Origin: Escherichia coli 042
Lineage (GTDB): Bacteria > Pseudomonadota > Gammaproteobacteria > Enterobacterales > Enterobacteriaceae
Assembly (NCBI RefSeq): GCF_000027125.1
Contig: NC_017626.1
Reading direction: 5' to 3' (one strand)
Length of the DNA stretch: 64,000 nt
How positions within the stretch are numbered: position 1 is the first letter of the stretch; every line of letters starts with the position of its first letter. The notes under the pieces are model-generated. The model was not told where the DNA came from. It did no database searches and saw nothing but the letters and a program-made list of their open reading frames with translations. The translations under genes and the position numbers were made by a program. Positions 1-64,000 of this stretch are shown here, piece by piece.

Positions 1-686
1 GTTTTGAACTGGAAGCAATGCTGGAAAAACGTGTAAAACGTCAACTGCTTGATGAAGTGCAGTCTATTTGTCCGCCGCACGTGACTATTATGCAAGTTCG
101 TCAGGGGCTGGCGAAAGGCCTGGGACACGCGGTATTGTGTGCTCACCCGGTAGTGGGTGATAAACCTGTGGCTGTTATTTTGCCTGACGTTATTCTGGAT
201 GAATATGAATCCGATTTGTCACAGGATAACCTGGCAGAGATGATCCGCCGCTTTGATGAAACGGGTCATAGCCAGATCATGGTTGAACCGGTTGCTGATG
301 TGACCGCATATGGCGTTGTGGATTGCAAAGGCGTTGAATTAGCGCCGGGTGAAAGCGTACCGATGGTTGGCGTGGTTGAAAAACCAAAAGCGGATGTTGC
401 GCCGTCTAATCTCGCTATTGTGGGTCGTTACGTACTTAGCGCGGATATTTGGCCGTTGCTGGCAAAAACCCCTCCGGGAGCTGGTGATGAAATTCAGCTC
501 ACCGACGCAATTGATATGCTGATCGAAAAAGAAACGGTGGAAGCCTATCATATGAAAGGGAAGAGCCATGACTGCGGTAATAAATTAGGTTACATGCAGG
601 CCTTCGTTGAATACGGTATTCGTCATAACACCCTTGGCACGGAATTTAAAGCCTGGCTTGAAGAAGAGATGGGCATTAAGAAGTAA
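1..686 (+). CDS. galU: UTP-glucose-1-phosphate uridylyltransferase GalU, 5'-truncated by window edge (C-terminal ~222 aa present)
   Basis: ORF 18..686 continues in frame to window start; sequence recognisable as GalU C-terminus; conserved neighbour of hns. Confidence 0.9.
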
Positions 687-710
687 CATCCGTATCGGTG
701 TTATCCACGA

Positions 711-742
711 AACGGCGTTGAGTAATCGACGCCGTTTTTTTA
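711..742 (+). terminator. intrinsic terminator downstream of galU
   Basis: GC hairpin aacggcg...cgccgtt followed by T-run. Confidence 0.55.
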
Positions 743-780
743 TAGCTTATTCTTATTAAATTGTCTTAAACCGGACAATA

Positions 781-808
781 AAAAATCCCGCCGATGGCGG
801 GATTTTTA
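781..808 (-). terminator. intrinsic (bidirectional-looking) terminator downstream of hns
   Basis: A-run, hairpin atcccgcc gatg gcgggat, T-run just 3' of hns stop. Confidence 0.6.
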
Positions 809-830
809 AGCAAGTGCAATCTACAAAAGA

Positions 831-1244
831 TTATTGCTTGATCAGGAAATCGTCGAGGGATTTACCTTGCTCATCCATTGCTTTTTTGATTACAGCTGGA
901 GTACGGCCCTGGCCAGTCCAGGTTTTAGTTTCGCCGTTTTCGTCAACGTAGCTATATTTTGCCGGACGCTGAGCACGTTTAGCTTTGGTGCCAGATTTAA
1001 CGGCAGCAAGGCTATTCAGCAGTTCGTTCGGGTCAATACCGTCAGCGATCAGCATTTCGCGATATTGCTGCAGTTTACGAGTGCGCTCTTCAACTTCAGC
1101 AGCAGCCGCGCTTTCTTCTTCGCGACGTTCGTTAACAACAACTTCTAATTTTTCCAGCATTTCTTCCAGCGTTTCAAGTGTACATTCTCTTGCCTGCGCA
1201 CGAAGAGTACGGATGTTGTTCAGAATTTTAAGTGCTTCGCTCAT
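831..1244 (-). CDS. hns: nucleoid protein H-NS (137 aa)
   Basis: full-length ORF, sequence [20 protein letters not shown]... recognised as H-NS. Confidence 0.97.
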
Positions 1245-1847
1245 TGTAGTAATCTCAAACTTATATTGGGGTGGTTTGTTGAGGTAATAATAGAGCCTTA
1301 AATTCAGTTGTGCAATAGCCAGGAATGTAAGGAATTCAAAATTGTTCTTTATTTTGTGCCGCCAATAAATATCTTTTCATAAAATTAGCCAGAAAAGACG
1401 CGGCATATAGCCCTATTTGCGCCGATGATTTCGCAGCACGTGAGGTTAAAACTTCCTGATTCATGTCACATTTTATGGGGAGATTATCGTAGGCTGACGA
1501 CCTTTCAGTCTTCTGTATTAGTCGTGTTTACGAGAATTCCCTATTAAGCGAATGATGAAAAGTAGAACAGTCGCAATAAGAGCAGGGACTTAGTATTGCA
1601 CTATCTCCAGGAGGTCAACAGAGGGCTATTACTTGCGCAACAGGTTAAAGATTGTGAATAGTTACCAGCAGTCATTTACCCGCTTATAACAAGCGAGGCA
1701 GTTGTAATGATAGCTCAGAAGGATTATGCAAGGCTTCGTAAGGGAGAACGCATATACCACTTCTGTGCATACTGTTGAGCTGAAAAACTGACGAATTATG
1801 ATAAACTCCAGCCAACTTTAATTCATATCATTGAGGGCCTGTGGCTG

Positions 1848-2465
1848 ATGGCACAGCTATATTTCTACTATTCCGCAATGAATGCGGGTAAGTCTACAGC
1901 ATTGTTGCAATCTTCATACAATTACCAGGAACGCGGCATGCGCACTGTCGTATATACGGCAGAAATTGATGATCGCTTTGGTGCCGGGAAAGTCAGCTCG
2001 CGTATAGGTTTGTCATCGCCTGCAAAATTATTTAACCAAAATTCATCATTATTTGATGAGATTCGTGCGGAACATGAACAGCAGGCAATTCATTGCGTAC
2101 TGGTTGATGAATGCCAGTTTTTAACCAGACAACAAGTATATGAATTATCGGAGGTTGTCGATCAACTCGATATACCCGTACTTTGTTATGGTTTACGTAC
2201 CGATTTTCGAGGTGAGTTATTTATTGGCAGCCAATACTTACTGGCATGGTCCGACAAACTGGTTGAATTAAAAACCATCTGTTTTTGTGGCCGCAAAGCA
2301 AGCATGGTGCTGCGTCTTGATCAAGCAGGCAGACCTTATAACGAAGGTGAGCAGGTGGTTATTGGTGGTAATGAACGCTACGTTTCTGTATGCCGTAAAC
2401 ACTATAAAGAAGCGTTAGAAGTCGGCTCATTAACGGCTATTCAGGAAAGGCATCGCCACGATTAA
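1848..2465 (+). CDS. tdk: thymidine kinase (205 aa)
   Basis: ORF with P-loop NAGKST and C-terminal Cys zinc motif; matches Tdk. Confidence 0.95.
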
Positions 2466-2706
2466 TAAGAATTTCTTTACTGACAGGGTGAGCAGGGCGC
2501 TTTTATCCTGTCAGTTCGTTTTACTCACTTCATCCGGTGTATATACCCTTCTCGACAGTTCTTTAACGCCACTATACCCCTCACAGAGCGCTTTTACAGT
2601 GACGTTGACTTGTGACCTGTAAAGTACAATATCGCTGTGTGTAGGCGTTATACATCGCCGTAAATATGATGAAGGCAAATGCTGTCGGTTTATGGGAAAG
2701 TTGCTT

Positions 2707-2748
2707 TGGGTAAAAAAAACGGCCCCAGAAGGGACCGTTTATGTTGCC
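2707..2748 (-). terminator. intrinsic terminator downstream of adhE
   Basis: hairpin followed by T-run on minus strand immediately 3' of adhE stop. Confidence 0.5.
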
Positions 2749-2763
2749 AGACAGCGCTACTGA

Positions 2764-5439
2764 TTAAGCGGATTTCTTCGCTTTTTTCTCAGCTTTAGCC
2801 GGAGCGGCTTCTTTTTTCGCTGCAGTTTCACCTTCTACATAATCACGACCGTAGTAGGTATCCAGCAGAATCTGTTTCAGCTCGGAGATCAGTGGGTAAC
2901 GCGGGTTAGCGCCGGTGCACTGGTCATCGAATGCATCTTCAGACAGTTTATCCACATTCGCCAGGAAGTCTGCTTCCTGAACGCCAGCTTCACGGATAGA
3001 TTTCGGAATACCCAATTCAGCTTTCAGCGTTTCCAGCCATGCCAGCAGTTTCTCGATCTTAGCAGCAGTACGGTCGCCCGGTGCGCTCAGACCCAGGTGG
3101 TCAGCAATTTCAGCATAACGACGGCGAGCCTGCGGACGGTCATACTGGCTGAATGCAGTCTGCTTGGTCGGGTTGTCGTTCGCGTTGTAGCGAATAACGT
3201 TACAAATCAGCAGGGCGTTTGCCAGACCGTGCGGAATATGGAACTGGGAACCCAGTTTGTGCGCCATTGAGTGACATACACCCAGGAAGGCGTTCGCAAA
3301 CGCGATACCCGCGATAGTTGCTGCACTGTGAACACGTTCACGCGCTACCGGATTTTTAGATCCTTCGTGGTAGGACGCTGGCAGATATTCTTTCAGCAGT
3401 TTCAGCGCCTGCAGAGCCTGACCATCAGAGAACTCAGATGCCAGTACAGAAACATAAGCTTCCATGGCGTGAGTTACTGCGTCCAGACCACCGAAAGCAC
3501 ACAGGGACTTCGGCATGTCCATAACCAGGTTGGCATCGACAATCGCCATATCCGGGGTCAGCGCATAGTCTGCCAGCGGATATTTCTGACCAGTAGCGTC
3601 GTCAGTTACAACCGCAAACGGAGTGACTTCAGAACCTGTACCAGAAGTGGTGGTGACAGCGATCATTTTCGCTTTCACGCCCATTTTCGGGAACTTGTAG
3701 ATACGTTTACGGATATCCATAAAGCGCAGCGCCAGTTCTTCGAAGTGAGTTTCCGGATGTTCGTACATGACCCACATGATCTTCGCGGCGTCCATCGGGG
3801 AACCACCACCCAGCGCGATAATCACGTCTGGTTTGAAGGAGTTTGCCAGTTCTGCACCTTTACGAACGATGCTCAGGGTCGGGTCAGCTTCTACTTCGAA
3901 GAAGACTTCAGTTTCAACGCCTGCTGCTTTCAGTACGGAAGTGATCTGATCAGCATAACCATTGTTGAACAGGAAGCGGTCAGTCACGATGAGCGCACGT
4001 TTGTGGCCATCAGTAATCACTTCATCCAGCGCGATTGGCAGGGAGCCACGGCGGAAGTAGATAGATTTCGGAAGTTTGTGCCACAACATGTTTTCAGCTC
4101 GCTTAGCAACGGTTTTCTTGTTGATCAGGTGTTTCGGACCAACGTTTTCAGAGATGGAGTTACCACCCCAGGAACCACAACCCAGAGTCAGGGAAGGTGC
4201 GAGTTTGAAGTTATACAGGTCACCGATACCACCCTGAGAAGCCGGGGTGTTAATCAGGATACGAGCCGTTTTCATTTTCTGACCGAAGTAAGAAACGCGA
4301 GCCGGTTGGTTATCCTGGTCAGTGTACAGGCAAGAGGTATGACCGATACCGCCCATAGCAACCAGTTTCTCTGCTTTTTCTACCGCGTCTTCGAAATCTT
4401 TAGCGCGGTACATTGCCAGAGTCGGGGACAGTTTTTCATGTGCGAACGGTTCGCTTTCATCAACAACGGTCACTTCACCGATCAGAATCTTGGTGTTTTC
4501 TGGTACAGAGAAGCCTGCCAGTTCAGCAATTTTATAGGCTGGCTGACCAACGATAGCCGCGTTCAGCGCACCGTTTTTCAGGATAACGTCCTGAACAGCT
4601 TTCAGCTCTTTACCCTGCAACAGATAGCCGCCGTGGGTTGCGAAACGTTCACGTACTGCGTCATAAACAGAGTCAACAACAACAACAGACTGTTCAGAAG
4701 CACAGATTACGCCGTTGTCGAAGGTTTTGGACATCAGTACAGATGCAACTGCACGTTTGATATCAGCAGTTTCATCGATAACAACTGGAGTGTTGCCCGC
4801 GCCTACACCGATAGCTGGTTTACCGGAGCTGTATGCGGCTTTAACCATGCCCGGACCACCAGTCGCGAGGATCAGGTTGATGTCTGGGTGGTGCATCAGT
4901 GCGTTAGACAGTTCAACAGAAGGTTGATCGATCCAGCCGATCAGATCTTTCGGAGCACCGGCAGCGATAGCAGCCTGCAGAACGATATCAGCTGCTTTGT
5001 TGGTGGCATCTTTTGCTCGCGGGTGCGGGGAGAAGATAATGGCGTTACGGGTCTTCAGGCTGATCAGCGATTTGAAGATAGCAGTTGAAGTCGGGTTAGT
5101 GGTCGGAACGATACCGCAAATAATACCGATTGGTTCAGCGATAGTGATGGTACCAAAAGTGTCGTCTTCAGACAGAACACCACAGGTTTTTTCATCTTTA
5201 TAGGCGTTATAGATATATTCAGAAGCAAAGTGGTTTTTGATCACTTTATCTTCGACGATACCCATGCCGGATTCGGCAACGGCCATTTTCGCGAGTGGGA
5301 TTCGAGCATCTGCAGCAGCCAGAGCGGCGGCGCGGAAGATTTTGTCTACTTGCTCTTGAGTGAAACTGGCATATTCACGCTGGGCTTTTTTTACACGCTC
5401 TACGAGTGCGTTAAGTTCAGCGACATTAGTAACAGCCAT
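2764..5439 (-). CDS. adhE: bifunctional aldehyde/alcohol dehydrogenase AdhE (891 aa)
   Basis: 891-aa ORF, recognisable AdhE sequence. Confidence 0.97.
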
Positions 5440-5915
5440 AATGCTCTCCTGATAATGTTAAACTTTTTTAGTAAATCATCTGCTCGAATACGAGAGTATA
5501 GTCAGTGCGGTGATGATTTGCTTAACCGATGAAAATCAAAAGCTTACTCGCGCTCACACTCACTGTGATTTACTAAAAGAGTTTAAACATTAGAGTTATT
5601 ATCTCTAATGCGTCACTTCCAGGTGGCGTAAGCAAGATTACTCACTTCTGGGTACTGATTACGTGATCCAAATCAAATTTTTGCAAAGCTGACACCTTTC
5701 AGCATCGCTTTTCGCCATTATAGCTAACAGTTAATAAATTGTAGTATGATTTGTTGGCTACATTATCATGTTTTGCACAACCAGATAACAATAACGAATG
5801 ATAGCAATTTTAAGTAGTTAGGAGGTGAAAAATGCTGTCAAAAGGCGTATTGTCAGCGCGTCTTTTTAACCTTATTTATGGCTAACATTATCCGGCTTTT
5901 GCTTCGGAGCTAACC

Positions 5916-6563
5916 GTGATTCAGACCCTTTTTGATTTTCCCGTTTACTTCAAATTTTTCATCGGGTTATTTGCGCTGGTCAACCCGGTAGGGATTATTC
6001 CCGTCTTTATCAGCATGACCAGTTATCAGACAGCGGCAGCGCGAAACAAAACTAACCTTACAGCCAACCTGTCTGTGGCCATTATCTTGTGGATCTCGCT
6101 TTTTCTCGGCGACACGATTCTGCAACTTTTTGGTATATCAATTGATTCGTTCCGTATCGCCGGGGGCATCCTGGTGGTGACGATAGCGATGTCGATGATC
6201 AGCGGCAAGCTTGGCGAGGATAAACAGAACAAGCAAGAAAAATCAGAAACCGCGGTACGTGAAAGCATTGGTGTGGTGCCACTGGCGTTGCCGTTGATGG
6301 CGGGGCCAGGGGCGATCAGTTCTACCATCGTCTGGGGTACGCGTTATCACAGCATTAGCTATCTGTTTGGTTTCTTTGTGGCTATTGCATTGTTCGCTTT
6401 ATGTTGCTGGGGATTGTTCCGCATGGCACCGTGGCTGGTACGGGTTTTACGCCAAACCGGCATCAACGTGATCACGCGTATTATGGGGCTATTGCTGATG
6501 GCATTGGGGATTGAATTTATCGTTACTGGTATTAAGGGGATTTTCCCCGGCCTGCTTAATTAA
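5916..6563 (+). CDS. ychE: MarC-family inner membrane protein YchE (215 aa)
   Basis: hydrophobic multi-TM ORF, GTG start; conserved position between adhE and oppA. Confidence 0.85.
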   Translation: MIQTLFDFPVYFKFFIGLFALVNPVGIIPVFISMTSYQTAAARNKTNLTANLSVAIILWISLFLGDTILQLFGISIDSFRIAGGILVVTIAMSMISGKLGEDKQNKQEKSETAVRESIGVVPLALPLMAGPGAISSTIVWGTRYHSISYLFGFFVAIALFALCCWGLFRMAPWLVRVLRQTGINVITRIMGLLLMALGIEFIVTGIKGIFPGLLN

Positions 6564-7300
6564 TTCCTTTCAAATGAAACGGAGCTGTCATGCTCCGTTT
6601 ACTTCGTCATTATTTTTACTTTGTTCCCGCGCAGTTATCAAAAGCAAAAGGAATGGGTGAAAATATTCTTCTCAAATTACAGTTGGTTATAAGGATTTCC
6701 TTAACTGCTTCTCCTCACCATCATGTTATTTTCGCCACATCATAATCCTGGGCTTGCTGAAGAATAATTGAAATGATATTAGTAATTCCACTGCTTTTGG
6801 TAGAGGAAAGTGCTAAATAATAATCAATTGTTAAATTATTGTGCATTTCACTACTGGAACTGTAATCAGAAAAGAGAGACATGCTTAACCAATCTCTATT
6901 TGATTGAATTAAAAGATGTTTGTTAAGACATGGATGCAAGCTATAGATTCTGATACGGTCAATAAAAGAGAATTGCTTAACAATTTTGCAAAATGTATTG
7001 GCGAGTAAGAAGCGCATTTGGTACTTTCCGGGCAACCGCCAGACGATTCTTTATTGGTAATGAGAATAATTAACAATTAAAGAGCGTCGCGAAAGAATAA
7101 TGTGTCTCGACAGGGGAGACACAGTACGAATCGACATAAGGTGATCGTCTGAATCACCAGAATAAATAAAGTCGGTGATAGTAATACGTAACGATAAAGT
7201 AACCTGACAGCAGAAAGTCTCCGAGCCTGTGCAGGGTCCCAATCCGGGATTACACATGCTGGTTAATACCAGTAATTATAATGAGGGAGTCCAAAAAACA

Positions 7301-8932
7301 ATGACCAACATCACCAAGAGAAGTTTAGTAGCAGCTGGCGTTCTGGCTGCGCTTATGGCAGGGAATGTCGCGCTGGCAGCTGATGTACCCGCAGGCGTCA
7401 CACTGGCGGAAAAACAAACGCTGGTACGTAACAATGGTTCAGAAGTTCAGTCATTAGATCCGCACAAAATTGAAGGTGTTCCGGAGTCTAATATCAGCCG
7501 AGACCTGTTTGAAGGCTTACTGGTCAGCGATCTTGACGGCCATCCGGCACCTGGCGTCGCTGAATCCTGGGATAATAAAGATGCGAAAGTCTGGACCTTC
7601 CATTTGCGTAAAGATGCGAAATGGTCTGATGGCACGCCAGTCACAGCCCAAGACTTTGTGTATAGCTGGCAACGTTCTGTTGATCCGAACACCGCTTCTC
7701 CGTATGCCAGTTATCTGCAATATGGGCATATCGCCGGTATTGATGAAATTCTTGAAGGGAAAAAACCGATTACCGATCTCGGCGTGAAAGCTATTGATGA
7801 TCACACATTAGAAGTCACCTTAAGTGAACCCGTTCCGTACTTCTATAAATTACTTGTTCACCCGTCAACTTCACCGGTGCCAAAAGCCGCTATCGAGAAA
7901 TTCGGCGAAAAATGGACCCAGCCTGGTAATATCGTCACCAACGGTGCCTATACCTTAAAAGATTGGGTCGTAAATGAACGAATCGTTCTTGAACGCAGCC
8001 CGACCTACTGGAACAACGCGAAAACCGTTATTAACCAGGTAACCTATTTGCCTATTGCTTCTGAAGTTACCGATGTCAATCGCTACCGTAGTGGTGAAAT
8101 CGACATGACTTATAACAACATGCCGATCGAATTGTTCCAGAAGCTGAAAAAAGAGATCCCGGACGAAGTTCACGTTGATCCATACCTGTGCACTTATTAT
8201 TACGAAATTAACAACCAGAAACCGCCATTTAACGATGTACGTGTGCGTACCGCACTGAAACTGGGTATGGACCGCGATATCATTGTTAATAAAGTGAAAG
8301 CGCAGGGCGACATGCCCGCCTATGGTTACACTCCACCGTATACTGATGGCGCAAAATTGACTCAGCCGGAATGGTTTGGCTGGAGCCAGGAAAAACGTAA
8401 CGAAGAAGCGAAAAAACTGCTGGCTGAAGCGGGTTATACCGCAGACAAACCGTTAACCATCAACCTGTTGTATAACACCTCCGATCTGCATAAAAAGCTG
8501 GCGATTGCAGCCTCTTCATTGTGGAAGAAAAACATTGGTGTAAACGTCAAACTGGTTAACCAGGAGTGGAAAACGTTCCTCGACACCCGTCACCAGGGCA
8601 CTTTTGATGTGGCCCGTGCAGGCTGGTGTGCAGACTACAACGAACCAACTTCCTTCCTGAACACCATGCTGTCGAACAGCTCGATGAATACCGCGCATTA
8701 TAAGAGCCCGGCCTTTGACAGCATTATGGCGGAAACGCTGAAAGCGACTGACGAGGCGCAGCGCACAGCTCTGTACACTAAAGCAGAACAACAGCTGGAT
8801 AAGGATTCGGCCATTGTTCCTGTTTATTACTACGTGAATGCGCGTCTGGTGAAACCGTGGGTTGGTGGCTATACCGGCAAAGATCCGCTGGATAATACCT
8901 ACACCCGGAATATGTACATTGTGAAGCACTAA
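7301..8932 (+). CDS. oppA: periplasmic oligopeptide-binding protein OppA (543 aa, start at internal ATG of listed ORF)
   Basis: signal peptide MTNITKRSLVAAGVLAALMAGNVALA; SBP family 5; first gene of opp operon. Confidence 0.95.
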   Translation: MTNITKRSLVAAGVLAALMAGNVALAADVPAGVTLAEKQTLVRNNGSEVQSLDPHKIEGVPESNISRDLFEGLLVSDLDGHPAPGVAESWDNKDAKVWTFHLRKDAKWSDGTPVTAQDFVYSWQRSVDPNTASPYASYLQYGHIAGIDEILEGKKPITDLGVKAIDDHTLEVTLSEPVPYFYKLLVHPSTSPVPKAAIEKFGEKWTQPGNIVTNGAYTLKDWVVNERIVLERSPTYWNNAKTVINQVTYLPIASEVTDVNRYRSGEIDMTYNNMPIELFQKLKKEIPDEVHVDPYLCTYYYEINNQKPPFNDVRVRTALKLGMDRDIIVNKVKAQGDMPAYGYTPPYTDGAKLTQPEWFGWSQEKRNEEAKKLLAEAGYTADKPLTINLLYNTSDLHKKLAIAASSLWKKNIGVNVKLVNQEWKTFLDTRHQGTFDVARAGWCADYNEPTSFLNTMLSNSSMNTAHYKSPAFDSIMAETLKATDEAQRTALYTKAEQQLDKDSAIVPVYYYVNARLVKPWVGGYTGKDPLDNTYTRNMYIVKH

Positions 8933-9017
8933 TGGCAATACGTGGGGCAGGCGTGTCCTGCTCCACGGTGTCTGATTTTTATCGCATTACAGAAGGCACA
9001 GGCCAGAAGGTAGGGCA

Positions 9018-9938
9018 ATGTTAAAATTTATTCTACGTCGCTGTCTGGAAGCGATTCCGACGCTATTTATTCTTATTACTATTTCGTTCTTCATGATGCG
9101 CCTCGCGCCGGGAAGCCCTTTTACCGGCGAACGTACTTTACCGCCAGAAGTGATGGCCAATATCGAAGCGAAATATCATCTTAATGATCCGATCATGACA
9201 CAGTATTTCAGCTACCTGAAACAACTGGCGCATGGCGATTTCGGTCCATCGTTTAAATATAAAGATTATTCGGTCAACGACCTGGTTGCATCCAGTTTTC
9301 CCGTTTCTGCCAAACTGGGAGCCGCAGCATTTTTCCTTGCGGTAATACTGGGTGTTAGTGCTGGCGTTATTGCAGCATTAAAACAAAACACCAAATGGGA
9401 CTATACCGTGATGGGGCTGGCAATGACCGGGGTTGTTATCCCCAGTTTTGTGGTTGCGCCATTATTAGTCATGATATTTGCGATCATTTTGCATTGGCTG
9501 CCGGGCGGTGGCTGGAATGGTGGTGCGCTTAAATTCATGATATTGCCGATGGTGGCGTTGTCACTCGCCTATATCGCCAGTATTGCGCGCATTACCCGTG
9601 GCTCTATGATTGAGGTTTTACACTCCAACTTTATTCGTACTGCCCGGGCGAAAGGGTTACCTATGCGGCGGATCATTTTACGCCACGCATTAAAACCTGC
9701 TCTGTTACCCGTGCTCTCCTATATGGGCCCCGCATTTGTCGGCATTATTACCGGTTCTATGGTTATCGAAACCATTTATGGTTTGCCGGGGATTGGGCAA
9801 CTGTTCGTTAATGGCGCATTGAACCGTGACTATTCCTTAGTGTTAAGCCTGACTATCCTGGTTGGTGCGTTAACCATTTTGTTTAATGCCATTGTCGATG
9901 TGCTATATGCGGTTATCGACCCGAAAATCCGTTACTGA
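9018..9938 (+). CDS. oppB: oligopeptide ABC permease OppB
   Basis: 306-aa multi-TM ORF, operon position. Confidence 0.95.
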   Translation: MLKFILRRCLEAIPTLFILITISFFMMRLAPGSPFTGERTLPPEVMANIEAKYHLNDPIMTQYFSYLKQLAHGDFGPSFKYKDYSVNDLVASSFPVSAKLGAAAFFLAVILGVSAGVIAALKQNTKWDYTVMGLAMTGVVIPSFVVAPLLVMIFAIILHWLPGGGWNGGALKFMILPMVALSLAYIASIARITRGSMIEVLHSNFIRTARAKGLPMRRIILRHALKPALLPVLSYMGPAFVGIITGSMVIETIYGLPGIGQLFVNGALNRDYSLVLSLTILVGALTILFNAIVDVLYAVIDPKIRY

Positions 9939-9952
9939 TACTGGAGCTCGCG

Positions 9953-10861
9953 ATGATGTTAAGTAAGAAAAACAGCGAGACGCTGGAAAATTTCAGTGAA
10001 AAGCTGGAGGTCGAAGGGCGCAGCTTGTGGCAGGACGCACGTCGACGTTTTATGCATAACCGTGCGGCGGTTGCCAGTCTGATAGTGCTGGTGCTAATCG
10101 CGTTATTTGTCATCCTGGCACCGATGCTTTCGCAGTTTGCCTATGACGATACTGACTGGGCGATGATGTCCAGCGCCCCAGATATGGAGTCCGGTCACTA
10201 CTTTGGTACTGACTCATCCGGTCGCGACCTGCTTGTGCGTGTTGCGATTGGCGGGCGTATCTCACTCATGGTCGGTGTTGCTGCGGCACTGGTGGCTGTG
10301 GTCGTCGGGACACTTTATGGTTCGCTTTCCGGTTATCTGGGCGGTAAAGTGGATTCGGTAATGATGCGTCTGCTGGAAATCCTCAACTCCTTCCCATTCA
10401 TGTTCTTCGTCATTTTGCTGGTGACCTTTTTCGGTCAAAACATCCTGCTGATTTTCGTGGCGATAGGCATGGTTTCCTGGCTGGATATGGCTCGTATTGT
10501 GCGTGGGCAAACCCTGAGTCTGAAGCGTAAAGAGTTTATTGAGGCGGCACAAGTTGGCGGTGTATCGACGCCGGGCATTGTTATTCGCCACATTGTACCG
10601 AACGTACTCGGTGTGGTGGTGGTCTACGCATCGCTACTGGTGCCCAGCATGATCCTCTTTGAATCTTTCCTTAGCTTCCTGGGGTTGGGGACGCAAGAGC
10701 CGTTAAGCAGCTGGGGCGCATTGCTGAGTGATGGCGCGAACTCGATGGAAGTCTCTCCATGGTTACTGTTGTTCCCAGCGGGATTCCTCGTGGTGACGCT
10801 ATTTTGTTTCAACTTTATCGGCGATGGCTTGCGTGATGCCCTCGACCCGAAAGATCGTTAA
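9953..10861 (+). CDS. oppC: oligopeptide ABC permease OppC
   Basis: 302-aa multi-TM ORF, operon position. Confidence 0.95.
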   Translation: MMLSKKNSETLENFSEKLEVEGRSLWQDARRRFMHNRAAVASLIVLVLIALFVILAPMLSQFAYDDTDWAMMSSAPDMESGHYFGTDSSGRDLLVRVAIGGRISLMVGVAAALVAVVVGTLYGSLSGYLGGKVDSVMMRLLEILNSFPFMFFVILLVTFFGQNILLIFVAIGMVSWLDMARIVRGQTLSLKRKEFIEAAQVGGVSTPGIVIRHIVPNVLGVVVVYASLLVPSMILFESFLSFLGLGTQEPLSSWGALLSDGANSMEVSPWLLLFPAGFLVVTLFCFNFIGDGLRDALDPKDR

Positions 10862-10872
10862 GGAGTGCAGCC

Positions 10873-11886
10873 ATGAGCGTAATTGAAACTGCAACTGTGC
10901 CGCTCGCACAACAACAGGCTGACGCACTGCTGAACGTGAAAGATTTGCGTGTCACCTTTTGTACCCCGGACGGCGACGTCACGGCGGTCAATGATTTGAA
11001 TTTTTCCCTACGTGCCGGAGAAACGCTGGGCATTGTAGGTGAGTCTGGTTCGGGTAAATCGCAAACTGCATTTGCGTTGATGGGCCTGTTGGCTGCCAAC
11101 GGACGTATTGGCGGATCGGCAACCTTCAATGGGCGTGAAATCCTCAATTTGCCAGAGCGTGAACTCAATAAACTGCGCGCTGAACAAATCTCAATGATTT
11201 TTCAGGACCCAATGACTTCGTTGAATCCCTATATGCGTGTCGGTGAGCAGTTGATGGAAGTGCTGATGCTGCATAAGAACATGAGCAAAGCTGAGGCGTT
11301 TGAAGAGTCGGTGCGGATGCTCGATGCGGTAAAAATGCCGGAAGCGCGTAAACGCATGAAAATGTACCCGCATGAATTTTCTGGTGGCATGCGTCAGCGA
11401 GTCATGATTGCGATGGCATTGCTATGTCGACCTAAGCTGCTGATTGCTGATGAACCCACTACTGCGCTGGACGTCACCGTACAGGCGCAGATCATGACTC
11501 TATTGAATGAACTGAAGCGGGAATTTAATACCGCCATCATTATGATCACCCACGATCTTGGCGTGGTGGCGGGGATCTGCGACAAAGTGCTGGTAATGTA
11601 CGCCGGGCGCACGATGGAATATGGCAACGCGCGCGATGTCTTTTATCAACCCGTTCATCCTTATTCTATCGGTTTACTCAACGCGGTGCCGCGTCTCGAT
11701 GCGGAAGGTGAAACAATGTTGACCATCCCGGGTAATCCGCCAAACTTGCTGCGATTACCGAAAGGTTGCCCGTTCCAGCCACGTTGTCCACATGCGATGG
11801 AAATTTGTAGTAGCGCACCGCCGCTGGAAGAGTTTACGCCTGGCCGTCTGCGTGCTTGCTTTAAACCGGTGGAGGAACTGTTATGA
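10873..11886 (+). CDS. oppD: oligopeptide ABC ATPase OppD
   Basis: Walker A GESGSGKS, ABC signature, Walker B. Confidence 0.95.
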   Translation: MSVIETATVPLAQQQADALLNVKDLRVTFCTPDGDVTAVNDLNFSLRAGETLGIVGESGSGKSQTAFALMGLLAANGRIGGSATFNGREILNLPERELNKLRAEQISMIFQDPMTSLNPYMRVGEQLMEVLMLHKNMSKAEAFEESVRMLDAVKMPEARKRMKMYPHEFSGGMRQRVMIAMALLCRPKLLIADEPTTALDVTVQAQIMTLLNELKREFNTAIIMITHDLGVVAGICDKVLVMYAGRTMEYGNARDVFYQPVHPYSIGLLNAVPRLDAEGETMLTIPGNPPNLLRLPKGCPFQPRCPHAMEICSSAPPLEEFTPGRLRACFKPVEELL

Positions 11887-12887
11887 ATGCTGTAACTGAA
11901 GGAAGAAAAGTCCTCCTTGAAATCGCCGATCTGAAAGTGCACTTTGAAATCAAAGATGGCAAACAGTGGTTCTGGCAACCGCCGAAAACGCTCAAAGCCG
12001 TCGATGGTGTCACTCTTCGCCTGTATGAAGGGGAAACATTAGGTGTGGTAGGGGAATCGGGATGCGGTAAGTCCACCTTTGCTCGCGCCATCATCGGTTT
12101 GGTCAAGGCGACCGACGGTCATGTTGCCTGGTTAGGTAAAGAGTTGCTGGGCATGAAGCCCGATGAATGGCGTGCCGTTCGCAGTGATATTCAGATGATT
12201 TTCCAGGATCCGTTGGCATCGCTAAACCCGCGTATGACCATCGGCGAGATTATCGCTGAACCGATGCGTACCTATCATCCGAAAATGTCACGCCAGGAAG
12301 TTCGCGAGCGCGTGAAGGCGATGATGCTGAAAGTCGGGTTATTGCCTAACCTGATTAACCGCTATCCGCATGAGTTCTCCGGTGGGCAGTGCCAGCGTAT
12401 CGGGATTGCTCGTGCACTTATTCTTGAACCGAAGCTGATTATCTGTGATGAGCCGGTGTCGGCGCTGGACGTGTCAATTCAGGCGCAGGTGGTCAACCTG
12501 CTCCAGCAGCTGCAACGTGAGATGGGATTGTCATTAATTTTTATCGCTCACGACCTGGCCGTGGTAAAACACATTTCCGATCGTGTGTTAGTGATGTATC
12601 TCGGCCATGCGGTAGAACTGGGGACCTATGATGAGGTCTATCACAATCCGCTACATCCTTACACCAGGGCATTGATGTCGGCAGTCCCCATACCTGATCC
12701 GGATCTGGAGAAGAACAAAACCATCCAGTTACTGGAAGGGGAATTACCGTCGCCGATCAACCCGCCTTCCGGTTGTGTTTTCCGTACCCGTTGCCCGATT
12801 GCCGGTCCGGAGTGTGCCAAAACACGTCCTGTGCTGGAGGGGAGTTTCAGACACGCCGTTTCTTGCCTGAAAGTCGATCCGCTTTAA
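11883..12887 (+). CDS. oppF: oligopeptide ABC ATPase OppF
   Basis: Walker A GESGCGKST, ABC signature; 4-nt overlap with oppD. Confidence 0.95.
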   Translation: MNAVTEGRKVLLEIADLKVHFEIKDGKQWFWQPPKTLKAVDGVTLRLYEGETLGVVGESGCGKSTFARAIIGLVKATDGHVAWLGKELLGMKPDEWRAVRSDIQMIFQDPLASLNPRMTIGEIIAEPMRTYHPKMSRQEVRERVKAMMLKVGLLPNLINRYPHEFSGGQCQRIGIARALILEPKLIICDEPVSALDVSIQAQVVNLLQQLQREMGLSLIFIAHDLAVVKHISDRVLVMYLGHAVELGTYDEVYHNPLHPYTRALMSAVPIPDPDLEKNKTIQLLEGELPSPINPPSGCVFRTRCPIAGPECAKTRPVLEGSFRHAVSCLKVDPL

Positions 12888-12904
12888 ACACAATAAGGGC
12901 TGAC

Positions 12905-12932
12905 AGTTGTCAGCCCTTTTTCACGCCGAAAG
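12905..12932 (+). terminator. intrinsic terminator of opp operon
   Basis: hairpin gggctgaca gtt gtcagccc followed by T-run. Confidence 0.65.
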
Positions 12933-12939
12933 TGATTAT

Positions 12940-14764
<1,825 letters not shown>

Positions 14765-14906
14765 AGATTAGAAATCCTTTTGAAAGCGCATTGTTATGAG
14801 TTTACGCATATGGATTCATCTGGCAAATAAAAACGCGGGAAAAGCACTGGTCAGCGTCGGGGGCGGGGGTATAATGACCATTCTGTTATTGCATAGAGTA
14901 GTTAAC

Positions 14907-15080
14907 ATGAAGCGGAGTAGAACGGAAGTGGGGCGCTGGCGTATGCAGCGTCAGGCTAGCCGACGTAAATCGCGTTGGCTTGAGGGGCAGTCGCGCCGAA
15001 ATATGCGTATCCACAGCATCAGGAAGTGCATTCTAAACAAACAGCGTAACTCGTTATTGTTTGCGATCTACAATATCTAA
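14907..15080 (+). CDS. small basic protein, possibly YciY (57 aa)
   Basis: internal ATG of ORF 14796..15080; arginine-rich small ORF in the cls-kch intergenic position. Confidence 0.4.
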   Translation: MKRSRTEVGRWRMQRQASRRKSRWLEGQSRRNMRIHSIRKCILNKQRNSLLFAIYNI

Positions 15081-15134
15081 ATGTACTGGGCACCATTGCG
15101 GTGCCCAATAAGTTTACTCTTCCGTCTTTAAACT

Positions 15135-16388
15135 CTATTTTTGCGCCGATTCTTTATTGTCAGCTTTCGTTTCTTGTTCATCGTTATCGCTGAAAATACC
15201 ATGACCTGAGTTCAACAACATTGAAACGAGCATATCATTATTAATCTCTTCACCATTTAAAACTCGCGCCAGAATTTCGCTGCCAAACAGTTGCGGTGAG
15301 AGAATGATATCCGGATGTACCATCTTAATCTTATTCAGGTTTTTGCTATCACTGACGGCGAGAACTGTTTTGACATCACTGCTCATATCTTTTGCCGATA
15401 GTACAACAAACGCGTTATCAGCATCGTTATCACTCAGCGCCAGAATGGCCCGGCATCGATCGATTCCTGCTTTCTTTAATACTGAACTGTCATTACTGTC
15501 ACCGGGGATAACATCAGCGTTATCACCTAAGCGTTGCTCAAGTTGCTTGATATCATCTTCAGGCAAGTTGCTGATAACCGTTACATTTTGTCCGCGTTGA
15601 TTCAGTTGCAGAATCGTATTGATGGCGAGAATCGAATGCCCGCAAACAATAAAATGATCTTTACGATGCATTGTATGATTGTTTCCTTTTACAAGTTTGT
15701 TGAATCCCCCGCGGATAAGCGGACCAAAAATTGAAGTCATGGAGGTGGCAAAAACGGTAATGCCGGAAATAATGACCGAAATAGTGAACAATCGTGCTGA
15801 TTCAGAAACAGGGACAATATCGCCATAGCCGACGGTTGACATGGTTTCTATCGAAAAATAGAACGCGGTCATCAAACTTTCTATTCGCGGATTAAAACCT
15901 TCGCTTAAATAAAGCGCACCGTAGGTGGAGTAAAACAGTAACGTCGTGAAACTAATAAATGCGAAAATTGTCCCGGCTGCGGCGCTACTGTGGGAGAAGT
16001 CTTTGCGCAGTATCAGCAAAAACACCAGCGTAAAAATGCAAAATCCAATACTAAATTTCAGCCAGGGATAAAAATGCAGGGTGTAAATTAGCGCTATCAA
16101 CAACAAAATGATACTGATTGCCCATGCGAGCTTTGCCCGGAACAGTAAGCCAATGGAGTTCAGGACAAGAAAGACGCCGAGCATAAAGAGTGGGGCGTTT
16201 GCCAGCAAGGAGAGATCTAACTCTGAAAAGGCTTTGATATGGAAAATATCAAGCAAATTGACCGACATACCATAGATTGTTTTAAAAATAAGCAATCCAT
16301 TTAAAAAGACGGCCAGCGCGAGAATGTCGTGCCGTAGGGTCACCCATAAATTTGTTGCTGTTTGTTTGAATGTAGCCCAGTGACTCAC
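15135..16388 (-). CDS. kch: voltage-gated potassium channel Kch (417 aa, GTG start; listed ORF extends 6 codons further 5')
   Basis: TM region with selectivity filter TVGYGD, C-terminal RCK/TrkA domain. Confidence 0.9.
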   Translation of the reverse strand: MSHWATFKQTATNLWVTLRHDILALAVFLNGLLIFKTIYGMSVNLLDIFHIKAFSELDLSLLANAPLFMLGVFLVLNSIGLLFRAKLAWAISIILLLIALIYTLHFYPWLKFSIGFCIFTLVFLLILRKDFSHSSAAAGTIFAFISFTTLLFYSTYGALYLSEGFNPRIESLMTAFYFSIETMSTVGYGDIVPVSESARLFTISVIISGITVFATSMTSIFGPLIRGGFNKLVKGNNHTMHRKDHFIVCGHSILAINTILQLNQRGQNVTVISNLPEDDIKQLEQRLGDNADVIPGDSNDSSVLKKAGIDRCRAILALSDNDADNAFVVLSAKDMSSDVKTVLAVSDSKNLNKIKMVHPDIILSPQLFGSEILARVLNGEEINNDMLVSMLLNSGHGIFSDNDEQETKADNKESAQK

Positions 16389-16688
16389 TGATACCTCTGT
16401 AACCACAATTTTGTTTAATTATCGTAACGTGCACATTTTCTGAACATACATGCAGCACGTGAATGTGTTAAACAATAGTAGATGACTTCATCCGCAGTAA
16501 TCAAAGGTTTTGAGTGAGCAACTCTGCGTCAGGAAAGGGCATTTTTCCTGAATATGCTCGCATCATATAAAGAAATACAGATAAAGTTATTATCTGCTTG
16601 TGGGGTTGAATGCACTGACCGACCTATAAGGAAAGGCCAAACAAGAACACGGTTGCAAAAACCGTGCCCTTAAATATTGAATCTCTAT

Positions 16689-16985
16689 TCAGAACACTTT
16701 CTTAAATGGTTTCACTGAAACGTGTTCATAGACACCTGCCGCTACGTACGGGTCAGCATCGGCCCAGGCCTGAGCTGCTTCCAGCGATTCAAATTCAGCA
16801 ATAACGGTTGAGCCAGTAAATCCCGCAGCCCCTGGATCGTTACTGTCTACTGCTGGCATTGGACCAGCTGTCAACAAACGACCTTCATCATGCAGTAACT
16901 GTAAACGTGCTAAATGTGCCGGACGAACGGAAAGGCGTTTTTCGAGGCTATCAGCTTTGTCTTGAGCGTAAATAACATACAACAC
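16689..16985 (-). CDS. yciI: YciI-like protein (98 aa, GTG start preceded by AAGGAG)
   Basis: ORF 16689..17048 trimmed to GTG at 16985 with strong Shine-Dalgarno; length fits 98 aa. Confidence 0.8.
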
Positions 16986-17137
16986 GGGCACAACTCCTTG
17001 TTCGGGAAAGTTGTAAAGTACGTTATTTGAAAGGGCGAAGATCTGCAACGGAAAGATGATGTCTTTGTTAAGACCATTTAAAAAGTAAGGTCAATTACGC
17101 CAAAAATGACATTTTCACTGATCCTGATCGTCTTGCC

Positions 17138-17170
17138 TTATTGAATATGATTGCTATTTGCATTTAAAAT
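17138..17170 (+). promoter_or_regulatory. tonB promoter region with Fur-box-like AT-rich dyad
   Basis: ttgaatatgattgctatttgcatttaaaat resembles Fur box (GATAATGATAATCATTATC-like) about 40-70 nt upstream of tonB start. Confidence 0.5.
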
Positions 17171-17208
17171 CGGGGCCTGGTTTTTCTACTGAAATGATTA
17201 TGACTTCA

Positions 17209-17928
17209 ATGACCCTTGATTTACCTCGCCGCTTCCCCTGGCCGACGTTACTTTCGGTCTGCATTCATGGTGCTGTTGTGGCGGGTCTGCTCTATACCTC
17301 GGTACATCAGGTTATTGAACTACCTGCGCCTGCGCAGCCAATTTCTGTCACGATGGTTGCGCCTGCGGATCTCGAACCGCCACAAGCCGTTCAGCCACCA
17401 CCGGAGCCGGTGGTAGAGGCAGAACCGGAACCTGAGCCGATCCCCGAACCGCCAAAAGAAGCACCGGTGGTCATTGAAAAGCCGAAGCCGAAACCTAAGC
17501 CAAAACCGAAGCCGGTGAAAAAGGTACAGGAGCAGCCAAAACGCGATGTCAAACCCGTAGAGTCGCGTCCGGCATCACCGTTTGAAAATACGGCACCCGC
17601 GCGCCCGACATCAAGTACGGCAACGGCTGCAACCAGCAAGCCGGTTACCAGTGTGGCTTCAGGACCACGCGCATTAAGCCGCAATCAGCCGCAGTATCCG
17701 GCACGAGCACAGGCATTGCGCATTGAAGGGCAGGTTAAAGTTAAATTTGATGTCACGCCGGATGGTCACGTGGATAACGTGCAAATCCTCTCAGCCAAGC
17801 CTGCGAACATGTTTGAGCGTGAGGTGAAAAATGCGATGCGCAGATGGCGTTATGAGCCGGGTAAGCCAGGCAGTGGGATTGTGGTGAATATCCTGTTTAA
17901 AATTAACGGCACCACCGAAATTCAGTAA
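17209..17928 (+). CDS. tonB: TonB energy transducer (239 aa; start at internal ATG of listed ORF)
   Basis: [17 protein letters not shown]..., Pro-rich EP/KP repeats, C-terminal TonB domain. Confidence 0.95.
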
Positions 17929-17935
17929 GCAGAAA

Positions 17936-17964
17936 GTCAAAAGCCTCCGACCGGAGGCTTTTGA
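17936..17964. terminator. bidirectional intrinsic terminator between tonB and yciA
   Basis: perfect hairpin aagcctccg a ccggaggctt flanked by A-run and T-run. Confidence 0.8.
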
Positions 17965-17967
17965 TTA

Positions 17968-18366
17968 TTACTCAACAGGTAAGGCGCGAGGTTTTCCTTC
18001 AGGATCAACCGCGACATACTTAAATAATGCTTCTGTCGCTTTATAGCGTTGCCCGATGGGTTCAGACGCGACTTTTTTCACCCACACTTCAATATTAATG
18101 CTGACCGATGTCGTCCCTTTCTGGACACAGCGTGCATAGCAGCACACTACATCGCCGACCGCAACCGGTCGTAAGAAAGTCATTCCTTCAACCCGCACGG
18201 TCACTACGCGACCGTGGGCAATTTCTTTCGCCAGAATAGCGCCGCCAATATCCATTTGTGACATTAACCAACCACCAAAGATGTCACCATTGGCATTGGT
18301 ATCGGCGGGCATGGCTAAAGTACGTAAAACAAGATCGCCCTGAGGGACGTTATGTGTTGTAGACAT
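17968..18366 (-). CDS. yciA: acyl-CoA thioesterase YciA (132 aa)
   Basis: hot-dog fold thioesterase-like ORF in conserved position. Confidence 0.93.
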   Translation of the reverse strand: MSTTHNVPQGDLVLRTLAMPADTNANGDIFGGWLMSQMDIGGAILAKEIAHGRVVTVRVEGMTFLRPVAVGDVVCCYARCVQKGTTSVSINIEVWVKKVASEPIGQRYKATEALFKYVAVDPEGKPRALPVE

Positions 18367-18470
18367 GGTAAAACCGACTTAAAAGGAAAATCACAGGCGC
18401 GATGCTACTATGATTTTCCTGAGGAGAACAGAGGAGATACAGTGCCAGCCCCGAAGGACTGGCAGTCTGG

Positions 18471-19010
18471 TTAGGATTTATCTTCCTGCGGCATGTGGCG
18501 GTAGATATAGATACCGCTTAACAATGTGAAGATTAAGGTAAGAGCGGTCAGGCCAAACACTTTAAAGTTGACCCAAATATTTTGCGGCAGCCAGAATGCG
18601 ATGTAGATGTTTGCCAGACCGCAAAGGATAAAGAAAACAGCCCAGGCCAGATTCAGCTTCGACCATACCGGTTGCGGCAGCGTGAGTTCTTTACCCAGCA
18701 TCCGCTGAATTAGCGGCTTTTTCATCACCCATTGGCTGACTAACAGGGCACCTGCAAACAGGGCATAAATGACAGTAACCTTCCATTTAATAAACTCATC
18801 ATTGTGGAAGAACAGCGTCAAGCCACCGAAGACGACCACCAGAACAAAAGTGATCAGGGCCATCTTCTCAACCTTACGAAAGCGAACCCAGCTATATATA
18901 AGCACAATCGCCGTGGCGACGATCAGCGCCGCAGTAGCCGCATAGATGTCATAAATCTTGTAAAACGCGAAAAAGACAACCAGCGGTAAAAAATCAAGAA
19001 ACTGCTTCAT
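18471..19010 (-). CDS. yciB: inner membrane protein YciB (intracellular septation protein A family, 179 aa)
   Basis: hydrophobic 179-aa ORF, conserved position. Confidence 0.93.
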
Positions 19011-19039
19011 TTTACGATTCCGTAATCAAATGCTTAAGG

Positions 19040-19783
19040 TTATTGGCGAATCAACATATACAGGCGGAACAGATAGATGAGCAGTACGGCTGAAATCAGG
19101 TTGCTCAAGGTGTTCGCCAGTACGGCACCAATTTCCGGGGTTAATGCGGCAAAAGAAGAGGCAAAAAGCAGCAACAGTGTCTTTGCCAGCAACCAGCTCA
19201 GTACTGCGGGTGCCACCAGACGCATATTCGCCCAAGTCAGCCGCATACTGCTACGCATCGAGGCAAAAACGCCCATTTTGTCCTGTACCAACATCACCGG
19301 TGCCAGAGCCAGTAAAATGGCCATGATAATTCCCGGAACGACCACCAGCATGATGCCAATCTGTACTAAAAGGGTAGTCAGAAAAATCAGAATAAATAAC
19401 TTTGGCAATATCGGCGCACTGGCACCAATAGCTCGCAGCGCACTGACTCTCTGACCCGCAGACACCAGCTGGATAATTAATATTACGCCTCCGGCGAGAA
19501 TGGCGTTACCGATTAATCCTGAAAAAGTGGACGCCGCTGAAGCCTGCAGCAAAATTTGTTGCTGTTCCGGTGACATATTCTGAACCAGGTCGAACAACCC
19601 ACTACTGCCGCTAACGGGCACGCCGTCATTGAGCTGCGCAAGCTGTGCATCACTGGGTGAGAAAACATGCCCTAACACCACTGTGATAAACGCACATAGC
19701 AACGATACCAACAGAATGGTCATAAATTGATTACGGAAGAAATTTCCGGTGTCACGGTATACGGACTGCGCCGTGATAGACAT
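19040..19783 (-). CDS. yciC: inner membrane protein YciC (247 aa)
   Basis: multi-TM 247-aa ORF, conserved position. Confidence 0.9.
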
Positions 19784-20139
19784 GCACTCTCCTTGAGTTT
19801 TATGCAGGTGTTAATTAGCGGGCAATTGTACCCTGGTTAAGCCTCGGGTGGCAGCATCAGGTCTTGTATGGAAAAGCATATCTTTGTAAAGCGGAGGTAA
19901 TTGCTGGCCTTCAGGCGTGGGCAAACCGCGGCAAGTGGCGAACGAGTTAATATTTGCGTAGCGAAAATATTTAAAAATTGATTTAAATCACGTTAACCAG
20001 GATTCTCAATGCAACTTCTAAATTAATCCAGATCAATAAAGGGTGAATTATCATATGTAATGTGATCTATGTAGGATCATTTGTTACTCCAATGTAGGTA
20101 TATTCGTCACGTTTTTATAACCATAACGACGGAGCGGAT

Positions 20140-20778
20140 ATGAAAAAGTTAACAGTGGCGGCTTTGGCAGTAACAACTCTTCTCTCTGGCAGTGCCTTTG
20201 CGCATGAAGCAGGCGAATTTTTTATGCGTGCAGGTTCTGCAACCGTACGTCCAACAGAAGGTGCTGGTGGTACGTTAGGAAGTCTGGGTGGATTCAGCGT
20301 GACCAATAACACGCAACTGGGCCTGACGTTTACTTATATGGCGACCGATAACATTGGTGTGGAATTGCTGGCAGCGACGCCGTTCCGCCATAAGATCGGC
20401 ACCCGGGCGACCGGCGATATTGCAACCGTTCATCATCTGCCGCCAACACTGATGGCGCAGTGGTATTTTGGTGATGCCAGCAGCAAATTCCGTCCTTACG
20501 TTGGGGCAGGTATTAACTACACCACCTTCTTTGATAATGGATTTAACGATCATGGCAAAGAGGCGGGGCTTTCCGATCTCAGTCTGAAAGATTCCTGGGG
20601 AGCTGCCGGGCAGGTGGGGGTTGATTATCTGATTAACCGTGACTGGTTGGTTAACATGTCAGTGTGGTACATGGATATCGATACCACGGCTAAGTACAAA
20701 TCTGGTGTTACTACCGTAAAAGACTCGGTACGACTGGATCCGTGGGTGTTTATGTTCTCCGCAGGATATCGTTTTTAA
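20140..20778 (+). CDS. ompW: outer membrane protein OmpW (212 aa)
   Basis: signal peptide MKKLTVAALAVTTLLSGSAFA, beta-barrel ending in ...GYRF. Confidence 0.95.
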   Translation: MKKLTVAALAVTTLLSGSAFAHEAGEFFMRAGSATVRPTEGAGGTLGSLGGFSVTNNTQLGLTFTYMATDNIGVELLAATPFRHKIGTRATGDIATVHHLPPTLMAQWYFGDASSKFRPYVGAGINYTTFFDNGFNDHGKEAGLSDLSLKDSWGAAGQVGVDYLINRDWLVNMSVWYMDIDTTAKYKSGVTTVKDSVRLDPWVFMFSAGYRF

Positions 20779-20782
20779 TTTT

Positions 20783-20817
20783 CTCTGCAAAACCTCTGCA
20801 AAACCCCTCTGCAAAAC
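20783..20817. repeat. three tandem 11-bp direct repeats (ctctgcaaaac) at the prophage left junction (candidate attL / Int arm-site region)
   Basis: ctctgcaaaac x3 directly after ompW stop and directly before the int stop. Confidence 0.5.
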
Positions 20818-20842
20818 TGGTCATCAAATGACCAGTTTTTTC
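20817..20842 (+). terminator. ompW intrinsic terminator, overlapped by the int stop codon
   Basis: hairpin ctggtcat caaa tgaccag followed by tttttt. Confidence 0.7.
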
Positions 20843-21954
20843 CATTCCTTACCGCGTGCGTCGTTGTAAATATCGGTCATTTTTTGATTCGAATGGCCTA
20901 GCAAAATTTTGGTATCAACCCCCTGCTCTCTGAACAATCGCTCTGATAAAGATCTCTGCTCATGGAAAGAGGGAGGGGTGCCATTAGCACGCCAGTTGTA
21001 ATCCACAGAATCCCGGGCTTTTTTAAATGCAACGGTTAATGTTGCTGGCTTAACCATCCCGCCGCGCTTAGCTGTCCCTTTCGCGTGATGGTGGTGCAAT
21101 AGCCACGGACTAAGAACGCAATCGCGGCAGGATGACACCACATCATCCAGGGTGAGATTTAATTTATCGCAACGCAGAGCCAGAGGGATGGCAATCCGGG
21201 TTCCTGTTTTTTGCTGTTCGACATGAAGATAACCATCCCGGATATCCGAAAATTGCATTTTGCAAATATCTGAAAGGCGCTGGCCTGTCATCAGTGCCAG
21301 CAGCATACCGCGCTGTAAAAAGTAACCATCCTTTTCCGCTGCGTTATAAATCATCATCCACTCATCAAAAGTCAGTCGCTGTCTTGATATCCGCACCTGC
21401 GGTTTTTTTGCCGATTCTGCAGGGTTAAAGCCTGGCGGGACATCGCCCGTTTGCTGAGCTTCCCGGAAAACATCGATCAGTACTTTCCTGAAAATTTGTC
21501 CCATTCTGTTATGTCCTCTGGCCTTGTACTCTTCCAGTACTGATACCACATCTTTTACGGTTATGGCATCTAACGGTCTGGTGCCAAAACGTTCATCAAA
21601 TACCCTGAGAGGGGCCGCTTTCTGTTTCAGCGTGTTGAGTTTGATCTCGCCGTTTTCATATCTTTCCTGTTGAATTTTTCTGTAATTATTCAGAAAAATG
21701 GTAACGGTTGATGAACCGCCGGTATCACTAATAATTTTCTCCTGCAGACTGAGCATTTGTTCCATTTGCTGCCGGGCAAGACGGCTGTTCGCTTCTGCTG
21801 CAATAGTTTCTGCCAGTTTCTGGTCAATACTGCCGAGACCGTGATTTTTGCCTGTTATGGGATGCCTGTAACGCCAGTAAACTTTGTTATTTCTTTTGTC
21901 AAAATACGGAGATAATCCCGGAACATCGGTTTTATATTTTCGCGGGCGCGCCAT
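20824..21954 (-). CDS. int: phage tyrosine integrase (376 aa)
   Basis: C-terminal catalytic region with R...HxxR...Y pattern; adjacent to att junction and xis. Confidence 0.9.
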   Translation of the reverse strand: MARPRKYKTDVPGLSPYFDKRNNKVYWRYRHPITGKNHGLGSIDQKLAETIAAEANSRLARQQMEQMLSLQEKIISDTGGSSTVTIFLNNYRKIQQERYENGEIKLNTLKQKAAPLRVFDERFGTRPLDAITVKDVVSVLEEYKARGHNRMGQIFRKVLIDVFREAQQTGDVPPGFNPAESAKKPQVRISRQRLTFDEWMMIYNAAEKDGYFLQRGMLLALMTGQRLSDICKMQFSDIRDGYLHVEQQKTGTRIAIPLALRCDKLNLTLDDVVSSCRDCVLSPWLLHHHHAKGTAKRGGMVKPATLTVAFKKARDSVDYNWRANGTPPSFHEQRSLSERLFREQGVDTKILLGHSNQKMTDIYNDARGKEWKKLVI

Positions 21955-22180
21955 CTTCCAGTATCCTCTTCAAAGCAGGGTGATCTGTGGCGATCACCTC
22001 CGGCTTGTTTACCATTCCGACAAAGCGAGCTTGCGGATCCACTCGCCAGCGTCTCCCAACTTTTTTGGGGAGAGGAAATATCATTCCGGCTTTAGCGTAT
22101 TTACTTAACGTACTCGGAGTAGGGACCGGTTCACTGAATTCCTCTTTTGCCCACTCAGTGAGCAGAATAAGTCTTGCCAT
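21932..22180 (-). CDS. xis: excisionase-like DNA-binding protein (82 aa)
   Basis: small basic winged-helix-like ORF overlapping the int start. Confidence 0.7.
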   Translation of the reverse strand: MARLILLTEWAKEEFSEPVPTPSTLSKYAKAGMIFPLPKKVGRRWRVDPQARFVGMVNKPEVIATDHPALKRILEDGAPAKI

Positions 22181-22244
22181 GAGCGTCGTTCGCTAATCAT
22201 GGTCGCCGCCACTATAGCTGGTGGGCAACGACCGGGGTTGAACA

Positions 22245-24716
22245 TTAAAAATCAGCCTGATTCGGGATCAGTTTTTGCCAGATAACTGAAACGTATTTTG
22301 CCTGGTAACGGGCGTCATCAAGTGCATTATGGCGCTCACCTTCGAATGGAATAGCCGTTCTGGCATCGAAGTCTATGGCTTTCCCCAGCTCAACGATTGT
22401 GCGTACATCGCGATCGTTGTAGTAACGCCACGGGCAGGGGATCCCCTGCCGTTCGTATGAACGGCGCAAAATCGTGTTGTCGAAGTTGGCTCCATTTCCC
22501 CAGACCTGAACAAAAAATTCGCCGGAGTTTTCGTCGATAAATTCCCGCAATTGCAGCAGTGCATCATCTAACGGGATTTCATCGGTCAGAATGGCAGATT
22601 GCGCCTCCCGTGATTGCTTAAGCCACCATTTAATGGTGCCACGATCAATGACTCCGCCAGCAGTATCCATATCGATGGTCTTACTAAATTCCGGCCCCAT
22701 ATCTCCGGTTTGCGGATCGAAAAATATTGCACCTATTGAGATAAGCGGGGCATCGGGATTTTTTCCCATGGTTTCAAGGTCGATCATCATGTGGTGCCAC
22801 ATTCTGCTGGTGGATGTGATAACGTGATGACCGTTCATCGCAATTAAGGGATCTGCCGTCTCGCCAGTTTCACTATCGCTGGCGTGATCCTGAGCGCTAC
22901 CAGCATTCTCCTTGTGTGGATGTTCAGCGCCTTCCATTTCCTTCGGATCATTTTCCTGAACTTCAACCTGATTCTCTTCATCGAATGTTTCCTGGTATGT
23001 TGCGTCACCCATCACCGCGCCACAATCAGGGCAGTTGCCGCCACCGCTTTGACCGCAGGCGGTGCAGACTTTTTCCGGTTCCTGTTGCGCTACTGGCTCA
23101 GGTTGTTTCGTTTCTGGCTCGTTTTGTTGCGTATTTGGGCTGTTTTGTTCCGCTTTCTGGTCGTTCTGTTCCGATTCTTGCTGGTTCTGGTTTACAGAAT
23201 CGTGGGTTTCAATCCCCTTTACCCATTTCGGATCATTCGGGTCGCTAATCCCTGCAACAAATTCTCCGCGAGAGGCAGCAAGCAACTTATCGGCGTCAGG
23301 CTGGCTGATATTGGCTGCCTGCATAATTTTGTTTACTTCGTCAGCGGTAACTTTTACCGGCTCTGGTTGTGCGGTCGTGTCAGATGCACCAGTATTTTGT
23401 TGTGAACCTGAGTACGTGCCGTTTTTACGTGCGAAGTATTCCTCTTTTGTGATTTCCGTAGCTCCCAAGGCTAGTGCTTTTTCCAGACCAGAAAGTTTGT
23501 TTGCGCGACCGTATTTTTCGCCATCCTTGTCGGTGAAGAGGAAGTAGAACGGCCCCTCACGCTCTACAGATGGTTCGACTTCCACTTTGCATTCGGTTTT
23601 TTCGTTGCCCGGAATTGCCGTTTCCACTGCATCAGTTTCTGGTACTGGCGACGAGAGAGTATCAGTTGCGCTCTGATTTCTTCCTTCATCTTCAAACACG
23701 CCCTTTGTAGTCAGGTATTCAGTAATGTATTTGTTCAGTGCCACAGGGTCTTTGTGAATGTCGATCGGACGTTCACGGACAAGGACAAAAATAGTCTGGC
23801 GGTCGTAGCGAAGGGCATCAGGCTGTTTGCGCATTGATGCCGAGATACGCTTCCAGTCTTCGCGGTCGTTGTCGATAACTTCATTTTTTGCCCAGCGATG
23901 GATGCTGCCGTCAATGTTTCCGGCATCCACATCACCAGGCCAGAGAGCGTAGGCCAGTTCGTCATCCAGTGTTTTCCATGTCTGCTTGTATTCGCGATGA
24001 ATGGCAGCAATGACCGGGCTGATTTTTCCTGTTGAATTTTCAGTGTGCTGTTGATTGGTTCTGGCGCGGGCGAGATCAACAACAGACGTGTATTTTCCGG
24101 TTTCCTTGCGTTCACCTTCGCGACGTTTTTTCCAGATGCGCATCTCTGCCTGAATTTCGGGCCATTTGGCACCAGGCTTACATTTATGCTTAACCCACCC
24201 GATGGCATGCAGCTTAAGCTCCGGATACATGGCGTTAACTTCTGGCATTTTCATCAACGCTTCAACGATATGTCCGTCGAATGTTGCCATGTCTTCCTGC
24301 AACAATTCCTGTGCGCTAATAACCATATCAACGGTGATGTTTTCACATGTGTCGAACTTAACCATGACAGCGTTCTGTACTTCAGGGGCCAGCTTGTCAA
24401 AAGTGACGTTCATCGGATCTGATTCAGTCTCAACCGGGACAAAGGAAGCAGATTCCTCATCCCAGCGGTTTTCCTGCATATATTCAGCATCCCAGGAATC
24501 GAGGGCAGGGCGGGGTATACCGGGTTTATCCTCGCAGACAAGAAATTTATAAGCGCAGTCCTGAGCAGCCGGATAATGTTCCAGGAATTGCCAGTGAAAT
24601 TTTGCGCGGGCGCGACGTTCATCACCGGCTTCAATGGCAGTGGCTACAGCGACGGCACCTTCTTCCTTTATTGCCTGTTCGTCCGGAATGGCGGCGCAAA
24701 TAAAGACTTTACTCAT
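22245..24716 (-). CDS. large early protein with C-terminal DEDDh 3'-5' exonuclease domain (823 aa), central acidic/Q-rich linker and Cys4 zinc ribbon
   Basis: C-terminus has DLETMG ... GNGANFD ... HNALDDARYQ motifs (DnaQ-like exo I/II/III); CTACGQ...CPDCG zinc ribbon. Confidence 0.75.
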   Translation of the reverse strand: MSKVFICAAIPDEQAIKEEGAVAVATAIEAGDERRARAKFHWQFLEHYPAAQDCAYKFLVCEDKPGIPRPALDSWDAEYMQENRWDEESASFVPVETESDPMNVTFDKLAPEVQNAVMVKFDTCENITVDMVISAQELLQEDMATFDGHIVEALMKMPEVNAMYPELKLHAIGWVKHKCKPGAKWPEIQAEMRIWKKRREGERKETGKYTSVVDLARARTNQQHTENSTGKISPVIAAIHREYKQTWKTLDDELAYALWPGDVDAGNIDGSIHRWAKNEVIDNDREDWKRISASMRKQPDALRYDRQTIFVLVRERPIDIHKDPVALNKYITEYLTTKGVFEDEGRNQSATDTLSSPVPETDAVETAIPGNEKTECKVEVEPSVEREGPFYFLFTDKDGEKYGRANKLSGLEKALALGATEITKEEYFARKNGTYSGSQQNTGASDTTAQPEPVKVTADEVNKIMQAANISQPDADKLLAASRGEFVAGISDPNDPKWVKGIETHDSVNQNQQESEQNDQKAEQNSPNTQQNEPETKQPEPVAQQEPEKVCTACGQSGGGNCPDCGAVMGDATYQETFDEENQVEVQENDPKEMEGAEHPHKENAGSAQDHASDSETGETADPLIAMNGHHVITSTSRMWHHMMIDLETMGKNPDAPLISIGAIFFDPQTGDMGPEFSKTIDMDTAGGVIDRGTIKWWLKQSREAQSAILTDEIPLDDALLQLREFIDENSGEFFVQVWGNGANFDNTILRRSYERQGIPCPWRYYNDRDVRTIVELGKAIDFDARTAIPFEGERHNALDDARYQAKYVSVIWQKLIPNQADF

Positions 24717-24795
24717 TTTGTTTTACCTCATTACAGATTTAAGGGTGAACAAATCCCTGCCATTGCTGGCATATAAAAATGAAACTGGATATTAA

Positions 24796-24999
24796 TTACG
24801 GCGCTGTTTTTAATCCTGCCGGGATTTCGTTATTGTCCATGTGAATAACTTTATCGACCGGATAACAGTTGCCGGGAATTTTCTGTTCCGCTGCGGCAGC
24901 CATGCATTCTTTCATTGAGTTGTACATGCCGGTGATTGCATCAAGCGACTCACCAGTATTGAGATGTACAGTCAGAATGAGTACGAATAATGTGTTCAT
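24796..24999 (-). CDS. hypothetical small protein with hydrophobic N-terminus (67 aa)
   Basis: ATG preceded by GGAGAG; ATGA-type stop/start overlap with upstream ORF. Confidence 0.55.
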   Translation of the reverse strand: MNTLFVLILTVHLNTGESLDAITGMYNSMKECMAAAAEQKIPGNCYPVDKVIHMDNNEIPAGLKTAP

Positions 25000-25184
25000 C
25001 GCCACTCTCCGAAAATACCGAGTTTAAGAAGGGCAATTCTGGAGAGTATGGAATTGTCATTCAGCAGGTAGGGTTCATATTTTCTCATATTGATTGCATC
25101 CTCGGTGAAATCCCTGTTACTGAGCAGAACACCAATATTAAAGCACCCGTCAGACGTATTAACGTTTGGTAGTGACGTTTCCAT
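24996..25184 (-). CDS. hypothetical protein (62 aa)
   Basis: ORF with GAGGA Shine-Dalgarno, translationally coupled to the next gene. Confidence 0.5.
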   Translation of the reverse strand: METSLPNVNTSDGCFNIGVLLSNRDFTEDAINMRKYEPYLLNDNSILSRIALLKLGIFGEWR

Positions 25185-25194
25185 TATCGCGTCC

Positions 25195-25752
25195 TCAACA
25201 ATGAATTTTTAGCAATTGCTCCACAGTCATATTTTTAATTGCGCTCCGGTTTACAAGAGTCCATCCTTGTTTCTCCAGATAAAACCGGAAGGTATCCAGG
25301 GTGCAGACCATTGCGCCGTCAGGAACGGTTTCAGTGAATTTGATATTGCCGTGTTCGTCGAGACGGATAACCAGGGTGCGTCCGTCCCCGTGAATCATTT
25401 TGTCGGGAGACGGGGCGTTATTCTGGCGCAGTTCTGCTTCCATGCGGTCGAACTCAGCAATGTATGCCTCTTTAAATGCAGCGGCTTTTTTGCCAGTGAA
25501 GCCCATCACCAGGAAAACGAAGCCGTTTTTGGTGATTTGGTACATTGGGAGTTTGCGCCCGGTTGAGTCGGTGTATTCGCTTGACACAAAATTGTGCTCA
25601 GTGAATTTTGCTGAACAGTCCAGATTGCGAATTTTATCCAACACTCGTTCGTGGCGTTTGCCAAAGAACTCGGCGATCGCAACAGACGTAGTGACAGCGC
25701 GACCATTTTCGATGGTTACGTCAGGGTGAGAAAGGGTAAGGATAGTAGCCAT
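25195..25752 (-). CDS. rha: Rha-family phage regulatory protein (185 aa; internal ATG of listed 284-aa ORF)
   Basis: N-terminus TSVAIAEFFGKRHERVLDKIRNL...YQITKNGFVFLVMGFTGKKAAAFKEAYIAEFDRME typical of Rha domain; GGAGG 8 nt upstream of ATG at 25752. Confidence 0.8.
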   Translation of the reverse strand: MATILTLSHPDVTIENGRAVTTSVAIAEFFGKRHERVLDKIRNLDCSAKFTEHNFVSSEYTDSTGRKLPMYQITKNGFVFLVMGFTGKKAAAFKEAYIAEFDRMEAELRQNNAPSPDKMIHGDGRTLVIRLDEHGNIKFTETVPDGAMVCTLDTFRFYLEKQGWTLVNRSAIKNMTVEQLLKIHC

Positions 25753-25921
25753 GATGGCAGCCTCCGCGATGAATTTGATTAACTCACCACCGAGGTTTTC
25801 CACGACCATAAGGGTGGTGAGACGTACAGGGGTGGAAATACCGGTCATCACGGAACCCGGCCAGCCTTGCGGCTGCCCTGCACGCCCCACCATAATGCGA
25901 ATGTGGCTGTGCTTAACGCAT

Positions 25922-25946
25922 AAAAAAACCGCCTGAGCGCGGTTAT
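25922..25946 (-). terminator. intrinsic terminator on minus strand upstream of rha (tL-like)
   Basis: hairpin aaccgc gctcag gcggtt followed by T7 on minus strand. Confidence 0.5.
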
Positions 25947-26621
25947 GCGCCGTGAATGATTTCGGGTTTCCACGCCCGGCACCCGTTTTATGAGGTGCAG
26001 GTGCACTATAATTCCACCCGTTCTGGTTTTCAATAGCTACATTCAACATTTTCTCTACCTTTCATCACCGAAGTGAACTTTGTTGATGCGGTGCCTGGTG
26101 CCTCCAGGTGACGTTAACCAGTTAACAATTAACGTCGGATACAGAGCATTCCCGTTACGCCCGTAAAAGACCGCTTGTTTTAACTGTTCCGCGTGCGCTG
26201 AGCCGCATTCACCGCATCACAAAATTCACTTTAAAAAGGGCGGCAGAGCAGTCACGGAGTAGAACTGATACCGCCAAAAGTCACCAGAAAATTGATAACA
26301 GAGGGCGTTGCAGCGGAGTTGTCACTTAAGCGTATGGTCAACCTGACAACCCGGTGTCCTCAGCGGGGAAGGAATAACCCCGCCATACTTACCGCCGCGC
26401 CATTTCGCGGATTGCCACAACCGGAAGCGCACGGTCGAACTAAATTTAACGACACCGTACAGAGAGACCAATTTCGCCGTGCGCTTTCGCGTTATGCCCT
26501 GACTTTTCAGGGACATATCCTTTCAGTAAACTGTCAGTGCCGGATGCTCACCCGTGTCCGGCGCACGCACTCCACCTGACCCGTGGAGAACTCCTTAATT
26601 ACCAACCCTCAGGAGGGTGAA

Positions 26622-26900
26622 ATGGATAAAAAGCAAATTGAGGCCCTGCAATCTATTATTGAAAAACAAGATGAAGCTATCAGGATTCTTTCATATCGCA
26701 CTGATATGATACTAAATATGCTTTCTGCATTAACGGCTGCGCTTGGTGGTACAAAAACAAACGTATACCGCGAAGTTGTTATTCAACAGATAGATAAATT
26801 TGAAAAAACCATACCAGGTATTAATGCTCATCTTGCAGAACAAGAGAAAGACCATGCTCTTATGGCAATTTCTTCAGTAGCTCTCCCGAAAGTTGAGTAG
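26622..26900 (+). CDS. hypothetical coiled-coil protein (92 aa), opposite orientation to the leftward operon
   Basis: ATG with AGGAGG Shine-Dalgarno; AT-rich. Confidence 0.55.
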   Translation: MDKKQIEALQSIIEKQDEAIRILSYRTDMILNMLSALTAALGGTKTNVYREVVIQQIDKFEKTIPGINAHLAEQEKDHALMAISSVALPKVE

Positions 26901-27261
26901 TTTTAATTGTTGTTTTGAAATAATCACTGCTTTCACATTTGAGTGATTTCATGGCAATCCAAATGCGGGCCACTGTGCCTGCATTTGGTTCCAGTTGCTG
27001 TAGACGTTTTGCGTCTTCCAAAAGTAAGGCGATAATGTGTTTCAGCTTCTCATCATTTGCTTGATTCTTGTTTTCAGGCGAATTCTGTCCGCCGAATAGG
27101 CGCTTCTCTTCATACAGACCTATAAAGGCACGACGCACGTTACCGGATATAGTATCGATGGTTTCCTTTTCTACAGTACTCAGGTCAAGAGTCGCCAGTT
27201 GAGAGCGAACCACATTCGCTGCCATTTCCTGGAATGGCATTGGTAAATCTTTAAATTCCAT
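26860..27261 (-). CDS. hypothetical protein (133 aa)
   Basis: ORF with GAGG Shine-Dalgarno; 3' end overlaps the convergent 92-aa gene by 41 nt. Confidence 0.55.
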   Translation of the reverse strand: MEFKDLPMPFQEMAANVVRSQLATLDLSTVEKETIDTISGNVRRAFIGLYEEKRLFGGQNSPENKNQANDEKLKHIIALLLEDAKRLQQLEPNAGTVARIWIAMKSLKCESSDYFKTTIKTTQLSGELLKKLP

Positions 27262-27283
27262 TATTAGCCTCGTTGGTTAGCTA

Positions 27284-27502
27284 TTAACGTGGGTATGTAA
27301 CCATTCTGGCAATGCTTAATGCCGCTGCTTTTTCCAGCCTGGTGATATCCTGCTCCAGAGCGGACAGATTTTCAGCCTGCTTAGTCCTGGCTTCATTGGC
27401 CCATTTCAGATCCTGCACTGCATTAATTTTCTGGCGCATCCACTCATAAAGTTCATCATCGGTATAGTCTGGCGCGATGATGACGGGTTCTCGTTTCTGC
27501 AT
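27284..27502 (-). CDS. hypothetical early protein (72 aa), at the position of kil in Rac-type prophages
   Basis: ORF with GAGGA Shine-Dalgarno. Confidence 0.5.
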   Translation of the reverse strand: MQKREPVIIAPDYTDDELYEWMRQKINAVQDLKWANEARTKQAENLSALEQDITRLEKAAALSIARMVTYPR

Positions 27503-27531
27503 ACTGATTCCTCGCGGTGCTGTTTCGCTTA

Positions 27532-27660
27532 TCAGCCGTTAGATTTTCCCGAACTGGAAAGCGCCTGTTTAAATTCACTGAAGCTGAGAGCTTCTTCGCC
27601 TTCGGCAAGACCATCGAAGTATTCTTCGTAAGCCTTTTCCATGATTGTGTCGAAATCCAT
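27532..27660 (-). CDS. small acidic protein (42 aa), YdaG-like by size and position
   Basis: not in the >=60-aa track; found by manual translation. Confidence 0.45.
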   Translation of the reverse strand: MDFDTIMEKAYEEYFDGLAEGEEALSFSEFKQALSSSGKSNG

Positions 27661-27661
27661 A

Positions 27662-27817
27662 TCACTCACCTGAGTTTCTTTCCAGCCAGCGACGGGCACC
27701 ATTTTCGGTTTTAAACGTTTTGCTTTTGGTATACGTCATCGCGGTGAATGTGCCGTCCTGGTTGGGAAACACGCCGTACACCAGAGATTCGTTGTTGCCA
27801 AGCTCGATAGTATCCAT
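27662..27817 (-). CDS. small protein (51 aa), YdaF-like by size and position
   Basis: manual translation MDTIELGNNESLVYGVFPNQDG...; first gene of the leftward operon. Confidence 0.45.
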   Translation of the reverse strand: MDTIELGNNESLVYGVFPNQDGTFTAMTYTKSKTFKTENGARRWLERNSGE

Positions 27818-28013
27818 GCTGACCTCATTTCCCCTTAACGCCGGGTGGCGGAACTAAAACCTACAGCGCCGTGCTGTTCTTGATAGAAATATTAGTAACG
27901 CGGATATTTTAAGTCAACAGTATGGCGTATGATATTTTTGATTTGGTAACTATGTAAATGTTTTTTCAAGGGAAAAATATTAGTTATACAGCTGATTTGC
28001 AGAAGTTATGGCA

Positions 28014-28045
28014 CAAAAAAACCGACTAAGACGTCGGTTTTTTTG
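28014..28045. terminator. intrinsic terminator 3' of the repressor gene
   Basis: A7, hairpin ccgac taagac gtcgg, T7. Confidence 0.55.
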
Positions 28046-28070
28046 TTGTGGATGGGGTAGTGAGCGGTGG

Positions 28071-28532
28071 CTACTGGTTACGTTTCTTTAGTGCCAGCAT
28101 GTTCTCGAAGGCTTCCTCGTAGAGCTTGTTTAGTCCACGTAGCTGGTTAAGGAGTTTGGCTTTTTCTGACGCAGGTAGAATCTCGAAGAGGTTAAGTAAC
28201 TCTGCCTGTTCTTCATTGACCAGCCTCCATCCTTTGCCTGAAAAGTTATCATCATAAGTATCTGATGATCTTACATAATTCATTAAGTCTTTAAGGTCTT
28301 CTCGAATGTCCTCTGGTTTTACCTTTAACAGAGCCGCAAATTTTAGCGCAGCGTCGGTATTTACCGGTATCTTGCCGTTCAGATACTGGCTAACGGTGCC
28401 TTGAGATTCGAATCCCAACAACTCAGCCGCCAGCTCTTGAGTCAGCTTCAGCTCTTTTTTTCTTGCATTCCATGCGGCTTTTAAATTCTTGCTCGCTTCT
28501 GGAGTTGCAATCACTTCGCGTGTTTTTTTCAT
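28071..28532 (-). CDS. racR: prophage repressor, XRE-type HTH (153 aa), RacR-like
   Basis: HTH LTQELAAELLGFESQGTVSQYLNGK; divergent from a cro-like gene; Rac-like gene order. Confidence 0.75.
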   Translation of the reverse strand: MKKTREVIATPEASKNLKAAWNARKKELKLTQELAAELLGFESQGTVSQYLNGKIPVNTDAALKFAALLKVKPEDIREDLKDLMNYVRSSDTYDDNFSGKGWRLVNEEQAELLNLFEILPASEKAKLLNQLRGLNKLYEEAFENMLALKKRNQ

Positions 28533-28639
28533 ACATAGAGTTTATTTGTTTTACCAATATTATCAAAGATAGTCTGGCTATTGATCTTTAAAATTAGCGG
28601 GGCTAATATTTGCTCGAGGCATAACGTAGAAGGTTGGCT
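28533..28639. promoter_or_regulatory. divergent repressor/cro promoter-operator region
   Basis: AT-rich 107-bp intergenic region with imperfect inverted repeat atcaaagat-N12-atctttaaa between divergent HTH genes. Confidence 0.45.
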
Positions 28640-28915
28640 ATGAACTTAAGAGACTATTTAAAAGAGAAACATATCACCCAGCTACAGTTTGGGAAGCTAA
28701 CGGGTTTATCTCAGGTGCATGTAAGTCGAGTGCTGGGGGGCTATGAAAGATTCAGCCCTGAAAAAGCATTACGTGTTGCTGAAGTAACGAATTTCGAGGT
28801 TACACCTCATGAACTCCGGCCTGATATTTACCCGAATCCAACCGACGGCTTACCTGTTGGATTCAAGGCTAACACACCAAATGCATCGGAGTTGATTCAT
28901 GAAAATCAGGCATGA
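28640..28915 (+). CDS. ydaS: Cro-like HTH protein, YdaS-like (91 aa)
   Basis: HTH LQFGKLTGLSQVHVSRVL; GAAGG Shine-Dalgarno; first gene of the rightward operon. Confidence 0.7.
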   Translation: MNLRDYLKEKHITQLQFGKLTGLSQVHVSRVLGGYERFSPEKALRVAEVTNFEVTPHELRPDIYPNPTDGLPVGFKANTPNASELIHENQA

Positions 28916-29324
28916 GCACATCCGCATGGCGATGAATGCCTGGGCGCATCCGGACGGTGAAAAAGTTCCGGCAGCTGAAATAACCCGGGCTTATTTTGAG
29001 CTTGGTATGACGTTCCCGGAATTATATGACGACAGCCATCCGGAAGCCCTGGCTCGCAATACCCAGAAAATTTTCCGCTGGGTGGAGAAAGACACTCCTG
29101 ATGCGGTTAAAAAAATTCAGGCGTTGTTACCAGCGATCGAAAAAGCAATGCCGCCTCTGCTGGTGGCCCGAATGCGCAGCCACAGTTCAGCTTATTTTCG
29201 GGAGCTGGTGGAGACGCGGGAACGACTGGTGAGAGACGCTGATGATTTTGTCGCAGTGGCGATCGCTGGTTTCAACCAGATGAATCGTGGTGGCCCTGCA
29301 GGAAATATTGTGGCTGTGCATTGA
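28899..29324 (+). CDS. ydaT: YdaT-like protein (141 aa; Rac prophage YdaT family)
   Basis: MKIRHEHIRMAMNAWAHPDGEKVPAAEIT... recalled as matching K-12 YdaT; overlaps ydaS-like stop. Confidence 0.75.
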   Translation: MKIRHEHIRMAMNAWAHPDGEKVPAAEITRAYFELGMTFPELYDDSHPEALARNTQKIFRWVEKDTPDAVKKIQALLPAIEKAMPPLLVARMRSHSSAYFRELVETRERLVRDADDFVAVAIAGFNQMNRGGPAGNIVAVH

Positions 29325-29395
29325 CTCGCAATATTCATACCGGATCACTTCCGGCAATTTGTGAGTAAAAAGATTCGGTATCAGAAGAGGTGAGT

Positions 29396-30436
29396 ATGGC
29401 TAACGCCTGGCTCAGATTATGGCATGACATGCCAAATGACCCTAAGTGGCGAACAATTGCCAGGGTGTCAGGGCAGCCAATTGCAACAGTGATGGCAGTG
29501 TATATCCACCTTCTGGTGAGCGCGTCACGAAATGTCACGACATGTCACGGCGTGTCACTACGTGGTCACATTGATGTCACGACGGAAGATTTAGCAAGTG
29601 CGCTTGATGTGACGGAAGAAGTAATTGATTCAATTTTACAGGCAATGCAGGGGCGGGTACTTGATGGAGATTTAATCACCGGATGGGAAAAACGCCAGGT
29701 ACTGAAAGAGGACAATGGCAACGTTTCACAAACCGCGAAATCCCCGGCAGAGCGCAAGAGAGCGCAGCGCGAGAGGGAAAAATTACGAAAACAGAATGAG
29801 GGGTGTCACGACGAGTCACGCATATGTCACGACATGTCACGACGAGTCACGACAGATAAAGATACAGATAAAGAATTAAACCCCACACATAACGCGCACG
29901 TGCGCGAGAGTGCTCCGACCAGTGAGTCGAGTGGTACGCCGTTGCAGGCAGCAGAACCTGCATCCCTGGATGGACTGAGCGAACCCATCGGGAAATTTCC
30001 GATGGTCGATGACTGGCATCCGTCGCCGGATTTTCGACGACGGGCTGCGTTGTGGGGGATGGCTTTGCCGGAGCCGGAATTTACACCTGCTGAACTTGCC
30101 GCTTTCCGGGACTACTGGGCAGCGGAGGGGAAAGTTTTCACGCAGGTTCAGTGGGAGCAGAAATTCGCCCGTCACGTAAATCACGTCAGGGCGCAGGTTA
30201 AGCCAGTCAGCAAGGGGGTAAACCATGCAGCAGCACCAGGTGGCACCGCATCACGGGCAGTTCAGGAAATTCGGGCAGCACGTGAGCAGTGGGAACGTGA
30301 AAACGGATTTATCAGCGACGGAAACGGTCTGGAAGCTGTGGGAACTCATGGGGGAGGTTTATTCGAACCGCTGGACCCAGAAGAACGGGGCCGCACCTTC
30401 GAAGCTCTGGATTGCACAGATTGGCGCGATGACTGA
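29396..30436 (+). CDS. replication initiator, lambda O-like role (YdaU/DUF1376-like N-terminus), 346 aa; contains ori iterons
   Basis: AAGAGG Shine-Dalgarno; two internal iteron arrays; followed by a lambda P-like gene. Confidence 0.8.
   Translation: MANAWLRLWHDMPNDPKWRTIARVSGQPIATVMAVYIHLLVSASRNVTTCHGVSLRGHIDVTTEDLASALDVTEEVIDSILQAMQGRVLDGDLITGWEKRQVLKEDNGNVSQTAKSPAERKRAQREREKLRKQNEGCHDESRICHDMSRRVTTDKDTDKELNPTHNAHVRESAPTSESSGTPLQAAEPASLDGLSEPIGKFPMVDDWHPSPDFRRRAALWGMALPEPEFTPAELAAFRDYWAAEGKVFTQVQWEQKFARHVNHVRAQVKPVSKGVNHAAAPGGTASRAVQEIRAAREQWERENGFISDGNGLEAVGTHGGGLFEPLDPEERGRTFEALDCTDWRDD
29521..29585. repeat. ori iteron array 1: six GTCAC-core repeats at ~10-bp spacing inside the initiator gene
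   Basis: gtcacgaaatgtcacgacatgtcacggcgtgtcactacgtggtcacattgatgtcacgac. Confidence 0.75.
29801..29880. repeat. ori iteron array 2: five GTCACG repeats at 10-11-bp spacing followed by an AT-rich tandem cagataaaga element
   Basis: gtcacgacgagtcacgcatatgtcacgacatgtcacgacgagtcacgac then agataaagatacagataaagaattaaa. Confidence 0.75.
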
Positions 30437-30890
30437 GCAGCAAATCCGACAGGTCTGCCGCCAGTGCATGGACCGCTGCCGGGCGGGTGAAACATGGCCT
30501 CCGGACCTGGCTGAGTTTGTGGCGCTGATTTCAGAAAGCGGGGCCAATCCATTTGGCCTGACGGTGGATGCTGTGATGGAGGAGTACCGCCGCTGGCGTG
30601 ATGAATCCTGGCGATATGACGGAAGCGACAAATATCCGTGGCCTCAGCCTGTGCTGTACCACATCTGCCTCGAAATGCGTACCAGAGGGATTGAGCGCCA
30701 GATGACGCAGGGTGAGTTAAAACGACTTGCGGAACGGCAACTGACGAAATGGGCAAAGCATGTTGGTAACGGGATGAGTGTTCCGCCAGTGCGACGACAA
30801 CTGGAAGGGGCGAAACACCCGCAAGGGCCAACGCCAATTGAACGGCTGAAACAGGAATACGAACGCCGGAAGGCAGCTGGTTTTATTTGA
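30225..30890 (+). CDS. lambda P-like replication protein (helicase loader family), 221 aa
   Basis: C-terminal half resembles lambda P (YDGSDKYPWPQP..., ...ELKRLAERQLTKWAKHV...); ATG with AGGGGG Shine-Dalgarno; overlaps the initiator 3' end out of frame. Confidence 0.65.
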   Translation: MQQHQVAPHHGQFRKFGQHVSSGNVKTDLSATETVWKLWELMGEVYSNRWTQKNGAAPSKLWIAQIGAMTEQQIRQVCRQCMDRCRAGETWPPDLAEFVALISESGANPFGLTVDAVMEEYRRWRDESWRYDGSDKYPWPQPVLYHICLEMRTRGIERQMTQGELKRLAERQLTKWAKHVGNGMSVPPVRRQLEGAKHPQGPTPIERLKQEYERRKAAGFI

Positions 30891-30923
30891 ATCTGAGAAA
30901 CGATTTTGTCGGAGGAAATTTTA

Positions 30924-31694
30924 ATGGAAACCGTATTTGACGCACTGAAAGCAATGGGAAAAGCCACATCGGTAGAACTGGCCGCGCGACTTGATATCAG
31001 TCGTGAAGAGGTTCTCAACGAGCTGTGGGAACTCAAAAGAAATGGCGTCGTTGATAAAACTGGTCACACCTGGTTTCTGGCTGGCGAAGGTGAATCCCGG
31101 GTAACCGAAGAGCGGCCAGTAAAATCTGAAGCACAGGATATGCTGACCGGGGAGGTCGAACAAAAAGTTACCGCAGACATGATGATTGAGTTTATCGGTC
31201 AGGATGGTGCTAAAACGTGTGAGGAACTGGCGGGTAAGTTCGGCGTCAGTACTCGCAAGGTTGCCTCCACGCTGGCGGTGGTAACCGCAACGGGGCGGCT
31301 GGCACGCGTTAATCAGAACGATAAATTTCGTTACTGCATGCCGGGCGATAATTTACCAGCAGAGCCGAAAGCCGCGCTGGTAACGGAAAGTGATGGTAAG
31401 GCCTTTCCTCAGCCAGCAGGTGCTGCGTTACCAGTCCGGGAAGCCGCAACACAGGAAGAAATTAAAACAGAAACTGTGGCGGACATTGTGCAGCCGTTGC
31501 CATCGTTTACCGAAACGCAAGCAGATGAGCTGATTTTTCCGTCCCTTCGCAGGGCAAACCTGGCGCTGCGCAGGGCGAAAAGTGATGTTCAGAAGTGGGA
31601 GCGAGTCTGCGCCGCGCTGCGGGAGGTGAACAAGCACCGGGATATTGTTCGACAGATTACTGATTCTTCCCGCCGTGTTGTATCGGAAAAGTGA
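30924..31694 (+). CDS. hypothetical protein (256 aa), predicted winged-helix at N-terminus
   Basis: internal ATG with GGAGG Shine-Dalgarno. Confidence 0.65.
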
Positions 31695-31709
31695 TTGCCG
31701 GAGGCGCTT

Positions 31710-32102
31710 ATGGCAAAAGTATTTACACCAGAAGAGCGGGAAGAAGTGAAGGCGCGCATTGTGGAATTCGTGCGCCTGAGCGGACGAGAAACTTTTCGAC
31801 AACTGGCAGATAAAACGGGTGTCAGTAAGACCGCTATTCGTCGTTTATCTGGTGCGCTTGCGGCCAGTGGTGATGTCTGGCTCTCTGGTTGCGGGGTATT
31901 TCCATCAGAGCAGGCGTATCGCGTATGGCGTAAGACACCGGAGAAGGCTGCTGACCCGACACTGATTCGAAAGTTACCTGACGGAGAAATACGTCGTTAC
32001 AACAGACGGCAGAACATAATTTGTCGTGAGTGCCGCCAGAGCGAAGTTATGCAGCGTGTGCTGGCGTTCTATCGGGGAAACTTTCAGGAGGTGATGGAGT
32101 GA
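31710..32102 (+). CDS. hypothetical protein (130 aa)
   Basis: ATG with GGAGG Shine-Dalgarno. Confidence 0.6.
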   Translation: MAKVFTPEEREEVKARIVEFVRLSGRETFRQLADKTGVSKTAIRRLSGALAASGDVWLSGCGVFPSEQAYRVWRKTPEKAADPTLIRKLPDGEIRRYNRRQNIICRECRQSEVMQRVLAFYRGNFQEVME

Positions 32103-32395
32103 GGGTCAGAGTTTATATTGCCGGTCCAATGACGGGATATGAAAATTTCAACCGTGAGGCGTTTCACAAGGCGGAAGAGGAACTGAAACGGGAAGGGCAT
32201 ACCGTCTTAAACCCGGCAGTACTTCCGGACGGGCTGACACAGCCGCACTACATGGATATTTGCATGGCAATGATTCGTTGTGTGGATGCGATTTACATGC
32301 TGAATGGCTGGCAGCGGTCAGCGGGCGCTAAGGCAGAGCTGGCACTGGCGGAGAAACTGGGGCATGCAGTGATTTATCAGGAGGTGGCTCAATGA
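32099..32395 (+). CDS. DUF4406-like protein (nucleoside 2-deoxyribosyltransferase-like fold), 98 aa
   Basis: GTG start after AGGAGG; VYIAGPMTG motif. Confidence 0.55.
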   Translation: MRVRVYIAGPMTGYENFNREAFHKAEEELKREGHTVLNPAVLPDGLTQPHYMDICMAMIRCVDAIYMLNGWQRSAGAKAELALAEKLGHAVIYQEVAQ

Positions 32396-32853
32396 GAGAG
32401 GTTAACTATGAGGCGCTTCGTGAGGCAGCACAAAACTATCAGTCGACGCTGGCGTGGTATCAGGCTATCCCGGACAGCCCAAATGCTGAACGGGATTGTG
32501 ATGCGGCTCTTGCTGCGTTTAAGCGTCACATCCGTCATCGGGAAGCGGATATTATCGCTGATTTGCTGGATGGACTGGAAGAAGCAAAATCACAACTCAA
32601 AGAGCAGCGTGAGTATTACGAAGGCGTTATCTCTGATGGGAGCAAGCGTATTGCTGAACTGGAAGCGCGGGAAGTTCAATTACCGACTCGCTACGACCTT
32701 CGATATGGACACCCGATAAATGCAGATGAGCGACATGTCATGATACCTAAAGAAAATGGCAGTTGGCTTTACCTGATTGACTTAGAACACGCATTACGCG
32801 TCGCTGGCATTCGCATCAAAGGAGAGGAGCATGGAAATAAAACCAGAGGATGA
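32392..32853 (+). CDS. hypothetical nin-region protein (153 aa)
   Basis: ATG with AGGAGG; ATGA overlap with upstream gene. Confidence 0.6.
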   Translation: MREVNYEALREAAQNYQSTLAWYQAIPDSPNAERDCDAALAAFKRHIRHREADIIADLLDGLEEAKSQLKEQREYYEGVISDGSKRIAELEAREVQLPTRYDLRYGHPINADERHVMIPKENGSWLYLIDLEHALRVAGIRIKGEEHGNKTRG

Positions 32854-33187
32854 GTTAAGCAATATCGTTTTATTTCCGGTAAAAGAGGATGACCCTCGTA
32901 ATCAGGTTAATTTTCTTTATGAGCCATCGGAAAGACCATATTGTCATCACGCCTCTGTTCGGGTTGACGAAAAAGAGCGTCAGGTCCGCTGTAAAATCTG
33001 CGGTGCAGTTGTGGAGCCGTTTGACTGGATGCTCTCTGTGGCGAAAAGAGAAACCAGACTGGCAGATGATGTAAGGCTATTGCGCCAGGAGGAACAGGAA
33101 AGGCGGAAAAATATAGAAAAGTTAATTCAGATTGAGCGTAACGCGAAAGCGCGGATATGCAGGGCGACAAAATCCAGAACTGAATAA
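32831..33187 (+). CDS. hypothetical protein with putative zinc ribbon (118 aa)
   Basis: C..H...CxxC spacing; GGAGAGGAG Shine-Dalgarno. Confidence 0.6.
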   Translation: MEIKPEDELSNIVLFPVKEDDPRNQVNFLYEPSERPYCHHASVRVDEKERQVRCKICGAVVEPFDWMLSVAKRETRLADDVRLLRQEEQERRKNIEKLIQIERNAKARICRATKSRTE

Positions 33188-33282
33188 TTAAATTTAGCAC
33201 TGTAAATAAAATCAAATCCTTAACCGGAGGGATTTCTGCACCCTCAGAACATCAGGAGGCCGTCCGAAAGGGCGGTAGTGAA

Positions 33283-33465
33283 ATGCGAAAATTCAAAATA
33301 ATTATTGAAACGGGAATAGCCGGTGGAGATTTCGAGGATGAATTCGAAGTGGATGATGATGCAACACCAGATGAAATACAGGATGAAGCTAAAGATATTT
33401 TCTTTAACTACTGCAATTACTCATACCACGAAATAAAAGACGAAGAGGAAGAACAAAATGGCTGA
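33283..33465 (+). CDS. small highly acidic protein (60 aa)
   Basis: about 19 of 60 residues are D/E; GGAGG Shine-Dalgarno. Confidence 0.55.
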   Translation: MRKFKIIIETGIAGGDFEDEFEVDDDATPDEIQDEAKDIFFNYCNYSYHEIKDEEEEQNG

Positions 33466-33634
33466 TTTTGGTTCAACTAAATATAACGCCAGTTTTGAAG
33501 AATGGCATGAACTGTTAATGGATTATGCAGAGTTACGCGGTGGAAGTGCCGCTGATGCTGAAGCATGGCGTGATGATTATGAAGCAGGGAAAACACCGGT
33601 CGAAGCATATTGTGATGAGTGGGGCGATGAATGA
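33458..33634 (+). CDS. small acidic protein (58 aa)
   Basis: manual translation; overlapping start and stop codons with both neighbours. Confidence 0.45.
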   Translation: MADFGSTKYNASFEEWHELLMDYAELRGGSAADAEAWRDDYEAGKTPVEAYCDEWGDE

Positions 33635-33990
33635 GCGAGATTAATTATCAGGAAGGGCATGAAAAGGTAGGGCAGGCAAAACCAGTGGCATGGCGATATC
33701 GCTACGTGAAAAAAGGCGTTACAGACTTTCAGGGGAAGCAGTGGGTTGGTGACTGGAAATATGTCCCGACAAAAGAGGATTGTAACGACAGACCAAACTA
33801 TGAAATTCAGGCGTTATTCACGGCCCCGCCAGCTTCGGTGACATCAGAAGGACTGGTTAAAGCTGTGCGCTTTTATGAACAGGTACGGCGTGAGGATCCG
33901 CCAGTTGAAACCGGAGCATGGAAAGACGCTATTGACTGGGTACTCAAGGAGGCCTGCCTGGTTGTAAACACGGGCATCAAAGGAGGCTGA
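33631..33990 (+). CDS. hypothetical protein (119 aa)
   Basis: ORF translationally coupled to upstream gene. Confidence 0.6.
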   Translation: MSEINYQEGHEKVGQAKPVAWRYRYVKKGVTDFQGKQWVGDWKYVPTKEDCNDRPNYEIQALFTAPPASVTSEGLVKAVRFYEQVRREDPPVETGAWKDAIDWVLKEACLVVNTGIKGG

Positions 33991-34206
33991 ATGGGTATTG
34001 CCGCAAGTTATACCATGCATCTCTATTGTGATTGCCGCCAGTGTACGGATGGCAAATATCAGTCGCCAGATTTTGGTGAGTATATCGGTACGTCATGGGC
34101 TGGCTGTGCAAAAGAGGCACGTAAAGATGGGTGGCGAATAAGTGCCGACAAAACGCGTGCTTTTGCGCCAGGGCATAAAATTTTGAGGAGCAACAAAGGA
34201 GAGTGA
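33991..34206 (+). CDS. hypothetical Cys-rich small protein (71 aa)
   Basis: AGGAGG Shine-Dalgarno. Confidence 0.55.
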   Translation: MGIAASYTMHLYCDCRQCTDGKYQSPDFGEYIGTSWAGCAKEARKDGWRISADKTRAFAPGHKILRSNKGE

Positions 34207-34207
34207 T

Positions 34208-34426
34208 GTGCCTACATTATTCAGAAAAGAATATCCGCGAAAAAGTAGAGCGACAGAATTTTTGTTTCTCATTCTGTTTATCGTGTTGATGATACCGATA
34301 TCCCCGTTAATTCTGGTATGGGGAATCGGAAAAATAATTGAGCCAGTTATTGAATTGTATAACGACGTGGTATGGGCTCCGTTCAACACACTGCACAATA
34401 AAATTAATCCGTATAAGGAAAACTGA
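34208..34426 (+). CDS. small membrane protein (72 aa, GTG start)
   Basis: hydrophobic core FLFLILFIVLMIPISPLILVWGIG; AAGGAG Shine-Dalgarno. Confidence 0.5.
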   Translation: MPTLFRKEYPRKSRATEFLFLILFIVLMIPISPLILVWGIGKIIEPVIELYNDVVWAPFNTLHNKINPYKEN

Positions 34427-34427
34427 T

Positions 34428-34691
34428 ATGGCAACTTTGACAAAAAAAGAACAGGCATGGTTGAACGAATTACAGGACGTTCTTGATCGCTGTCCATCAC
34501 CGAAAAAAATTGGTTTTTACACCATTGGCGATAAAAGCATTTACCTGTATGACCTGCGCCGCATGGATGAAATCATGGAGGCTCTTGATAATCGTTCGTC
34601 AATGGATTGGTGTGTTGCTGTCCATGATATGAATGCAGGGTTTGATGAAAAGATTTTGTTCCCCTCATCAGTTGAAAGCACTGCGGGTTAA
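34428..34691 (+). CDS. hypothetical protein (87 aa)
   Basis: internal ATG of listed ORF with AAGGAA Shine-Dalgarno. Confidence 0.55.
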   Translation: MATLTKKEQAWLNELQDVLDRCPSPKKIGFYTIGDKSIYLYDLRRMDEIMEALDNRSSMDWCVAVHDMNAGFDEKILFPSSVESTAG

Positions 34692-34701
34692 GGAGTAACA
34701 C

Positions 34702-34869
34702 ATGACCACTATTACCAAAGAACGTATTGAATTGTTCATTAAAAACCCGCTTGAAAACGGGCTTACCCGTGGTGAACAAATGGAACTGGCACGGATTGCG
34801 CTGGCATCGCTGGAAGCAGAGCCGGTTGTGTTCTGGTTTGAAAAATATCAAGAAGGGGCTACGGCATGA
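34702..34869 (+). CDS. hypothetical small protein (55 aa)
   Basis: manual translation; AAGGAG Shine-Dalgarno; ATGA overlap with next gene; shares an IAL.SL.AEP motif with the next protein. Confidence 0.5.
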
Positions 34870-35210
34870 CGACTTTTACCAGAGAGCAGTTAATAGCTCA
34901 CGCAGAGGAGACTATTGAAGCACAGAGACTGTGCATACCGGGCACAATCGACCATGACATCATCCGCACATATAAGATGGATATTGCTGTTCTGGAAATC
35001 GCACTGGTATCGCTGGCAGCAGAGCCAGCCGGTAAATTGCATGAATACAAACCAGTGGGATATCAGCGTCTGGTCGATGAGTTAACCATGCTGGTAAAGC
35101 AGTTAACCTGGCAACTGAGGAAAGCGAAGCCAGACTGCAAATTACCGGATAAGGCGATGAGTTATCTGGAGCGGAACGGACTGATAAGCGTGGAGGATAT
35201 TTTACGATGA
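34866..35210 (+). CDS. hypothetical protein (114 aa)
   Basis: ORF translationally coupled to neighbours. Confidence 0.6.
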
Positions 35211-35290
35211 CCTGGCCTGAAGCATTAACAACGGTAGGAATTGCGATGGCGGTGGCGCTGGTGGTGTATTCGATTTGCCGCTGGGGATAA
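35207..35290 (+). CDS. 27-aa hydrophobic peptide ([27 protein letters not shown])
   Basis: manual translation; GGAGG 10 nt upstream; ATGA overlap with upstream stop. Confidence 0.35.
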
Positions 35291-35501
35291 AAACGGTTTG
35301 CGGGAAAAGGAGAGTTAAGTAGAATTGCAGCGGGTGCTTGAGGCTATCTGTCTCAGGCATGAACACCAAAAGGCAGATAGAGAAAAGCCCCAGTTAACAT
35401 TACGCGTCCGGCAAGACGCTTAACATTAATCTGAGGCCATATCTATGCTCTACACACGTAGGTTAGCCTCTTACGTGCCGAAAGGCAAGGAGAAGCAGGC
35501 T

Positions 35502-35657
35502 ATGAAGCAGCAAAAGGCGATGCTAATCGCCCTGATCGTCATCTGTTTAACCGTCATTGTGACGGCACTGGTAACGAGGAAAGACCTCTGCGAGGTACGA
35601 ATCCGAACCGGCCAGACGGAGGTCGCTGTCTTCACAGCTTACGAACCTGAGGAGTAA
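35502..35657 (+). CDS. hok: Hok/Gef-family type I toxin (51 aa), HokD/RelF-like
   Basis: MKQQKAMLIALIVICLTVIVTALVTRKDLCEVRIRTGQTEVAVFTAYEPEE matches the Hok family signature. Confidence 0.8.
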   Translation: MKQQKAMLIALIVICLTVIVTALVTRKDLCEVRIRTGQTEVAVFTAYEPEE

Positions 35658-35726
35658 GAGACCCGGCGGGGGAGTAATCTCCCGCCACCTCTGATGTGCC
35701 AGGCATCCTCAACGCACCCGCACTTA

Positions 35727-35746
35727 ACCCGCTTCGGCGGGTTTTT
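35727..35746 (+). terminator. intrinsic terminator after hok (copy 1 of a duplicated terminator)
   Basis: cccgc ttcg gcggg ttttt. Confidence 0.7.
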
Positions 35747-35822
35747 GCATTAGTCTGGTTGACAAAAATAGAAAAATGCGAAAATATGTGGTTTACGAAT
35801 TCTAAAAAAAGCGAAACTTGAA

Positions 35823-36473
35823 ATGAATGAAAATCAGTTAGCTCCTTGTTGGGAATTTCAACCTTATCTTGCTGAAAACTATGTTCGCCACTTGTTGGCG
35901 GAGATCGCTAACGTACTTGAGCAGCTGTACTATCATAAGCACGCATTAGACAGCAACTGGTCTGAAGGTGTAAGGGCTTATGATTGGGTCAGAAATCATC
36001 TTATTCAAAATGAAGATGCAATTCCTGGCCTTGAGATGATTTCCAAGGGGTTGGACTATGTAGTTGCTTTAAATAAAGTTCCGCTACAATTTACCAAAGA
36101 TTGCATTAATAACCCCAAAAAGAAACATCGTCTGCGTCGAAATAAAGTAGAGTATGAGCAGCTCTCATTGTTTGGTGATGTTGAGGCTGAGCAAGATATT
36201 ACATGGCGAGTCATAGCTGAGCCTTTTTTATCCGAAGAGGGCGATGGTGAATTAGAGTCCACACTGCCTCGTTGGGAGGTAGCTCTTGTTGGATTTAATA
36301 CTTATGGTGCTCAGATTAGTATAGTTTCTCATCAATCTACAGCATCGATGCCGCTTATGCCTCTTGATTATAACACACTCCCTGACGAAGCGGAGATTAA
36401 TAAGGTGCCTCTTCGTCGGCGTACGAAGGATAAAGATTTGGATGTGAGCAGTGATGGAACATCAGGTGAATAA
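35823..36473 (+). CDS. hypothetical protein (216 aa), first gene of a low-GC two-gene cassette
   Basis: ORF after TTGACA-containing promoter-like sequence; no motif recognised by eye. Confidence 0.7.
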   Translation: MNENQLAPCWEFQPYLAENYVRHLLAEIANVLEQLYYHKHALDSNWSEGVRAYDWVRNHLIQNEDAIPGLEMISKGLDYVVALNKVPLQFTKDCINNPKKKHRLRRNKVEYEQLSLFGDVEAEQDITWRVIAEPFLSEEGDGELESTLPRWEVALVGFNTYGAQISIVSHQSTASMPLMPLDYNTLPDEAEINKVPLRRRTKDKDLDVSSDGTSGE

Positions 36474-37557
36474 CTTCACTGAGTATCGGGGTGATAAGCT
36501 CAAACTAGCGAGAATGGCTGTTGGGCTTTCTTGTGAAGAGTTAGCCGAAAAAATTGGCAAGACAAAGCAATTCGTTAGCAAACTGGAGAAGGGGTGCAGG
36601 CCATCGGAGCAATGTCTTGAGTTAATATCTTCAGCGCTTATGATTAAGTCCAGTTTTCTTTTTACTGAACGAAAATACGCTCTGGAAAGTGATGTCTGCC
36701 ATTTTCGGAGTAAGAAGTCCAGGACTCAAACGCTGACTAATAGTGTATTGGCCAGGGCTGAGATTCTTAATATTATAATTTCTGCTGTTGAAGGTGAAAT
36801 CGAATTTCCTGACGTTAACATACCGGAGCACCCAGGGGCTGAATTACTTACTCCGAATGATATTGAGCGAGTGGCAGAAGATTGTCGCCGTGCCTGGAAT
36901 TTAGGTCTTGGCCCTATATCATCAATGGTTAAATTGGCGGAGAGTTTAGGGGTAATCGTTGCGCATGTTACGGGAGTCGATGATCGTGTTGATGCTTTTA
37001 CTGTTCACAATAACAGGCCTGTTATCATCAGGAACAATGTTAAAAAAAGCATATGTAGATTTCGCTCTGATTTAGGTCATGAATTAGGGCATTTAGTAAT
37101 GCATGAGGGCATAACGACAGGTGATAAACTTACGGAATCACAAGCCGATCACTTTTCGAGCGCCTTATTAGTTCCCAGGTTATCTTTCATTAAAGAATTT
37201 CCACGAATACGAGGTAAGCAATTCGACTGGAATGCTCTGGTTGAATTTAAACTTAGATGGAAAATCAGCCTTAAAATGTGTATTTATCGAGCCAGCGCAT
37301 TAGGCTTATTGACCCAGGAACAGGCAAGAACTGGCTATATGCATCTTAATTCCAGAGGGTATACGAGAGTTGAACCTGGTGATGAACTTTTGCGCCCTGA
37401 AGAACCCGGCATGCTGGCCGAGGCGATTGAAATGCTGGATGATGCAACCTGGCTAAGAATTCTTATGAAAACTGGCTTGAGCCAAGATTTAATTCGTGAG
37501 TTGTTCTCCATCAACAGACCTATTACAAATCCAAGAAATATTTTCCAGATTGTTTGA
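36454..37557 (+). CDS. fused XRE-family HTH / ImmA-IrrE (COG2856-type) zinc metallopeptidase (367 aa)
   Basis: N-terminal HTH (LSCEELAEKIGKTKQFVSKLEKG) and HExxH motif HELGHLVMHE; overlaps upstream gene by about 20 nt. Confidence 0.8.
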   Translation: MEHQVNNFTEYRGDKLKLARMAVGLSCEELAEKIGKTKQFVSKLEKGCRPSEQCLELISSALMIKSSFLFTERKYALESDVCHFRSKKSRTQTLTNSVLARAEILNIIISAVEGEIEFPDVNIPEHPGAELLTPNDIERVAEDCRRAWNLGLGPISSMVKLAESLGVIVAHVTGVDDRVDAFTVHNNRPVIIRNNVKKSICRFRSDLGHELGHLVMHEGITTGDKLTESQADHFSSALLVPRLSFIKEFPRIRGKQFDWNALVEFKLRWKISLKMCIYRASALGLLTQEQARTGYMHLNSRGYTRVEPGDELLRPEEPGMLAEAIEMLDDATWLRILMKTGLSQDLIRELFSINRPITNPRNIFQIV

Positions 37558-37561
37558 GTAT

Positions 37562-37582
37562 ACCCGCTTCGGCGGGTTTTTT
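37562..37582 (+). terminator. intrinsic terminator (copy 2, identical core to 35727-35746)
   Basis: acccgcttcggcgggtttttt. Confidence 0.7.
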
Positions 37583-37714
37583 GTTTTTATTTTCAACGTG
37601 TTTGAAGTTTTGGACGGTGCCAGAATAGAATCAAAAATACTTAAGTAGCGCGCAGGGAGAAGAGGGATGGACCCCGAACAGGGGGAGTGCTATTTATCTG
37701 GAAGGATTCTGTTG

Positions 37715-37888
37715 ATGAAAATCGAAGAATTACGTGAAATTTTTAGTGAAGATGGCCTCTATGCTGTGCGCGTTGAGAATGGGGGTATTACCTACACAGC
37801 GTTAATTCCTGATGATCATGTAGTGTTATCTGTTGAGGCATTCATTGAATACTTGGAAAGACTCGGTTTCAAGGTAGTTCGGGAATAA
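37715..37888 (+). CDS. hypothetical small protein (57 aa)
   Basis: internal ATG with GGAAGG upstream. Confidence 0.45.
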   Translation: MKIEELREIFSEDGLYAVRVENGGITYTALIPDDHVVLSVEAFIEYLERLGFKVVRE

Positions 37889-37947
37889 GTTATAATACGT
37901 GAGCCAGCCTGAACAACTGGCAACCTGCAGCGCCATTGGAGATGACA

Positions 37948-38220
37948 ATGGCGCATAATTTCAAATTTCGCAATTCTGATTCTGCCTTTGCCAGCAGGCA
38001 CGGGTGGCGTTCTCACGCATTCAAATATGACTGGTATCAGCACGATCCCTGTACTGAAGAACAGGCCGAATGGCTGATTCATAACTACCGCAGACGTGGA
38101 TATGAGTTTAGGAAAGCCCTCACCCTCGATTATCGTCACTGGATAATCTACGTCAGACTCCCTTATTCCGAACGCCCACCGCGTCCGTCCCGCACATTCC
38201 AGCAACGCATCTGGAGGTAA
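37948..38220 (+). CDS. hypothetical protein (90 aa)
   Basis: ATG 6 nt after GGAG. Confidence 0.5.
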   Translation: MAHNFKFRNSDSAFASRHGWRSHAFKYDWYQHDPCTEEQAEWLIHNYRRRGYEFRKALTLDYRHWIIYVRLPYSERPPRPSRTFQQRIWR

Positions 38221-38221
38221 C

Positions 38222-39268
38222 GTGCGGGTATTACTTCGACCTGTTCTGGTACCGGAACTCGGGCTGGTGATCGTTAAGCCGGGCCGTGAATCCATGCCGG
38301 TATTCCACAATACCCGGGTACTGGTGGAGCCGGAACCGAAAAGCATGCGTAATCTGCCGTCCGGGGTCGTTCCTGCCGTTCGCCAGCCGCTGGCGGAGGA
38401 TAAATCATTACTGCCATTTTTCAGCGACGAACGAGTGATTCGTGCTGCTGGTGGCGCTGGCGCATTGTCTGATTGGTTACTGCGCCATGTTAAATCCTGC
38501 CAGTGGCCACACGGCGATTATCACCACAGTGAAACCGTCATTCACCGTTATGGTACCGGCGCAATGGTGTTGTGCTGGCACTGCGACAACCAGCTGCGCG
38601 ACCAGACCTCCGAATCACTCGGGCAACTTGCTCACCAAAACCTGTCTGCATGGATGATTGACGTCATACGCCATGCAATGAATGGCTCGCAGGAACGGGA
38701 ATTATCGCTGGCTGAATTATCCTGGTGGGCGGTCCGCAATCAGGTGGCGGACGCGCTACCGGAAGCGGTATTACGTCGTTCGCTGGGGTTGCGTGCGGAA
38801 AAAATCCGCTCAATGTACCGTGAAAGCGACATCGTACCGGGAGAGCAGACCGCCACCAGCATACTGAAGCAGCGCACAAAAAATCTTGCGCCGCTGCCTC
38901 ACGCCCACCAGCAAAACCCGCCACAGGAAGAGACGGTGGTCAGCATTGCCGTTGATCCTGAGTCTCCGGAATCTTTCATGAAACGACCTAAACGTCGCCG
39001 CTGGGTTAACGAGAAATACACACGCTGGGTGAAGACACAGCCGTGTGCGTGTTGTGGTAAGCCAGCCGACGATCCCCATCACCTGATTGGTCATGGTCAG
39101 GGCGGAATGGGGACAAAATCTCACGATATTTTCACGCTACCGCTGTGTCGGGAGCATCACAACGAGCTTCATGCGGATCCGCTGGCGTTCGAAGAAAAGC
39201 ATGGTTCTCAGGTTGATTTAATTTTTCGTTTTCTTGATCACGCCTTTGCAACTGGCGTGCTTGGGTAA
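38222..39268 (+). CDS. DUF968-family prophage protein with C-terminal HNH-like zinc motif (348 aa), YdfU-like
   Basis: C-terminus CACCGK...DDPHHLIGHG...LCREHHNELH; GTG start after GGAGG. Confidence 0.7.
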   Translation: MRVLLRPVLVPELGLVIVKPGRESMPVFHNTRVLVEPEPKSMRNLPSGVVPAVRQPLAEDKSLLPFFSDERVIRAAGGAGALSDWLLRHVKSCQWPHGDYHHSETVIHRYGTGAMVLCWHCDNQLRDQTSESLGQLAHQNLSAWMIDVIRHAMNGSQERELSLAELSWWAVRNQVADALPEAVLRRSLGLRAEKIRSMYRESDIVPGEQTATSILKQRTKNLAPLPHAHQQNPPQEETVVSIAVDPESPESFMKRPKRRRWVNEKYTRWVKTQPCACCGKPADDPHHLIGHGQGGMGTKSHDIFTLPLCREHHNELHADPLAFEEKHGSQVDLIFRFLDHAFATGVLG

Positions 39269-39280
39269 AAGAGGTGACTG

Positions 39281-39655
39281 ATGCTCATAGATTTGGTTTT
39301 ACCTTACCCGCCGACGGTGAACACTTACTGGCGACGCCGTGGCAGCACATATTTTATCTCGGAGGAGGGAAAGCGTTATCGCCGGGCTGTGGCGCTTATT
39401 GTTCGCCAGCAGCGGCTGAAATTAAGCCTGTCCGGAAGGCTGGCGATAAAGGTGATTGCAGAGCCACCGGATAAGCGTCGTCGCGACCTGGACAATATCC
39501 TGAAAGCACCGCTGGATGCGCTGACGCATGCGGGAGTGTTAATGGACGATGAGCAGTTTGATGAAATCAATATCGTTCGTGGTCAGCCAGTATCTGGTGG
39601 ACGTCTGGGGGTGAAGATTTACCCCATAATGCTTGAAGGGCAGGTCAAAAAATGA
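39281..39655 (+). CDS. rusA: Holliday junction resolvase RusA family (124 aa)
   Basis: conserved ...PDKRRRDLDNILKAPLDALTHAGV... as in RusA. Confidence 0.85.
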   Translation: MLIDLVLPYPPTVNTYWRRRGSTYFISEEGKRYRRAVALIVRQQRLKLSLSGRLAIKVIAEPPDKRRRDLDNILKAPLDALTHAGVLMDDEQFDEINIVRGQPVSGGRLGVKIYPIMLEGQVKK

Positions 39656-48038: not shown

Positions 48039-48272
48039 TCAATCTGGTCTGACCTGTTTTCTGAGCAATTCAGTAATGTCACTCTTTTCTTTGTTTGCTT
48101 CAGGCGAAACTCTTTTTTCTGAGCACAGTCTCCGGCGGCAGGCTTCAATGACCCAGGCTGAGAAATTCCCGGACCCTTTTTGAACAAGAGCGATGTTAAT
48201 TTGTTCAATCATTTGGTTAGGAAAGCGGATGTTGCGGGTTGTTGTTCTGCGGGTTCTGTTCTTCGTTGACAT
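48039..48272 (-). CDS. small basic DNA-binding-like protein (77 aa), YlcI/DUF3950-like
   Basis: Arg/Thr-rich N-terminus; position next to the DUF1398 gene as in DLP12. Confidence 0.55.
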   Translation of the reverse strand: MSTKNRTRRTTTRNIRFPNQMIEQINIALVQKGSGNFSAWVIEACRRRLCSEKRVSPEANKEKSDITELLRKQVRPD

Positions 48273-48439
48273 GAGGTTGCCCTGTATTCAGTGTCGCTGA
48301 TTTGTATTGTCTGAAGTTGTTTTTACGTTAGGTTGATGCAGATCAATTAATACGATACCTGCGTCATAATTGATTATTTGACGTGGTTTGATGGCCTCCA
48401 CGCACGTTGTGATATGTAGATGATAATCATTATCGCTTT

Positions 48440-48660
48440 ACGGGTCCTTTCCGGTGATCCGACAGGTTACGGGGCGGCGACCTCGCGGTTTTTCACTATT
48501 TATGAAAATTTTTCAGGGAAAATCGTGTCGGTACTTCTCGAATATAACTTTTTGTTTTTTTTAATATTACATCCGTAAAGGTCCGACATGAAAGTGTCCG
48601 AAAATGACTTTTTCTGGCGTTTTCATGTCGGGCCTTGTATTTGATAATGGGTTGTTTTCA
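48440..48660. other. cos: cos site (cosQ-cosN-cosB); cosN cohesive-end sequence gggcggcgacct at 48472-48483
   Basis: ggggcggcgacctcgcggtttttcactatttatgaaaatttttcaggg nearly identical to lambda cos as recalled; immediately upstream of Nu1. Confidence 0.8.
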
Positions 48661-49208
48661 TGAAGGTTAATAAAAAGAGGCTTGCCGAAATTTTCAACGT
48701 GGACCCGCGGACGATTGAACGCTGGCAGTCTCAGGGACTCCCTTGCGCCTCCAAAGGTAGTAAGGGCATTGAATCTGTATTTGATACTGCCATGGCAATT
48801 CAGTGGTATGCGCAGAGGGAAACTGATATCGAAAACGAAAAGCTCCGCAAAGAACTGGACGATTTGCGTGCGGCAGCGGAGTCAGATTTACAACCCGGCA
48901 CCATTGACTATGAACGCTACCGGCTCACAAAAGCGCAGGCAGATGCGCAGGAACTGAAAAATGCCCGTGAAGACGGAGTAGTGCTGGAAACTGAACTGTT
49001 TACCTTCATTCTGCAACGTGTGGCACAGGAGATTTCGGGGATACTTGTGCGTGTGCCGTTGACATTACAGCGTAAATATTCGGACATTTCACCATCACAC
49101 CTTGATGTGGTGAAAACTGAAATCGCGAAAGCCTCCAATGTTGCAGCTAAGGCCGGTGAAAACGTGGGCGGGTGGATCGATGATTTCAGACGCGCAGAAG
49201 GCAGCTAA
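48660..49208 (+). CDS. nu1: terminase small subunit Nu1 (182 aa)
   Basis: [12 protein letters not shown]... lambda Nu1-like with winged HTH. Confidence 0.9.
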
Positions 49209-51108
49209 TGCAGCCGGTGCGATAGCTACAGGGCTTTTATCTCTCATTATTCCTGTTCCACTGACGACAGTTCAGTGGGCCAATAAACATTATTACCTTC
49301 CTAAAGAGTCGTCTTATACCCCCGGGCGGTGGGAAACACTGCCGTTTCAGGTTGGCATCATGAACTGTATGGGCAACGATCTGATTCGCACGGTTAACCT
49401 GATTAAATCTGCCCGTGTTGGTTATACAAAGATGTTGCTGGGAGTGGAGGCTTATTTTATTGAGCATAAATCACGCAACAGCCTTCTTTTTCAGCCCACG
49501 GACTCAGCTGCTGAAGATTTTATGAAATCTCATGTTGAGCCAACGATAAGGGATGTTCCTGCATTGCTGGAGCTGGCTCCATGGTTCGGAAGAAAACACC
49601 GCGATAATACGCTCACCCTGAAGCGTTTTTCCTCCGGTGTGGGGTTCTGGTGTCTGGGTGGTGCGGCAGCAAAAAACTACCGTGAAAAATCCGTGGATGT
49701 GGTCTGTTATGACGAGCTTTCCTCGTTCGAACCGGATGTTGAAAAAGAGGGTTCGCCAACCCTGCTGGGGGATAAACGTATTGAGGGCTCTGTATGGCCA
49801 AAATCCATTCGCGGCTCGACGCCTAAAATCAAAGGCTCCTGCCAGATCGAAAAAGCCGCTAACGAGTCGGCACACTTCATGCGTTTTTATGTGCCCTGTC
49901 CGCACTGTGGGGAGGAGCAGTATCTGAAATTTGGCGATGATGCCTCGCCTTTCGGTCTTAAGTGGGAGAAGAATAAACCAGAAAGTGTTTTCTACCTTTG
50001 TGAGCATCATGGCTGTGTGATCCATCAGTCTGAGCTTGACCAGAGTAACGGGCGGTGGATCTGTGAAAACACGGGCATGTGGACCCGTGACGGCCTGATG
50101 TTTTTCAGCGCCCGGGGTGATGAAATTCCGCCGCCGCGTTCCATCACTTTCCATATCTGGACGGCGTACAGTCCGTTCACCACCTGGGTACAGATTGTCT
50201 ATGACTGGCTGGATGCACTGAAAGATCCCAACGGCCTGAAAACCTTTGTGAACACCACGCTGGGCGAGACCTGGGAAGAGGCCGTGGGCGAAAAACTCGA
50301 TCACCAGGTACTGATGGATAAGGTTGTGCGTTACACGGCGGCGGTGCCTGCCCGGGTGGTTTATCTGACGGCGGGCATTGACTCGCAGCGAAACCGTTTC
50401 GAGATGTATGTCTGGGGATGGGCTCCGGGAGAGGAAGCCTTTCTGGTGGATAAAATCATCATTATGGGGCGTCCCGATGAGGAAGAGACGCTGTTACGTT
50501 TGGATGCGGCGATCAACAAAAAATACCGCCATGCAGACGGAACCGAAATGACTATTTCCCGTGTCTGCTGGGACATCGGGGGGATCGATGGCGAAATCGT
50601 TTATCAGAGGTCAAAAAAACACGGTGTTTTCCGGGTGCTGCCGGTAAAAGGCGCATCTGTCTATGGCAAGCCGGTGATCACCATGCCAAAAACCCGCAAT
50701 CAGCGGGGCGTGTATCTGTGTGAAGTGGGGACGGACACCGCAAAAGAAATTCTCTATGCCCGTATGAAAGCCGATCCCACGCCTGTGGATGAAGCCACGT
50801 CGTATGCCATCCGTTTTCCTGATGATCCGGAGATTTTTTCGCAGACAGAGGCGCAGCAACTGGTCGCGGAAGAGCTTGTGGAGAAGTGGGAAAAAGGAAA
50901 GATGCGTCTGCTGTGGGATAACAAAAAGCGGCGTAACGAAGCGCTGGACTGCCTGGTGTATGCCTACGCGGCATTACGTGTGTCCGTGCAACGCTGGCAG
51001 CTTGATCTGGCTGTACTGGCAAAATCCCGGGAAGAAGAGACGACCCGGCCAACCCTTAAAGAACTGGCAGCGAAGCTGTCCGGAGGAGTGAATGGTTACA
51101 GTCGCTGA
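49180..51108 (+). CDS. A: terminase large subunit A (642 aa; internal ATG of listed ORF overlapping Nu1 end)
   Basis: lambda gpA-like ([12 protein letters not shown]...GRWETLPFQ..., ATPase and nuclease regions). Confidence 0.9.
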
Positions 51109-51298
51109 ACTGCAGGCGCTGCGTCAGGCGCGCCTTGATTTATTAACCGGTAAACGGGTGGTGTCTGTCCAGAAAGATGGTCGCAGAATTGAATATACGG
51201 CGGCTTCTCTGGATGAGCTTAACCGGGCGATCAATGATGCGGAGTCGGTACTGGGGACAACCCGGCGTCGCCGTCGTCCGCTGGGAGTGAGGTTATGA
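51092..51298 (+). CDS. W: head-tail joining protein W (68 aa)
   Basis: size and sequence lambda gpW-like; GGAGGAG Shine-Dalgarno. Confidence 0.85.
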   Translation: MVTVAELQALRQARLDLLTGKRVVSVQKDGRRIEYTAASLDELNRAINDAESVLGTTRRRRRPLGVRL

Positions 51299-52887
51299 AA
51301 CGAACGCCTGTCCTGATTGATGTGAACGGCGTTCCGCTTCGTGATAGTCTCAGCTACAACGGGGGCGGTGCAGGATTTGGCGGGCAAATGGCTGAGTGGT
51401 TGCCACCGGCGCAGAGTGCCGATGCGGCCCTGCTGCCCGCGTTGCGTCTGGGGAATGCCCGGGCAGATGATCTGGTGCGCAATAACGGAATAGCGGCTAA
51501 TGCGGTGGCTCTGCATAAGGATCACATTGTCGGGCATATGTTTCTGATCAGCTACCGTCCGAACTGGCGCTGGCTGGGGATGCGGGAGACCGCAGCAAAA
51601 AGCTTTGTCGATGAGGTGGAGGCGGCCTGGTCGGAATACGCCGAAGGGATGTTTGGCGAGATCGACGTGGAAGGAAAACGCACCTTCACGGAATTTATCC
51701 GTGAAGGTGTGGGCGTTCATGCGTTTAACGGCGAAATCTTTGTGCAGCCGGTCTGGGATACGGAAACCACGCAGTTATTCCGTACGCGTTTTAAAGCCGT
51801 GAGTCCGAAACGGGTGGACACGCCTGGACACGGTATGGGGAACCGTTTTCTGCGGGCCGGTGTGGAGGTCGATCGATATGGCCGTGCCGTCGCGTACCAT
51901 ATCTGTGAGGATGATTTTCCGTTCTCTGGTAGTGGACGATGGGAACGGATCCCGCGTGAACTTCCCACCGGGCGTCCGGCCATGCTGCATATTTTCGAGC
52001 CGGTGGAGGACGGGCAGACCCGTGGGGCTAATCAGTTTTACAGCGTCATGGAACGGCTGAAGATGCTCGATTCCCTGCAGGCAACACAGCTTCAGTCGGC
52101 CATAGTGAAGGCGATGTATGCAGCGACGATTGAAAGTGAACTTGATACCGAAAAGGCCTTTGAATATATCGCCGGCGCGCCACAGGAGCAGAAGGATAAT
52201 CCGCTTATTAATATTCTGGAGAAGTTCTCCAGCTGGTATGACACGAATAACGTGACACTGGGCGGTGTCAAAATTCCGCACCTTTTCCCTGGTGATGATC
52301 TGAAACTACAGACTGCGCAGGATTCAGACAATGGATTTTCTGCGCTTGAACAGGCGCTGCTGCGGTATATCGCCGCCGGTCTTGGCGTTTCCTACGAACA
52401 GTTGTCCCGTGATTACTCGAAGGTCAGTTACTCAAGTGCCCGCGCCTCCGCCAATGAGTCGTGGCGCTATTTTATGGGGCGGCGAAAATTTATTGCGGCC
52501 CGGCTGGCCACGCAGATGTTTTCCTGCTGGCTGGAAGAGGCACTTCTTCGGGGGATTATTCGTCCGCCACGGGCACGTTTTGATTTTTATCAGGCGCGAT
52601 CAGCCTGGTCACGGGCAGAGTGGATTGGTGCCGGAAGAATGGCCATTGACGGGCTCAAGGAAGTCCAGGAATCAGTGATGCGCATTGAGGCCGGACTGAG
52701 CACGTATGAGAAAGAGCTGGCGCTGATGGGCGAGGATTATCAGGACATTTTCCGCCAGCAGGTCAGGGAATCTGCTGAGCGGCAAAAAGCCGGACTCTCA
52801 CGTCCGGTGTGGATAGCGCAGGCGTATCAGCAGCAGATAGCGGAGAGTCGCAGGCCGGAAGAGGAGACAACACCACGTGAGACGTAA
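51295..52887 (+). CDS. B: portal protein B (530 aa)
   Basis: lambda gpB-like. Confidence 0.9.
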   Translation: MKRTPVLIDVNGVPLRDSLSYNGGGAGFGGQMAEWLPPAQSADAALLPALRLGNARADDLVRNNGIAANAVALHKDHIVGHMFLISYRPNWRWLGMRETAAKSFVDEVEAAWSEYAEGMFGEIDVEGKRTFTEFIREGVGVHAFNGEIFVQPVWDTETTQLFRTRFKAVSPKRVDTPGHGMGNRFLRAGVEVDRYGRAVAYHICEDDFPFSGSGRWERIPRELPTGRPAMLHIFEPVEDGQTRGANQFYSVMERLKMLDSLQATQLQSAIVKAMYAATIESELDTEKAFEYIAGAPQEQKDNPLINILEKFSSWYDTNNVTLGGVKIPHLFPGDDLKLQTAQDSDNGFSALEQALLRYIAAGLGVSYEQLSRDYSKVSYSSARASANESWRYFMGRRKFIAARLATQMFSCWLEEALLRGIIRPPRARFDFYQARSAWSRAEWIGAGRMAIDGLKEVQESVMRIEAGLSTYEKELALMGEDYQDIFRQQVRESAERQKAGLSRPVWIAQAYQQQIAESRRPEEETTPRET

Positions 52888-54382
52888 TCTTTCACACATT
52901 ATTGCCGCAGCATTCAATGAACCGCTGCTTCTGGAGCCCGCCTATGCGCGGGTTTTCTTTTGCGCGCTCGGGCGCGAGATGGGGGCAGCAAGTCTTTCGG
53001 TACCACAACAGCAGGTACAGCTTGATGCTCCCGGAATGCTGGCTGAAACGGACGAGTATATGGCCGGAGGTAAACGACCGGCCCGTGTTTACCGGGTGGT
53101 GAACGGTATTGCTGTACTGCCGGTGACCGGCACGCTGGTGCACCGGCTGGGTGGTATGCGGCCATTTTCCGGAATGACAGGCTATGACGGCATTGTCGCC
53201 TGTCTTCAGCAGGCAATGGCGGATAGCCAGGTGCGGGGCGTACTGCTGGACATTGACAGTCCGGGCGGGCAGGCCGCCGGCGCGTTTGACTGCGCTGACA
53301 TGATTTACCGCCTCCGTCAGCAGAAGCCGGTCTGGGCACTGTGCAATGACACGGCCTGTTCTGCAGCCATGCTGCTGGCGTCTGCCTGCTCCCGACGGCT
53401 GGTTACCCAGACATCCCGTATCGGCTCCATTGGCGTGATGATGAGCCATGTCAGCTATGCCGGTCATCTGGCGCAGGCCGGTGTGGATATCACGCTGATT
53501 TACTCAGGGGCGCACAAGGTGGATGGCAATCAGTTTGAAGCGTTGCCGGCAGAGGTTCGCCAGGACATGCAGCAGCGGATTGATGCGGCGCGCCGGATGT
53601 TTGCCGAAAAAGTGGCGATGTTTACCGGTCTGTCTGTTGATGCAGTCACGGGAACAGAGGCCGCCGTTTTTGAAGGTCAGTCCGGCATTGAGGCCGGGCT
53701 GGCGGATGAATTAATCAATGCGTCGGATGCCATCAGTGTGATGGCCACGGCGCTGAACAGTAATGTCAGAGGAGGCACTATGCCGCAATTAACTGCAACG
53801 GAAGCCGCCGTGCAGGAGAACCAGCGAGTGATGGGGATCCTGACATGCCAGGAAGCGAAAGGACGTGAACAGCTTGCCACGATGCTGGCAGGGCAACAGG
53901 GCATGAGCGTTGAACAGGCCCGGGCGATTCTGGCCGCGGCGGCACCGCAGCAGCCGGTGGCATCCGCGCAGAGTGAAGCCGATCGCATTATGGCGTGTGA
54001 AGAAGCGAACGGTCGTGAACAACTGGCGGCAACGCTGGCGGCGATGCCGGAGATGACGGTGGAAAAAGCCCGCCCGATCCTGGCGGCTGCACCACTGGCG
54101 GATGCCGGGCCCTCACTTCGTGATCAGATCATGGCCCTGGATGAGGCAAAAGGGGCAGAAGCGCAGGCTGAAAAACTGGCGGCCTGCCCGGGAATGACCG
54201 TGGAGAACGCCCGGGCTGTGCTGGCTGCGGGATCAGGTAAGGCCGAACCGGTCTCTGCATCCACAACCGCCCTGTTTGAACATTTCATGGCGAATCATTC
54301 ACCGGCAGCGGTGCGGGGTGGCGTGTCACAGACGTCAGCAGACGGTGATGCGGACGTGAAAATGCTCATGGCCATGCCATGA
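52877..54382 (+). CDS. C: head maturation protease / minor capsid protein C (S49 family), 501 aa, with triplicated C-terminal repeat
   Basis: lambda gpC-like (AFNEPLLLEPAYARVFFCAL...); GTG start. Confidence 0.88.
   Translation: MRRNLSHIIAAAFNEPLLLEPAYARVFFCALGREMGAASLSVPQQQVQLDAPGMLAETDEYMAGGKRPARVYRVVNGIAVLPVTGTLVHRLGGMRPFSGMTGYDGIVACLQQAMADSQVRGVLLDIDSPGGQAAGAFDCADMIYRLRQQKPVWALCNDTACSAAMLLASACSRRLVTQTSRIGSIGVMMSHVSYAGHLAQAGVDITLIYSGAHKVDGNQFEALPAEVRQDMQQRIDAARRMFAEKVAMFTGLSVDAVTGTEAAVFEGQSGIEAGLADELINASDAISVMATALNSNVRGGTMPQLTATEAAVQENQRVMGILTCQEAKGREQLATMLAGQQGMSVEQARAILAAAAPQQPVASAQSEADRIMACEEANGREQLAATLAAMPEMTVEKARPILAAAPLADAGPSLRDQIMALDEAKGAEAQAEKLAACPGMTVENARAVLAAGSGKAEPVSASTTALFEHFMANHSPAAVRGGVSQTSADGDADVKMLMAMP
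53780..54382 (+). CDS. nu3: Nu3-like scaffolding protein from in-frame internal start within C (200 aa)
   Basis: internal ATG preceded by GGAGG, same frame as C, as in lambda C/Nu3. Confidence 0.45.
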   Translation: MPQLTATEAAVQENQRVMGILTCQEAKGREQLATMLAGQQGMSVEQARAILAAAAPQQPVASAQSEADRIMACEEANGREQLAATLAAMPEMTVEKARPILAAAPLADAGPSLRDQIMALDEAKGAEAQAEKLAACPGMTVENARAVLAAGSGKAEPVSASTTALFEHFMANHSPAAVRGGVSQTSADGDADVKMLMAMP

Positions 54383-54418
54383 AGTCAGTGCTGACCATCA
54401 ATATGAGGTTTTAACAAA

Positions 54419-54766
54419 ATGGTGACGAAAACCATCACTGAACAGCGTGCGGAAGTACGTATTTTTGCCGGTAATGATCCGGCTCATACCGCCACAGGCA
54501 GCAGCGGGATTTCTTCTGCAACACCGGCTCTGACGCCCCTGATGCTGGATGAAGCCACCGGGAAACTGGTGGTCTGGGATGGACAGAAAGCCGGTAGTGC
54601 GGTTGGCATACTGGTACTGCCGCTTGAAGGCACAGAGACGGTGCTGACCTATTACAAGTCGGGGACCTTTGCGACGGAGGCAATCCGCTGGCCTGACAGT
54701 GTGGATGAACACAAAAAGGCAAATGCCTTTGCCGGCACAGCCCTGAGTCACGCGGCTCTGCCGTAA
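54419..54766 (+). CDS. D: head decoration protein D (115 aa)
   Basis: lambda gpD-like (...DPAHTAT...TPLMLD...WDG...AFAGTA...). Confidence 0.9.
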   Translation: MVTKTITEQRAEVRIFAGNDPAHTATGSSGISSATPALTPLMLDEATGKLVVWDGQKAGSAVGILVLPLEGTETVLTYYKSGTFATEAIRWPDSVDEHKKANAFAGTALSHAALP

Positions 54767-54823
54767 CACGTTATCAGGCCACCATGGTGGCCTGACTGAT
54801 TTCTGAATGAAAGGAACTGATTT

Positions 54824-55852
54824 ATGGGATTGTTTACGACCCGCCAGTTACTCGGTTATACCGAACAAAAAGTTAAATTCCGTGCGCTATTTCTGGAGCT
54901 GTTTTTCCGCCGTACGGTGAATTTCCACACCGAAGAGGTGATGCTGGACAAAATTACCGGAAAAACGCCGGTGGCGGCCTATGTCTCCCCGATCGTTGAA
55001 GGAAAAGTGCTGCGCCATCGTGGTGGTGAAACCCGCGTGTTGCGTCCGGGCTACGTCAAGCCGAAACACGAATTTAATTACCAGCAGGCGGTTGAGCGCC
55101 TTCCCGGTGAAGATCCGGCTCAGCTGAACGACCCGGCCTACCGTCGTCTGCGTATCATTACCGATAACCTCAAACAGGAAGAGCACGCTATTGTCCAGGT
55201 GGAAGAAATGCAGGCGGTGAATGCCGTGCTGTATGGCAAATACACCATGGAAGGGGAACAGTTTGACACGGTCGAGGTGGATTTCGGACGCTCTGAAGGA
55301 AATAACATTGAGCAGGCCGACGGTAAAAAATGGTCTGAGCAGGACCGTGATACGTTTGATCCGACGCATGATATTGACCTTTACTGCGATCAGGCCAGCG
55401 GTCTTGTGAATATTGCCATTATGGACGGTACGGTCTGGCGTCTGCTGAATGGCTTTAAGCTGTTCCGCGAAAAACTGGATACCCGTCGCGGCTCAAATTC
55501 ACAACTCGAAACGGCAGTGAAAGACCTGGGGGCGGTGGTGTCTTTCAAAGGGTATTACGGTGATCTGGCCATTGTGGTGGCGAAAACGTCTTATGTGGCA
55601 GACGACGGTACCGAAAAACGTTATCTGCCGGAGGGCACACTGGTCCTGGGGAATACGGCAGCAGAGGGCATTCGTTGCTATGGTGCCATTCAGGATGCGC
55701 AGGCGTTGTCCGAAGGTGTGGTGGCCTCTTCCCGTTATCCGAAACACTGGCTGACTGTGGGCGATCCGGCCCGTGAATTCACCATGACGCAGTCCGCACC
55801 GCTGATGGTGCTGCCGGATCCGGATGAGTTTGTGGTGGTGCAGGTGAAATAA
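54824..55852 (+). CDS. E: major capsid protein E (342 aa)
   Basis: lambda gpE-like (...YVSPIVEGKV...GYVKPKHE...TMTQSAPLMVLPDPDEF...). Confidence 0.92.
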   Translation: MGLFTTRQLLGYTEQKVKFRALFLELFFRRTVNFHTEEVMLDKITGKTPVAAYVSPIVEGKVLRHRGGETRVLRPGYVKPKHEFNYQQAVERLPGEDPAQLNDPAYRRLRIITDNLKQEEHAIVQVEEMQAVNAVLYGKYTMEGEQFDTVEVDFGRSEGNNIEQADGKKWSEQDRDTFDPTHDIDLYCDQASGLVNIAIMDGTVWRLLNGFKLFREKLDTRRGSNSQLETAVKDLGAVVSFKGYYGDLAIVVAKTSYVADDGTEKRYLPEGTLVLGNTAAEGIRCYGAIQDAQALSEGVVASSRYPKHWLTVGDPAREFTMTQSAPLMVLPDPDEFVVVQVK

Positions 55853-55857
55853 TCCGT

Positions 55858-55890
55858 GAGCGGGGGCGAAATGCCCCCGTGTCTTTTTTC
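55858..55890 (+). terminator. intrinsic terminator/attenuator after the major capsid gene
   Basis: cgggggc gaaat gcccccg followed by tgtctttttt. Confidence 0.55.
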
Positions 55891-55903
55891 ACAGGAGGCT
55901 GAG

Positions 55904-56287
55904 ATGGCAACAAAAGAAGAAAATCTGAATCGTCTTCGTCAACTGGCTGGCCTGCTGGGGCGCGAGGCGGATATGTCGGGGAGTGCTGCGGATATTGCTC
56001 AACGTGTGTCTGAGTGGGAAGAGGAGCTTGCTGTTTCCCCGGAGGGCATTATGCACTCTGATGAGAGCGGGGCTGATCAAAATCACACAGACGATGGTGA
56101 GCAGTTGAACAACACGGATGCTCCGGATGATGTTAAAGCCGTCCGGGTACGGAAGTGCCTGCAAGTAATGGGGTATTGCCCGGAGACAGGTCGTCCCGTT
56201 GAGCTGGCGTTACGGGGTATGCGTGTTCTGGTGCCATCATCACTGGCAACGGCCATGATACAGCACGGAACGGCTGAATATGCGTGA
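55904..56287 (+). CDS. DNA-packaging protein FI-like (127 aa)
   Basis: acidic protein in the FI position between E and FII; CAGGAGG Shine-Dalgarno. Confidence 0.55.
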   Translation: MATKEENLNRLRQLAGLLGREADMSGSAADIAQRVSEWEEELAVSPEGIMHSDESGADQNHTDDGEQLNNTDAPDDVKAVRVRKCLQVMGYCPETGRPVELALRGMRVLVPSSLATAMIQHGTAEYA

Positions 56288-56633
56288 TTTTCAGAATGCC
56301 TTTGATGCTGCCCTTGCCGGGGTGGACAGTACGATCGTTGAAGTGATGGGGATCCGTGCGCAGTTCACCTCCGGAGCACAACGTGGCGGCGAAGTTCAGG
56401 GGGTTTTTGACGATCCGGAGTCGCTGGGTTTTGCCGGTGGCGGGGTCCGTATTGAAGGAAGCAGCCCGTCATTATTTGTGCGGACGGATACGGTGCGTGC
56501 CGTGCGGCGTGGTGACACGCTGACCATTAACGGCGAGATGTTCTGGGTGGATCGTGTTTCTCCGGATGACGGGGGAAGCTGTTATCTCTGGCTCAACCGT
56601 GGGCAACCACCCGCTGTTAACCGGCGACGATAA
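56280..56633 (+). CDS. FII: head-tail connector FII (117 aa)
   Basis: lambda FII-like (...FWVDRVSPDDGGSC.LWL.RG.PPAVNRRR). Confidence 0.88.
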   Translation: MRDFQNAFDAALAGVDSTIVEVMGIRAQFTSGAQRGGEVQGVFDDPESLGFAGGGVRIEGSSPSLFVRTDTVRAVRRGDTLTINGEMFWVDRVSPDDGGSCYLWLNRGQPPAVNRRR

Positions 56634-56648
56634 ACGCAGGGTGAAATT

Positions 56649-57224
56649 ATGGCGATAAAAGGGCTTGATCAGGCGATTGATAATCTGAGCCGGGTTCGTA
56701 AAAACGCCATTCCGGCTGCTTCTGCAATGACCATTAACCGCGTGGCCACAACGGCGATTAATCAGTCTTCGTCACAGGTTGCCCGGGAAACCAGGGTGAG
56801 ACGGAAACTGGTAAAGGAACGGTCCAGACTGAAACGGGCGACGGTCAGAAATCCGAATGCCAGAATTATCGTTAACCGCGGTGATCTCCCTGTGATTAAG
56901 CTGGGGATCAGAATGCTGGGGCGTCGTCCGAACAGCATACTCAAAGCCGGTCAGCATCGTTATCAGCGGGCATTTATCCAGCGATTAAATAATGGGCGCT
57001 GGCATGTTATGCAACGTCTTCCCCAGGCCAGATATGAGGAGGGCAATGACGACAAGGGAAGGAAAAAGCGTAATCGCCTTCCCATTCAGGTGGTGAAAAT
57101 CCCGATGGCGGCCCCACTGAAACAGGCATTTGATGAGAATGTTGACCGTATCCGGCGTGAACGCCTGCCCGGAGAACTGGCATCCGCGCTGAAACAACAA
57201 CTGAGGATTGCGATAAAACGATGA
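56649..57224 (+). CDS. Z: minor tail protein Z (191 aa)
   Basis: lambda gpZ-like (MAIKGL.QA..NLSR...). Confidence 0.9.
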   Translation: MAIKGLDQAIDNLSRVRKNAIPAASAMTINRVATTAINQSSSQVARETRVRRKLVKERSRLKRATVRNPNARIIVNRGDLPVIKLGIRMLGRRPNSILKAGQHRYQRAFIQRLNNGRWHVMQRLPQARYEEGNDDKGRKKRNRLPIQVVKIPMAAPLKQAFDENVDRIRRERLPGELASALKQQLRIAIKR

Positions 57225-57616
57225 AACACACTGATATCCGTGCTGCAGTGCTGGATGTACTCGAGCAGCATGAACACGGGGCGACGCTGTTTGATGGTCG
57301 CCCCGTTGTTTTTGACGAAGAGGATTTTCCTGCGATCGCGGTTTATCTGACGGATGCAGAGTATACCGGTGAAGAGCTGGATGCAGATACCTGGCGGGCC
57401 ACACTGCATATTGAGGTGTTTTTACCGGCACAGGTACCGGATTCAGAGCTTGATCAGTGGATGGAAAGCCGGATTTATCCGGCGATGACTGCGATCCCGG
57501 CACTGGCAGGACTGATTACCACGATGGTTACGCAGGGCTATGAGTATCGTCGTGATGACGATATGGCGTTATGGAGCTCTGCGGATCTGACTTATTCCAT
57601 TACATACGAGATGTGA
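57221..57616 (+). CDS. U: tail terminator U (131 aa)
   Basis: lambda gpU-like, same length. Confidence 0.9.
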
Positions 57617-57623
57617 GGACGAT

Positions 57624-58376
57624 ATGGCAACACCAAATCCCCTGGAGCCAGTAAAAGGTGCCGGTACCACTCTGTGGGTTTACAACGGCAAGGGTGATGC
57701 TTATGCAAACCCGTTGTCAGACGCTGACTGGCAGCGACTGGCTAAGGTGAAGGATCTGACGCCGGGCGAGATGACGGCAGAATCCTACGATGATAACTAC
57801 CTGGATGATGAAGACGCAGACTGGACCGCGACCGGGCAGGGGCAGAAATCTGCAGGTGATACCAGTTTTACGCTGGCCTGGAAACCGGGAGAGGAAGGTC
57901 AGAAAGGGCTTATAGGCTGGTTTGAAAGCGGCGATGTCCGGGCCTATAAAATCCGTTTTCCGAATGGCACGGTGGATGTGTTTCGTGGCTGGGTCAGCAG
58001 TATCGGTAAGGCCGTGACGGCGAAAGAAGTGATCACCCGCACGGTGAAAGTCACTAACGTGGGTAAACCTTCTGTAGCGGAAGAACGCAGCAAAATTACG
58101 CCGGTCAGTGCGATTAAGGTGACGCCGACATCCGGTACGGTGGCAAAAGGGAAAACAACCACCCTGACGGTTTCTTTTGAGCCGGAAAGTGCAACCGACA
58201 AGACGTTCAGAGCGGTTTCCGCCGATCCGTCGAAAGCCACCATTAGTGTGAAAGATATGACAATTACGGTAAACGGCATGGCGACAGGTAAGGTGCAGAT
58301 CCCTGTGGTGAGCGGAAATGGTCAGTTCGCCGCAGTGGCTGAAGTCACCGTTACTGAAGCGGGCGCTGCAGGGTAA
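57624..58376 (+). CDS. V: major tail protein V (250 aa) with C-terminal Ig-like domain
   Basis: lambda gpV-like. Confidence 0.9.
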
Positions 58377-58389
58377 ACGGAGGTAATAC

Positions 58390-58821
58390 ATGTTTCTGAA
58401 AACAGAACAATTTGAATATAACGGTGTGTCTGTCACGCTTTCCGAATTGTCTGCGCTGCAGCGTATCGAGCATCTTGCCCTCCTGAAACGGCGTGCAGAA
58501 CAGGCAGAATCCAGCGGCAACCTGCAGGTAAGCGTGGAAGATCTCGTCAGAACCGGCGCGTTTCTGGTGGCGATGTCCCTGTGGCATAACCATCCGCAGA
58601 AAACGGGGTCACCGTCAATGAATGAGGCCGTGATGAAGATAGAGCAGGAAGTGCTCACCACCTGGCCTGCCGATGCCATTGCCCGGGCGGAAGACGTGGT
58701 GTTGTGCCTGTCCGGGATGATCGAAGCTGTTCGTCCGGATACTGATATTACTGAAGTGGCGAAAAATAACACGCTGACTGATGATGATTTTTCTGCGGGA
58801 AAGTCTTCGACGGCGAGCTGA
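58390..58821 (+). CDS. G: tail assembly chaperone G (143 aa)
   Basis: lambda gpG-like (MFLKTE.FE.NGV.VTLSELSALQRIEHLAL.KR.AEQAES...). Confidence 0.9.
   Translation: MFLKTEQFEYNGVSVTLSELSALQRIEHLALLKRRAEQAESSGNLQVSVEDLVRTGAFLVAMSLWHNHPQKTGSPSMNEAVMKIEQEVLTTWPADAIARAEDVVLCLSGMIEAVRPDTDITEVAKNNTLTDDDFSAGKSSTAS
58797..58803 (+). other. programmed -1 ribosomal frameshift slippery heptamer G GGA AAG (G to G-T fusion)
   Basis: heptamer gggaaag in G zero frame near G 3' end; -1 frame continues into the T ORF. Confidence 0.7.
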
Positions 58822-59261
58822 ACTTTGCCCTCAGACTGGCGCGTGAGATGGGGAGACCCGACTGGCGCGCCATGCTTGCCGGGATGACATCCACCGAATA
58901 TGCCGACTGGCACCGTTTTTACCGCACGCATTATTTTCAGGATACCCAGCTGGATATGCATTTTTCCGGGCTGACGTACGCTGTACTCAGCCTGTTTTTT
59001 TGCGATCCGGATATGCATCCCTCTGATTTCAGTCTGCTTGTCCCCCGGCATGAGGAAGAGCAGGTGGAGAGGCCGGATGAGGACAAAATGCTGATGCAGA
59101 AAGCGGCAGGACTTGCCGGAGGCGTCCGGTTCGGTGGGGACGGAGGGCGCGATATTTTATCGTCTGCGGATGTGGCGGATGTCATGGTGGATGATGCCGC
59201 ATTAATGATGGCTTCAGCGGGGATTCCGGGAGGTGTGAGATATGTCCCAGCCGGTTGGTGA
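58803..59261 (+). CDS. T: T segment of tail assembly chaperone GT (expressed via -1 frameshift from G)
   Basis: ORF 58848..59261 is open in the -1 frame back to the slip site; lambda gpT-like position. Confidence 0.7.
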   Translation, partial: VFDGELNFALRLAREMGRPDWRAMLAGMTSTEYADWHRFYRTHYFQDTQLDMHFSGLTYAVLSLFFCDPDMHPSDFSLLVPRHEEEQVERPDEDKMLMQKAAGLAGGVRFGGDGGRDILSSADVADVMVDDAALMMASAGIPGGVRYVPAGW

Positions 59262-61812
59262 TCTTGTTATTGACCTTAGTCTGGATGCTGTCCGTTTCGA
59301 TGAGCAGATGAGCCGGGTAAGGCGTCATTTTTCAGGTCTGGATACCGACGCCAGAAAAACCGCCAGTGCTGTTGAACAGGGCCTGAGCCGCCAGGCGCTG
59401 GTTGCACAAAAAGCCGGGATTTCCGTCGGGCAGTATAAAGCGGCCATGCGAACCCTGCCCGCACAGTTTACGGATATCGCCACGCAGCTTGCCGGTGGTC
59501 AGAATCCCTGGTTGATCCTGCTGCAACAGGGCGGTCAGGTGAAGGACTCCTTCGGCGGGATGATCCCCATGTTCAGGGGGCTTGCCGGTGCGATCACCCT
59601 GCCGATGGTCGGGGTCACCTCGCTGGCGGTGGCGACAGGTGCGCTGGCGTACGCCTGGTACCAGGGCGACGCCACGCTTTCAGAATTTAATAAAACGCTG
59701 GTCCTTTCCGGCAATCAGGCCGGACTGACTGCCGATCGTATGCTGACGCTCTCAAGAGCCGGGCAGGCAGCAGGGCTGACGTTTAACCAGGCGAGAGAGT
59801 CACTGGCAGCCCTGGTGAATGCCGGTGTGCGTGGTGGTGAACAGTTTGATGCCATCAACCAGAGTGTCGCGCGTTTTGCGTCTGCATCCGGAGTGGAGGT
59901 AGATAAAGTCGCTGAAGCCTTCGGGAAGCTGACCACTGACCCGACGTCGGGACTGATGGCGATGGCGCGCCAGTTCCGTAACGTGACGGCAGAGCAGATT
60001 GCGTATGTTGCACAACTGCAGCGTTCCGGAGACGAGGCCGGGGCCTTACAGGCGGCGAACGATATCGCCACGAAAGGCTTTGATGAGCAGACCCGTCGCC
60101 TGAAAGAAAACATGGGAACACTGGAGACCTGGGCGGATAAAACAGGGAAGGCATTCAAATCGATGTGGGATGCCATTCTGGATATCGGTCGTCCGGAATT
60201 CTCAGCGGATATGCTCGCCAGTGCACAGAAGGCATTTGATGAGGCGGATAAAAAATGGCAGTGGTACCAGAGTCGGAGCCAGCGCCGCGGTAAAACCTCC
60301 TCTTTCCGGGCCAACCTTCAGGGCGCATGGGATGACCGGGAAAATGCCCGTCTGGGTCTGGCAGCGGCAACGCTGCAGTCGGATATGGAAAAAGCCGGTG
60401 AACTGGCGGCAAGGGACAGGGCTGAGCGTGAGTCGTCACAGCTGAAGTATACCGGAGAGGCGCAGAAGGCGTATGAGCGCCTGCTGACGCCACTGGAGAA
60501 ATATACCGCCCGGCAGGAAGAGCTGAATAAGGCCCTGAAAGACGGGAAAATCCTGCAGGCGGATTACAACACGCTGATGGCGTCGGCAAAAAAGGATTAT
60601 GAGTCGACGCAGAAAAAGCCGTCCGGTGTGAAGGTGTCTGCCGGTGAGCGCCAGGAAGACCAGGCGCATGCAGCCCTGCTGGCGCTTGAAACTGAGCTCA
60701 GGACGCTGGAGAAGCACAGCGGTGCGAATGAAAAAATCAGCCAGCAGCGCCGTGATTTATGGAAAGCGGAAAATCAGTATGTGGTCCTGAAAGAGGCCGC
60801 CACGAAACGGCAGTTATCTGAGCAGGAAAAATCCCTGCTGGCTCATGAGAAAGAGACGCTGGAGTACAAACGCCAGCTGGCTGAGCTGGGCGACAAGATT
60901 GAACACCAGAAGCGGCTGAATGAGCTGGCACAGCAGGCGGCGCGGTTTGAACAGCAGCAAAGCGCGAAGCAGGCGGCAATCAGCGCAAAAGCCCGCGGCC
61001 TCACCGACCGTCAGGCGCAGCGGGAGTCGGAAGAGCAGCGCCTTCGTGAGGTGTACGGTGATAATCCGGCTGCGCTGGCGAAGGCCACATCGGCACTGAA
61101 GAACACCTGGTCTGCGGAGGAGCAGCTTCGTGGAAGCTGGATGGCCGGGATGAAGTCCGGCTGGGGCGAGTGGGCGGAAAGTGCGACGGACAGTTTTTCG
61201 CAGGTTAAAAACGCGGCCACGCAGACCTTTGATGGTATTGCACAGAATATGGCGGCGATGCTGACCGGCAGTGAACAGAACTGGCGCAGCTTCACCCGTT
61301 CCGTGCTGTCCATGATGACAGAAATTCTGCTTAAGCAGGCAATGGTGGGGATTGTCGGGAGTATCGGCAGCGCTATTGGCGGGGCTGTTGGTGGCGGCGC
61401 ATCCGCGTCAGGCGGTACAGCCATTCAGGCCGCTGCGGCGAAATTCCATTTTGCAACCGGAGGATTTACGGGAACCGGCGGCAAATATGAGCCAGCGGGG
61501 ATTGTTCATCGTGGTGAATTTGTCTTCACGAAGGAGGCAACCAGCCGGATTGGTGTCGGCAACCTGTACCGCCTGATGCGGGGCTATGCGGAAGGTGGTT
61601 ATGTGGGCGGTGCCGGAAGTCCGGCGCAGATGCGGCGGGCTGAAGGCATTAATTTTAATCAGAACAATCACGTGGTGATTCAGAACGACGGTACGAATGG
61701 TCTGCCAGGTCCACAGATGATGAAGGCAGTGTATGACATGGCCCGCAAGGGTGCCCGTGATGAAATTCAGGCACAGATGCGCGATGGTGGTCTGTTCTCC
61801 GGAGGTGGATGA
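59242..61812 (+). CDS. H: tail tape measure protein H (856 aa)
   Basis: lambda gpH-like over full length (MSQPVGDLVIDLSLDAVRFDEQM...). Confidence 0.92.
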   Translation: MSQPVGDLVIDLSLDAVRFDEQMSRVRRHFSGLDTDARKTASAVEQGLSRQALVAQKAGISVGQYKAAMRTLPAQFTDIATQLAGGQNPWLILLQQGGQVKDSFGGMIPMFRGLAGAITLPMVGVTSLAVATGALAYAWYQGDATLSEFNKTLVLSGNQAGLTADRMLTLSRAGQAAGLTFNQARESLAALVNAGVRGGEQFDAINQSVARFASASGVEVDKVAEAFGKLTTDPTSGLMAMARQFRNVTAEQIAYVAQLQRSGDEAGALQAANDIATKGFDEQTRRLKENMGTLETWADKTGKAFKSMWDAILDIGRPEFSADMLASAQKAFDEADKKWQWYQSRSQRRGKTSSFRANLQGAWDDRENARLGLAAATLQSDMEKAGELAARDRAERESSQLKYTGEAQKAYERLLTPLEKYTARQEELNKALKDGKILQADYNTLMASAKKDYESTQKKPSGVKVSAGERQEDQAHAALLALETELRTLEKHSGANEKISQQRRDLWKAENQYVVLKEAATKRQLSEQEKSLLAHEKETLEYKRQLAELGDKIEHQKRLNELAQQAARFEQQQSAKQAAISAKARGLTDRQAQRESEEQRLREVYGDNPAALAKATSALKNTWSAEEQLRGSWMAGMKSGWGEWAESATDSFSQVKNAATQTFDGIAQNMAAMLTGSEQNWRSFTRSVLSMMTEILLKQAMVGIVGSIGSAIGGAVGGGASASGGTAIQAAAAKFHFATGGFTGTGGKYEPAGIVHRGEFVFTKEATSRIGVGNLYRLMRGYAEGGYVGGAGSPAQMRRAEGINFNQNNHVVIQNDGTNGLPGPQMMKAVYDMARKGARDEIQAQMRDGGLFSGGG

Positions 61813-62141
61813 TGAAGACCTTCCGCTGGAAAGTGAAACCCGGTATGGATGTGGCTTCGGCCCCTTCTGTAAGAAAGGTGCGCTTTGGTGATGGCTATTC
61901 TCAGCGAGCGCCTGCCGGGCTGAATGCCAACCTGAAAACGTACAGCGTGACGCTTTCTGTCCCCCGTGAGGAGGCCACGGTACTGGAGTCGTTTCTGGAA
62001 GAGCACGGGGGCTGGAAAGCCTTTCTGTGGACGCCGCCTTATGAGTGGCGGCAGATAAAGGTGACCTGCGCAAAATGGTCGTCGCGGGTCAGTATGCTGC
62101 GTGTTGAGTTCAGCGCAGAGTTTGAACAGGTGGTGAACTGA
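61809..62141 (+). CDS. M: minor tail protein M (110 aa)
   Basis: lambda gpM-like. Confidence 0.9.
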   Translation: MMKTFRWKVKPGMDVASAPSVRKVRFGDGYSQRAPAGLNANLKTYSVTLSVPREEATVLESFLEEHGGWKAFLWTPPYEWRQIKVTCAKWSSRVSMLRVEFSAEFEQVVN

Positions 62142-62839
62142 TGCAGGATATCCGGCAGGAAACACTGAATGAATGCACCCGTGCGGAGCAGTCGGCCAGC
62201 GTGGTGCTCTGGGAAATCGACCTGACAGAGGTCGGTGGAGAACGTTATTTTTTCTGTAATGAGCAGAACGAAAAAGGTGAGCCGGTCACCTGGCAGGGGC
62301 GACAGTATCAGCCGTATCCCATTCAGGGGAGTGGTTTTGAACTGAATGGCAAAGGCACCAGTACGCGCCCCACGCTGACGGTTTCTAACCTGTACGGTAT
62401 GGTCACCGGGATGGCGGAAGATCTGCAGAGTCTGGTCGGCGGAACGGTGGTCCGGCGTAAGATTTACGCCCGTTTTCTGGATGCGGTGAACTTCGTCAAC
62501 GGAAACAGTGACGCCGATCCGGAGCAGGAGGTGATCAGCCGCTGGCGCATCGAGCAGTGCAGCGAACTGAGCGCGGTGAGTGCCTCCTTTGTACTGTCCA
62601 CGCCGACGGAAACGGATGGCGCTGTTTTTCCGGGGCGTATCATGCTGGCCAACACCTGCACCTGGACCTATCGCGGTGATGAGTGCGGTTATCACGGTCC
62701 GGCAGTCGCGGATGAATATGACCAGCCGACGTCCGATATCACGAAGGATAAATGCAGCAAATGCCTGAGCGGCTGTAAGTTTCGCAATAACGTCGGCAAC
62801 TTTGGCGGCTTCCTTTCCATTAACAAACTTTCGCAGTAA
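62141..62839 (+). CDS. L: minor tail protein L (232 aa)
   Basis: lambda gpL-like, same length. Confidence 0.9.
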   Translation: MQDIRQETLNECTRAEQSASVVLWEIDLTEVGGERYFFCNEQNEKGEPVTWQGRQYQPYPIQGSGFELNGKGTSTRPTLTVSNLYGMVTGMAEDLQSLVGGTVVRRKIYARFLDAVNFVNGNSDADPEQEVISRWRIEQCSELSAVSASFVLSTPTETDGAVFPGRIMLANTCTWTYRGDECGYHGPAVADEYDQPTSDITKDKCSKCLSGCKFRNNVGNFGGFLSINKLSQ

Positions 62840-62843
62840 TCCC

Positions 62844-63587
62844 ATGACAGAGACAGAATCAGCGATTCTGGCGCACGCCCGGCGATGTGCGCCAGCGGAG
62901 TCGTGCGGCTTCGTGGTGAGAGCGCCGGAGGGGGAAAGATATTTTCCCGGCGTGAATATTTCCGGTGAGCCGGAGGATTATTTCCGGATGGCTCCGGAGG
63001 ACTGGCTGCAGGCAGAAATGCAGGGTGAGATTGTGGCGCTGGTCCACAGCCACCCCGGTGGTCTGCCCTGGCTGAGTGAGGCTGACCGGCGGCTGCAGGT
63101 GCAGAGTGATTTGCCGTGGTGGCTGGTCTGCCGGGGGGCGATTCATAAGTTCCGCTGTGTGCCGCATCTCACCGGGCGGCGCTTTGAGCACGGGGTGACG
63201 GACTGTTACACGCTGTTCCGGGATGCTTATCATCTGGCGGGGATTGAGATGCCGAATTTTCATCGCGGGGATGACTGGTGGCGTCACGGTCAGAATCTCT
63301 ATCTTGACAATATGGAGGCTACTGGTTTTTACCGTGTCGCACTGACAGAGGCGCAGCCGGGCGATGTGCTGCTGTGCTGTTTTGGTTCATCGGTGCCGAA
63401 TCATGCCGCCATTTACTGTGGTGACGGCGAGCTGCTGCACCATATTCCTGAACAACTGAGCAAACGAGAGAGGTACACCGACAAATGGCAGCGACGCACA
63501 CACTCCCTCTGGCGTCACCGGGCATGGCACGCATCTGCCTTTACGGGGATTTGCAACGATTTGGCCGCCGCATCGACCTTCGTGTGA
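62844..63587 (+). CDS. K: tail assembly protein K (NlpC/P60 + JAB/MPN-like), 247 aa
   Basis: MTETESAILAHARRCAPAESCGFVV... lambda gpK-like; internal ATG of listed ORF. Confidence 0.85.
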   Translation: MTETESAILAHARRCAPAESCGFVVRAPEGERYFPGVNISGEPEDYFRMAPEDWLQAEMQGEIVALVHSHPGGLPWLSEADRRLQVQSDLPWWLVCRGAIHKFRCVPHLTGRRFEHGVTDCYTLFRDAYHLAGIEMPNFHRGDDWWRHGQNLYLDNMEATGFYRVALTEAQPGDVLLCCFGSSVPNHAAIYCGDGELLHHIPEQLSKRERYTDKWQRRTHSLWRHRAWHASAFTGICNDLAAASTFV

Positions 63588-64000
63588 AAACGGGGGCTGA
63601 AGCCATCCGGGCACTGGCCACACAGCTCCCGGCGTTTCGTCAGAAACTGAGCGATGGCTGGTATCAGGTACGGATTGCCGGGCGGGATGCAGGAGAAACC
63701 GAATTATCATCCCGTCTTAATGAGCCGCTGGCAAATGGTGCCGTGATCCACATCGTACCGCGTCTGGCGGGTGCCAAAAGTGGTGGTGTTTTTCAGGCAG
63801 TGCTGGGTGCGGCGCTGATTGCTACGGCAATCTGGATGCCAGGAATCAGTATCGCTTTCAGTAACATTCTCTTTTCTATGGGGGCAGCGATGACGCTTGG
63901 TGGTGTCGCACAGATGCTGGCCCCTAAACCCAAAACTCCACGTACACAGACAACGGATAACGGCAAACAGAACACCTATTTCTCCTCACTGGATAACATG
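63485..64000 (+). CDS. I: tail assembly protein I, 3'-truncated by window edge
   Basis: manual translation MAATHTLPLASPGMARICLYGDLQRFGRRIDLRVKTGAEAIRALATQLPAFRQKLSDGWYQVRIAGRD... lambda gpI-like; open to window end. Confidence 0.85.
   Translation, partial: MAATHTLPLASPGMARICLYGDLQRFGRRIDLRVKTGAEAIRALATQLPAFRQKLSDGWYQVRIAGRDAGETELSSRLNEPLANGAVIHIVPRLAGAKSGGVFQAVLGAALIATAIWMPGISIAFSNILFSMGAAMTLGGVAQMLAPKPKTPRTQTTDNGKQNTYFSSLDNM

What the first reader, a model, noticed from the sequence alone, without database searches (positions are those of the whole stretch)
33283..33634. Two tiny, strongly acidic proteins in the nin-like block (candidate DNA mimics or anti-restriction factors)
The 60-aa ORF (about one third D/E, e.g. 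GDFEDEFEVDDDATPDEIQDEAKD...KDEEEEQ) and the coupled 58-aa ORF are highly acidic and embedded in a run of translationally coupled small genes. Small acidic phage proteins are frequently DNA mimics that inhibit restriction or other DNA-binding defences. This is an inference from composition and context only.
Basis: inference. Interest (0 to 1): 0.35.

Follow-up and report, generated by a model that had tools for sequence, protein, structure and literature searches.

The report
Two small acidic prophage proteins, function unknown
Two adjacent, very acidic 60- and 58-residue genes in an E. coli lambdoid prophage are real and conserved. They belong to two separate uncharacterised families that travel among phages and conjugative plasmids, and the idea that they are DNA mimics or anti-restriction factors is still untested.

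Summary
ORF60 (33283-33465, 20/60 D+E, net -15) and ORF58 (33458-33634, 16/58 D+E, net -12) overlap by 8 nt. They lie in a tightly packed gene run between replication gene P and RusA/Q of a Rac/Qin-like prophage of E. coli NCTC86.

Both are real genes. dN/dS is 0.1-0.27, the acidic positions are conserved column by column, and both AlphaFold models are confident (pLDDT 88-89).

- **ORF60:** it belongs to Pfam DUF7167 and PHROG 1997. The model is a beta-hairpin plus helix with a disordered poly-Glu tail. Relatives occur in Enterobacterales prophages, Klebsiella Guernseyvirinae and Enterococcus Herelleviridae.
- **ORF58:** it has no Pfam family but matches PHROG 519. The model is a three-helix bundle. 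Relatives occur in Ackermannviridae, KP34-like podoviruses and 554 plasmids (516 conjugative, mostly IncI2).
- **Pairing:** the two families mostly occur apart, so they are not an obligate pair.
- **Similarity to known proteins:** no sequence or fold match to any solved structure, including known DNA mimics. No match to Ocr, ArdA or Ral families or to PADLOC defence-system models. No literature.

The best guess is that each is an independent acidic decoy that binds a basic, nucleic-acid-binding protein. That is inference only. The pair sits in about a third of complete E. coli genomes. It is an ordinary accessory module and a reasonable but unproven anti-defence candidate.

The parts
33283..33465 (+). 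ORF60, a DUF7167 family protein (WP_001224665.1), 60 aa, net charge -15. The predicted structure has strands 2-8 and 17-23, a helix at 29-43, a packed C-terminal segment and a disordered acidic tail (about 52-60).
   Evidence: ORF and translation. Pfam PF23768 at 54.5 bits against a cut-off of 24.4. phrog_1997 at E 2.7e-30. AF2 pLDDT 87.6. dN/dS 0.11-0.27 against Klebsiella, Yersinia and Enterococcus-phage homologues.
33458..33634 (+). ORF58, an uncharacterised acidic three-helix protein (WP_000753053.1), 58 aa, net charge -12. Predicted helices are at 13-27, 34-42 and 47-55. The family motif is F-E-E-W...L..YA...GG...D..AWR.DY.AGKTP.EA..DEWG.
   Evidence: ORF. No Pfam hit. phrog_519 at E 8.5e-23. 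Exhaustive HMMER search gave 61 representative clusters, almost all 50-65 aa. AF2 pLDDT 88.9. dN/dS 0.11-0.26.
33458..33465 (+). An 8-nt overlap, ATGGCTGA. The ORF58 start codon lies inside the last codons and stop of ORF60. A GAGGA Shine-Dalgarno for ORF58 sits at 33445-33449, inside the poly-Glu codons of ORF60.
   Evidence: Read directly from the sequence. The same spacing is seen in 82 of 83 loci carrying ORF60. The same ATGGCTGA junction follows DUF1187 on IncI2 plasmids.
33255..33282 (+). Translation-initiation region of ORF60. It has GGAGG at 33255-33259, then a 7-bp GC-rich hairpin with a GAAA loop (33259-33276), then 6 nt before the ATG. This may be a split Shine-Dalgarno brought into register by the hairpin.
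   Evidence: The hairpin is present in both the MFE and the centroid fold. The arrangement is kept in E. coli-type loci even where the sequence further upstream differs. The only stem variation seen in most copies is U/C, which keeps pairing; one locus (L069) carries further stem and loop changes. Distant homologues have ordinary Shine-Dalgarno sites. Function is inferred.
33188..33282 (+). A 95-nt spacer between ORF118 and ORF60. It has no promoter-like or terminator-like site on the + strand, so ORF60 and ORF58 are most likely read from the same delayed-early transcript as their neighbours.
   Evidence: Consensus scan and Rfam scan with no hit here.

Best explanation
Shown: ORF60 and ORF58 are genuine protein-coding accessory genes of a Rac/Qin-like lambdoid prophage. 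They lie in one densely packed gene run with the genes downstream of replication gene P, and ORF58 is translationally coupled to ORF60. They belong to two unrelated families of tiny, compact, strongly acidic proteins, DUF7167/PHROG 1997 and PHROG 519, and each family moves on its own among mobile elements. Inferred: expression from the delayed-early rightward transcript follows from position and from the absence of promoter- or terminator-like sites. Each protein probably acts alone, possibly as a homo-oligomer, as a stoichiometric acidic decoy. In that model its conserved carboxylate surface binds and blocks a basic, nucleic-acid-binding surface of a host protein, or of a protein from a rival element, that is conserved across many bacteria. 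Candidates include a nuclease-type defence, a recombination or repair nuclease, or a nucleoid protein. This would help the element establish or replicate. The two proteins are not an obligate heterodimer. Nothing shows that either literally mimics B-DNA or targets type I restriction.
For: Real genes: pN is far below pS, with dN/dS 0.11-0.27; both AF2 models are confident; hydrophobic core columns and 13-14 acidic columns are conserved in each family. Independent mobility of the ORF58 family: 198 phage records, mostly Ackermannviridae, plus KP34-like phiKDA1 gp26 and a Morganella phage; 554 plasmids, of which 516 are conjugative and 414 are 80-90% identical, the sampled ones being IncI2-sized or IncI2-typed. 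Independent mobility of DUF7167: Klebsiella, Yersinia and Pantoea prophages, Klebsiella Guernseyvirinae, and Enterococcus Herelleviridae at 80 bits to my family profile. Only 14 of 62 diverse DUF7167 loci have an ORF58 relative within 5 kb, and those 14 show identical coordinates and scores in the profile search, i.e. one E. coli-type module. Immediate neighbours of DUF7167 are variable. Precedent for an acidic non-mimic inhibitor: TifA of Enterococcus phage phi47 binds and blocks type IV restriction enzymes through an electronegative surface (PMC11322646). A survey of the EVADES anti-defence catalogue reports that DNA-mimic anti-defence proteins are broad-spectrum.
Against: There is no direct functional evidence of any kind. 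There are no hits to any anti-defence or defence-system family and no fold match above noise. On IncI2 plasmids the ORF58 homologue heads an operon (CaiF/GrlA-like regulator, DUF1187, ORF58 homologue, SPFH, NfeD, then T4SS genes). By my inference from the mobC and relaxase position, that operon points away from the presumed oriT, which is not the orientation reported for leading-region anti-defence genes. In Salmonella phage Det7 the homologue lies just after the major capsid gene. DUF7167 keeps 42-50% identity between phages of Enterococcus and E. coli. Conservation that strong could equally point to a conserved phage-encoded partner or to an intrinsic role in DNA metabolism.
Confidence: 0.35

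Rival explanations
1. One reading: one or both proteins are true B-DNA mimics that inhibit type I restriction-modification enzymes, in the manner of Ocr or ArdA.
For: D+E content is 28-33% and the acidic columns are conserved. The genes sit in an early-expressed position. ORF58 relatives occur on conjugative plasmids as well as phages, as ArdA does. Type I enzymes are universal, which would fit DUF7167 occurring in phages of both Gram-positive and Gram-negative hosts.
Confidence: 0.1
2. They are accessory factors of the element's own DNA transactions. They would act as small acidic modulators or chaperones of a phage or plasmid replication, recombination or nuclease protein, not as anti-host factors.
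For: In Klebsiella Guernseyvirinae, DUF7167 overlaps the start of a DUF2800/PD-(D/E)XK nuclease gene in a module with a gp2.5-like SSB and a DNA polymerase. In the Pantoea prophage it sits in the early-left operon upstream of a Rad52-like recombinase and SSB. phiKDA1 gp26, an ORF58 family member, lies between the DNA polymerase and the 5'-3' exonuclease. The Morganella homologue lies two genes from an RdgC-like gene. The high cross-phylum conservation of DUF7167 fits a conserved partner.
Against: No neighbour is conserved across 67 loci. The 'exonuclease' beside the Enterococcus homologue is really a DUF3850/ASCH protein. In the window and in most prophages the genes sit among Ead/Ea22-like and DUF551-type variable genes, far from the recombination genes. 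IncI2 plasmids carry the ORF58 homologue with no such module.
Confidence: 0.2
3. ORF60 and ORF58 work together as a two-protein complex, a heterodimeric inhibitor or an inhibitor-plus-adaptor, which would explain the translational coupling.
For: The same 8-nt overlap is seen in 82 of 83 E. coli-type loci, and all 83 carry both genes. The two families are also adjacent, in reversed order, in a Pantoea prophage at about 45% identity.
Against: The 83 loci are near-identical copies of one module. 48 of 62 diverse DUF7167 loci have no ORF58 relative within 5 kb. ORF58 relatives occur in 198 phages and 554 plasmids, against 35 and 15 for DUF7167. On IncI2 plasmids the ORF58 homologue is coupled to the unrelated, non-acidic DUF1187 through the same junction. 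Two proteins each with net charge below -10 are unlikely partners.
Confidence: 0.07
4. They are evolutionary filler: small ORFs carried along in a recombination-prone region without a selected function.
For: Databases hold many truncated, frameshifted and chimeric versions. The region is highly mosaic.
Against: Purifying selection is strong over saturated synonymous distances. The families persist across distant phages and plasmids with conserved cores and confident folds. Intact pairs are present in 1,749 of 5,426 complete E. coli genomes.
Confidence: 0.03

Closest known systems
Pfam DUF7167 (PF23768) / PHROG 1997
   Same: ORF60 matches the Pfam model end to end, well above the gathering score, and RefSeq already names it so.
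   Different: There is no difference; ORF60 is a member. The family has no described function and no paper in the searched library mentions it.
PHROG 519 (unknown function; Kuttervirus members flagged as Acr candidates by machine learning only)
   Same: ORF58 matches at E 8.5e-23. Relatives include Det7 gp16, Vi01, Klebsiella Taipeivirus-like phages and phiKDA1 gp26. PMC9409062 lists phrog_519 among AcrHub/PaCRISPR predictions.
   Different: ORF58 covers only positions 76-137 of the 143-position profile. The extra N-terminal part probably reflects fusions with the upstream gene, such as the DUF1187-ORF58 fusion P0145. The Acr label is a composition-driven prediction and was never tested.
DNA-mimic anti-defence proteins (T7 Ocr, ArdA, T7 gp5.9, phi29 p56, PBS2 Ugi, T4 Arn)
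   Same: They are small, very acidic, encoded by mobile elements and expressed early. gp5.9 (52 aa) and p56 (56 aa) are of similar size (my own knowledge).
   Different: No sequence or fold similarity. Whether the carboxylates follow a phosphate-backbone geometry could not be tested. No target is known.
TifA (Orf65) of Enterococcus phage phi47, an inhibitor of type IV restriction enzymes
   Same: It is a small phage protein with an electronegative surface that binds and blocks nucleases without being an obvious B-DNA mimic (PMC11322646). This is the kind of mechanism proposed here.
   Different: TifA has two globular domains with an SH3-like N-terminal domain and 21% acidic residues. Neither ORF has that architecture.
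Lambda nin-region and Ead/Ea22-type variable accessory genes
   Same: The genes occupy the same position (between P and Q here, and in the early-left operon in Stx phage ArgO145 and in Pantoea) and show the same mosaic, tightly packed organisation.
   Different: No homology to any named nin gene. The genes are defined only by DUF and PHROG families.

Membership tests
Pfam DUF7167 (PF23768) | Whole-protein HMM score at or above the gathering cut-off (24.4 bits), full-length match | tested here: met
   ORF60 scores 54.5 bits at E 1.2e-14, residues 2-53 on profile positions 1-60 of 60. phrog_1997 matches at E 2.7e-30.
PHROG 519 | Significant match to the family profile | tested here: met
   ORF58 matches at E 8.5e-23 and 82 bits, but only to profile positions 76-137 of 143.
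Pfam 'DUF5419' (label on the Morganella phage homologue) | Match to a Pfam model of that name | tested here: not met
   No Pfam hit for ORF58, for the Morganella protein or for 40 family members, even at E up to 10. No paper mentions the name.
DNA-mimic proteins (functional class) | High density of surface Asp/Glu, conserved in the family | tested here: met
   D+E is 33% and 28%. Thirteen to fourteen columns are acidic in at least 70% of members. Every family member has a net negative charge.
DNA-mimic proteins (functional class) | Carboxylates arranged with the spacing and helical path of DNA phosphates, usually on an elongated dimer | not testable with these tools
No multimer prediction was possible.
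DNA-mimic proteins (functional class) | Binds the DNA-binding site of a target protein and competes with DNA | not testable with these tools
   Needs biochemistry or co-folding against candidate targets.
Known anti-restriction families (Ocr, ArdA, ArdB/KlcA, Ral/Lar) | Sequence or fold homology to a family member | tested here: not met
Defence-system components (PADLOC) | Match to a defence-system protein model | tested here: not met
   No hit at E up to 1.
Lambda nin region | Position between the replication genes and antiterminator Q | tested here: met
   The order is DnaT-like, P, the block, RusA, Q.
Lambda nin region | Homology to NinA-NinI proteins | tested here: not met
   No Nin family among the Pfam hits for ORF60, ORF58 or the three flanking ORFs. 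The RefSeq names in the block are DUFs, Ead/Ea22-like and hypotheticals.
Obligate two-gene module (heterodimer or toxin-antitoxin-like pair) | The two families co-occur wherever either is found | tested here: not met
   48 of 62 diverse DUF7167 loci lack an ORF58 relative within 5 kb. Collection counts are 198 against 35 phages and 554 against 15 plasmids. Klebsiella and Yersinia prophages lack ORF58.
Plasmid leading-region anti-defence genes (Samuel et al. 2024) | Located near oriT, encoded on the T-strand (transcribed toward oriT), and enriched in the published family list | tested here: inconclusive
   The IncI2 homologue lies about 15 kb from the presumed oriT, beyond repA. It is on the strand opposite to the hicAB and small-ORF cluster and heads the T4SS operon. 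The oriT position is inferred from mobC and the relaxase. The accessions are absent from the paper's supplements.

The most novel reading that the evidence does not exclude
The ORF58 family (PHROG 519) would be a previously unrecognised pan-element inhibitor. In this reading a 50-residue acidic three-helix protein is shared by IncI2 conjugative plasmids (from outside knowledge, a plasmid type that often carries mcr-1), Ackermannviridae, KP34-like podoviruses and lambdoid prophages, and it neutralises a conserved nucleic-acid-binding defence or repair protein of Enterobacterales, comparable in reach to ArdA or Ocr. DUF7167 would be a second, independent such inhibitor, with a target conserved from Enterococcus to E. 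coli.
Probability: 0.2. Interest if true: 0.6.

Novelty: new member of a known kind. Interest (0 to 1): 0.3.

Why it matters
About a third of complete E. coli genomes carry this pair. A close ORF58 homologue sits on hundreds of IncI2 conjugative plasmids. If either protein disarms a host defence or repair function, it would be a very widespread factor helping phages and resistance plasmids to establish, and a compact new inhibitor scaffold. If not, these are two more of the many small accessory genes of lambdoid prophages. The present evidence cannot tell these two outcomes apart. What it does provide is two well-defined families, confident models and a short list of cheap experiments.

Tried and rejected
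- **Family libraries:** Pfam, NCBIfam, PHROG and PADLOC scans gave only 'unknown function' families.
- **Solved structures by sequence:** PDB searches with single sequences and with family profiles found nothing significant.
- **Literature:** searches for DUF7167, DUF5419, the two WP accessions and the PHROG ids found nothing functional. phrog_519 appears only as a machine-learning Acr prediction. A search for the gene names used in the Rac 442/2 record returned only unrelated papers. Peptide and accession searches in the supplements of the leading-region, Silas-lab and EVADES papers were negative.
- **Enterococcus DUF7167 homologue as TifA:** rejected, because TifA has two domains with an SH3-like N-terminus.
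- **Link between DUF7167 and exonucleases:** it holds only for Guernseyvirinae. The Enterococcus 'exonuclease' is a DUF3850/ASCH protein, and neighbours elsewhere vary.
- **ORF60 and ORF58 as obligate partners:** rejected on distribution.
- **N-terminally extended 84-93 aa versions of ORF60 in databases:** these are upstream in-frame read-ins. The window has a stop 27 codons upstream, and distant homologues start at MRKF (and read).
- **Failed scan:** a viral-contig scan with a divergent ORF58 alignment failed for lack of a conserved stretch.

Full report
**Where the window comes from.** The 1.5 kb around the finding is 100% identical to the chromosome of E. coli NCTC86. The RefSeq annotation places it in a Rac/Qin-like lambdoid prophage integrated next to ompW. 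The gene order is int, xis, RecE-type exonuclease, dicB and ydfABC. Then come the repressor region, YdaT, a DnaT-like replication gene and P. A run of small genes follows (DUF1627, DUF977, DUF4406, Ead/Ea22-like, several hypotheticals, DUF7167 and DUF4014), and then hokD, DUF968, RusA, antiterminator Q, a methyltransferase, tRNAs and lysis genes. The block therefore occupies the position of the lambda nin region. None of the five ORFs I scanned matches a Nin family, and RefSeq names no nin gene in the block.

**The observation.** ORF60 (33283-33465) and ORF58 (33458-33634) exist as described.
- ORF60 has 20 D+E in 60 residues and net charge -15. ORF58 has 16 D+E in 58 residues and net charge -12.
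- They are the two most acidic of 41 annotated proteins in the 25-kb prophage stretch.
- ORF58 starts 8 nt inside ORF60 (ATGGCTGA). Its GAGGA Shine-Dalgarno lies inside the poly-Glu codons of ORF60. Its stop overlaps the next ATG (ATGA). Downstream genes follow with gaps of 0-1 nt.
- The 95-nt spacer upstream of ORF60 has no promoter-like or terminator-like site on the + strand and no Rfam hit. Both genes are therefore most likely read from the delayed-early rightward transcript. This is inferred from position.

**Are they real genes?** Yes, on three lines of evidence.
- Against homologues whose synonymous sites are near saturation, non-synonymous change is low. For ORF60, dN/dS is 0.11 (Klebsiella), 0.22 (Yersinia) and 0.27 (Enterococcus phage). 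For ORF58 it is 0.11 (IncI2 plasmid), 0.13 (Morganella phage) and 0.26 (Det7).
- Family alignments show conserved hydrophobic and aromatic cores, plus 13-14 columns that are acidic in at least 70% of members.
- AlphaFold2 with these alignments gives confident models. ORF58 has pLDDT 88.9 and three helices (13-27, 34-42, 47-55). ORF60 has pLDDT 87.6, with a beta-hairpin (2-8, 17-23), a helix (29-43), a packed C-terminal segment and a disordered acidic tail.

The 352-bp pair is present at 80% coverage or more in 1,749 of 5,426 complete E. coli genomes, with up to four copies per genome.

**What ORF60 is.** It is a member of Pfam DUF7167 (54.5 bits against a cut-off of 24.4) and of PHROG 1997.
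- Relatives occur in prophages of Klebsiella, Citrobacter, Yersinia and Pantoea.
- They also occur in virulent Klebsiella Guernseyvirinae, where the gene overlaps the start of a DUF2800/PD-(D/E)XK nuclease gene.
- They occur in about 140-kb Enterococcus Herelleviridae as well. That protein scores 80 bits against my family profile.
- In temperate phages the gene sits among variable Ead/Ea22-like and DUF551-type genes. It lies in the nin position in E. coli and Klebsiella, and in the early-left operon in Stx phage ArgO145, Pantoea and Yersinia.
- No neighbour is conserved across 67 loci.

**What ORF58 is.** It has no Pfam family but matches PHROG 519.
- An exhaustive HMMER search of 1.84 billion representatives found only 61 clusters, almost all stand-alone proteins of 50-65 residues.
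- tblastn finds the family in 198 phage records. Most are Ackermannviridae of Salmonella, Klebsiella and Escherichia (Vi01, Det7 gp16). It is also in the KP34-like podovirus phiKDA1, where gp26 lies between the DNA polymerase and the 5'-3' exonuclease, and in a Morganella phage.
- It is found in 554 plasmids, of which 516 are conjugative. Of these, 414 are 80-90% identical to ORF58; nearly all of the sampled ones are about 60-kb plasmids, and the one examined is typed IncI2.
- On IncI2 the homologue (WP_000753050, 86% identical) follows a CaiF/GrlA-like regulator and DUF1187. It precedes SPFH, NfeD and the T4SS genes, and it uses the same ATGGCTGA junction with DUF1187.
- More distant homologues lie among hypothetical genes on large Klebsiella and Raoultella plasmids, and tblastn also finds them on Providencia and Aeromonas plasmids.

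**Are the two a functional pair?** Probably not.
- In all 83 E. coli-type loci fetched, ORF58 follows ORF60, with identical spacing in 82 of them. Those loci are copies of one module, so this is weak evidence.
- In Pantoea the two families are adjacent but in reverse order. In Klebsiella and Yersinia prophages ORF58 is absent.
- Of 62 diverse DUF7167 loci, 48 have no ORF58 relative within 5 kb. The 14 that do show identical hit coordinates and scores, so they look like copies of one E. coli-type module.
- The collection counts also differ widely: 198 phages for ORF58 against 35 for ORF60, and 554 plasmids against 15.

**Test of the DNA-mimic or anti-restriction reading.** No anti-restriction, anti-defence or defence family matches either protein. 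No solved structure is related by sequence or by profile.
- For ORF58, Foldseek against the PDB gives three matches with E above 3.
- DNA mimics do not share a fold, so this removes a possible positive without refuting mimicry.
- The small folded cores argue against the long DNA site of type I enzymes. This rests on my own knowledge of the Ocr and ArdA structures.
- On IncI2, the operon holding the ORF58 homologue points away from the presumed oriT. That differs from the T-strand orientation reported for leading-region anti-defence genes. The oriT position is my inference.
- Neither family appears in the supplements of the leading-region study, the Silas-lab accessory-gene screen or the EVADES catalogue.
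- The only published functional hint is a machine-learning Acr prediction for phrog_519 in Kuttervirus genomes.

**Most likely mechanism.** Each protein is an independent, compact, uniformly acidic binder whose conserved carboxylates engage a basic nucleic-acid-binding surface of a conserved host or rival-element protein. This is a decoy or inhibitor role of the kind shown for TifA, an acidic non-mimic inhibitor of type IV restriction enzymes, and for true DNA mimics. I put this at about 0.35. The rivals are:
- a role with the element's own replication or recombination proteins (0.2), suggested by the Guernseyvirinae, phiKDA1, Pantoea and Morganella contexts;
- literal type I anti-restriction mimicry (0.1);
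- a heterodimeric pair (0.07);
- no selected function (0.03).

The remaining probability is for something not yet considered.

**Verdict.** They are members of already catalogued families of unknown function, common in E. coli prophages. The new information is the independent and very wide mobility of the two families, especially ORF58 on IncI2 plasmids and in Ackermannviridae, and the position-specific conservation of acidity. Both make the proteins reasonable candidates for a cheap anti-defence screen. Interest is modest (0.3).

Noticed in passing
window 33255-33285: ORF60 has no Shine-Dalgarno at the normal distance. A GGAGG lies 24 nt upstream, followed by a 7-bp GC-rich hairpin with a GAAA tetraloop and then 6 nt before the ATG. 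This could be a split ribosome-binding site brought into register by the hairpin, as described for T4 gene 38 (my own knowledge). The arrangement travels with the gene in E. coli-type loci even where the sequence further upstream differs. In most copies the only stem variation is U/C, which keeps pairing, and no compensatory double change was seen; one locus (L069) has further stem and loop changes.
   Followed up: partly
IncI2 plasmid NZ_CP011294.1, 26882-31047 (L093 6348-10513): An 86%-identical ORF58 homologue sits in an operon made of a CaiF/GrlA-like regulator, DUF1187, the ORF58 homologue, SPFH, NfeD, small ORFs and then the T4SS genes. It is joined to DUF1187 by the same ATGGCTGA overlap that joins ORF60 to ORF58 in the prophage. 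The module boundary therefore seems to lie just upstream of the ORF58 start codon.
   Followed up: partly
database proteins P0022, P0036, P0041, P0051, P0110, P0111, P0137, P0145: Many deposited 'proteins' are in-frame chimeras whose breakpoints fall inside ORF60 or ORF58. Examples are the DUF1627 N-terminus fused to the ORF60 or ORF58 C-terminus, ORF118 fused to ORF60, and DUF1187 fused to ORF58. Many frameshifted forms also occur. This suggests recombination junctions or decay inside these genes in some prophages, or assembly errors.
   Followed up: no
window 33991-34206 (ORF71); L084 3172-3384: A Cys-rich 71-aa protein (phrog_926; contains CDCxxC) lies two genes downstream of ORF58. Its Klebsiella homologue directly follows DUF7167 there, so ORF58 and ORF119 look like an insertion between DUF7167 and this gene in E. 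coli.
   Followed up: partly
window 32831-33187 (ORF118): The gene upstream of ORF60 encodes a protein with a Cys/His-rich putative zinc-ribbon segment (weak TFIIB zinc-ribbon match, E 1.6e-4, below the Pfam cut-off) followed by a charged, probably helical tail (phrog_1621). It is present in only 61 of 83 loci that carry the ORF60/58 pair.
   Followed up: no
Klebsiella phages VLCpiS11a and 37P2 (L088 and L096, 3001-4525): In these virulent Guernseyvirinae the DUF7167 gene overlaps the start of a 454-aa DUF2800/PD-(D/E)XK nuclease gene. In VLCpiS11a the module also carries a gene annotated as a gp2.5-like SSB/annealase and a DNA polymerase. In record ON107243 the 55-aa DUF7167 protein itself is mislabelled 'PD-(D/E)XK phosphodiesterase'.
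   Followed up: partly
window 25810-26289, 35332-35507, 42147-43149: Rfam and ARAGORN find a C4 antisense RNA, isrK and DicF in the early-left region, and sok next to hokD. Downstream of Q there are three tRNAs (CAU, which RefSeq annotates as Ile; Arg-UCG; Arg-UCU), followed by two STnc100 copies.
   Followed up: no
Morganella phage Mecenats66, OL614104.1 2647-2808: The ORF58-family protein is annotated 'DUF5419', but no Pfam model in the current library matches it or any family member. The label seems obsolete or to come from another source.
   Followed up: yes

Follow-up and report, generated by a model that had tools for sequence, protein, structure and literature searches.

A predicted hok/mok/sok type I toxin-antitoxin locus and a neighbouring 27-codon ORF in a prophage of Escherichia coli 042

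The reading frame of 51 aa considered here resembles the Hok toxins, and a 27-aa hydrophobic ORF lies just upstream of it, which raises two questions: is this a complete type I toxin-antitoxin (TA) locus, and does the small hydrophobic ORF form part of it? We addressed them in a stretch of 64,000 nucleotides of Escherichia coli 042 DNA (contig NC_017626.1), to which we refer in its entirety as the window. Our analysis indicates that positions 35298-35748 very probably hold an intact hok/mok/sok type I TA locus of the HokD/HokW subgroup that is carried as cargo of a lambdoid prophage, and that the 27-aa ORF is a separate gene; this reading is based on the DNA sequence and on analogy with characterised relatives. 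The hok/sok locus itself is already known, as the toxin is named hokD in RefSeq and a near-identical homologue has been validated. The features at the locus are listed in Table 1.

Table 1. Features at the hok locus, in coordinates of the window
Feature	Position	Strand	Remarks
Upstream 114-aa early-operon ORF	34866-35210	+	PHROG 660; Pfam: none
27-aa ORF, M-x-WPEAF/TM/CRWG family	35207-35290	+	ATG overlaps the TGA of the 114-aa ORF as ATGA
hok promoter (predicted)	35298-35325	+	-35 TTGCGG 35298-35303, 16-nt spacer, -10 TAGAAT 35320-35325; read from sequence
Full-length hok mRNA (predicted, ~417 nt)	35332-35748	+	Fold; Rfam RF01794 over 35332-35507
tac, 5' element GGGUGCUUGAGG	35332-35343	+	Pairs with fbi
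Sok antisense RNA (predicted, ~71 nt)	35383-35453	-	Fold; maps onto annotated sokW
mok-like frame, 70 aa	35445-35657	+	In frame with hok; SD GAGG 35433-35436
Sok promoter (predicted)	35460-35488	-	-35 TTGCCT 35488-35483, 17-nt spacer, -10 TAACCT 35465-35460; read from sequence
hok toxin gene, 51 aa (RefSeq HokD, WP_000813254.1)	35502-35657	+	SD GGAG 35489-35492
fbi, 3' fold-back element CCUCAACGCACCC	35707-35719	+	Pairs with tac
hok mRNA intrinsic terminator	35726-35748	+	7-bp stem, T-run

The hok gene, its mRNA and the predicted antisense RNA

The assignment of the 51-aa peptide to the Hok/Gef family, made in the initial annotation, is borne out by a match over the whole of the Pfam model HOK_GEF (PF01848; E=3.5e-23, model positions 1-42 of 42) and by a match to PHROG 251, “MokW-like host killing” (E=7.8e-33). 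Conserved cysteine had been given as part of the family signature; membership in the Hok family stands, but the second “conserved Cys” position is a tyrosine in HokD, and a preprint describes RNA editing that recodes this Tyr position. The peptide lies within a longer mok-like frame, as the initial annotation had noted, and this 70-aa frame, which encloses hok, is homologous to the annotated mokW. Used as a query against NCBIfam, the 70-aa Mok frame scored under the curated cut-off of the Hok model (47.5 vs 73 bits). Among 105 related loci, a mok frame of 70 aa is present in 74; a frame of at least 60 aa is absent from 28, and three more have one of another length.

Comparison with Rfam had been suggested from the outset, and a scan of the whole window returned RF01794 (“sok”) at 35332-35507, where it scored 117.1 bits and the gathering score is 59 (E=5e-26, model positions 1-157 of 157). 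As the match is on the plus strand, it covers the leader of the hok mRNA, and Sok itself is complementary to this strand. No further credible RNA family emerged when 34900-35900 was rescanned with permissive settings. Position 1 of the model falls on 35332, and the predicted hok promoter, which begins 8 nt past the stop codon of the 27-aa ORF, is the same in 933W. The predicted mRNA of 417 nt folds with a minimum free energy (MFE) of -169.3 kcal/mol (z=-6.45 vs shuffles), and in both the MFE and the centroid folds its first 11-12 nt pair with 35707-35719. The fold-back elements on which the initial reading partly depended are thus found in the predicted structures, where the pairing of GGGUGCUUGAGG with CCUCAACGCACCC corresponds to the tac-fbi lock known from hok mRNAs. 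A 13-mer from the fbi region (35708-35720) is exact in 84 of the 105 related loci. Our terminator scan made a single call, at 35726-35743; the stretch that leads from the upstream ORFs to hok gave none.

A Sok-like antisense RNA had been anticipated in the leader between 35300 and 35500. A candidate does lie there, running from 35453 to 35383 behind a predicted promoter at 35488-35460, and it is homologous to sokW, an RNA that has been detected by Northern blotting; the sokW annotation of 933W maps to these positions. The predicted RNA begins with a single-stranded 5' tail of 15 nt, which is followed by a long hairpin and then a U-run (-28.6 kcal/mol, z=-5.4), and it is complementary to the SD and start codon of mok. 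Across 52 distinct related sequences, the hairpin carries 15 double-sided pair changes (e.g., AT to GC, GC to CG and TA to CG). The predicted promoter is the same as that of 933W, and its hexamers recur unchanged in 79 and 84 of the 105 related loci; its -10 hexamer is weak, and the promoter as a whole is too weak for the consensus scanner, which made no call.

The 651 bp from 35150 to 35800 recur with 100% identity in many complete genomes of E. coli, with the 51-aa ORF annotated as hokD in RefSeq. Some match to this segment is present in 4956 of the 5426 complete E. coli genomes, and 1083 of them match over at least 80% of its length. The RefSeq record of ABU 83972 has 99.5% identity over positions 29150-41800 of the window and differs in the flanks, and its annotation was applied to this collinear part only.

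It could be argued that such a locus has kept its structure but fallen silent in function, a hok relic passively carried like the chromosomal loci of K-12. Earlier work, as reported in a preprint, found no post-segregational killing by chromosomal hokA, hokB and hokC, so the activity of the present copy cannot be assumed. This reading can also draw on the truncation of K-12 hokD to what corresponds to 35489-35748, on the 28 related loci with no mok frame of at least 60 aa and on the three with a frame of another length. However, all of the regulatory elements are present here, Sok and its promoter as predictions, the sequence is identical across many genomes, and hokW-sokW, which is 92.7% identical, is active and affects phage release (PMC8621323). 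We therefore consider a silent relic quite improbable, and favor an intact TA locus.

The 27-aa ORF

The initial annotation described the 27-aa ORF as hydrophobic, coupled to the preceding gene and too short for normal annotation. All of this agrees with what we found: its start codon overlaps the stop codon of that gene at 35207-35210, and the RefSeq record of ABU 83972 has no CDS for it, yet it behaves as a conserved coding gene. It follows the pattern M-x-WPEAF, transmembrane helix, CRWG, with a mean Kyte-Doolittle hydropathy of 2.16 over residues 6-24, and a GGAGG lies 10 nt upstream of its start. Some GenBank submitters have labelled it “prophage protein” or “hypothetical protein”.

To describe its distribution we used two samples of IMG/VR loci, one of 113 loci anchored on the hok promoter and mRNA 5' end (the tac sequence) and one of 111 loci anchored on the first 20 nt of the 27-aa ORF, together with an unanchored tblastn search, which found the ORF in 95 phage records. 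The length is exactly 27 codons in 97 of the 111 ORF-anchored loci and is kept in copies down to ~63% aa identity, and the WPEAF motif is also seen in the unanchored tblastn hits that we examined. The homology with 933W begins exactly at the ATG of the ORF, which is intact there behind a different upstream gene. Several contexts have no hok, namely YYZ-2008 and VT1-Sakai, where the ORF lies between a DUF551 gene and DUF4222/xis/int, phage 24-2-1, and the P1-like Salmonella phage SJ46, which has a 24-aa version. In these hok-less contexts the start of the ORF invariably lies at the preceding gene's stop, and there is often a good SD, such as the GGAGG found 7 nt 5' of the ATG in the DUF551 contexts. 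Overall, no fewer than three different genes precede the ORF, their C-termini unrelated (...PPQEVNQ, ...ISVEDILR and ...NIEQKVNQ), and its start overlaps or abuts their stops. Broken copies exist as well: that of POCJ13 has a stop at codon 3, and 5 of 47 hok-linked copies are disrupted. Of 5426 complete E. coli genomes, 1633 (~30%) carry the 84-nt sequence, at 3108 places with up to seven per genome, 163 of them on plasmids. Two degenerate 84-nt patterns matched none of 100,044 species-representative genomes, which points to shallow conservation, and the family as we found it is spread over E. coli/Shigella phages and the one P1-like Salmonella phage.

Selection in the reading frame was assessed in two ways. 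Pairwise pN/pS over codons 8-27 is 0.48 in frame, whereas the two alternative frames give 0.86 and 1.81. When the history of 54 distinct sequences was reconstructed by neighbour joining and parsimony, 213 changes were inferred, of which 94 are synonymous; random placement would give 66.5, and none of 2000 simulations gave as high a count (P<0.0005); the excess is confined to this frame, and the other frames are depleted. Near-invariant residues are G11, A13, A15, Y21, I23, C24, R25, W26 and G27. The distribution of variable sites over the three codon positions (allele counts 33/30/45) was not significant by a rough chi-square. The ORF thus combines frame-specific purifying selection, of moderate strength, with a conserved length.

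These results bear on whether the ORF is a gene at all, or an open frame that persists by chance in a conserved spacer 5' of the hok promoter. It is very short, and since the surrounding 3 kb hold 50 ORFs of at least 20 aa, a frame of 27 codons is by itself not above chance. It has no CDS in the RefSeq record that we used, some of its copies are disrupted, and we found no Pfam or NCBIfam model for it and no match to the peptide in the supplements of a Ribo-seq paper on small genes of EHEC Sakai. A chance frame would nevertheless not be expected to show a synonymous excess in this frame alone or a length fixed at 27 codons down to ~63% identity, nor to occur in hok-less contexts with its start at the preceding stop and often a good SD. 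We regard a chance frame as unlikely, and the ORF as probably a genuine small gene for a single-pass membrane peptide.

Database and literature searches add little on its function. Neither Pfam, NCBIfam nor PADLOC gave a model match to the family, its one PHROG match is weak (phrog_4612, E=0.011), and a full-text literature search for the peptide found nothing. As a 27-codon gene without a family model, it constitutes a concrete gap in small-protein annotation. Three candidate relationships were considered and rejected. A cluster of exact sequences had joined the peptide with DUF551 proteins, but the DUF551 sequences that we retrieved lacked it; because DUF551 genes are frequent upstream neighbours with no peptide inside, we attribute the grouping to an artefact of the clustering and read no fusion into it. 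BLASTP produced no alignment of the 27-aa peptide with Hok, which speaks against a decayed hok, and none with the 34-aa transmembrane ORF that is found upstream of other hok loci (see below), which speaks against homology with the latter.

Small hydrophobic peptides with a single transmembrane helix include the Ibs, ShoB and Ldr-type toxins. The 27-aa peptide is of this kind and adjoins both a TA locus and a defence island, so that it might itself be a type I-like membrane toxin. Such a toxin would be expected to form a transcription unit of its own, with a structured leader and an RNA antitoxin that is either antisense or divergent. None of these were found: in scans of 35100-35297, neither strand gave a site resembling a promoter or a terminator, or a match in Rfam. 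The ORF is translationally coupled to ordinary early genes and has no similarity to Hok. Moreover, in a published hokW-sokW clone with sokW intact, arabinose-driven transcription through the ORF caused no growth defect, though the clone is without the native SD of the ORF. A toxin of this type is extremely unlikely in our view. The 27-aa gene product is most likely a single-pass inner-membrane peptide with an accessory role in the phage, and as its N-terminus is acidic and its C-terminus basic, the positive-inside rule points to an N-out/C-in orientation.

The 27-aa ORF as a neighbour of hok, and a proposed mechanism

The 27-aa ORF and hok are often found together. An M-x-WPEA[FL] ORF lies within 700 nt upstream in 64 of the 113 hok-anchored loci (57%), at spacings of 28, ~203 or ~280 nt, and hok lies within 400 nt downstream in 55 of the 111 ORF-anchored loci (50%); an association in both directions leaves room for a functional link. 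Other prophage hok loci have a 34-aa single-TM ORF of the MSDDISLAMEGALAVIAVVGVYCLVVFLMDRLGN type directly upstream of the hok promoter, which has its own strong SD and is uncoupled, whereas the 27-aa ORF is coupled, and ORFs of both types stand in tandem in 20 loci. In addition, the published hokW-sokW clones begin exactly at the ATG of the 27-aa ORF (primer YO-432), and therefore include the ORF, unremarked, and exclude its native SD.

Taken together, these observations could mean that prophage hok has a functional third partner in the 27-aa peptide, which would act as a membrane modulator or immunity factor, or as a relay of induction through translation or read-through. The recombination pattern argues otherwise. 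The hok module stands behind several unrelated upstream sequences, with homology that begins at the -35 region GGATAAAAACGG, indicating that it moves independently of the 27-aa ORF. Furthermore, pBAD24-hokW is toxic by itself, and sokW alone offsets the toxicity of a promoter-less construct (PMC8621323). Given that either element is found alone in about half of the cases and that hokW is toxic without the ORF, the two are better described as frequent neighbours, where a string of ea/DUF551-type early genes ends, than as one system, and a third partner seems very unlikely. To our knowledge, R1 and the other characterised hok/sok loci need no such peptide. Judged from the sequence, the 27-aa ORF appears to be a separate coding gene and a frequent neighbour of hok, and not a component of the TA system.

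A related proposal is that the peptide is functionally wired to prophage hok/sok, either by membrane action with or against Hok or as a marker of the read-through path on which induction silences the convergent Sok promoter; we find this quite doubtful. In the read-through version, the early operon would have the 27-aa ORF as its final cistron, with an end 8 nt short of the hok -35, and the ORF would mark the induction path that releases Hok; in 933W, read-through would occur only once circularisation sets the module downstream of int. If true, this wiring would explain the RecA- and induction-dependent loss of SokW that has been reported for Sp5.

For the TA locus, read as intact and distinct from the 27-aa gene, we propose a mechanism by analogy with R1 hok/sok and the 92.7%-identical hokW-sokW. 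A constitutive promoter would give rise to a stable hok mRNA of ~417 nt, which would be kept translationally inert by 5'-3' pairing of tac with fbi until 3' trimming allows the leader to refold and expose the ribosome-binding site of mok. Translation of hok would depend entirely on coupling to mok, and the convergent, unstable Sok RNA of ~70 nt would block it by pairing with the SD and start region of mok, after which the duplex would be cleaved. When the supply of Sok ends, the 51-aa Hok would enter the inner membrane and collapse it. The trigger in a prophage is likely to be induction. The 27-aa ORF would be the last gene in an upstream string of translationally coupled early genes, and since no terminator separates these genes from hok, we infer that early transcription runs through the locus; de-repressed early-right transcription would then cross it in the sense direction and head-on into the Sok promoter. 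Such a collision would account for the induction-dependent loss of SokW that is left unexplained in Takada et al. (PMC8621323), where prophage induction led to the loss of SokW and the production of HokW in a way that depended on RecA, and increased phage release about two-fold.

Prophage setting and comparison with known hok loci

A recent survey preprint found hok to be enriched in prophages. The present locus lies between replication/ea-type genes and the Q antiterminator gene, in the same orientation as both. Directly downstream of it are a 216-aa ORF (35823-36473) and a 368-aa ORF (36451-37557) that match the PADLOC models RmrT (E=4.6e-25) and RmrA (E=6.2e-105), respectively, and which on these matches are a Rosmer defence pair. 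The GC content of the pair is below that of the neighbouring DNA. The equivalent slot of the K-12 prophage Qin, next to ydfU and Q, contains relBE-hokD. With hok/sok and Rosmer here and relBE-hokD there, this prophage position appears to collect toxin and defence genes, and the slot can be regarded as a hotspot for such cargo.

The closest characterised relative is hokW-mokW-sokW of the Stx2 phage 933W and the Sakai prophage Sp5, with 92.7% DNA identity over 35207-35729; the 933W record has mokW, hokW and antisense sokW annotated at the corresponding places. Besides mok and hok, the shared stretch takes in the 27-aa ORF, the leader, fbi and the two promoters, but the homology stops short of the terminator. 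HokW and the Hok protein encoded here are identical at 47 of 51 residues, with differing C-terminal tails (FTAYEPEE here vs FVDYESEK in HokW). The loci also differ in position: the one described here is in the early-right (P-to-Q) region, while the 933W copy sits past the tail genes, at the extreme right of the prophage map. The hokW-sokW pair of 933W/Sp5 is an experimentally validated type I TA system (PMC8621323). Takada et al. 2021 (PMC8621323) found HokW to be toxic and located in the inner membrane; the sokW RNA counteracts it, partly via RNase III and Hfq, and both hokW and sokW RNAs were detected in Northern blots (PMC8621323). HokW has 44% identity to the Hok of R1 (PMC8621323).

The K-12 Qin hokD (relF) shares the RefSeq name and encodes an identical Hok protein, and it occupies the same prophage slot, adjoining ydfU(DUF968)/Q. 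Near-identity of the DNA, however, is confined to 35489-35748, a stretch that opens with the hok SD and closes with the terminator. K-12 has no hok promoter and no tac, and it is also without the start of mok and without sok and its promoter; relBE abuts the hok SD. As the K-12 locus is truncated, the window holds the complete form of a locus that survives as a stump in K-12.

The hok/sok (parB) locus of R1 belongs to the same Pfam and Rfam families and has the same architecture, with the mok/hok overlap, a convergent Sok (here a predicted one) across the mok start, tac-fbi closure and a terminal hairpin. It differs in that its peptide is only distantly related and that it is borne by a plasmid, whereas the locus described here is borne by a prophage. 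The role of the latter is likely to be in induction, lysis or defence, rather than in plasmid stabilisation as in R1.

The 27-aa ORF in phage 933W, variant copies and published clones

In the prophage of phage 933W (sequences L002, 2501-2950, and L251, 1-1700), the pL operon extends to int at attL. The 27-aa ORF and hokW, the 933W homolog of hok, lie at the far right end of the prophage on the same strand. Once 933W has been excised and circularised, both genes would follow int along the direction of pL transcription, and this placement could explain the induction-dependent production of HokW. Homology to the window at 35201-35223 is found in primer YO-432, with which the published pBAD18-hokW-sokW clones were made (PMC8621323). 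These clones start at GAATCA-ATGACCTGGCCTGAAGC, exactly the start of the 27-aa ORF, so all pBAD18-hokW-sokW constructs include this ORF, which goes unmentioned in that paper.

Copies of the small ORF also vary. The copy in Shigella phage POCJ13 (L252, 1201-1284) has a stop at codon 3, and the P1-like Salmonella phage SJ46 (L253, 1201-1275) carries a 24-aa version, MSWPEAFAIVGVAMAIAAIFIFWG. Plasmids of E. coli also carry the 84-nt ORF sequence, at 163 places in all, and the listed records of these plasmids have lengths of about 89-100 kb. Many related hok loci (L007, 3178-3282, and similar IMG/VR loci) contain a second small transmembrane (TM) ORF, unlike the 27-aa ORF and placed between it and the hok promoter. 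This ORF has a strong Shine-Dalgarno sequence, encodes 34 aa (MSDDISLAMEGALAVIAVVGVYCLVVFLMDRLGN) and is followed by a perfect 22-bp palindrome, CGATATGGGAATTCCCATATCG. In a third locus type (L012 and L050), there is a related peptide (...ALAIAAVMAIYCLVIVLMDHLSD). No Pfam match was obtained for these small TM ORFs.

The Tyr47 codon of hok

The Tyr47 codon of hok is TAC followed by G, forming a TACG motif at window 35640-35643. TadA has been reported to perform A-to-I editing of the hokD mRNA, converting this Tyr to the second Cys (preprint 10.1101/2025.08.07.668861). As encoded in the genome, Hok is thus missing one of its two “conserved” cysteines.

Prophage mosaicism and cargo beyond hok

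The window does not come from E. coli ABU 83972: only window ~20655-43529 is collinear with the prophage of that strain, in blocks of 91-99.6% identity. As the left flank (1-20650) and the late region (beyond ~43500) differ, the window prophage is a mosaic relative. The other Rfam matches are of kinds typical of E. coli lambdoid prophages.

Defence and RNA features of the window prophage
Feature	Position	Strand	Evidence or location
C4 antisense RNA, isrK, DicF	25810-26289	-	Rfam; early-left region
RmrT-matching ORF	35823-36473	+	PADLOC RmrT, E=4.6e-25
RmrA-matching ORF	36451-37557	+	PADLOC RmrA, E=6.2e-105; HTH plus ImmA-like peptidase
Three tRNAs and two STnc100 copies	42147-42393, 42472-43149	+	Rfam; downstream of Q/methyltransferase region

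The first two ORFs beyond the hok terminator are a Rosmer anti-phage defence pair, with a GC content of ~0.39-0.45; hok itself has 0.50, and the DNA further to the right 0.55. This hok/Rosmer slot looks like a cargo hotspot, as the equivalent slot in the Qin prophage of K-12 is filled by relBE-hokD.

Follow-up and report, generated by a model that had tools for sequence, protein, structure and literature searches.

The closest described relatives of the locus analysed here are the RosmerTA toxin-antitoxin (TA) systems, in which a toxin, RmrT, is paired with an antitoxin, RmrA. In Escherichia coli OLC-716 such a system defends against phages at 37 °C, and a mutant deleted for rmrA proved not to be transformable (Millman et al. 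2022). A prophage TA module of E. coli E101, treated in the literature as RosmerTA, makes clpP essential (Rousset et al. 2021), and the Rosmer-type pair RipAB of Streptococcus pneumoniae makes clpX essential, its RipA toxin targeting the DnaN sliding clamp and the pair triggering competence (PMC12795458). In Pectobacteriaceae, essentiality of rmrA and clpX is confined to strains that carry RosmerTA. The RosmerTA of Gordonia phage Kita protects against phages Bas54 and Bas59 (Ernits et al. 2023, PMC10440598); its RmrT is a membrane-depolarising toxin with a membrane segment at the C-terminus. As the known RmrT toxins act by such unrelated modes, no activity can be assumed for a further RmrT.

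A 64,000-nucleotide stretch of the E. coli 042 chromosome (contig NC_017626.1; hereafter the window) carries a two-gene cassette which, with a probability of roughly 0.75, is a RosmerTA-type TA and anti-phage module, a moron of an ompW-integrated lambdoid prophage, situated in its nin region. An earlier note on this DNA had proposed a candidate defence or TA module, a proposal that gains support from the match of both genes to RosmerTA models in PADLOC. On the evidence of these profile matches, the cassette is a subtype of the catalogued RosmerTA phage-defence family rather than a new system, whilst the toxicity of rmrT and the anti-phage activity of the cassette are predicted by analogy with tested relatives. 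A literature search for the accessions of the two proteins (WP_001004956.1 and WP_000401168.1) found no mention of either.

Architecture and movement of the cassette

The cassette consists of rmrT upstream and rmrA downstream on the same strand, overlapping by 20 nt (Table 1); an alternative GTG start at 36451 would lengthen RmrA to 368 aa. With a GC content of 0.415 (window: 0.50), it falls in the lowest 0.3% among 1815-bp windows. To the left lies a type I TA locus; to the right, a rem-like gene precedes DUF968, rusA and Q in the RefSeq annotation; an Rfam search found no known RNAs within the cassette itself. Both ends are marked by the identical 20-nt hairpin and T-run ACCCGCTTCGGCGGGTTTTT, with folding energies of -15.1 and -10.9 kcal/mol for the first and second copy respectively. 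No further copy occurs elsewhere in the window, even with three mismatches allowed, and two copies were seen in 0 of 100 shuffles. The picture drawn in the earlier note, of two overlapping ORFs (216 and 367 aa) forming a unit between hok and the DUF968/rusA/Q block, more AT-rich than its flanks and bracketed by the same hairpin plus T-run, thus holds in each of its parts.

Table 1. Features of the rmrTA cassette of E. coli 042 and its flanks (positions in the window)
Feature	Position	Strand	Length	Basis or identifier
hokD/mok/sok type I toxin-antitoxin locus (left flank, outside cassette)	35332-35657	+		Rfam sok RF01794, 117 bits; RefSeq hokD
Hairpin/T-run copy 1: left insertion boundary; intrinsic terminator for hokD	35727-35746	+	20 nt	exact 20-mer repeat; listed as terminator-like
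Cassette's own sigma-70-type promoter	35759-35787	+		-35 TTGACA 35759-35764; 17-nt spacer; -10 AAATAT 35782-35787
Conserved leader element GGTTTACGAATTC	35790-35802	+		candidate operator for the RmrA HTH
ORF1, rmrT, predicted toxin/effector	35823-36473	+	216 aa	RefSeq WP_001004956.1
ORF2, rmrA, predicted antitoxin/regulator	36454-37557	+	367 aa from ATG	RefSeq WP_000401168.1
XRE HTH domain in rmrA	~36499-36639	+		Pfam HTH_3, residues 17-63
M78 zinc-peptidase domain in rmrA	~36979-37296	+		Pfam Peptidase_M78, residues 177-282
HELGH motif in rmrA	37078-37092	+		residues 209-213
Hairpin/T-run copy 2: right insertion boundary; terminator for rmrTA	37562-37581	+	20 nt	exact 20-mer repeat; listed as terminator-like
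rem-like gene (right flank, outside cassette)	37667-37888	+		alignment with mEp460 rem and K-12 rem

The promoter that the earlier note had read at the head of this unit stands in part: the perfect TTGACA is present, and TTGAC is kept in 9 of 9 orthologous cassettes, but the -10 element agrees with the consensus at only 3 of 6 positions, a weakness that explains why a simple consensus promoter scan does not list the site. Similarity between cassettes starts at GGTTGACA. The promoter appears to be real on the grounds of this conservation in orthologues rather than of its match to the consensus. Immediately downstream, the leader element GGTTTACGAATTC is kept in the E. coli, Enterobacter and Serratia cassettes and at locus L013, and in part at L007 and L011, making it a candidate operator for the HTH of RmrA. 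The elements GGTTGACAAAA and GGTTTACGAATTC both lie within 35755-35805.

The cassette is a mobile, self-contained moron. Among 5426 complete E. coli genomes, 236 carry it, and at least 2785 genomes have an uninterrupted hokD-rem site; phage mEp460 likewise has an empty site with a single copy of the hairpin. The breakpoints, at 35747 and 37562, fall exactly on the hairpin, and in cassette-free genomes the match ends exactly at 37562. The insertion point is the hokD terminator, and a 20-bp duplication accompanies the insert. The comparison of related prophages suggested in the earlier note accordingly finds a segment whose presence varies exactly between the two terminator copies. E. coli 042 has both ORFs intact, and in 223 genome records their identity is 99% or more. 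Orthologous pairs occupy other moron slots in prophages of Serratia (between Q and the holin gene), Xenorhabdus and Enterobacter, as expected of the horizontally acquired unit that the note had envisaged, and both proteins and the promoter are kept across genera at toxin identities of 53-84%. At all ten other loci examined, which span toxin identities from 84% to ~23%, rmrT is followed directly by a gene for an HTH+M78 protein of 342-373 aa, the gene call at L008 showing the M78 domain alone. A tblastn search with RmrT found no counterpart in any of 50,697 deposited phage genomes, and the cassette has been seen in prophages only.

Different cargo can fill the same slot, as in strain RM9387, where it is occupied by a RelE/ParE+HTH TA pair. 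A general insertion mechanism that duplicates the hairpin was considered and is unsupported, since alternative cargo at the hokD slot lacks flanking duplicated hairpins. The cassette is also found in ABU 83972; the related ABU 83972 prophage has frameshifted genes. Carriage by such well-studied strains makes the subtype easy to test. Bringing along a conserved promoter and a terminator, the cassette illustrates cleanly, in a natural setting, how defence or TA morons are built and moved, and the thousands of empty sites and the alternative cargo provide material for comparing moron insertions.

The predicted antitoxin and toxin

RmrA matches the PADLOC RmrA model PDLC03943 (E 6.2e-105) along with 13 other RmrA models, and shares 29% identity (E 2e-35) with the experimentally tested RmrA of OLC-716. 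The earlier note had seen an N-terminal XRE-type HTH and a C-terminal HExxH peptidase in this protein, and had taken such fused HTH/COG2856 proteins for regulator or antitoxin-like partners. The profile searches that it proposed recover both domains, HTH_3 and Peptidase_M78, and the RmrA match agrees with the predicted role. Downstream of HELGH lies the third-ligand motif ESQADHFSSALLVP (pattern E-x2-A-D-x-F), so that the M78/ImmA-IrrE zinc-peptidase active site is, by its motifs, complete. The NCBIfam model NF052239 for the spr1629 antitoxin also matches (E 1.5e-45), with a score of 155.9 bits that lies under the curated cut-off of 335 bits; by this measure RmrA is related to the spr1629 family and not an equivalog. 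Weaker matches were obtained to the PADLOC models capP (1.6e-14) and capH (1.5e-4), the PHROGs label for the family is 'transcriptional regulator', and against PDB sequences the match is limited to the HTH domain.

RmrT matches the PADLOC model PDLC03929 (E 4.6e-25) from residue 7 to 209 of 216, covering profile positions 5-195 of 198, as do all ten of the distant relatives tested; it also matches phrog_5786. Pfam matches neither RmrT nor any of 60 family members, NCBIfam gives no match, and a profile search of PDB sequences returned none. The 216-aa protein in which the earlier note could recognise no motif is thus also without a Pfam domain, and the suggested effector role fits; the suggested novelty does not, as the protein falls within a catalogued RmrT class. 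Structure was predicted with AF2 from 60 sequences (pLDDT 86.4), in place of a poor earlier model built from 13 close homologues (pLDDT 62). The model suggests a soluble alpha/beta protein without a transmembrane helix. Foldseek searches with it, part of the remote-homology and structure comparison that the note had recommended for this gene, gave nothing significant in the PDB, and in AFDB50 only uncharacterised members of RmrT's own family.

Conserved residues of RmrT are D43, E110, E133, R129 and R/K89/92. The core of PD-(D/E)xK nucleases runs alpha-beta-beta-beta-alpha-beta, strand 2 bearing a conserved acidic residue and strand 3 the (D/E)xK motif; in the RmrT model, D43, E110 and E133 lie off these canonical strand positions. 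Our best guess, held weakly and resting on the model and the conserved residues, is that RmrT may be a metal-dependent nuclease-like enzyme on a restriction-endonuclease-like core. The C-terminal tail is conserved and disordered, with a motif [LIV]xxPx[VLI]xx[RK] at residues 192-200. The polarity of the pair is suggested indirectly: truncated RmrT variants are common, and the sole IS-disrupted cassette (strain FDAARGOS_1249) has IS5 within rmrT and an intact rmrA, as would be expected if rmrT encodes the toxin and rmrA the antitoxin. This PDLC03929-type subtype is widespread in Proteobacteria, and its structure is predicted with confidence.

Proposed action and its alternatives

As a RosmerTA module, the operon would be repressed by RmrA through its XRE HTH, and RmrA together with host ClpXP would hold the toxin harmless. 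RmrT would be set free when a phage infects or when the function of RmrA or ClpXP is lost, and the free toxin would arrest or kill the cell before the phage cycle completes, i.e. abortive infection. The M78 peptidase of RmrA is probably the switch, by analogy with ImmA/ImmR, IrrE/DdrO and CapP/CapH, and might act by cutting either RmrA's own HTH or linker, or the conserved disordered tail of RmrT. Given that Rosmer systems make ClpX or ClpP essential, the cassette could alter the set of essential host genes in ~4% of E. coli strains.

A more speculative joint reading, which we regard as doubtful, combines a structurally new class of effector with a release gated by two keys. The effector could combine a restriction-endonuclease-like core with a non-canonical D43/E110/E133 and R89/K92/R129 constellation. 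The peptidase of RmrA could process the RmrT tail at the 192-200 motif and pass the toxin to ClpXP for degradation, in which case any phage-imposed block of RmrA or ClpXP could arm it. If true, such a release would explain why ClpX and ClpP are essential alongside unrelated Rosmer toxins.

The alternative that best survives, though we consider it unlikely, is that the pair is a genuine RosmerTA-type TA pair with a role other than defence, such as prophage addiction or stress signalling as proposed for RipAB. The physiological read-out of that family member is indeed not defence, the cassette adjoins another addiction-type module in hok/sok, RM9387 carries a TA pair in the same slot, and RmrT is unrelated to the toxins for which defence has been demonstrated. 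One must consider, however, that two RosmerTA systems with differing toxins are both phage-protective, that the pair sits in classic moron slots of several prophages and at L011 adjoins a cluster of AAA-ATPase and reverse-transcriptase genes, and that defence and addiction can coexist.

It is far less probable that RmrA is a damage-responsive switch for prophage induction, like ImmA/ImmR or IrrE/DdrO, with ORF1 as an accessory protein rather than a toxin. The M78 domain is common to ImmA, IrrE and CapP, and both the capP and capH matches and the PHROGs label could be read in this way. Yet most otherwise similar prophages do not have the cassette and hence do not need it; its position in the nin region is remote from an immunity region equipped with a separate HTH repressor and YdaS/YdaT-type genes; it is an autonomous promoter-to-terminator unit that shifts among unrelated slots; and rmrA is essential wherever tested in the RosmerTA family. 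That the cassette no longer functions in E. coli 042, being silent or in decay, as the truncated and IS5-disrupted toxin genes, the weak -10 element and the frameshifts in the related ABU 83972 prophage might suggest, is very unlikely against two intact ORFs at such identity across the genome records, complete active-site motifs in RmrA, and proteins and a promoter kept across genera.

Comparison with described systems

Within the wider set of Xre-peptidase systems, the defence system PD-lambda-2 of E. coli (Vassallo et al. 2022, PMC9519451) also has an Xre-peptidase fusion protein. It differs in having three genes, the upstream one coding for a HigB-like toxin and the third for a component needed for defence, and in that the Xre-peptidase protein is itself the toxic component; neither a HigB-like gene nor a third gene was found in the E. 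coli 042 cassette. CapH/CapP, ImmR/ImmA and DdrO/IrrE share the combination of an XRE HTH repressor module and an M78 metallopeptidase module, but distribute it over two proteins that control the operon next to them, whereas RmrA is fused and paired with a toxin; no separate repressor gene, as an ImmA/ImmR- or CapP/CapH-type pair would have, was found within the cassette.

Amongst Rosmer-type systems, RipAB (Spr1630/Spr1629) has the same architecture, its toxin neutralisation is ClpX-dependent, and RmrA matches the spr1629 model, albeit under its curated cut-off; it differs in that RipA targets DnaN and that competence is the read-out. The Kita pair is likewise phage-borne and has the same RmrT/RmrA composition, with a narrow-spectrum defence; its membrane-depolarising RmrT contrasts with the soluble alpha/beta protein predicted for E. 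coli 042.

A further close counterpart is the RosmerTA of OLC-716. Defence, antitoxin essentiality and ClpP dependence have been demonstrated for that subtype, to which the E101 module probably also belongs, whereas the E. coli 042 cassette is known from its sequence alone. The two toxins are unrelated by sequence and by profile: BLASTP gives no match between them, PADLOC places them under different models (PDLC03935 for OLC-716, PDLC03929 here), and the idea that they are remote homologues was dropped at a profile-profile hhalign probability of 0.7%. As RmrT has no detectable homology to the tested toxin, any transfer of phenotypes has to go by way of RmrA and the common architecture alone. 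The points in common are these: the host is again E. coli, the E101 module is likewise prophage-borne, an upstream protein of ~220-240 aa is followed by a downstream XRE-HTH and zinc-peptidase protein of ~370 aa, and the RmrA proteins, at 29% identity, are homologous.

Identity and anatomy of the cassette

The pair of genes that an earlier note had proposed as a defence or toxin-antitoxin cassette between identical terminators are, judged by their PADLOC matches, the predicted components of RosmerTA, the system described by Millman et al. ORF1 (rmrT, predicted toxin) matches RmrT model PDLC03929 over nearly its full length (E 4.6e-25), and ORF2 (rmrA, predicted antitoxin) is best matched by RmrA model PDLC03943 (E 6.2e-105), with 13 other RmrA models and the capP and capH models also matching. 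The note's observation was correct and its interpretation essentially right: both ORFs are present, overlapping by 20 nt, an exact 20-mer, ACCCGCTTCGGCGGGTTTTT, stands at either end, and the unit is AT-rich. Its suggestion of an unrecognised new effector was not borne out: ORF1 has no match in Pfam, NCBIfam or PDB sequences, but a catalogued toxin model fits it; the cassette belongs to an already catalogued family, for which the PADLOC call would be RosmerTA. ORF1 falls in PHROG 5786, a family of unknown function, and neither RefSeq protein accession was found in the searchable literature. What is new is modest: how exactly the insertion is built, the conservation of its promoter and leader, and a confident predicted structure for an RmrT subtype unrelated to characterised ones.

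The 1815 bp between the hairpins have a GC content of 41.5%, against 50% in the window, placing them in the lowest 0.3% of equal-sized windows. No further copy of ACCCGCTTCGGCGGGTTTTT occurs elsewhere in the 64-kb window with up to 3 mismatches allowed, and two copies arose in 0 of 100 shuffles; both are intrinsic-terminator-like by scan and fold into stable GC-rich hairpins with a UUCG loop. In RmrA, the profile matches anticipated by the note were found in Pfam as HTH_3 (residues 17-63) and Peptidase_M78 (residues 177-282). HELGH (residues 209-213) is followed further downstream by ESQADHFSSALLVP, the source of the third metal ligand in this peptidase clan, and with both motifs present the zinc-peptidase active site looks complete.

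The window opens with host chromosome, and a prophage integrase directly after ompW identifies a PPompW-type lambdoid prophage. The type II DNA methyltransferase gene downstream of Q (PADLOC MTase_II, E 4e-167) has no adjacent restriction gene noted; in the related prophage of ABU 83972, tRNA genes and a gene of the TerB family come after it.

Features of the cassette and its surroundings (window positions)
Feature	Position	Strand	Remarks
Host chromosome	1-20800
ychE	5916-6560
Large ORFs	about 7229-12887		presumably the opp operon, going by E. coli gene order
kch	15135-16403	-
tonB	17158-17925
ompW	20140-20775
Integrase	20824-21954
Hairpin copy 1	35727-35746		ACCCGCTTCGGCGGGTTTTT; terminator-like, folding
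GGTTGACAAAA	35757-35767		leader element
TTGACA -35	35759-35764		best -10 AAATAT, 17-nt spacer
GGTTTACGAATTC	35790-35802		leader element
ORF1 (rmrT)	35823-36473	+	216 aa; WP_001004956.1, 'hypothetical protein'
RmrT tail	36336-36470	+	residues 172-216
ORF2 (rmrA)	36454-37557	+	367 aa from ATG (368 aa from GTG one codon upstream); WP_000401168.1, 'helix-turn-helix domain-containing protein'
Hairpin copy 2	37562-37581		ACCCGCTTCGGCGGGTTTTT; terminator-like, folding
Methyltransferase	41048-42094		type II

Insertion site and distribution

Related phages (mEp460, HannyBb, PPompW phages and Rac) run from hok directly into rem without the cassette. The left flank of mEp460 aligns with the window up to 35747 and the right from 37562, the two alignments meeting on a single shared hairpin, so that the insertion amounts to the 1815 bp cargo plus a duplicated 20-bp terminator. 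Among 5426 complete E. coli genomes, 236 carry the cassette (identity at least 99% in 223 of 237 matching records) and at least 2785 have an uninterrupted hokD-rem junction. In junction-spanning queries, 231 genomes showed an intact left junction and 220 an intact right one, with all remaining genomes losing the match exactly at the hairpin; with the empty site of mEp460, these breakpoints place presence and absence precisely between the terminator copies. Orthologous pairs with 53-84% toxin identity occupy other prophage slots: in three Serratia loci (L003-L005, locus positions 6001-7768) between the Q antiterminator and holin/lysozyme genes, the late-operon position that carries stx in Stx phages, and in Xenorhabdus and Enterobacter in the nin region. 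Variable presence, exact boundaries and these other slots uphold the proposal of a horizontally acquired, self-contained cassette. In Enterobacter the cassette has a terminator of its own at the end, identical in its 6-bp stem (ACCCGC/GCGGGT) but different in its loop; most probably, the 3' terminator belonging to the cassette recombined with that of hokD, to which it is nearly identical.

The slot just after the hokD hairpin is a variable cargo site in E. coli lambdoid prophages (L001, L015, L016 and L017), holding rem directly, a DUF968 block without rem, the RosmerTA cassette or, in strain RM9387, a reverse-oriented RelE/ParE and HTH type II toxin-antitoxin pair. Among the cargoes compared there, the duplicated hairpin brackets Rosmer cargo only. 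A distant pair (L011, locus positions 2804-8600) has a resolvase gene on one side and, on the other, an SMC/AAA-ATPase gene and then a reverse-transcriptase gene, in what looks like a defence-island context.

Toxin family, leader and proposed function

Searched exhaustively with HMMER, 1.84 billion cluster representatives yielded only 69 clusters of the RmrT family at E <=1e-3, nearly all about 200 aa long, and all ten distant members tested match PDLC03929. At each of ten other loci examined, an HTH and M78 protein of 342-373 aa is encoded directly downstream of the rmrT relative, the gene call at one (L008) showing the M78 domain only. The AlphaFold2 model of RmrT (60-sequence alignment; pLDDT 86.4, pTM 0.76) is confident and starts with two long helices at the N terminus, followed by a sheet of three strands, a pair of short helices and three further strands; confidence is lower in the C-terminal tail. 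Foldseek returned no significant match in the PDB, and in AFDB50 nothing beyond uncharacterised members of the same family. The conserved polar residues (D43, 90%; E110, 92%; Q113; R129, 88%; E133, 87% acidic; R/K89/92) are not at canonical PD-(D/E)xK positions, and a 'nuclease-like' activity is a weak lead. A tail motif, [LIV]xxPx[VLI]xx[RK], is conserved family-wide and may be a docking site, cleavage site or degron. Shortened RmrT variants are common; in FDAARGOS_1249 (L018, locus positions 534-1502) IS5 interrupts rmrT in its 5' part, so that a 140-aa ORF remains of it beside an intact rmrA (WP_000401168.1), which fits toxin/antitoxin polarity.

The perfect TTGACA of the claimed promoter is present, but the consensus scan does not list the site because its best -10 matches at only 3/6 positions. 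In the alignment of upstream regions, similarity among cassettes begins at GGTTGACA, and TTGAC is unchanged in 9/9, even in those whose toxins share only about 22-27% identity; the -10 AAATAT and GGTTTACGAATTC are common to enteric cassettes. GGTTGACAAAA and GGTTTACGAATTC, spaced about 33 bp apart, resemble a direct repeat; both are kept in enteric orthologues, distant cassettes have related copies (L009 with two TTGACA sites), and the pair is a candidate operator to which the HTH of RmrA might bind.

The rmrTA cassette is an autonomous promoter-to-terminator operon with strict toxin-antitoxin pairing and an intact peptidase site, and is horizontally mobile. The main alternative to phage defence, a toxin-antitoxin module serving addiction or signalling, as RipAB does, seems to us improbable. 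Regulation of prophage induction is unlikely, since the cassette sits away from the immunity region and is missing from most sibling prophages; nor is a silent remnant likely, given intact ORFs and the conservation of both proteins and promoter across genera. In the likeliest mechanism, one of defence, RmrA would bind the leader through its HTH and autoregulate the operon, and together with ClpXP would hold RmrT inactive or short-lived until infection upset this restraint and RmrT halted the cell. The RmrA peptidase is probably the switch, by analogy with ImmA/ImmR, IrrE/DdrO and CapP/CapH, its substrate being perhaps its own linker or the conserved tail of RmrT.

Comparison with tested Rosmer systems

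In RosmerTA of E. coli OLC-716 (Millman et al.; sequences from Table S2), RmrA shares 29% identity with ORF2 (E 2e-35), whereas RmrT has no BLASTP similarity to ORF1 and matches PDLC03935 rather than PDLC03929. Remote homology of the two toxin families was considered and rejected, with a profile-profile probability of only 0.7%. As the toxins differ, experimental phenotypes carry over only via RmrA homology and shared architecture. The OLC-716 rmrA deletion mutant was not transformable, and the system defended at 37 C (Millman 2022). A prophage toxin-antitoxin of E. coli E101 renders clpP essential, with toxin suppressor mutation T46S (Rousset 2021); OLC-716 RmrT also has threonine at position 46, which suggests to us that the two are of the same subtype. 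Rosmer-type RipAB of S. pneumoniae renders clpX essential, its toxin targeting DnaN (PMC12795458), and among Pectobacteriaceae only the strains with RosmerTA require rmrA and clpX. The Rosmer system of Gordonia phage Kita, also a RosmerTA, causes membrane depolarisation and protects against two BASEL phages (PMC10440598). Since the tested toxins act in different ways, RmrT toxins are mechanistically diverse, and the common denominator of these systems is restraint dependent on RmrA and ClpXP.

Follow-up and report, generated by a model that had tools for sequence, protein, structure and literature searches.

The stretch of Escherichia coli 042 DNA analysed here (64,000 nt of contig NC_017626.1, hereafter the window) contains a set of phage head genes in which, as judged by synteny, a portal gene is followed by an S49 protease/scaffold gene, a decoration protein gene and a major capsid protein gene. 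The portal gene occupies positions 51295-52887. Its downstream neighbour, a protease/scaffold fusion gene that corresponds to gene 5 of phage 21 and is homologous to gene C of phage lambda, runs from 52877 to 54382 on the plus strand and figures in the list of open reading frames as a frame of 501 amino acids with a GTG start. Many E. coli chromosomes carry a 100% identical gene under the name 'S49 family peptidase'. In the RefSeq entry of one of these identical genes (NZ_CP083512.1, 6001-7506, equivalent to window positions 52877-54382) this name is the only annotation, and bacterial genome records list neither the repeats described below nor the scaffold gene nested in it. The S49 domain occupies the N-terminal 300 residues of the protein. 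A Pfam scan locates the Peptidase S49 (SppA-like) family PF01343 at residues 146-293 (53312-53755, plus strand) with an E-value of 1.5e-34 and a score of 119.6 bits (cut-off 24.9), phmmer matches the SppA structures 3rst and 4kwb over residues 77-290 (E ~4e-16), and the protein family phrog_53, 'head maturation protease', matches the 501-residue protein with an E-value of 2e-228. In the alignment with SppA, Ser162, which is invariant in lambda and in the Salmonella phage Gifsy-1, falls on the Ser of the AASGG motif, which we take to be the nucleophile, and Tyr209 faces the Lys of the IKSGAH stretch, presumably the catalytic partner; an invariant Lys (Lys214) is located nearby.

Nested within this gene, and sharing with it both the reading frame and the stop codon, is a putative scaffold frame of 200 amino acids (53780-54382, plus strand), the counterpart of gene 6 of phage 21 and Nu3-like in its arrangement. 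Its start codon, an internal ATG at 53780 that the first-pass annotation had already singled out, is preceded by an AGGAGG Shine-Dalgarno sequence that can be read at 53770-53775 of the plus strand with a spacer of 4 nt, and the corresponding Met is kept in the alignment of three-copy relatives. Translation of gp6 as a scaffold from this codon is putative and is based on the sequence-level match to the annotated start of gene 6. The frame ends with a C-terminal tail (residues 456-501 of the full-length protein; 54242-54379, plus strand) that contains a conserved F-E-x-F-M...SP motif and a terminal LMxMP motif. This tail is conserved among the three-copy relatives and aligns with the one that follows the single module of lambda.

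Upstream of the tail, in the C-terminal third of the 501-residue protein, are three degenerate repeats of about 40 residues each. The first-pass annotation had proposed them from three peptides at residues 321-355, 371-405 and 418-452 (53837-53941, 53987-54091 and 54128-54232), and both a repeat profile and pairwise alignment confirm that they are real. Smith-Waterman scores among the three segments range from 85 to 103, against a mean of 30.4 and a maximum of 53 in 2000 composition-preserving shuffles, and the repeat is therefore far beyond chance. A repeat HMM recovers three full-length domains with independent E-values of about 1e-27 each, which we name after the phage 21 annotation discussed below: Tri1 at residues 317-358 (53825-53950; 1e-27), Tri2 at residues 367-408 (53975-54100; 3.5e-27) and Tri3 at residues 414-455 (54116-54241; 2.9e-27), all on the plus strand. 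The three copies are 54-63% identical to each other in protein and 59-68% in DNA, and all of them keep the core signature E-A-x-G-x-E...L-A...M-T...A-x-x-L-A-A in both the E. coli and the Salmonella lineages. Tandem Repeats Finder detects no DNA period of ~141-150 nt, and a seed-based search returns short recurring seeds only; the repeat is visible at the protein level only. In the phage 21 lineage Tri3 reads GAE at a turn where at least 90% of the modules, including Tri3 of Gifsy-1, read GRE. An RNA element or promoter hidden in the repeats was also considered and, as far as such searches reach, was discarded: an RNA and promoter search gave neither an Rfam match at E ≤0.1 nor a promoter-like site, and the three terminator-like hairpins that were found are within chance (shuffle mean 1.0, sd 1.0).

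The feature is already known, as the repeats are the Tri boxes annotated in genes 5/6 of phage 21. The window gene aligns with phage 21 gene 5 over 1506/1506 nt in one ungapped piece with 97.9% DNA identity. In M81255, the entry for the head operon of phage 21, three repeat regions inside gene 6 bear the names 'Tri1 box', 'Tri box' and 'Tri3 box' and are qualified as 'function unknown; putative'. Transferred through the ungapped match with M81255, these boxes fall at 53847-53950, 53987-54097 and 54128-54241 of the window, respectively. Both this record and that of the complete phage 21 genome (OL657228) contain the gene 6 coding sequence and a putative ribosome binding site at the positions seen in the window, and the products in OL657228 are named 'capsid protease/scaffolding protein' and 'scaffolding protein'. 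The three repeats and the internal ribosome binding site with its ATG thus have the same coordinates in phage 21, and the neighbours are also those of the window: the portal gene on one side, the decoration (shp) and major capsid genes on the other. The differences consist of point substitutions only, which leave the 200-residue nested frames 95% identical. According to its genome record, phage 21 was obtained from a Paris sewer in the late 1950s, and its primary description is said to be that of Smith and Feiss in Gene in 1993. OL657228 also places two 'CII binding sites' within gene 6, equivalent to window positions 53785-53798 and 54019-54032 on the minus strand. These are pattern matches only (ttgynnnnnnttgy), and the pattern is loose enough that we estimate several chance occurrences per 43-kb genome.

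Gene order, the nested-gene arrangement, the type of module and a similar C-terminal tail are shared with lambda; the major capsid proteins are 62% identical and the S49 protease domains 60%, which bears out the first-pass assignment of the gene as a homologue of lambda C. Also correct was its statement that lambda has a single copy of the repeat, since lambda C (NC_001416), a protein of 439 residues against 501 in the window, contains one module, at residues 360-399. With three modules against one, the window gene does show a repeat expansion relative to lambda. The two proteins differ as well in the stretch between the conserved internal Met and the first module, which in lambda consists of ~50 low-complexity residues and in the window of 16 residues before Tri1. 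A tblastn comparison of the 200-residue frame with lambda yields one 36-residue match only. The description of this frame as Nu3-like stands as far as the in-frame overlap with the C-terminal part of the protease gene is concerned, but does not extend to the start: ATG 53780 is the annotated start of phage 21 gene 6 and not that of lambda nu3. The annotated nu3 start (5132, codon 239 of C) is located in the alignment 63 codons upstream of the internal ATG of the window and aligns with the Ile of QQRIDAARR. Because the lambda Met239 column is occupied by Ile in the window, the starts of nu3 (201 residues) and gene 6 (200 residues) are non-homologous. Lambda itself contains an AGGAGG-N4-ATG arrangement at 5332-5344, with the ATG at 5342 (codon 309 of C), which is homologous to window positions 53770-53782; judged from this sequence, lambda might produce an additional, shorter product of 131 residues from ATG 5342.

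The module extends well beyond these phages. A profile built from seven modules and run at E ≤0.001 against 1.84 billion representative proteins matched 802 proteins, each representing a cluster at 50% identity. Among the best 150 of these 802 matches, 54 full-length proteins have a single copy and one has three, the remainder being fragments; more than one copy is thus a rare exception. Three cluster representatives (P0026, P0029 and P0032) are chimeras of lambda C with Nu1, tail protein L or the tape measure protein; they are probably derived from vectors or assembly and slightly inflate the count of full-length single-copy proteins. A Peptidase_S49 domain was found by Pfam in all seven of the longer single-copy matches scanned, and the module is located about 80-90 residues from the C-terminus of these lambda-type S49 head proteases. 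Its consensus is ExxRIxGILxxxEAKGRExLAxxLAxxPGMTVxxAKxILAAAP, with conservation of 90% or more at I, E, A, G, R, A, L, A, A and L. Scans with Pfam and NCBIfam identified no family for the 200-residue frame or the module, and PHROG families derived from lambda Nu3 and similar scaffolds match the module three to four times. Matches of 130-140 residues looked at first like free-standing module proteins, but we make no claim of such proteins: the one short match examined (P0056) is the terminal (3') part of a longer frame that runs off a short contig and is followed by decoration and capsid genes.

Within this family the number of modules is not fixed, ranging in relatives from one to four. The copy-number variants come from close E. 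coli and Salmonella relatives. Two-copy forms (P0158, P0159, P0163, P0169 and P0172) are in-frame deletions or Tri1/Tri2 recombinants of the window allele, and a four-copy form is represented in E. coli prophages by P0175, a cluster with 48 member sequences. The internal copies of P0175 are more alike than those of the window, which suggests a separate and younger expansion. Further fragments of the four-copy type are P0005, P0008 and P0222, and a search of deposited phage genomes found the form in none of them. Shorter alterations also occur, as exemplified by the complete E. coli genomes NZ_CP098217.1 and NZ_OZ282436.1, which lack window positions 54023-54079. This deletion of 57 nt removes 19 amino acids that form the distal half of Tri2, leaves the frame intact, and in both finished genomes the gene is annotated as an intact S49 peptidase. 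The alignment with NZ_CP098217.1 reveals an 8-nt direct repeat at its ends, with CTGGCGGC at 54023-54030 on the left and again CTGGCGGC at 54080-54087 on the right, both on the plus strand. Since half of Tri2 can be lost with the frame preserved, either all three copies may not be required or the prophages in question may be defective.

As to the age of the triplication, the first-pass annotation had suggested a recent intragenic duplication. Phage 21 and Gifsy-1 do have three copies, and the copies are not near-identical in DNA. The prohead protease of Gifsy-1 (STM2605), another homologue of lambda gpC, contains three modules in the same order and conserves the internal Met (GGTMPEL), despite a DNA identity of ~72% and a scaffold part that is only 56.5% identical; it differs also in its Tri3, which retains the Arg (GRE). 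When modules of Gifsy-1 and the window are compared, those in the same position are 74% (first), 76% (second) and 62% (third) identical, against 45-52% for paralogous copies. This positional orthology implies that the triplication is older than the split of both head modules. The copies within the window are in agreement with such an age, as 32-41% of nucleotides differ between any two of them and synonymous divergence has reached saturation (pS 0.66-0.71). The flanks of the array indicate how it arose: Tri1 retains the long ancestral N-terminal helix flank (ENQRVMGIL, compared with ENSRIMGIL in the single-copy protein of lambda), and the tail behind Tri3 (FEHFM..SP) matches that behind single-copy modules, both of which are expected from an internal tandem duplication. 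In addition, among 5426 complete E. coli genomes, 1864 (34%) carry the whole 603-bp three-copy allele, at up to five places per genome.

A recent repeat expansion within this prophage lineage would be in keeping with the variation in copy number within the gene family, including the four-copy E. coli variant with its more similar internal copies, and with the existence of two-copy deletion or recombinant variants. However, copies that are only 59-68% identical in DNA and saturated at synonymous sites, with no DNA repeat of matching period in Tandem Repeats Finder, do not fit a recent event, nor do the positional orthologues in Gifsy-1, an arrangement already complete in a phage isolated in the late 1950s, and an allele carried by a third of complete E. 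coli genomes. Recent duplication is thus not supported, and we consider an expansion within this lineage extremely improbable. Instead, it is close to certain that the repeats are the Tri boxes of phage 21 and that they descend from an old triplication of a single-copy module.

The selective constraint on the modules is unequal. In comparison with Gifsy-1, the ratio of nonsynonymous to synonymous divergence (dN/dS) is 0.07 for Tri1, 0.05 for Tri2, 0.31 for Tri3, 0.14 for the protease domain and about 0.4-0.5 for the linkers and tail, values that are rough because dS is saturated. The higher ratio of the third copy compared with the 0.05-0.07 of the other two, together with its GAE in place of GRE, suggests that Tri3 may be under relaxed constraint. 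Structure prediction points to small separate domains. In the AlphaFold2 model of the 200-residue frame there are three helical units with pLDDT 70-83 joined by low-confidence linkers (pTM 0.28), with no fixed mutual arrangement of the units predicted, and one module on its own, modelled from an alignment of 71 sequences, folds into three short helices (pLDDT 82.4, pTM 0.62). Each module is therefore predicted to be an autonomous three-helix mini-domain carried on flexible Ala/Pro/Gln-rich linkers. A PDB search with the module profile returned only a chance-level match to haemoglobin, and there was no sequence match or significant fold match to the solved coat-binding domains of scaffolding proteins, including those of the P22 type.

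Taken together, we read the locus as the head module of a phage 21-type prophage in which an old triplication has produced three helical modules that would act as binding units in a multivalent manner, and we give this reading a probability of about 0.8. The modules would be carried by two proteins, the full-length protease gp5 and the shorter scaffold gp6 made from the internal start. Each module would serve as a protein-binding unit that, by contacting the major capsid protein and/or other scaffold chains, retains protease and scaffold within the prohead during assembly. In the lineage of phage 21 and Gifsy-1 the three copies would make this contact multivalent, in place of the long unstructured linker of lambda, and as a final step the protease would degrade the scaffold. 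Work on lambda provides a background for such a scheme, as interactions of Nu3 with itself and with the C, B and E proteins have been reported (PMC3224144), and Nu3 is a transient scaffold whose degradation, probably by C, precedes packaging (PMC3224144; PMC12005531). Moreover, scaffolding proteins of P22, SPP1, 80alpha and other phages bind the coat protein via small C-terminal helical motifs (PMC12005531). The Tri module resembles the helix-turn-helix hook of P22 gp8 and the motifs of SPP1, 80alpha and T7 in being small, helical and close to the C-terminus of an internal head protein that is present only transiently; it differs from them in having three helices, in not being basic, and in being repeated and fused to a protease. 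Three observations count against the proposed role. A count of charged residues puts the modules at near-neutral to acidic, whereas the coat-binding hook of P22 is basic; the natural variant without half of Tri2 keeps an intact frame; and Tri3 shows faster evolution and is without the Arg that is almost invariant elsewhere. The specific mechanism, in which the module anchors gp5 and gp6 in the prohead and the three copies provide multivalency or a longer reach, is more tentative than the overall reading, and we put its chances somewhat below even.

Other functions can be conceived for the additional copies. They could be spacers only: one module would act specifically, and the others would make the connection from the protease domain to the tail longer or more flexible, in place of the unstructured linker of ~50 residues in lambda. 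Such a role is suggested by the ~50 low-complexity residues that lambda has where the window has 16 before Tri1, by the natural variants that lose half of Tri2 and keep the frame intact, and by the state of Tri3, with its missing Arg and a dN/dS of 0.31. However, Tri1 and Tri2, at 0.05-0.07, are more constrained than the protease domain (0.14), and much more than the linkers (about 0.4), and the core signature has been retained in all three copies across the E. coli and Salmonella lineages, which makes pure spacers an unlikely explanation. The linkers between the modules are Ala-rich, in line with the preference of SppA-type peptidases for small or hydrophobic residues. Modules or linkers could be recognition or cleavage units of the S49 protease, a larger number of which would result in faster or fuller removal of the scaffold ahead of DNA packaging, and the degradation of lambda Nu3, probably by C, before packaging (PMC3224144; PMC12005531) is compatible with this idea. 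Nevertheless, the most conserved residues are those of the helix core and of the EAxGRE turn, a pattern to be expected of a folded domain more than of an extended cleavage site, and we regard cleavage units as more improbable still than spacers.

In all, the sequence record of phage 21 has listed the triplication since the early 1990s, and its description here has little discovery value; being long annotated and very common, it is an ordinary feature of these prophages. Its modest value is as a pointer to a conserved module of ~40 residues in lambda C/Nu3 proteins for which there is no domain model. A broader and more speculative proposal, which we think is more probably wrong than right, is that the Tri module represents an undescribed but widely conserved mini-domain for the binding of capsid or scaffold, on which the function of every lambda-type S49 protease/scaffold protein centres, and that its copy number, which in enterobacterial prophages ranges from one to four and still changes by slippage or unequal recombination, tunes valency. 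If this were true, the number of Tri copies would set the valency between scaffold and shell and hence the kinetics or fidelity of assembly. The natural alleles with one, two, three and four copies represent a ready-made series for the role of this module in prohead assembly.
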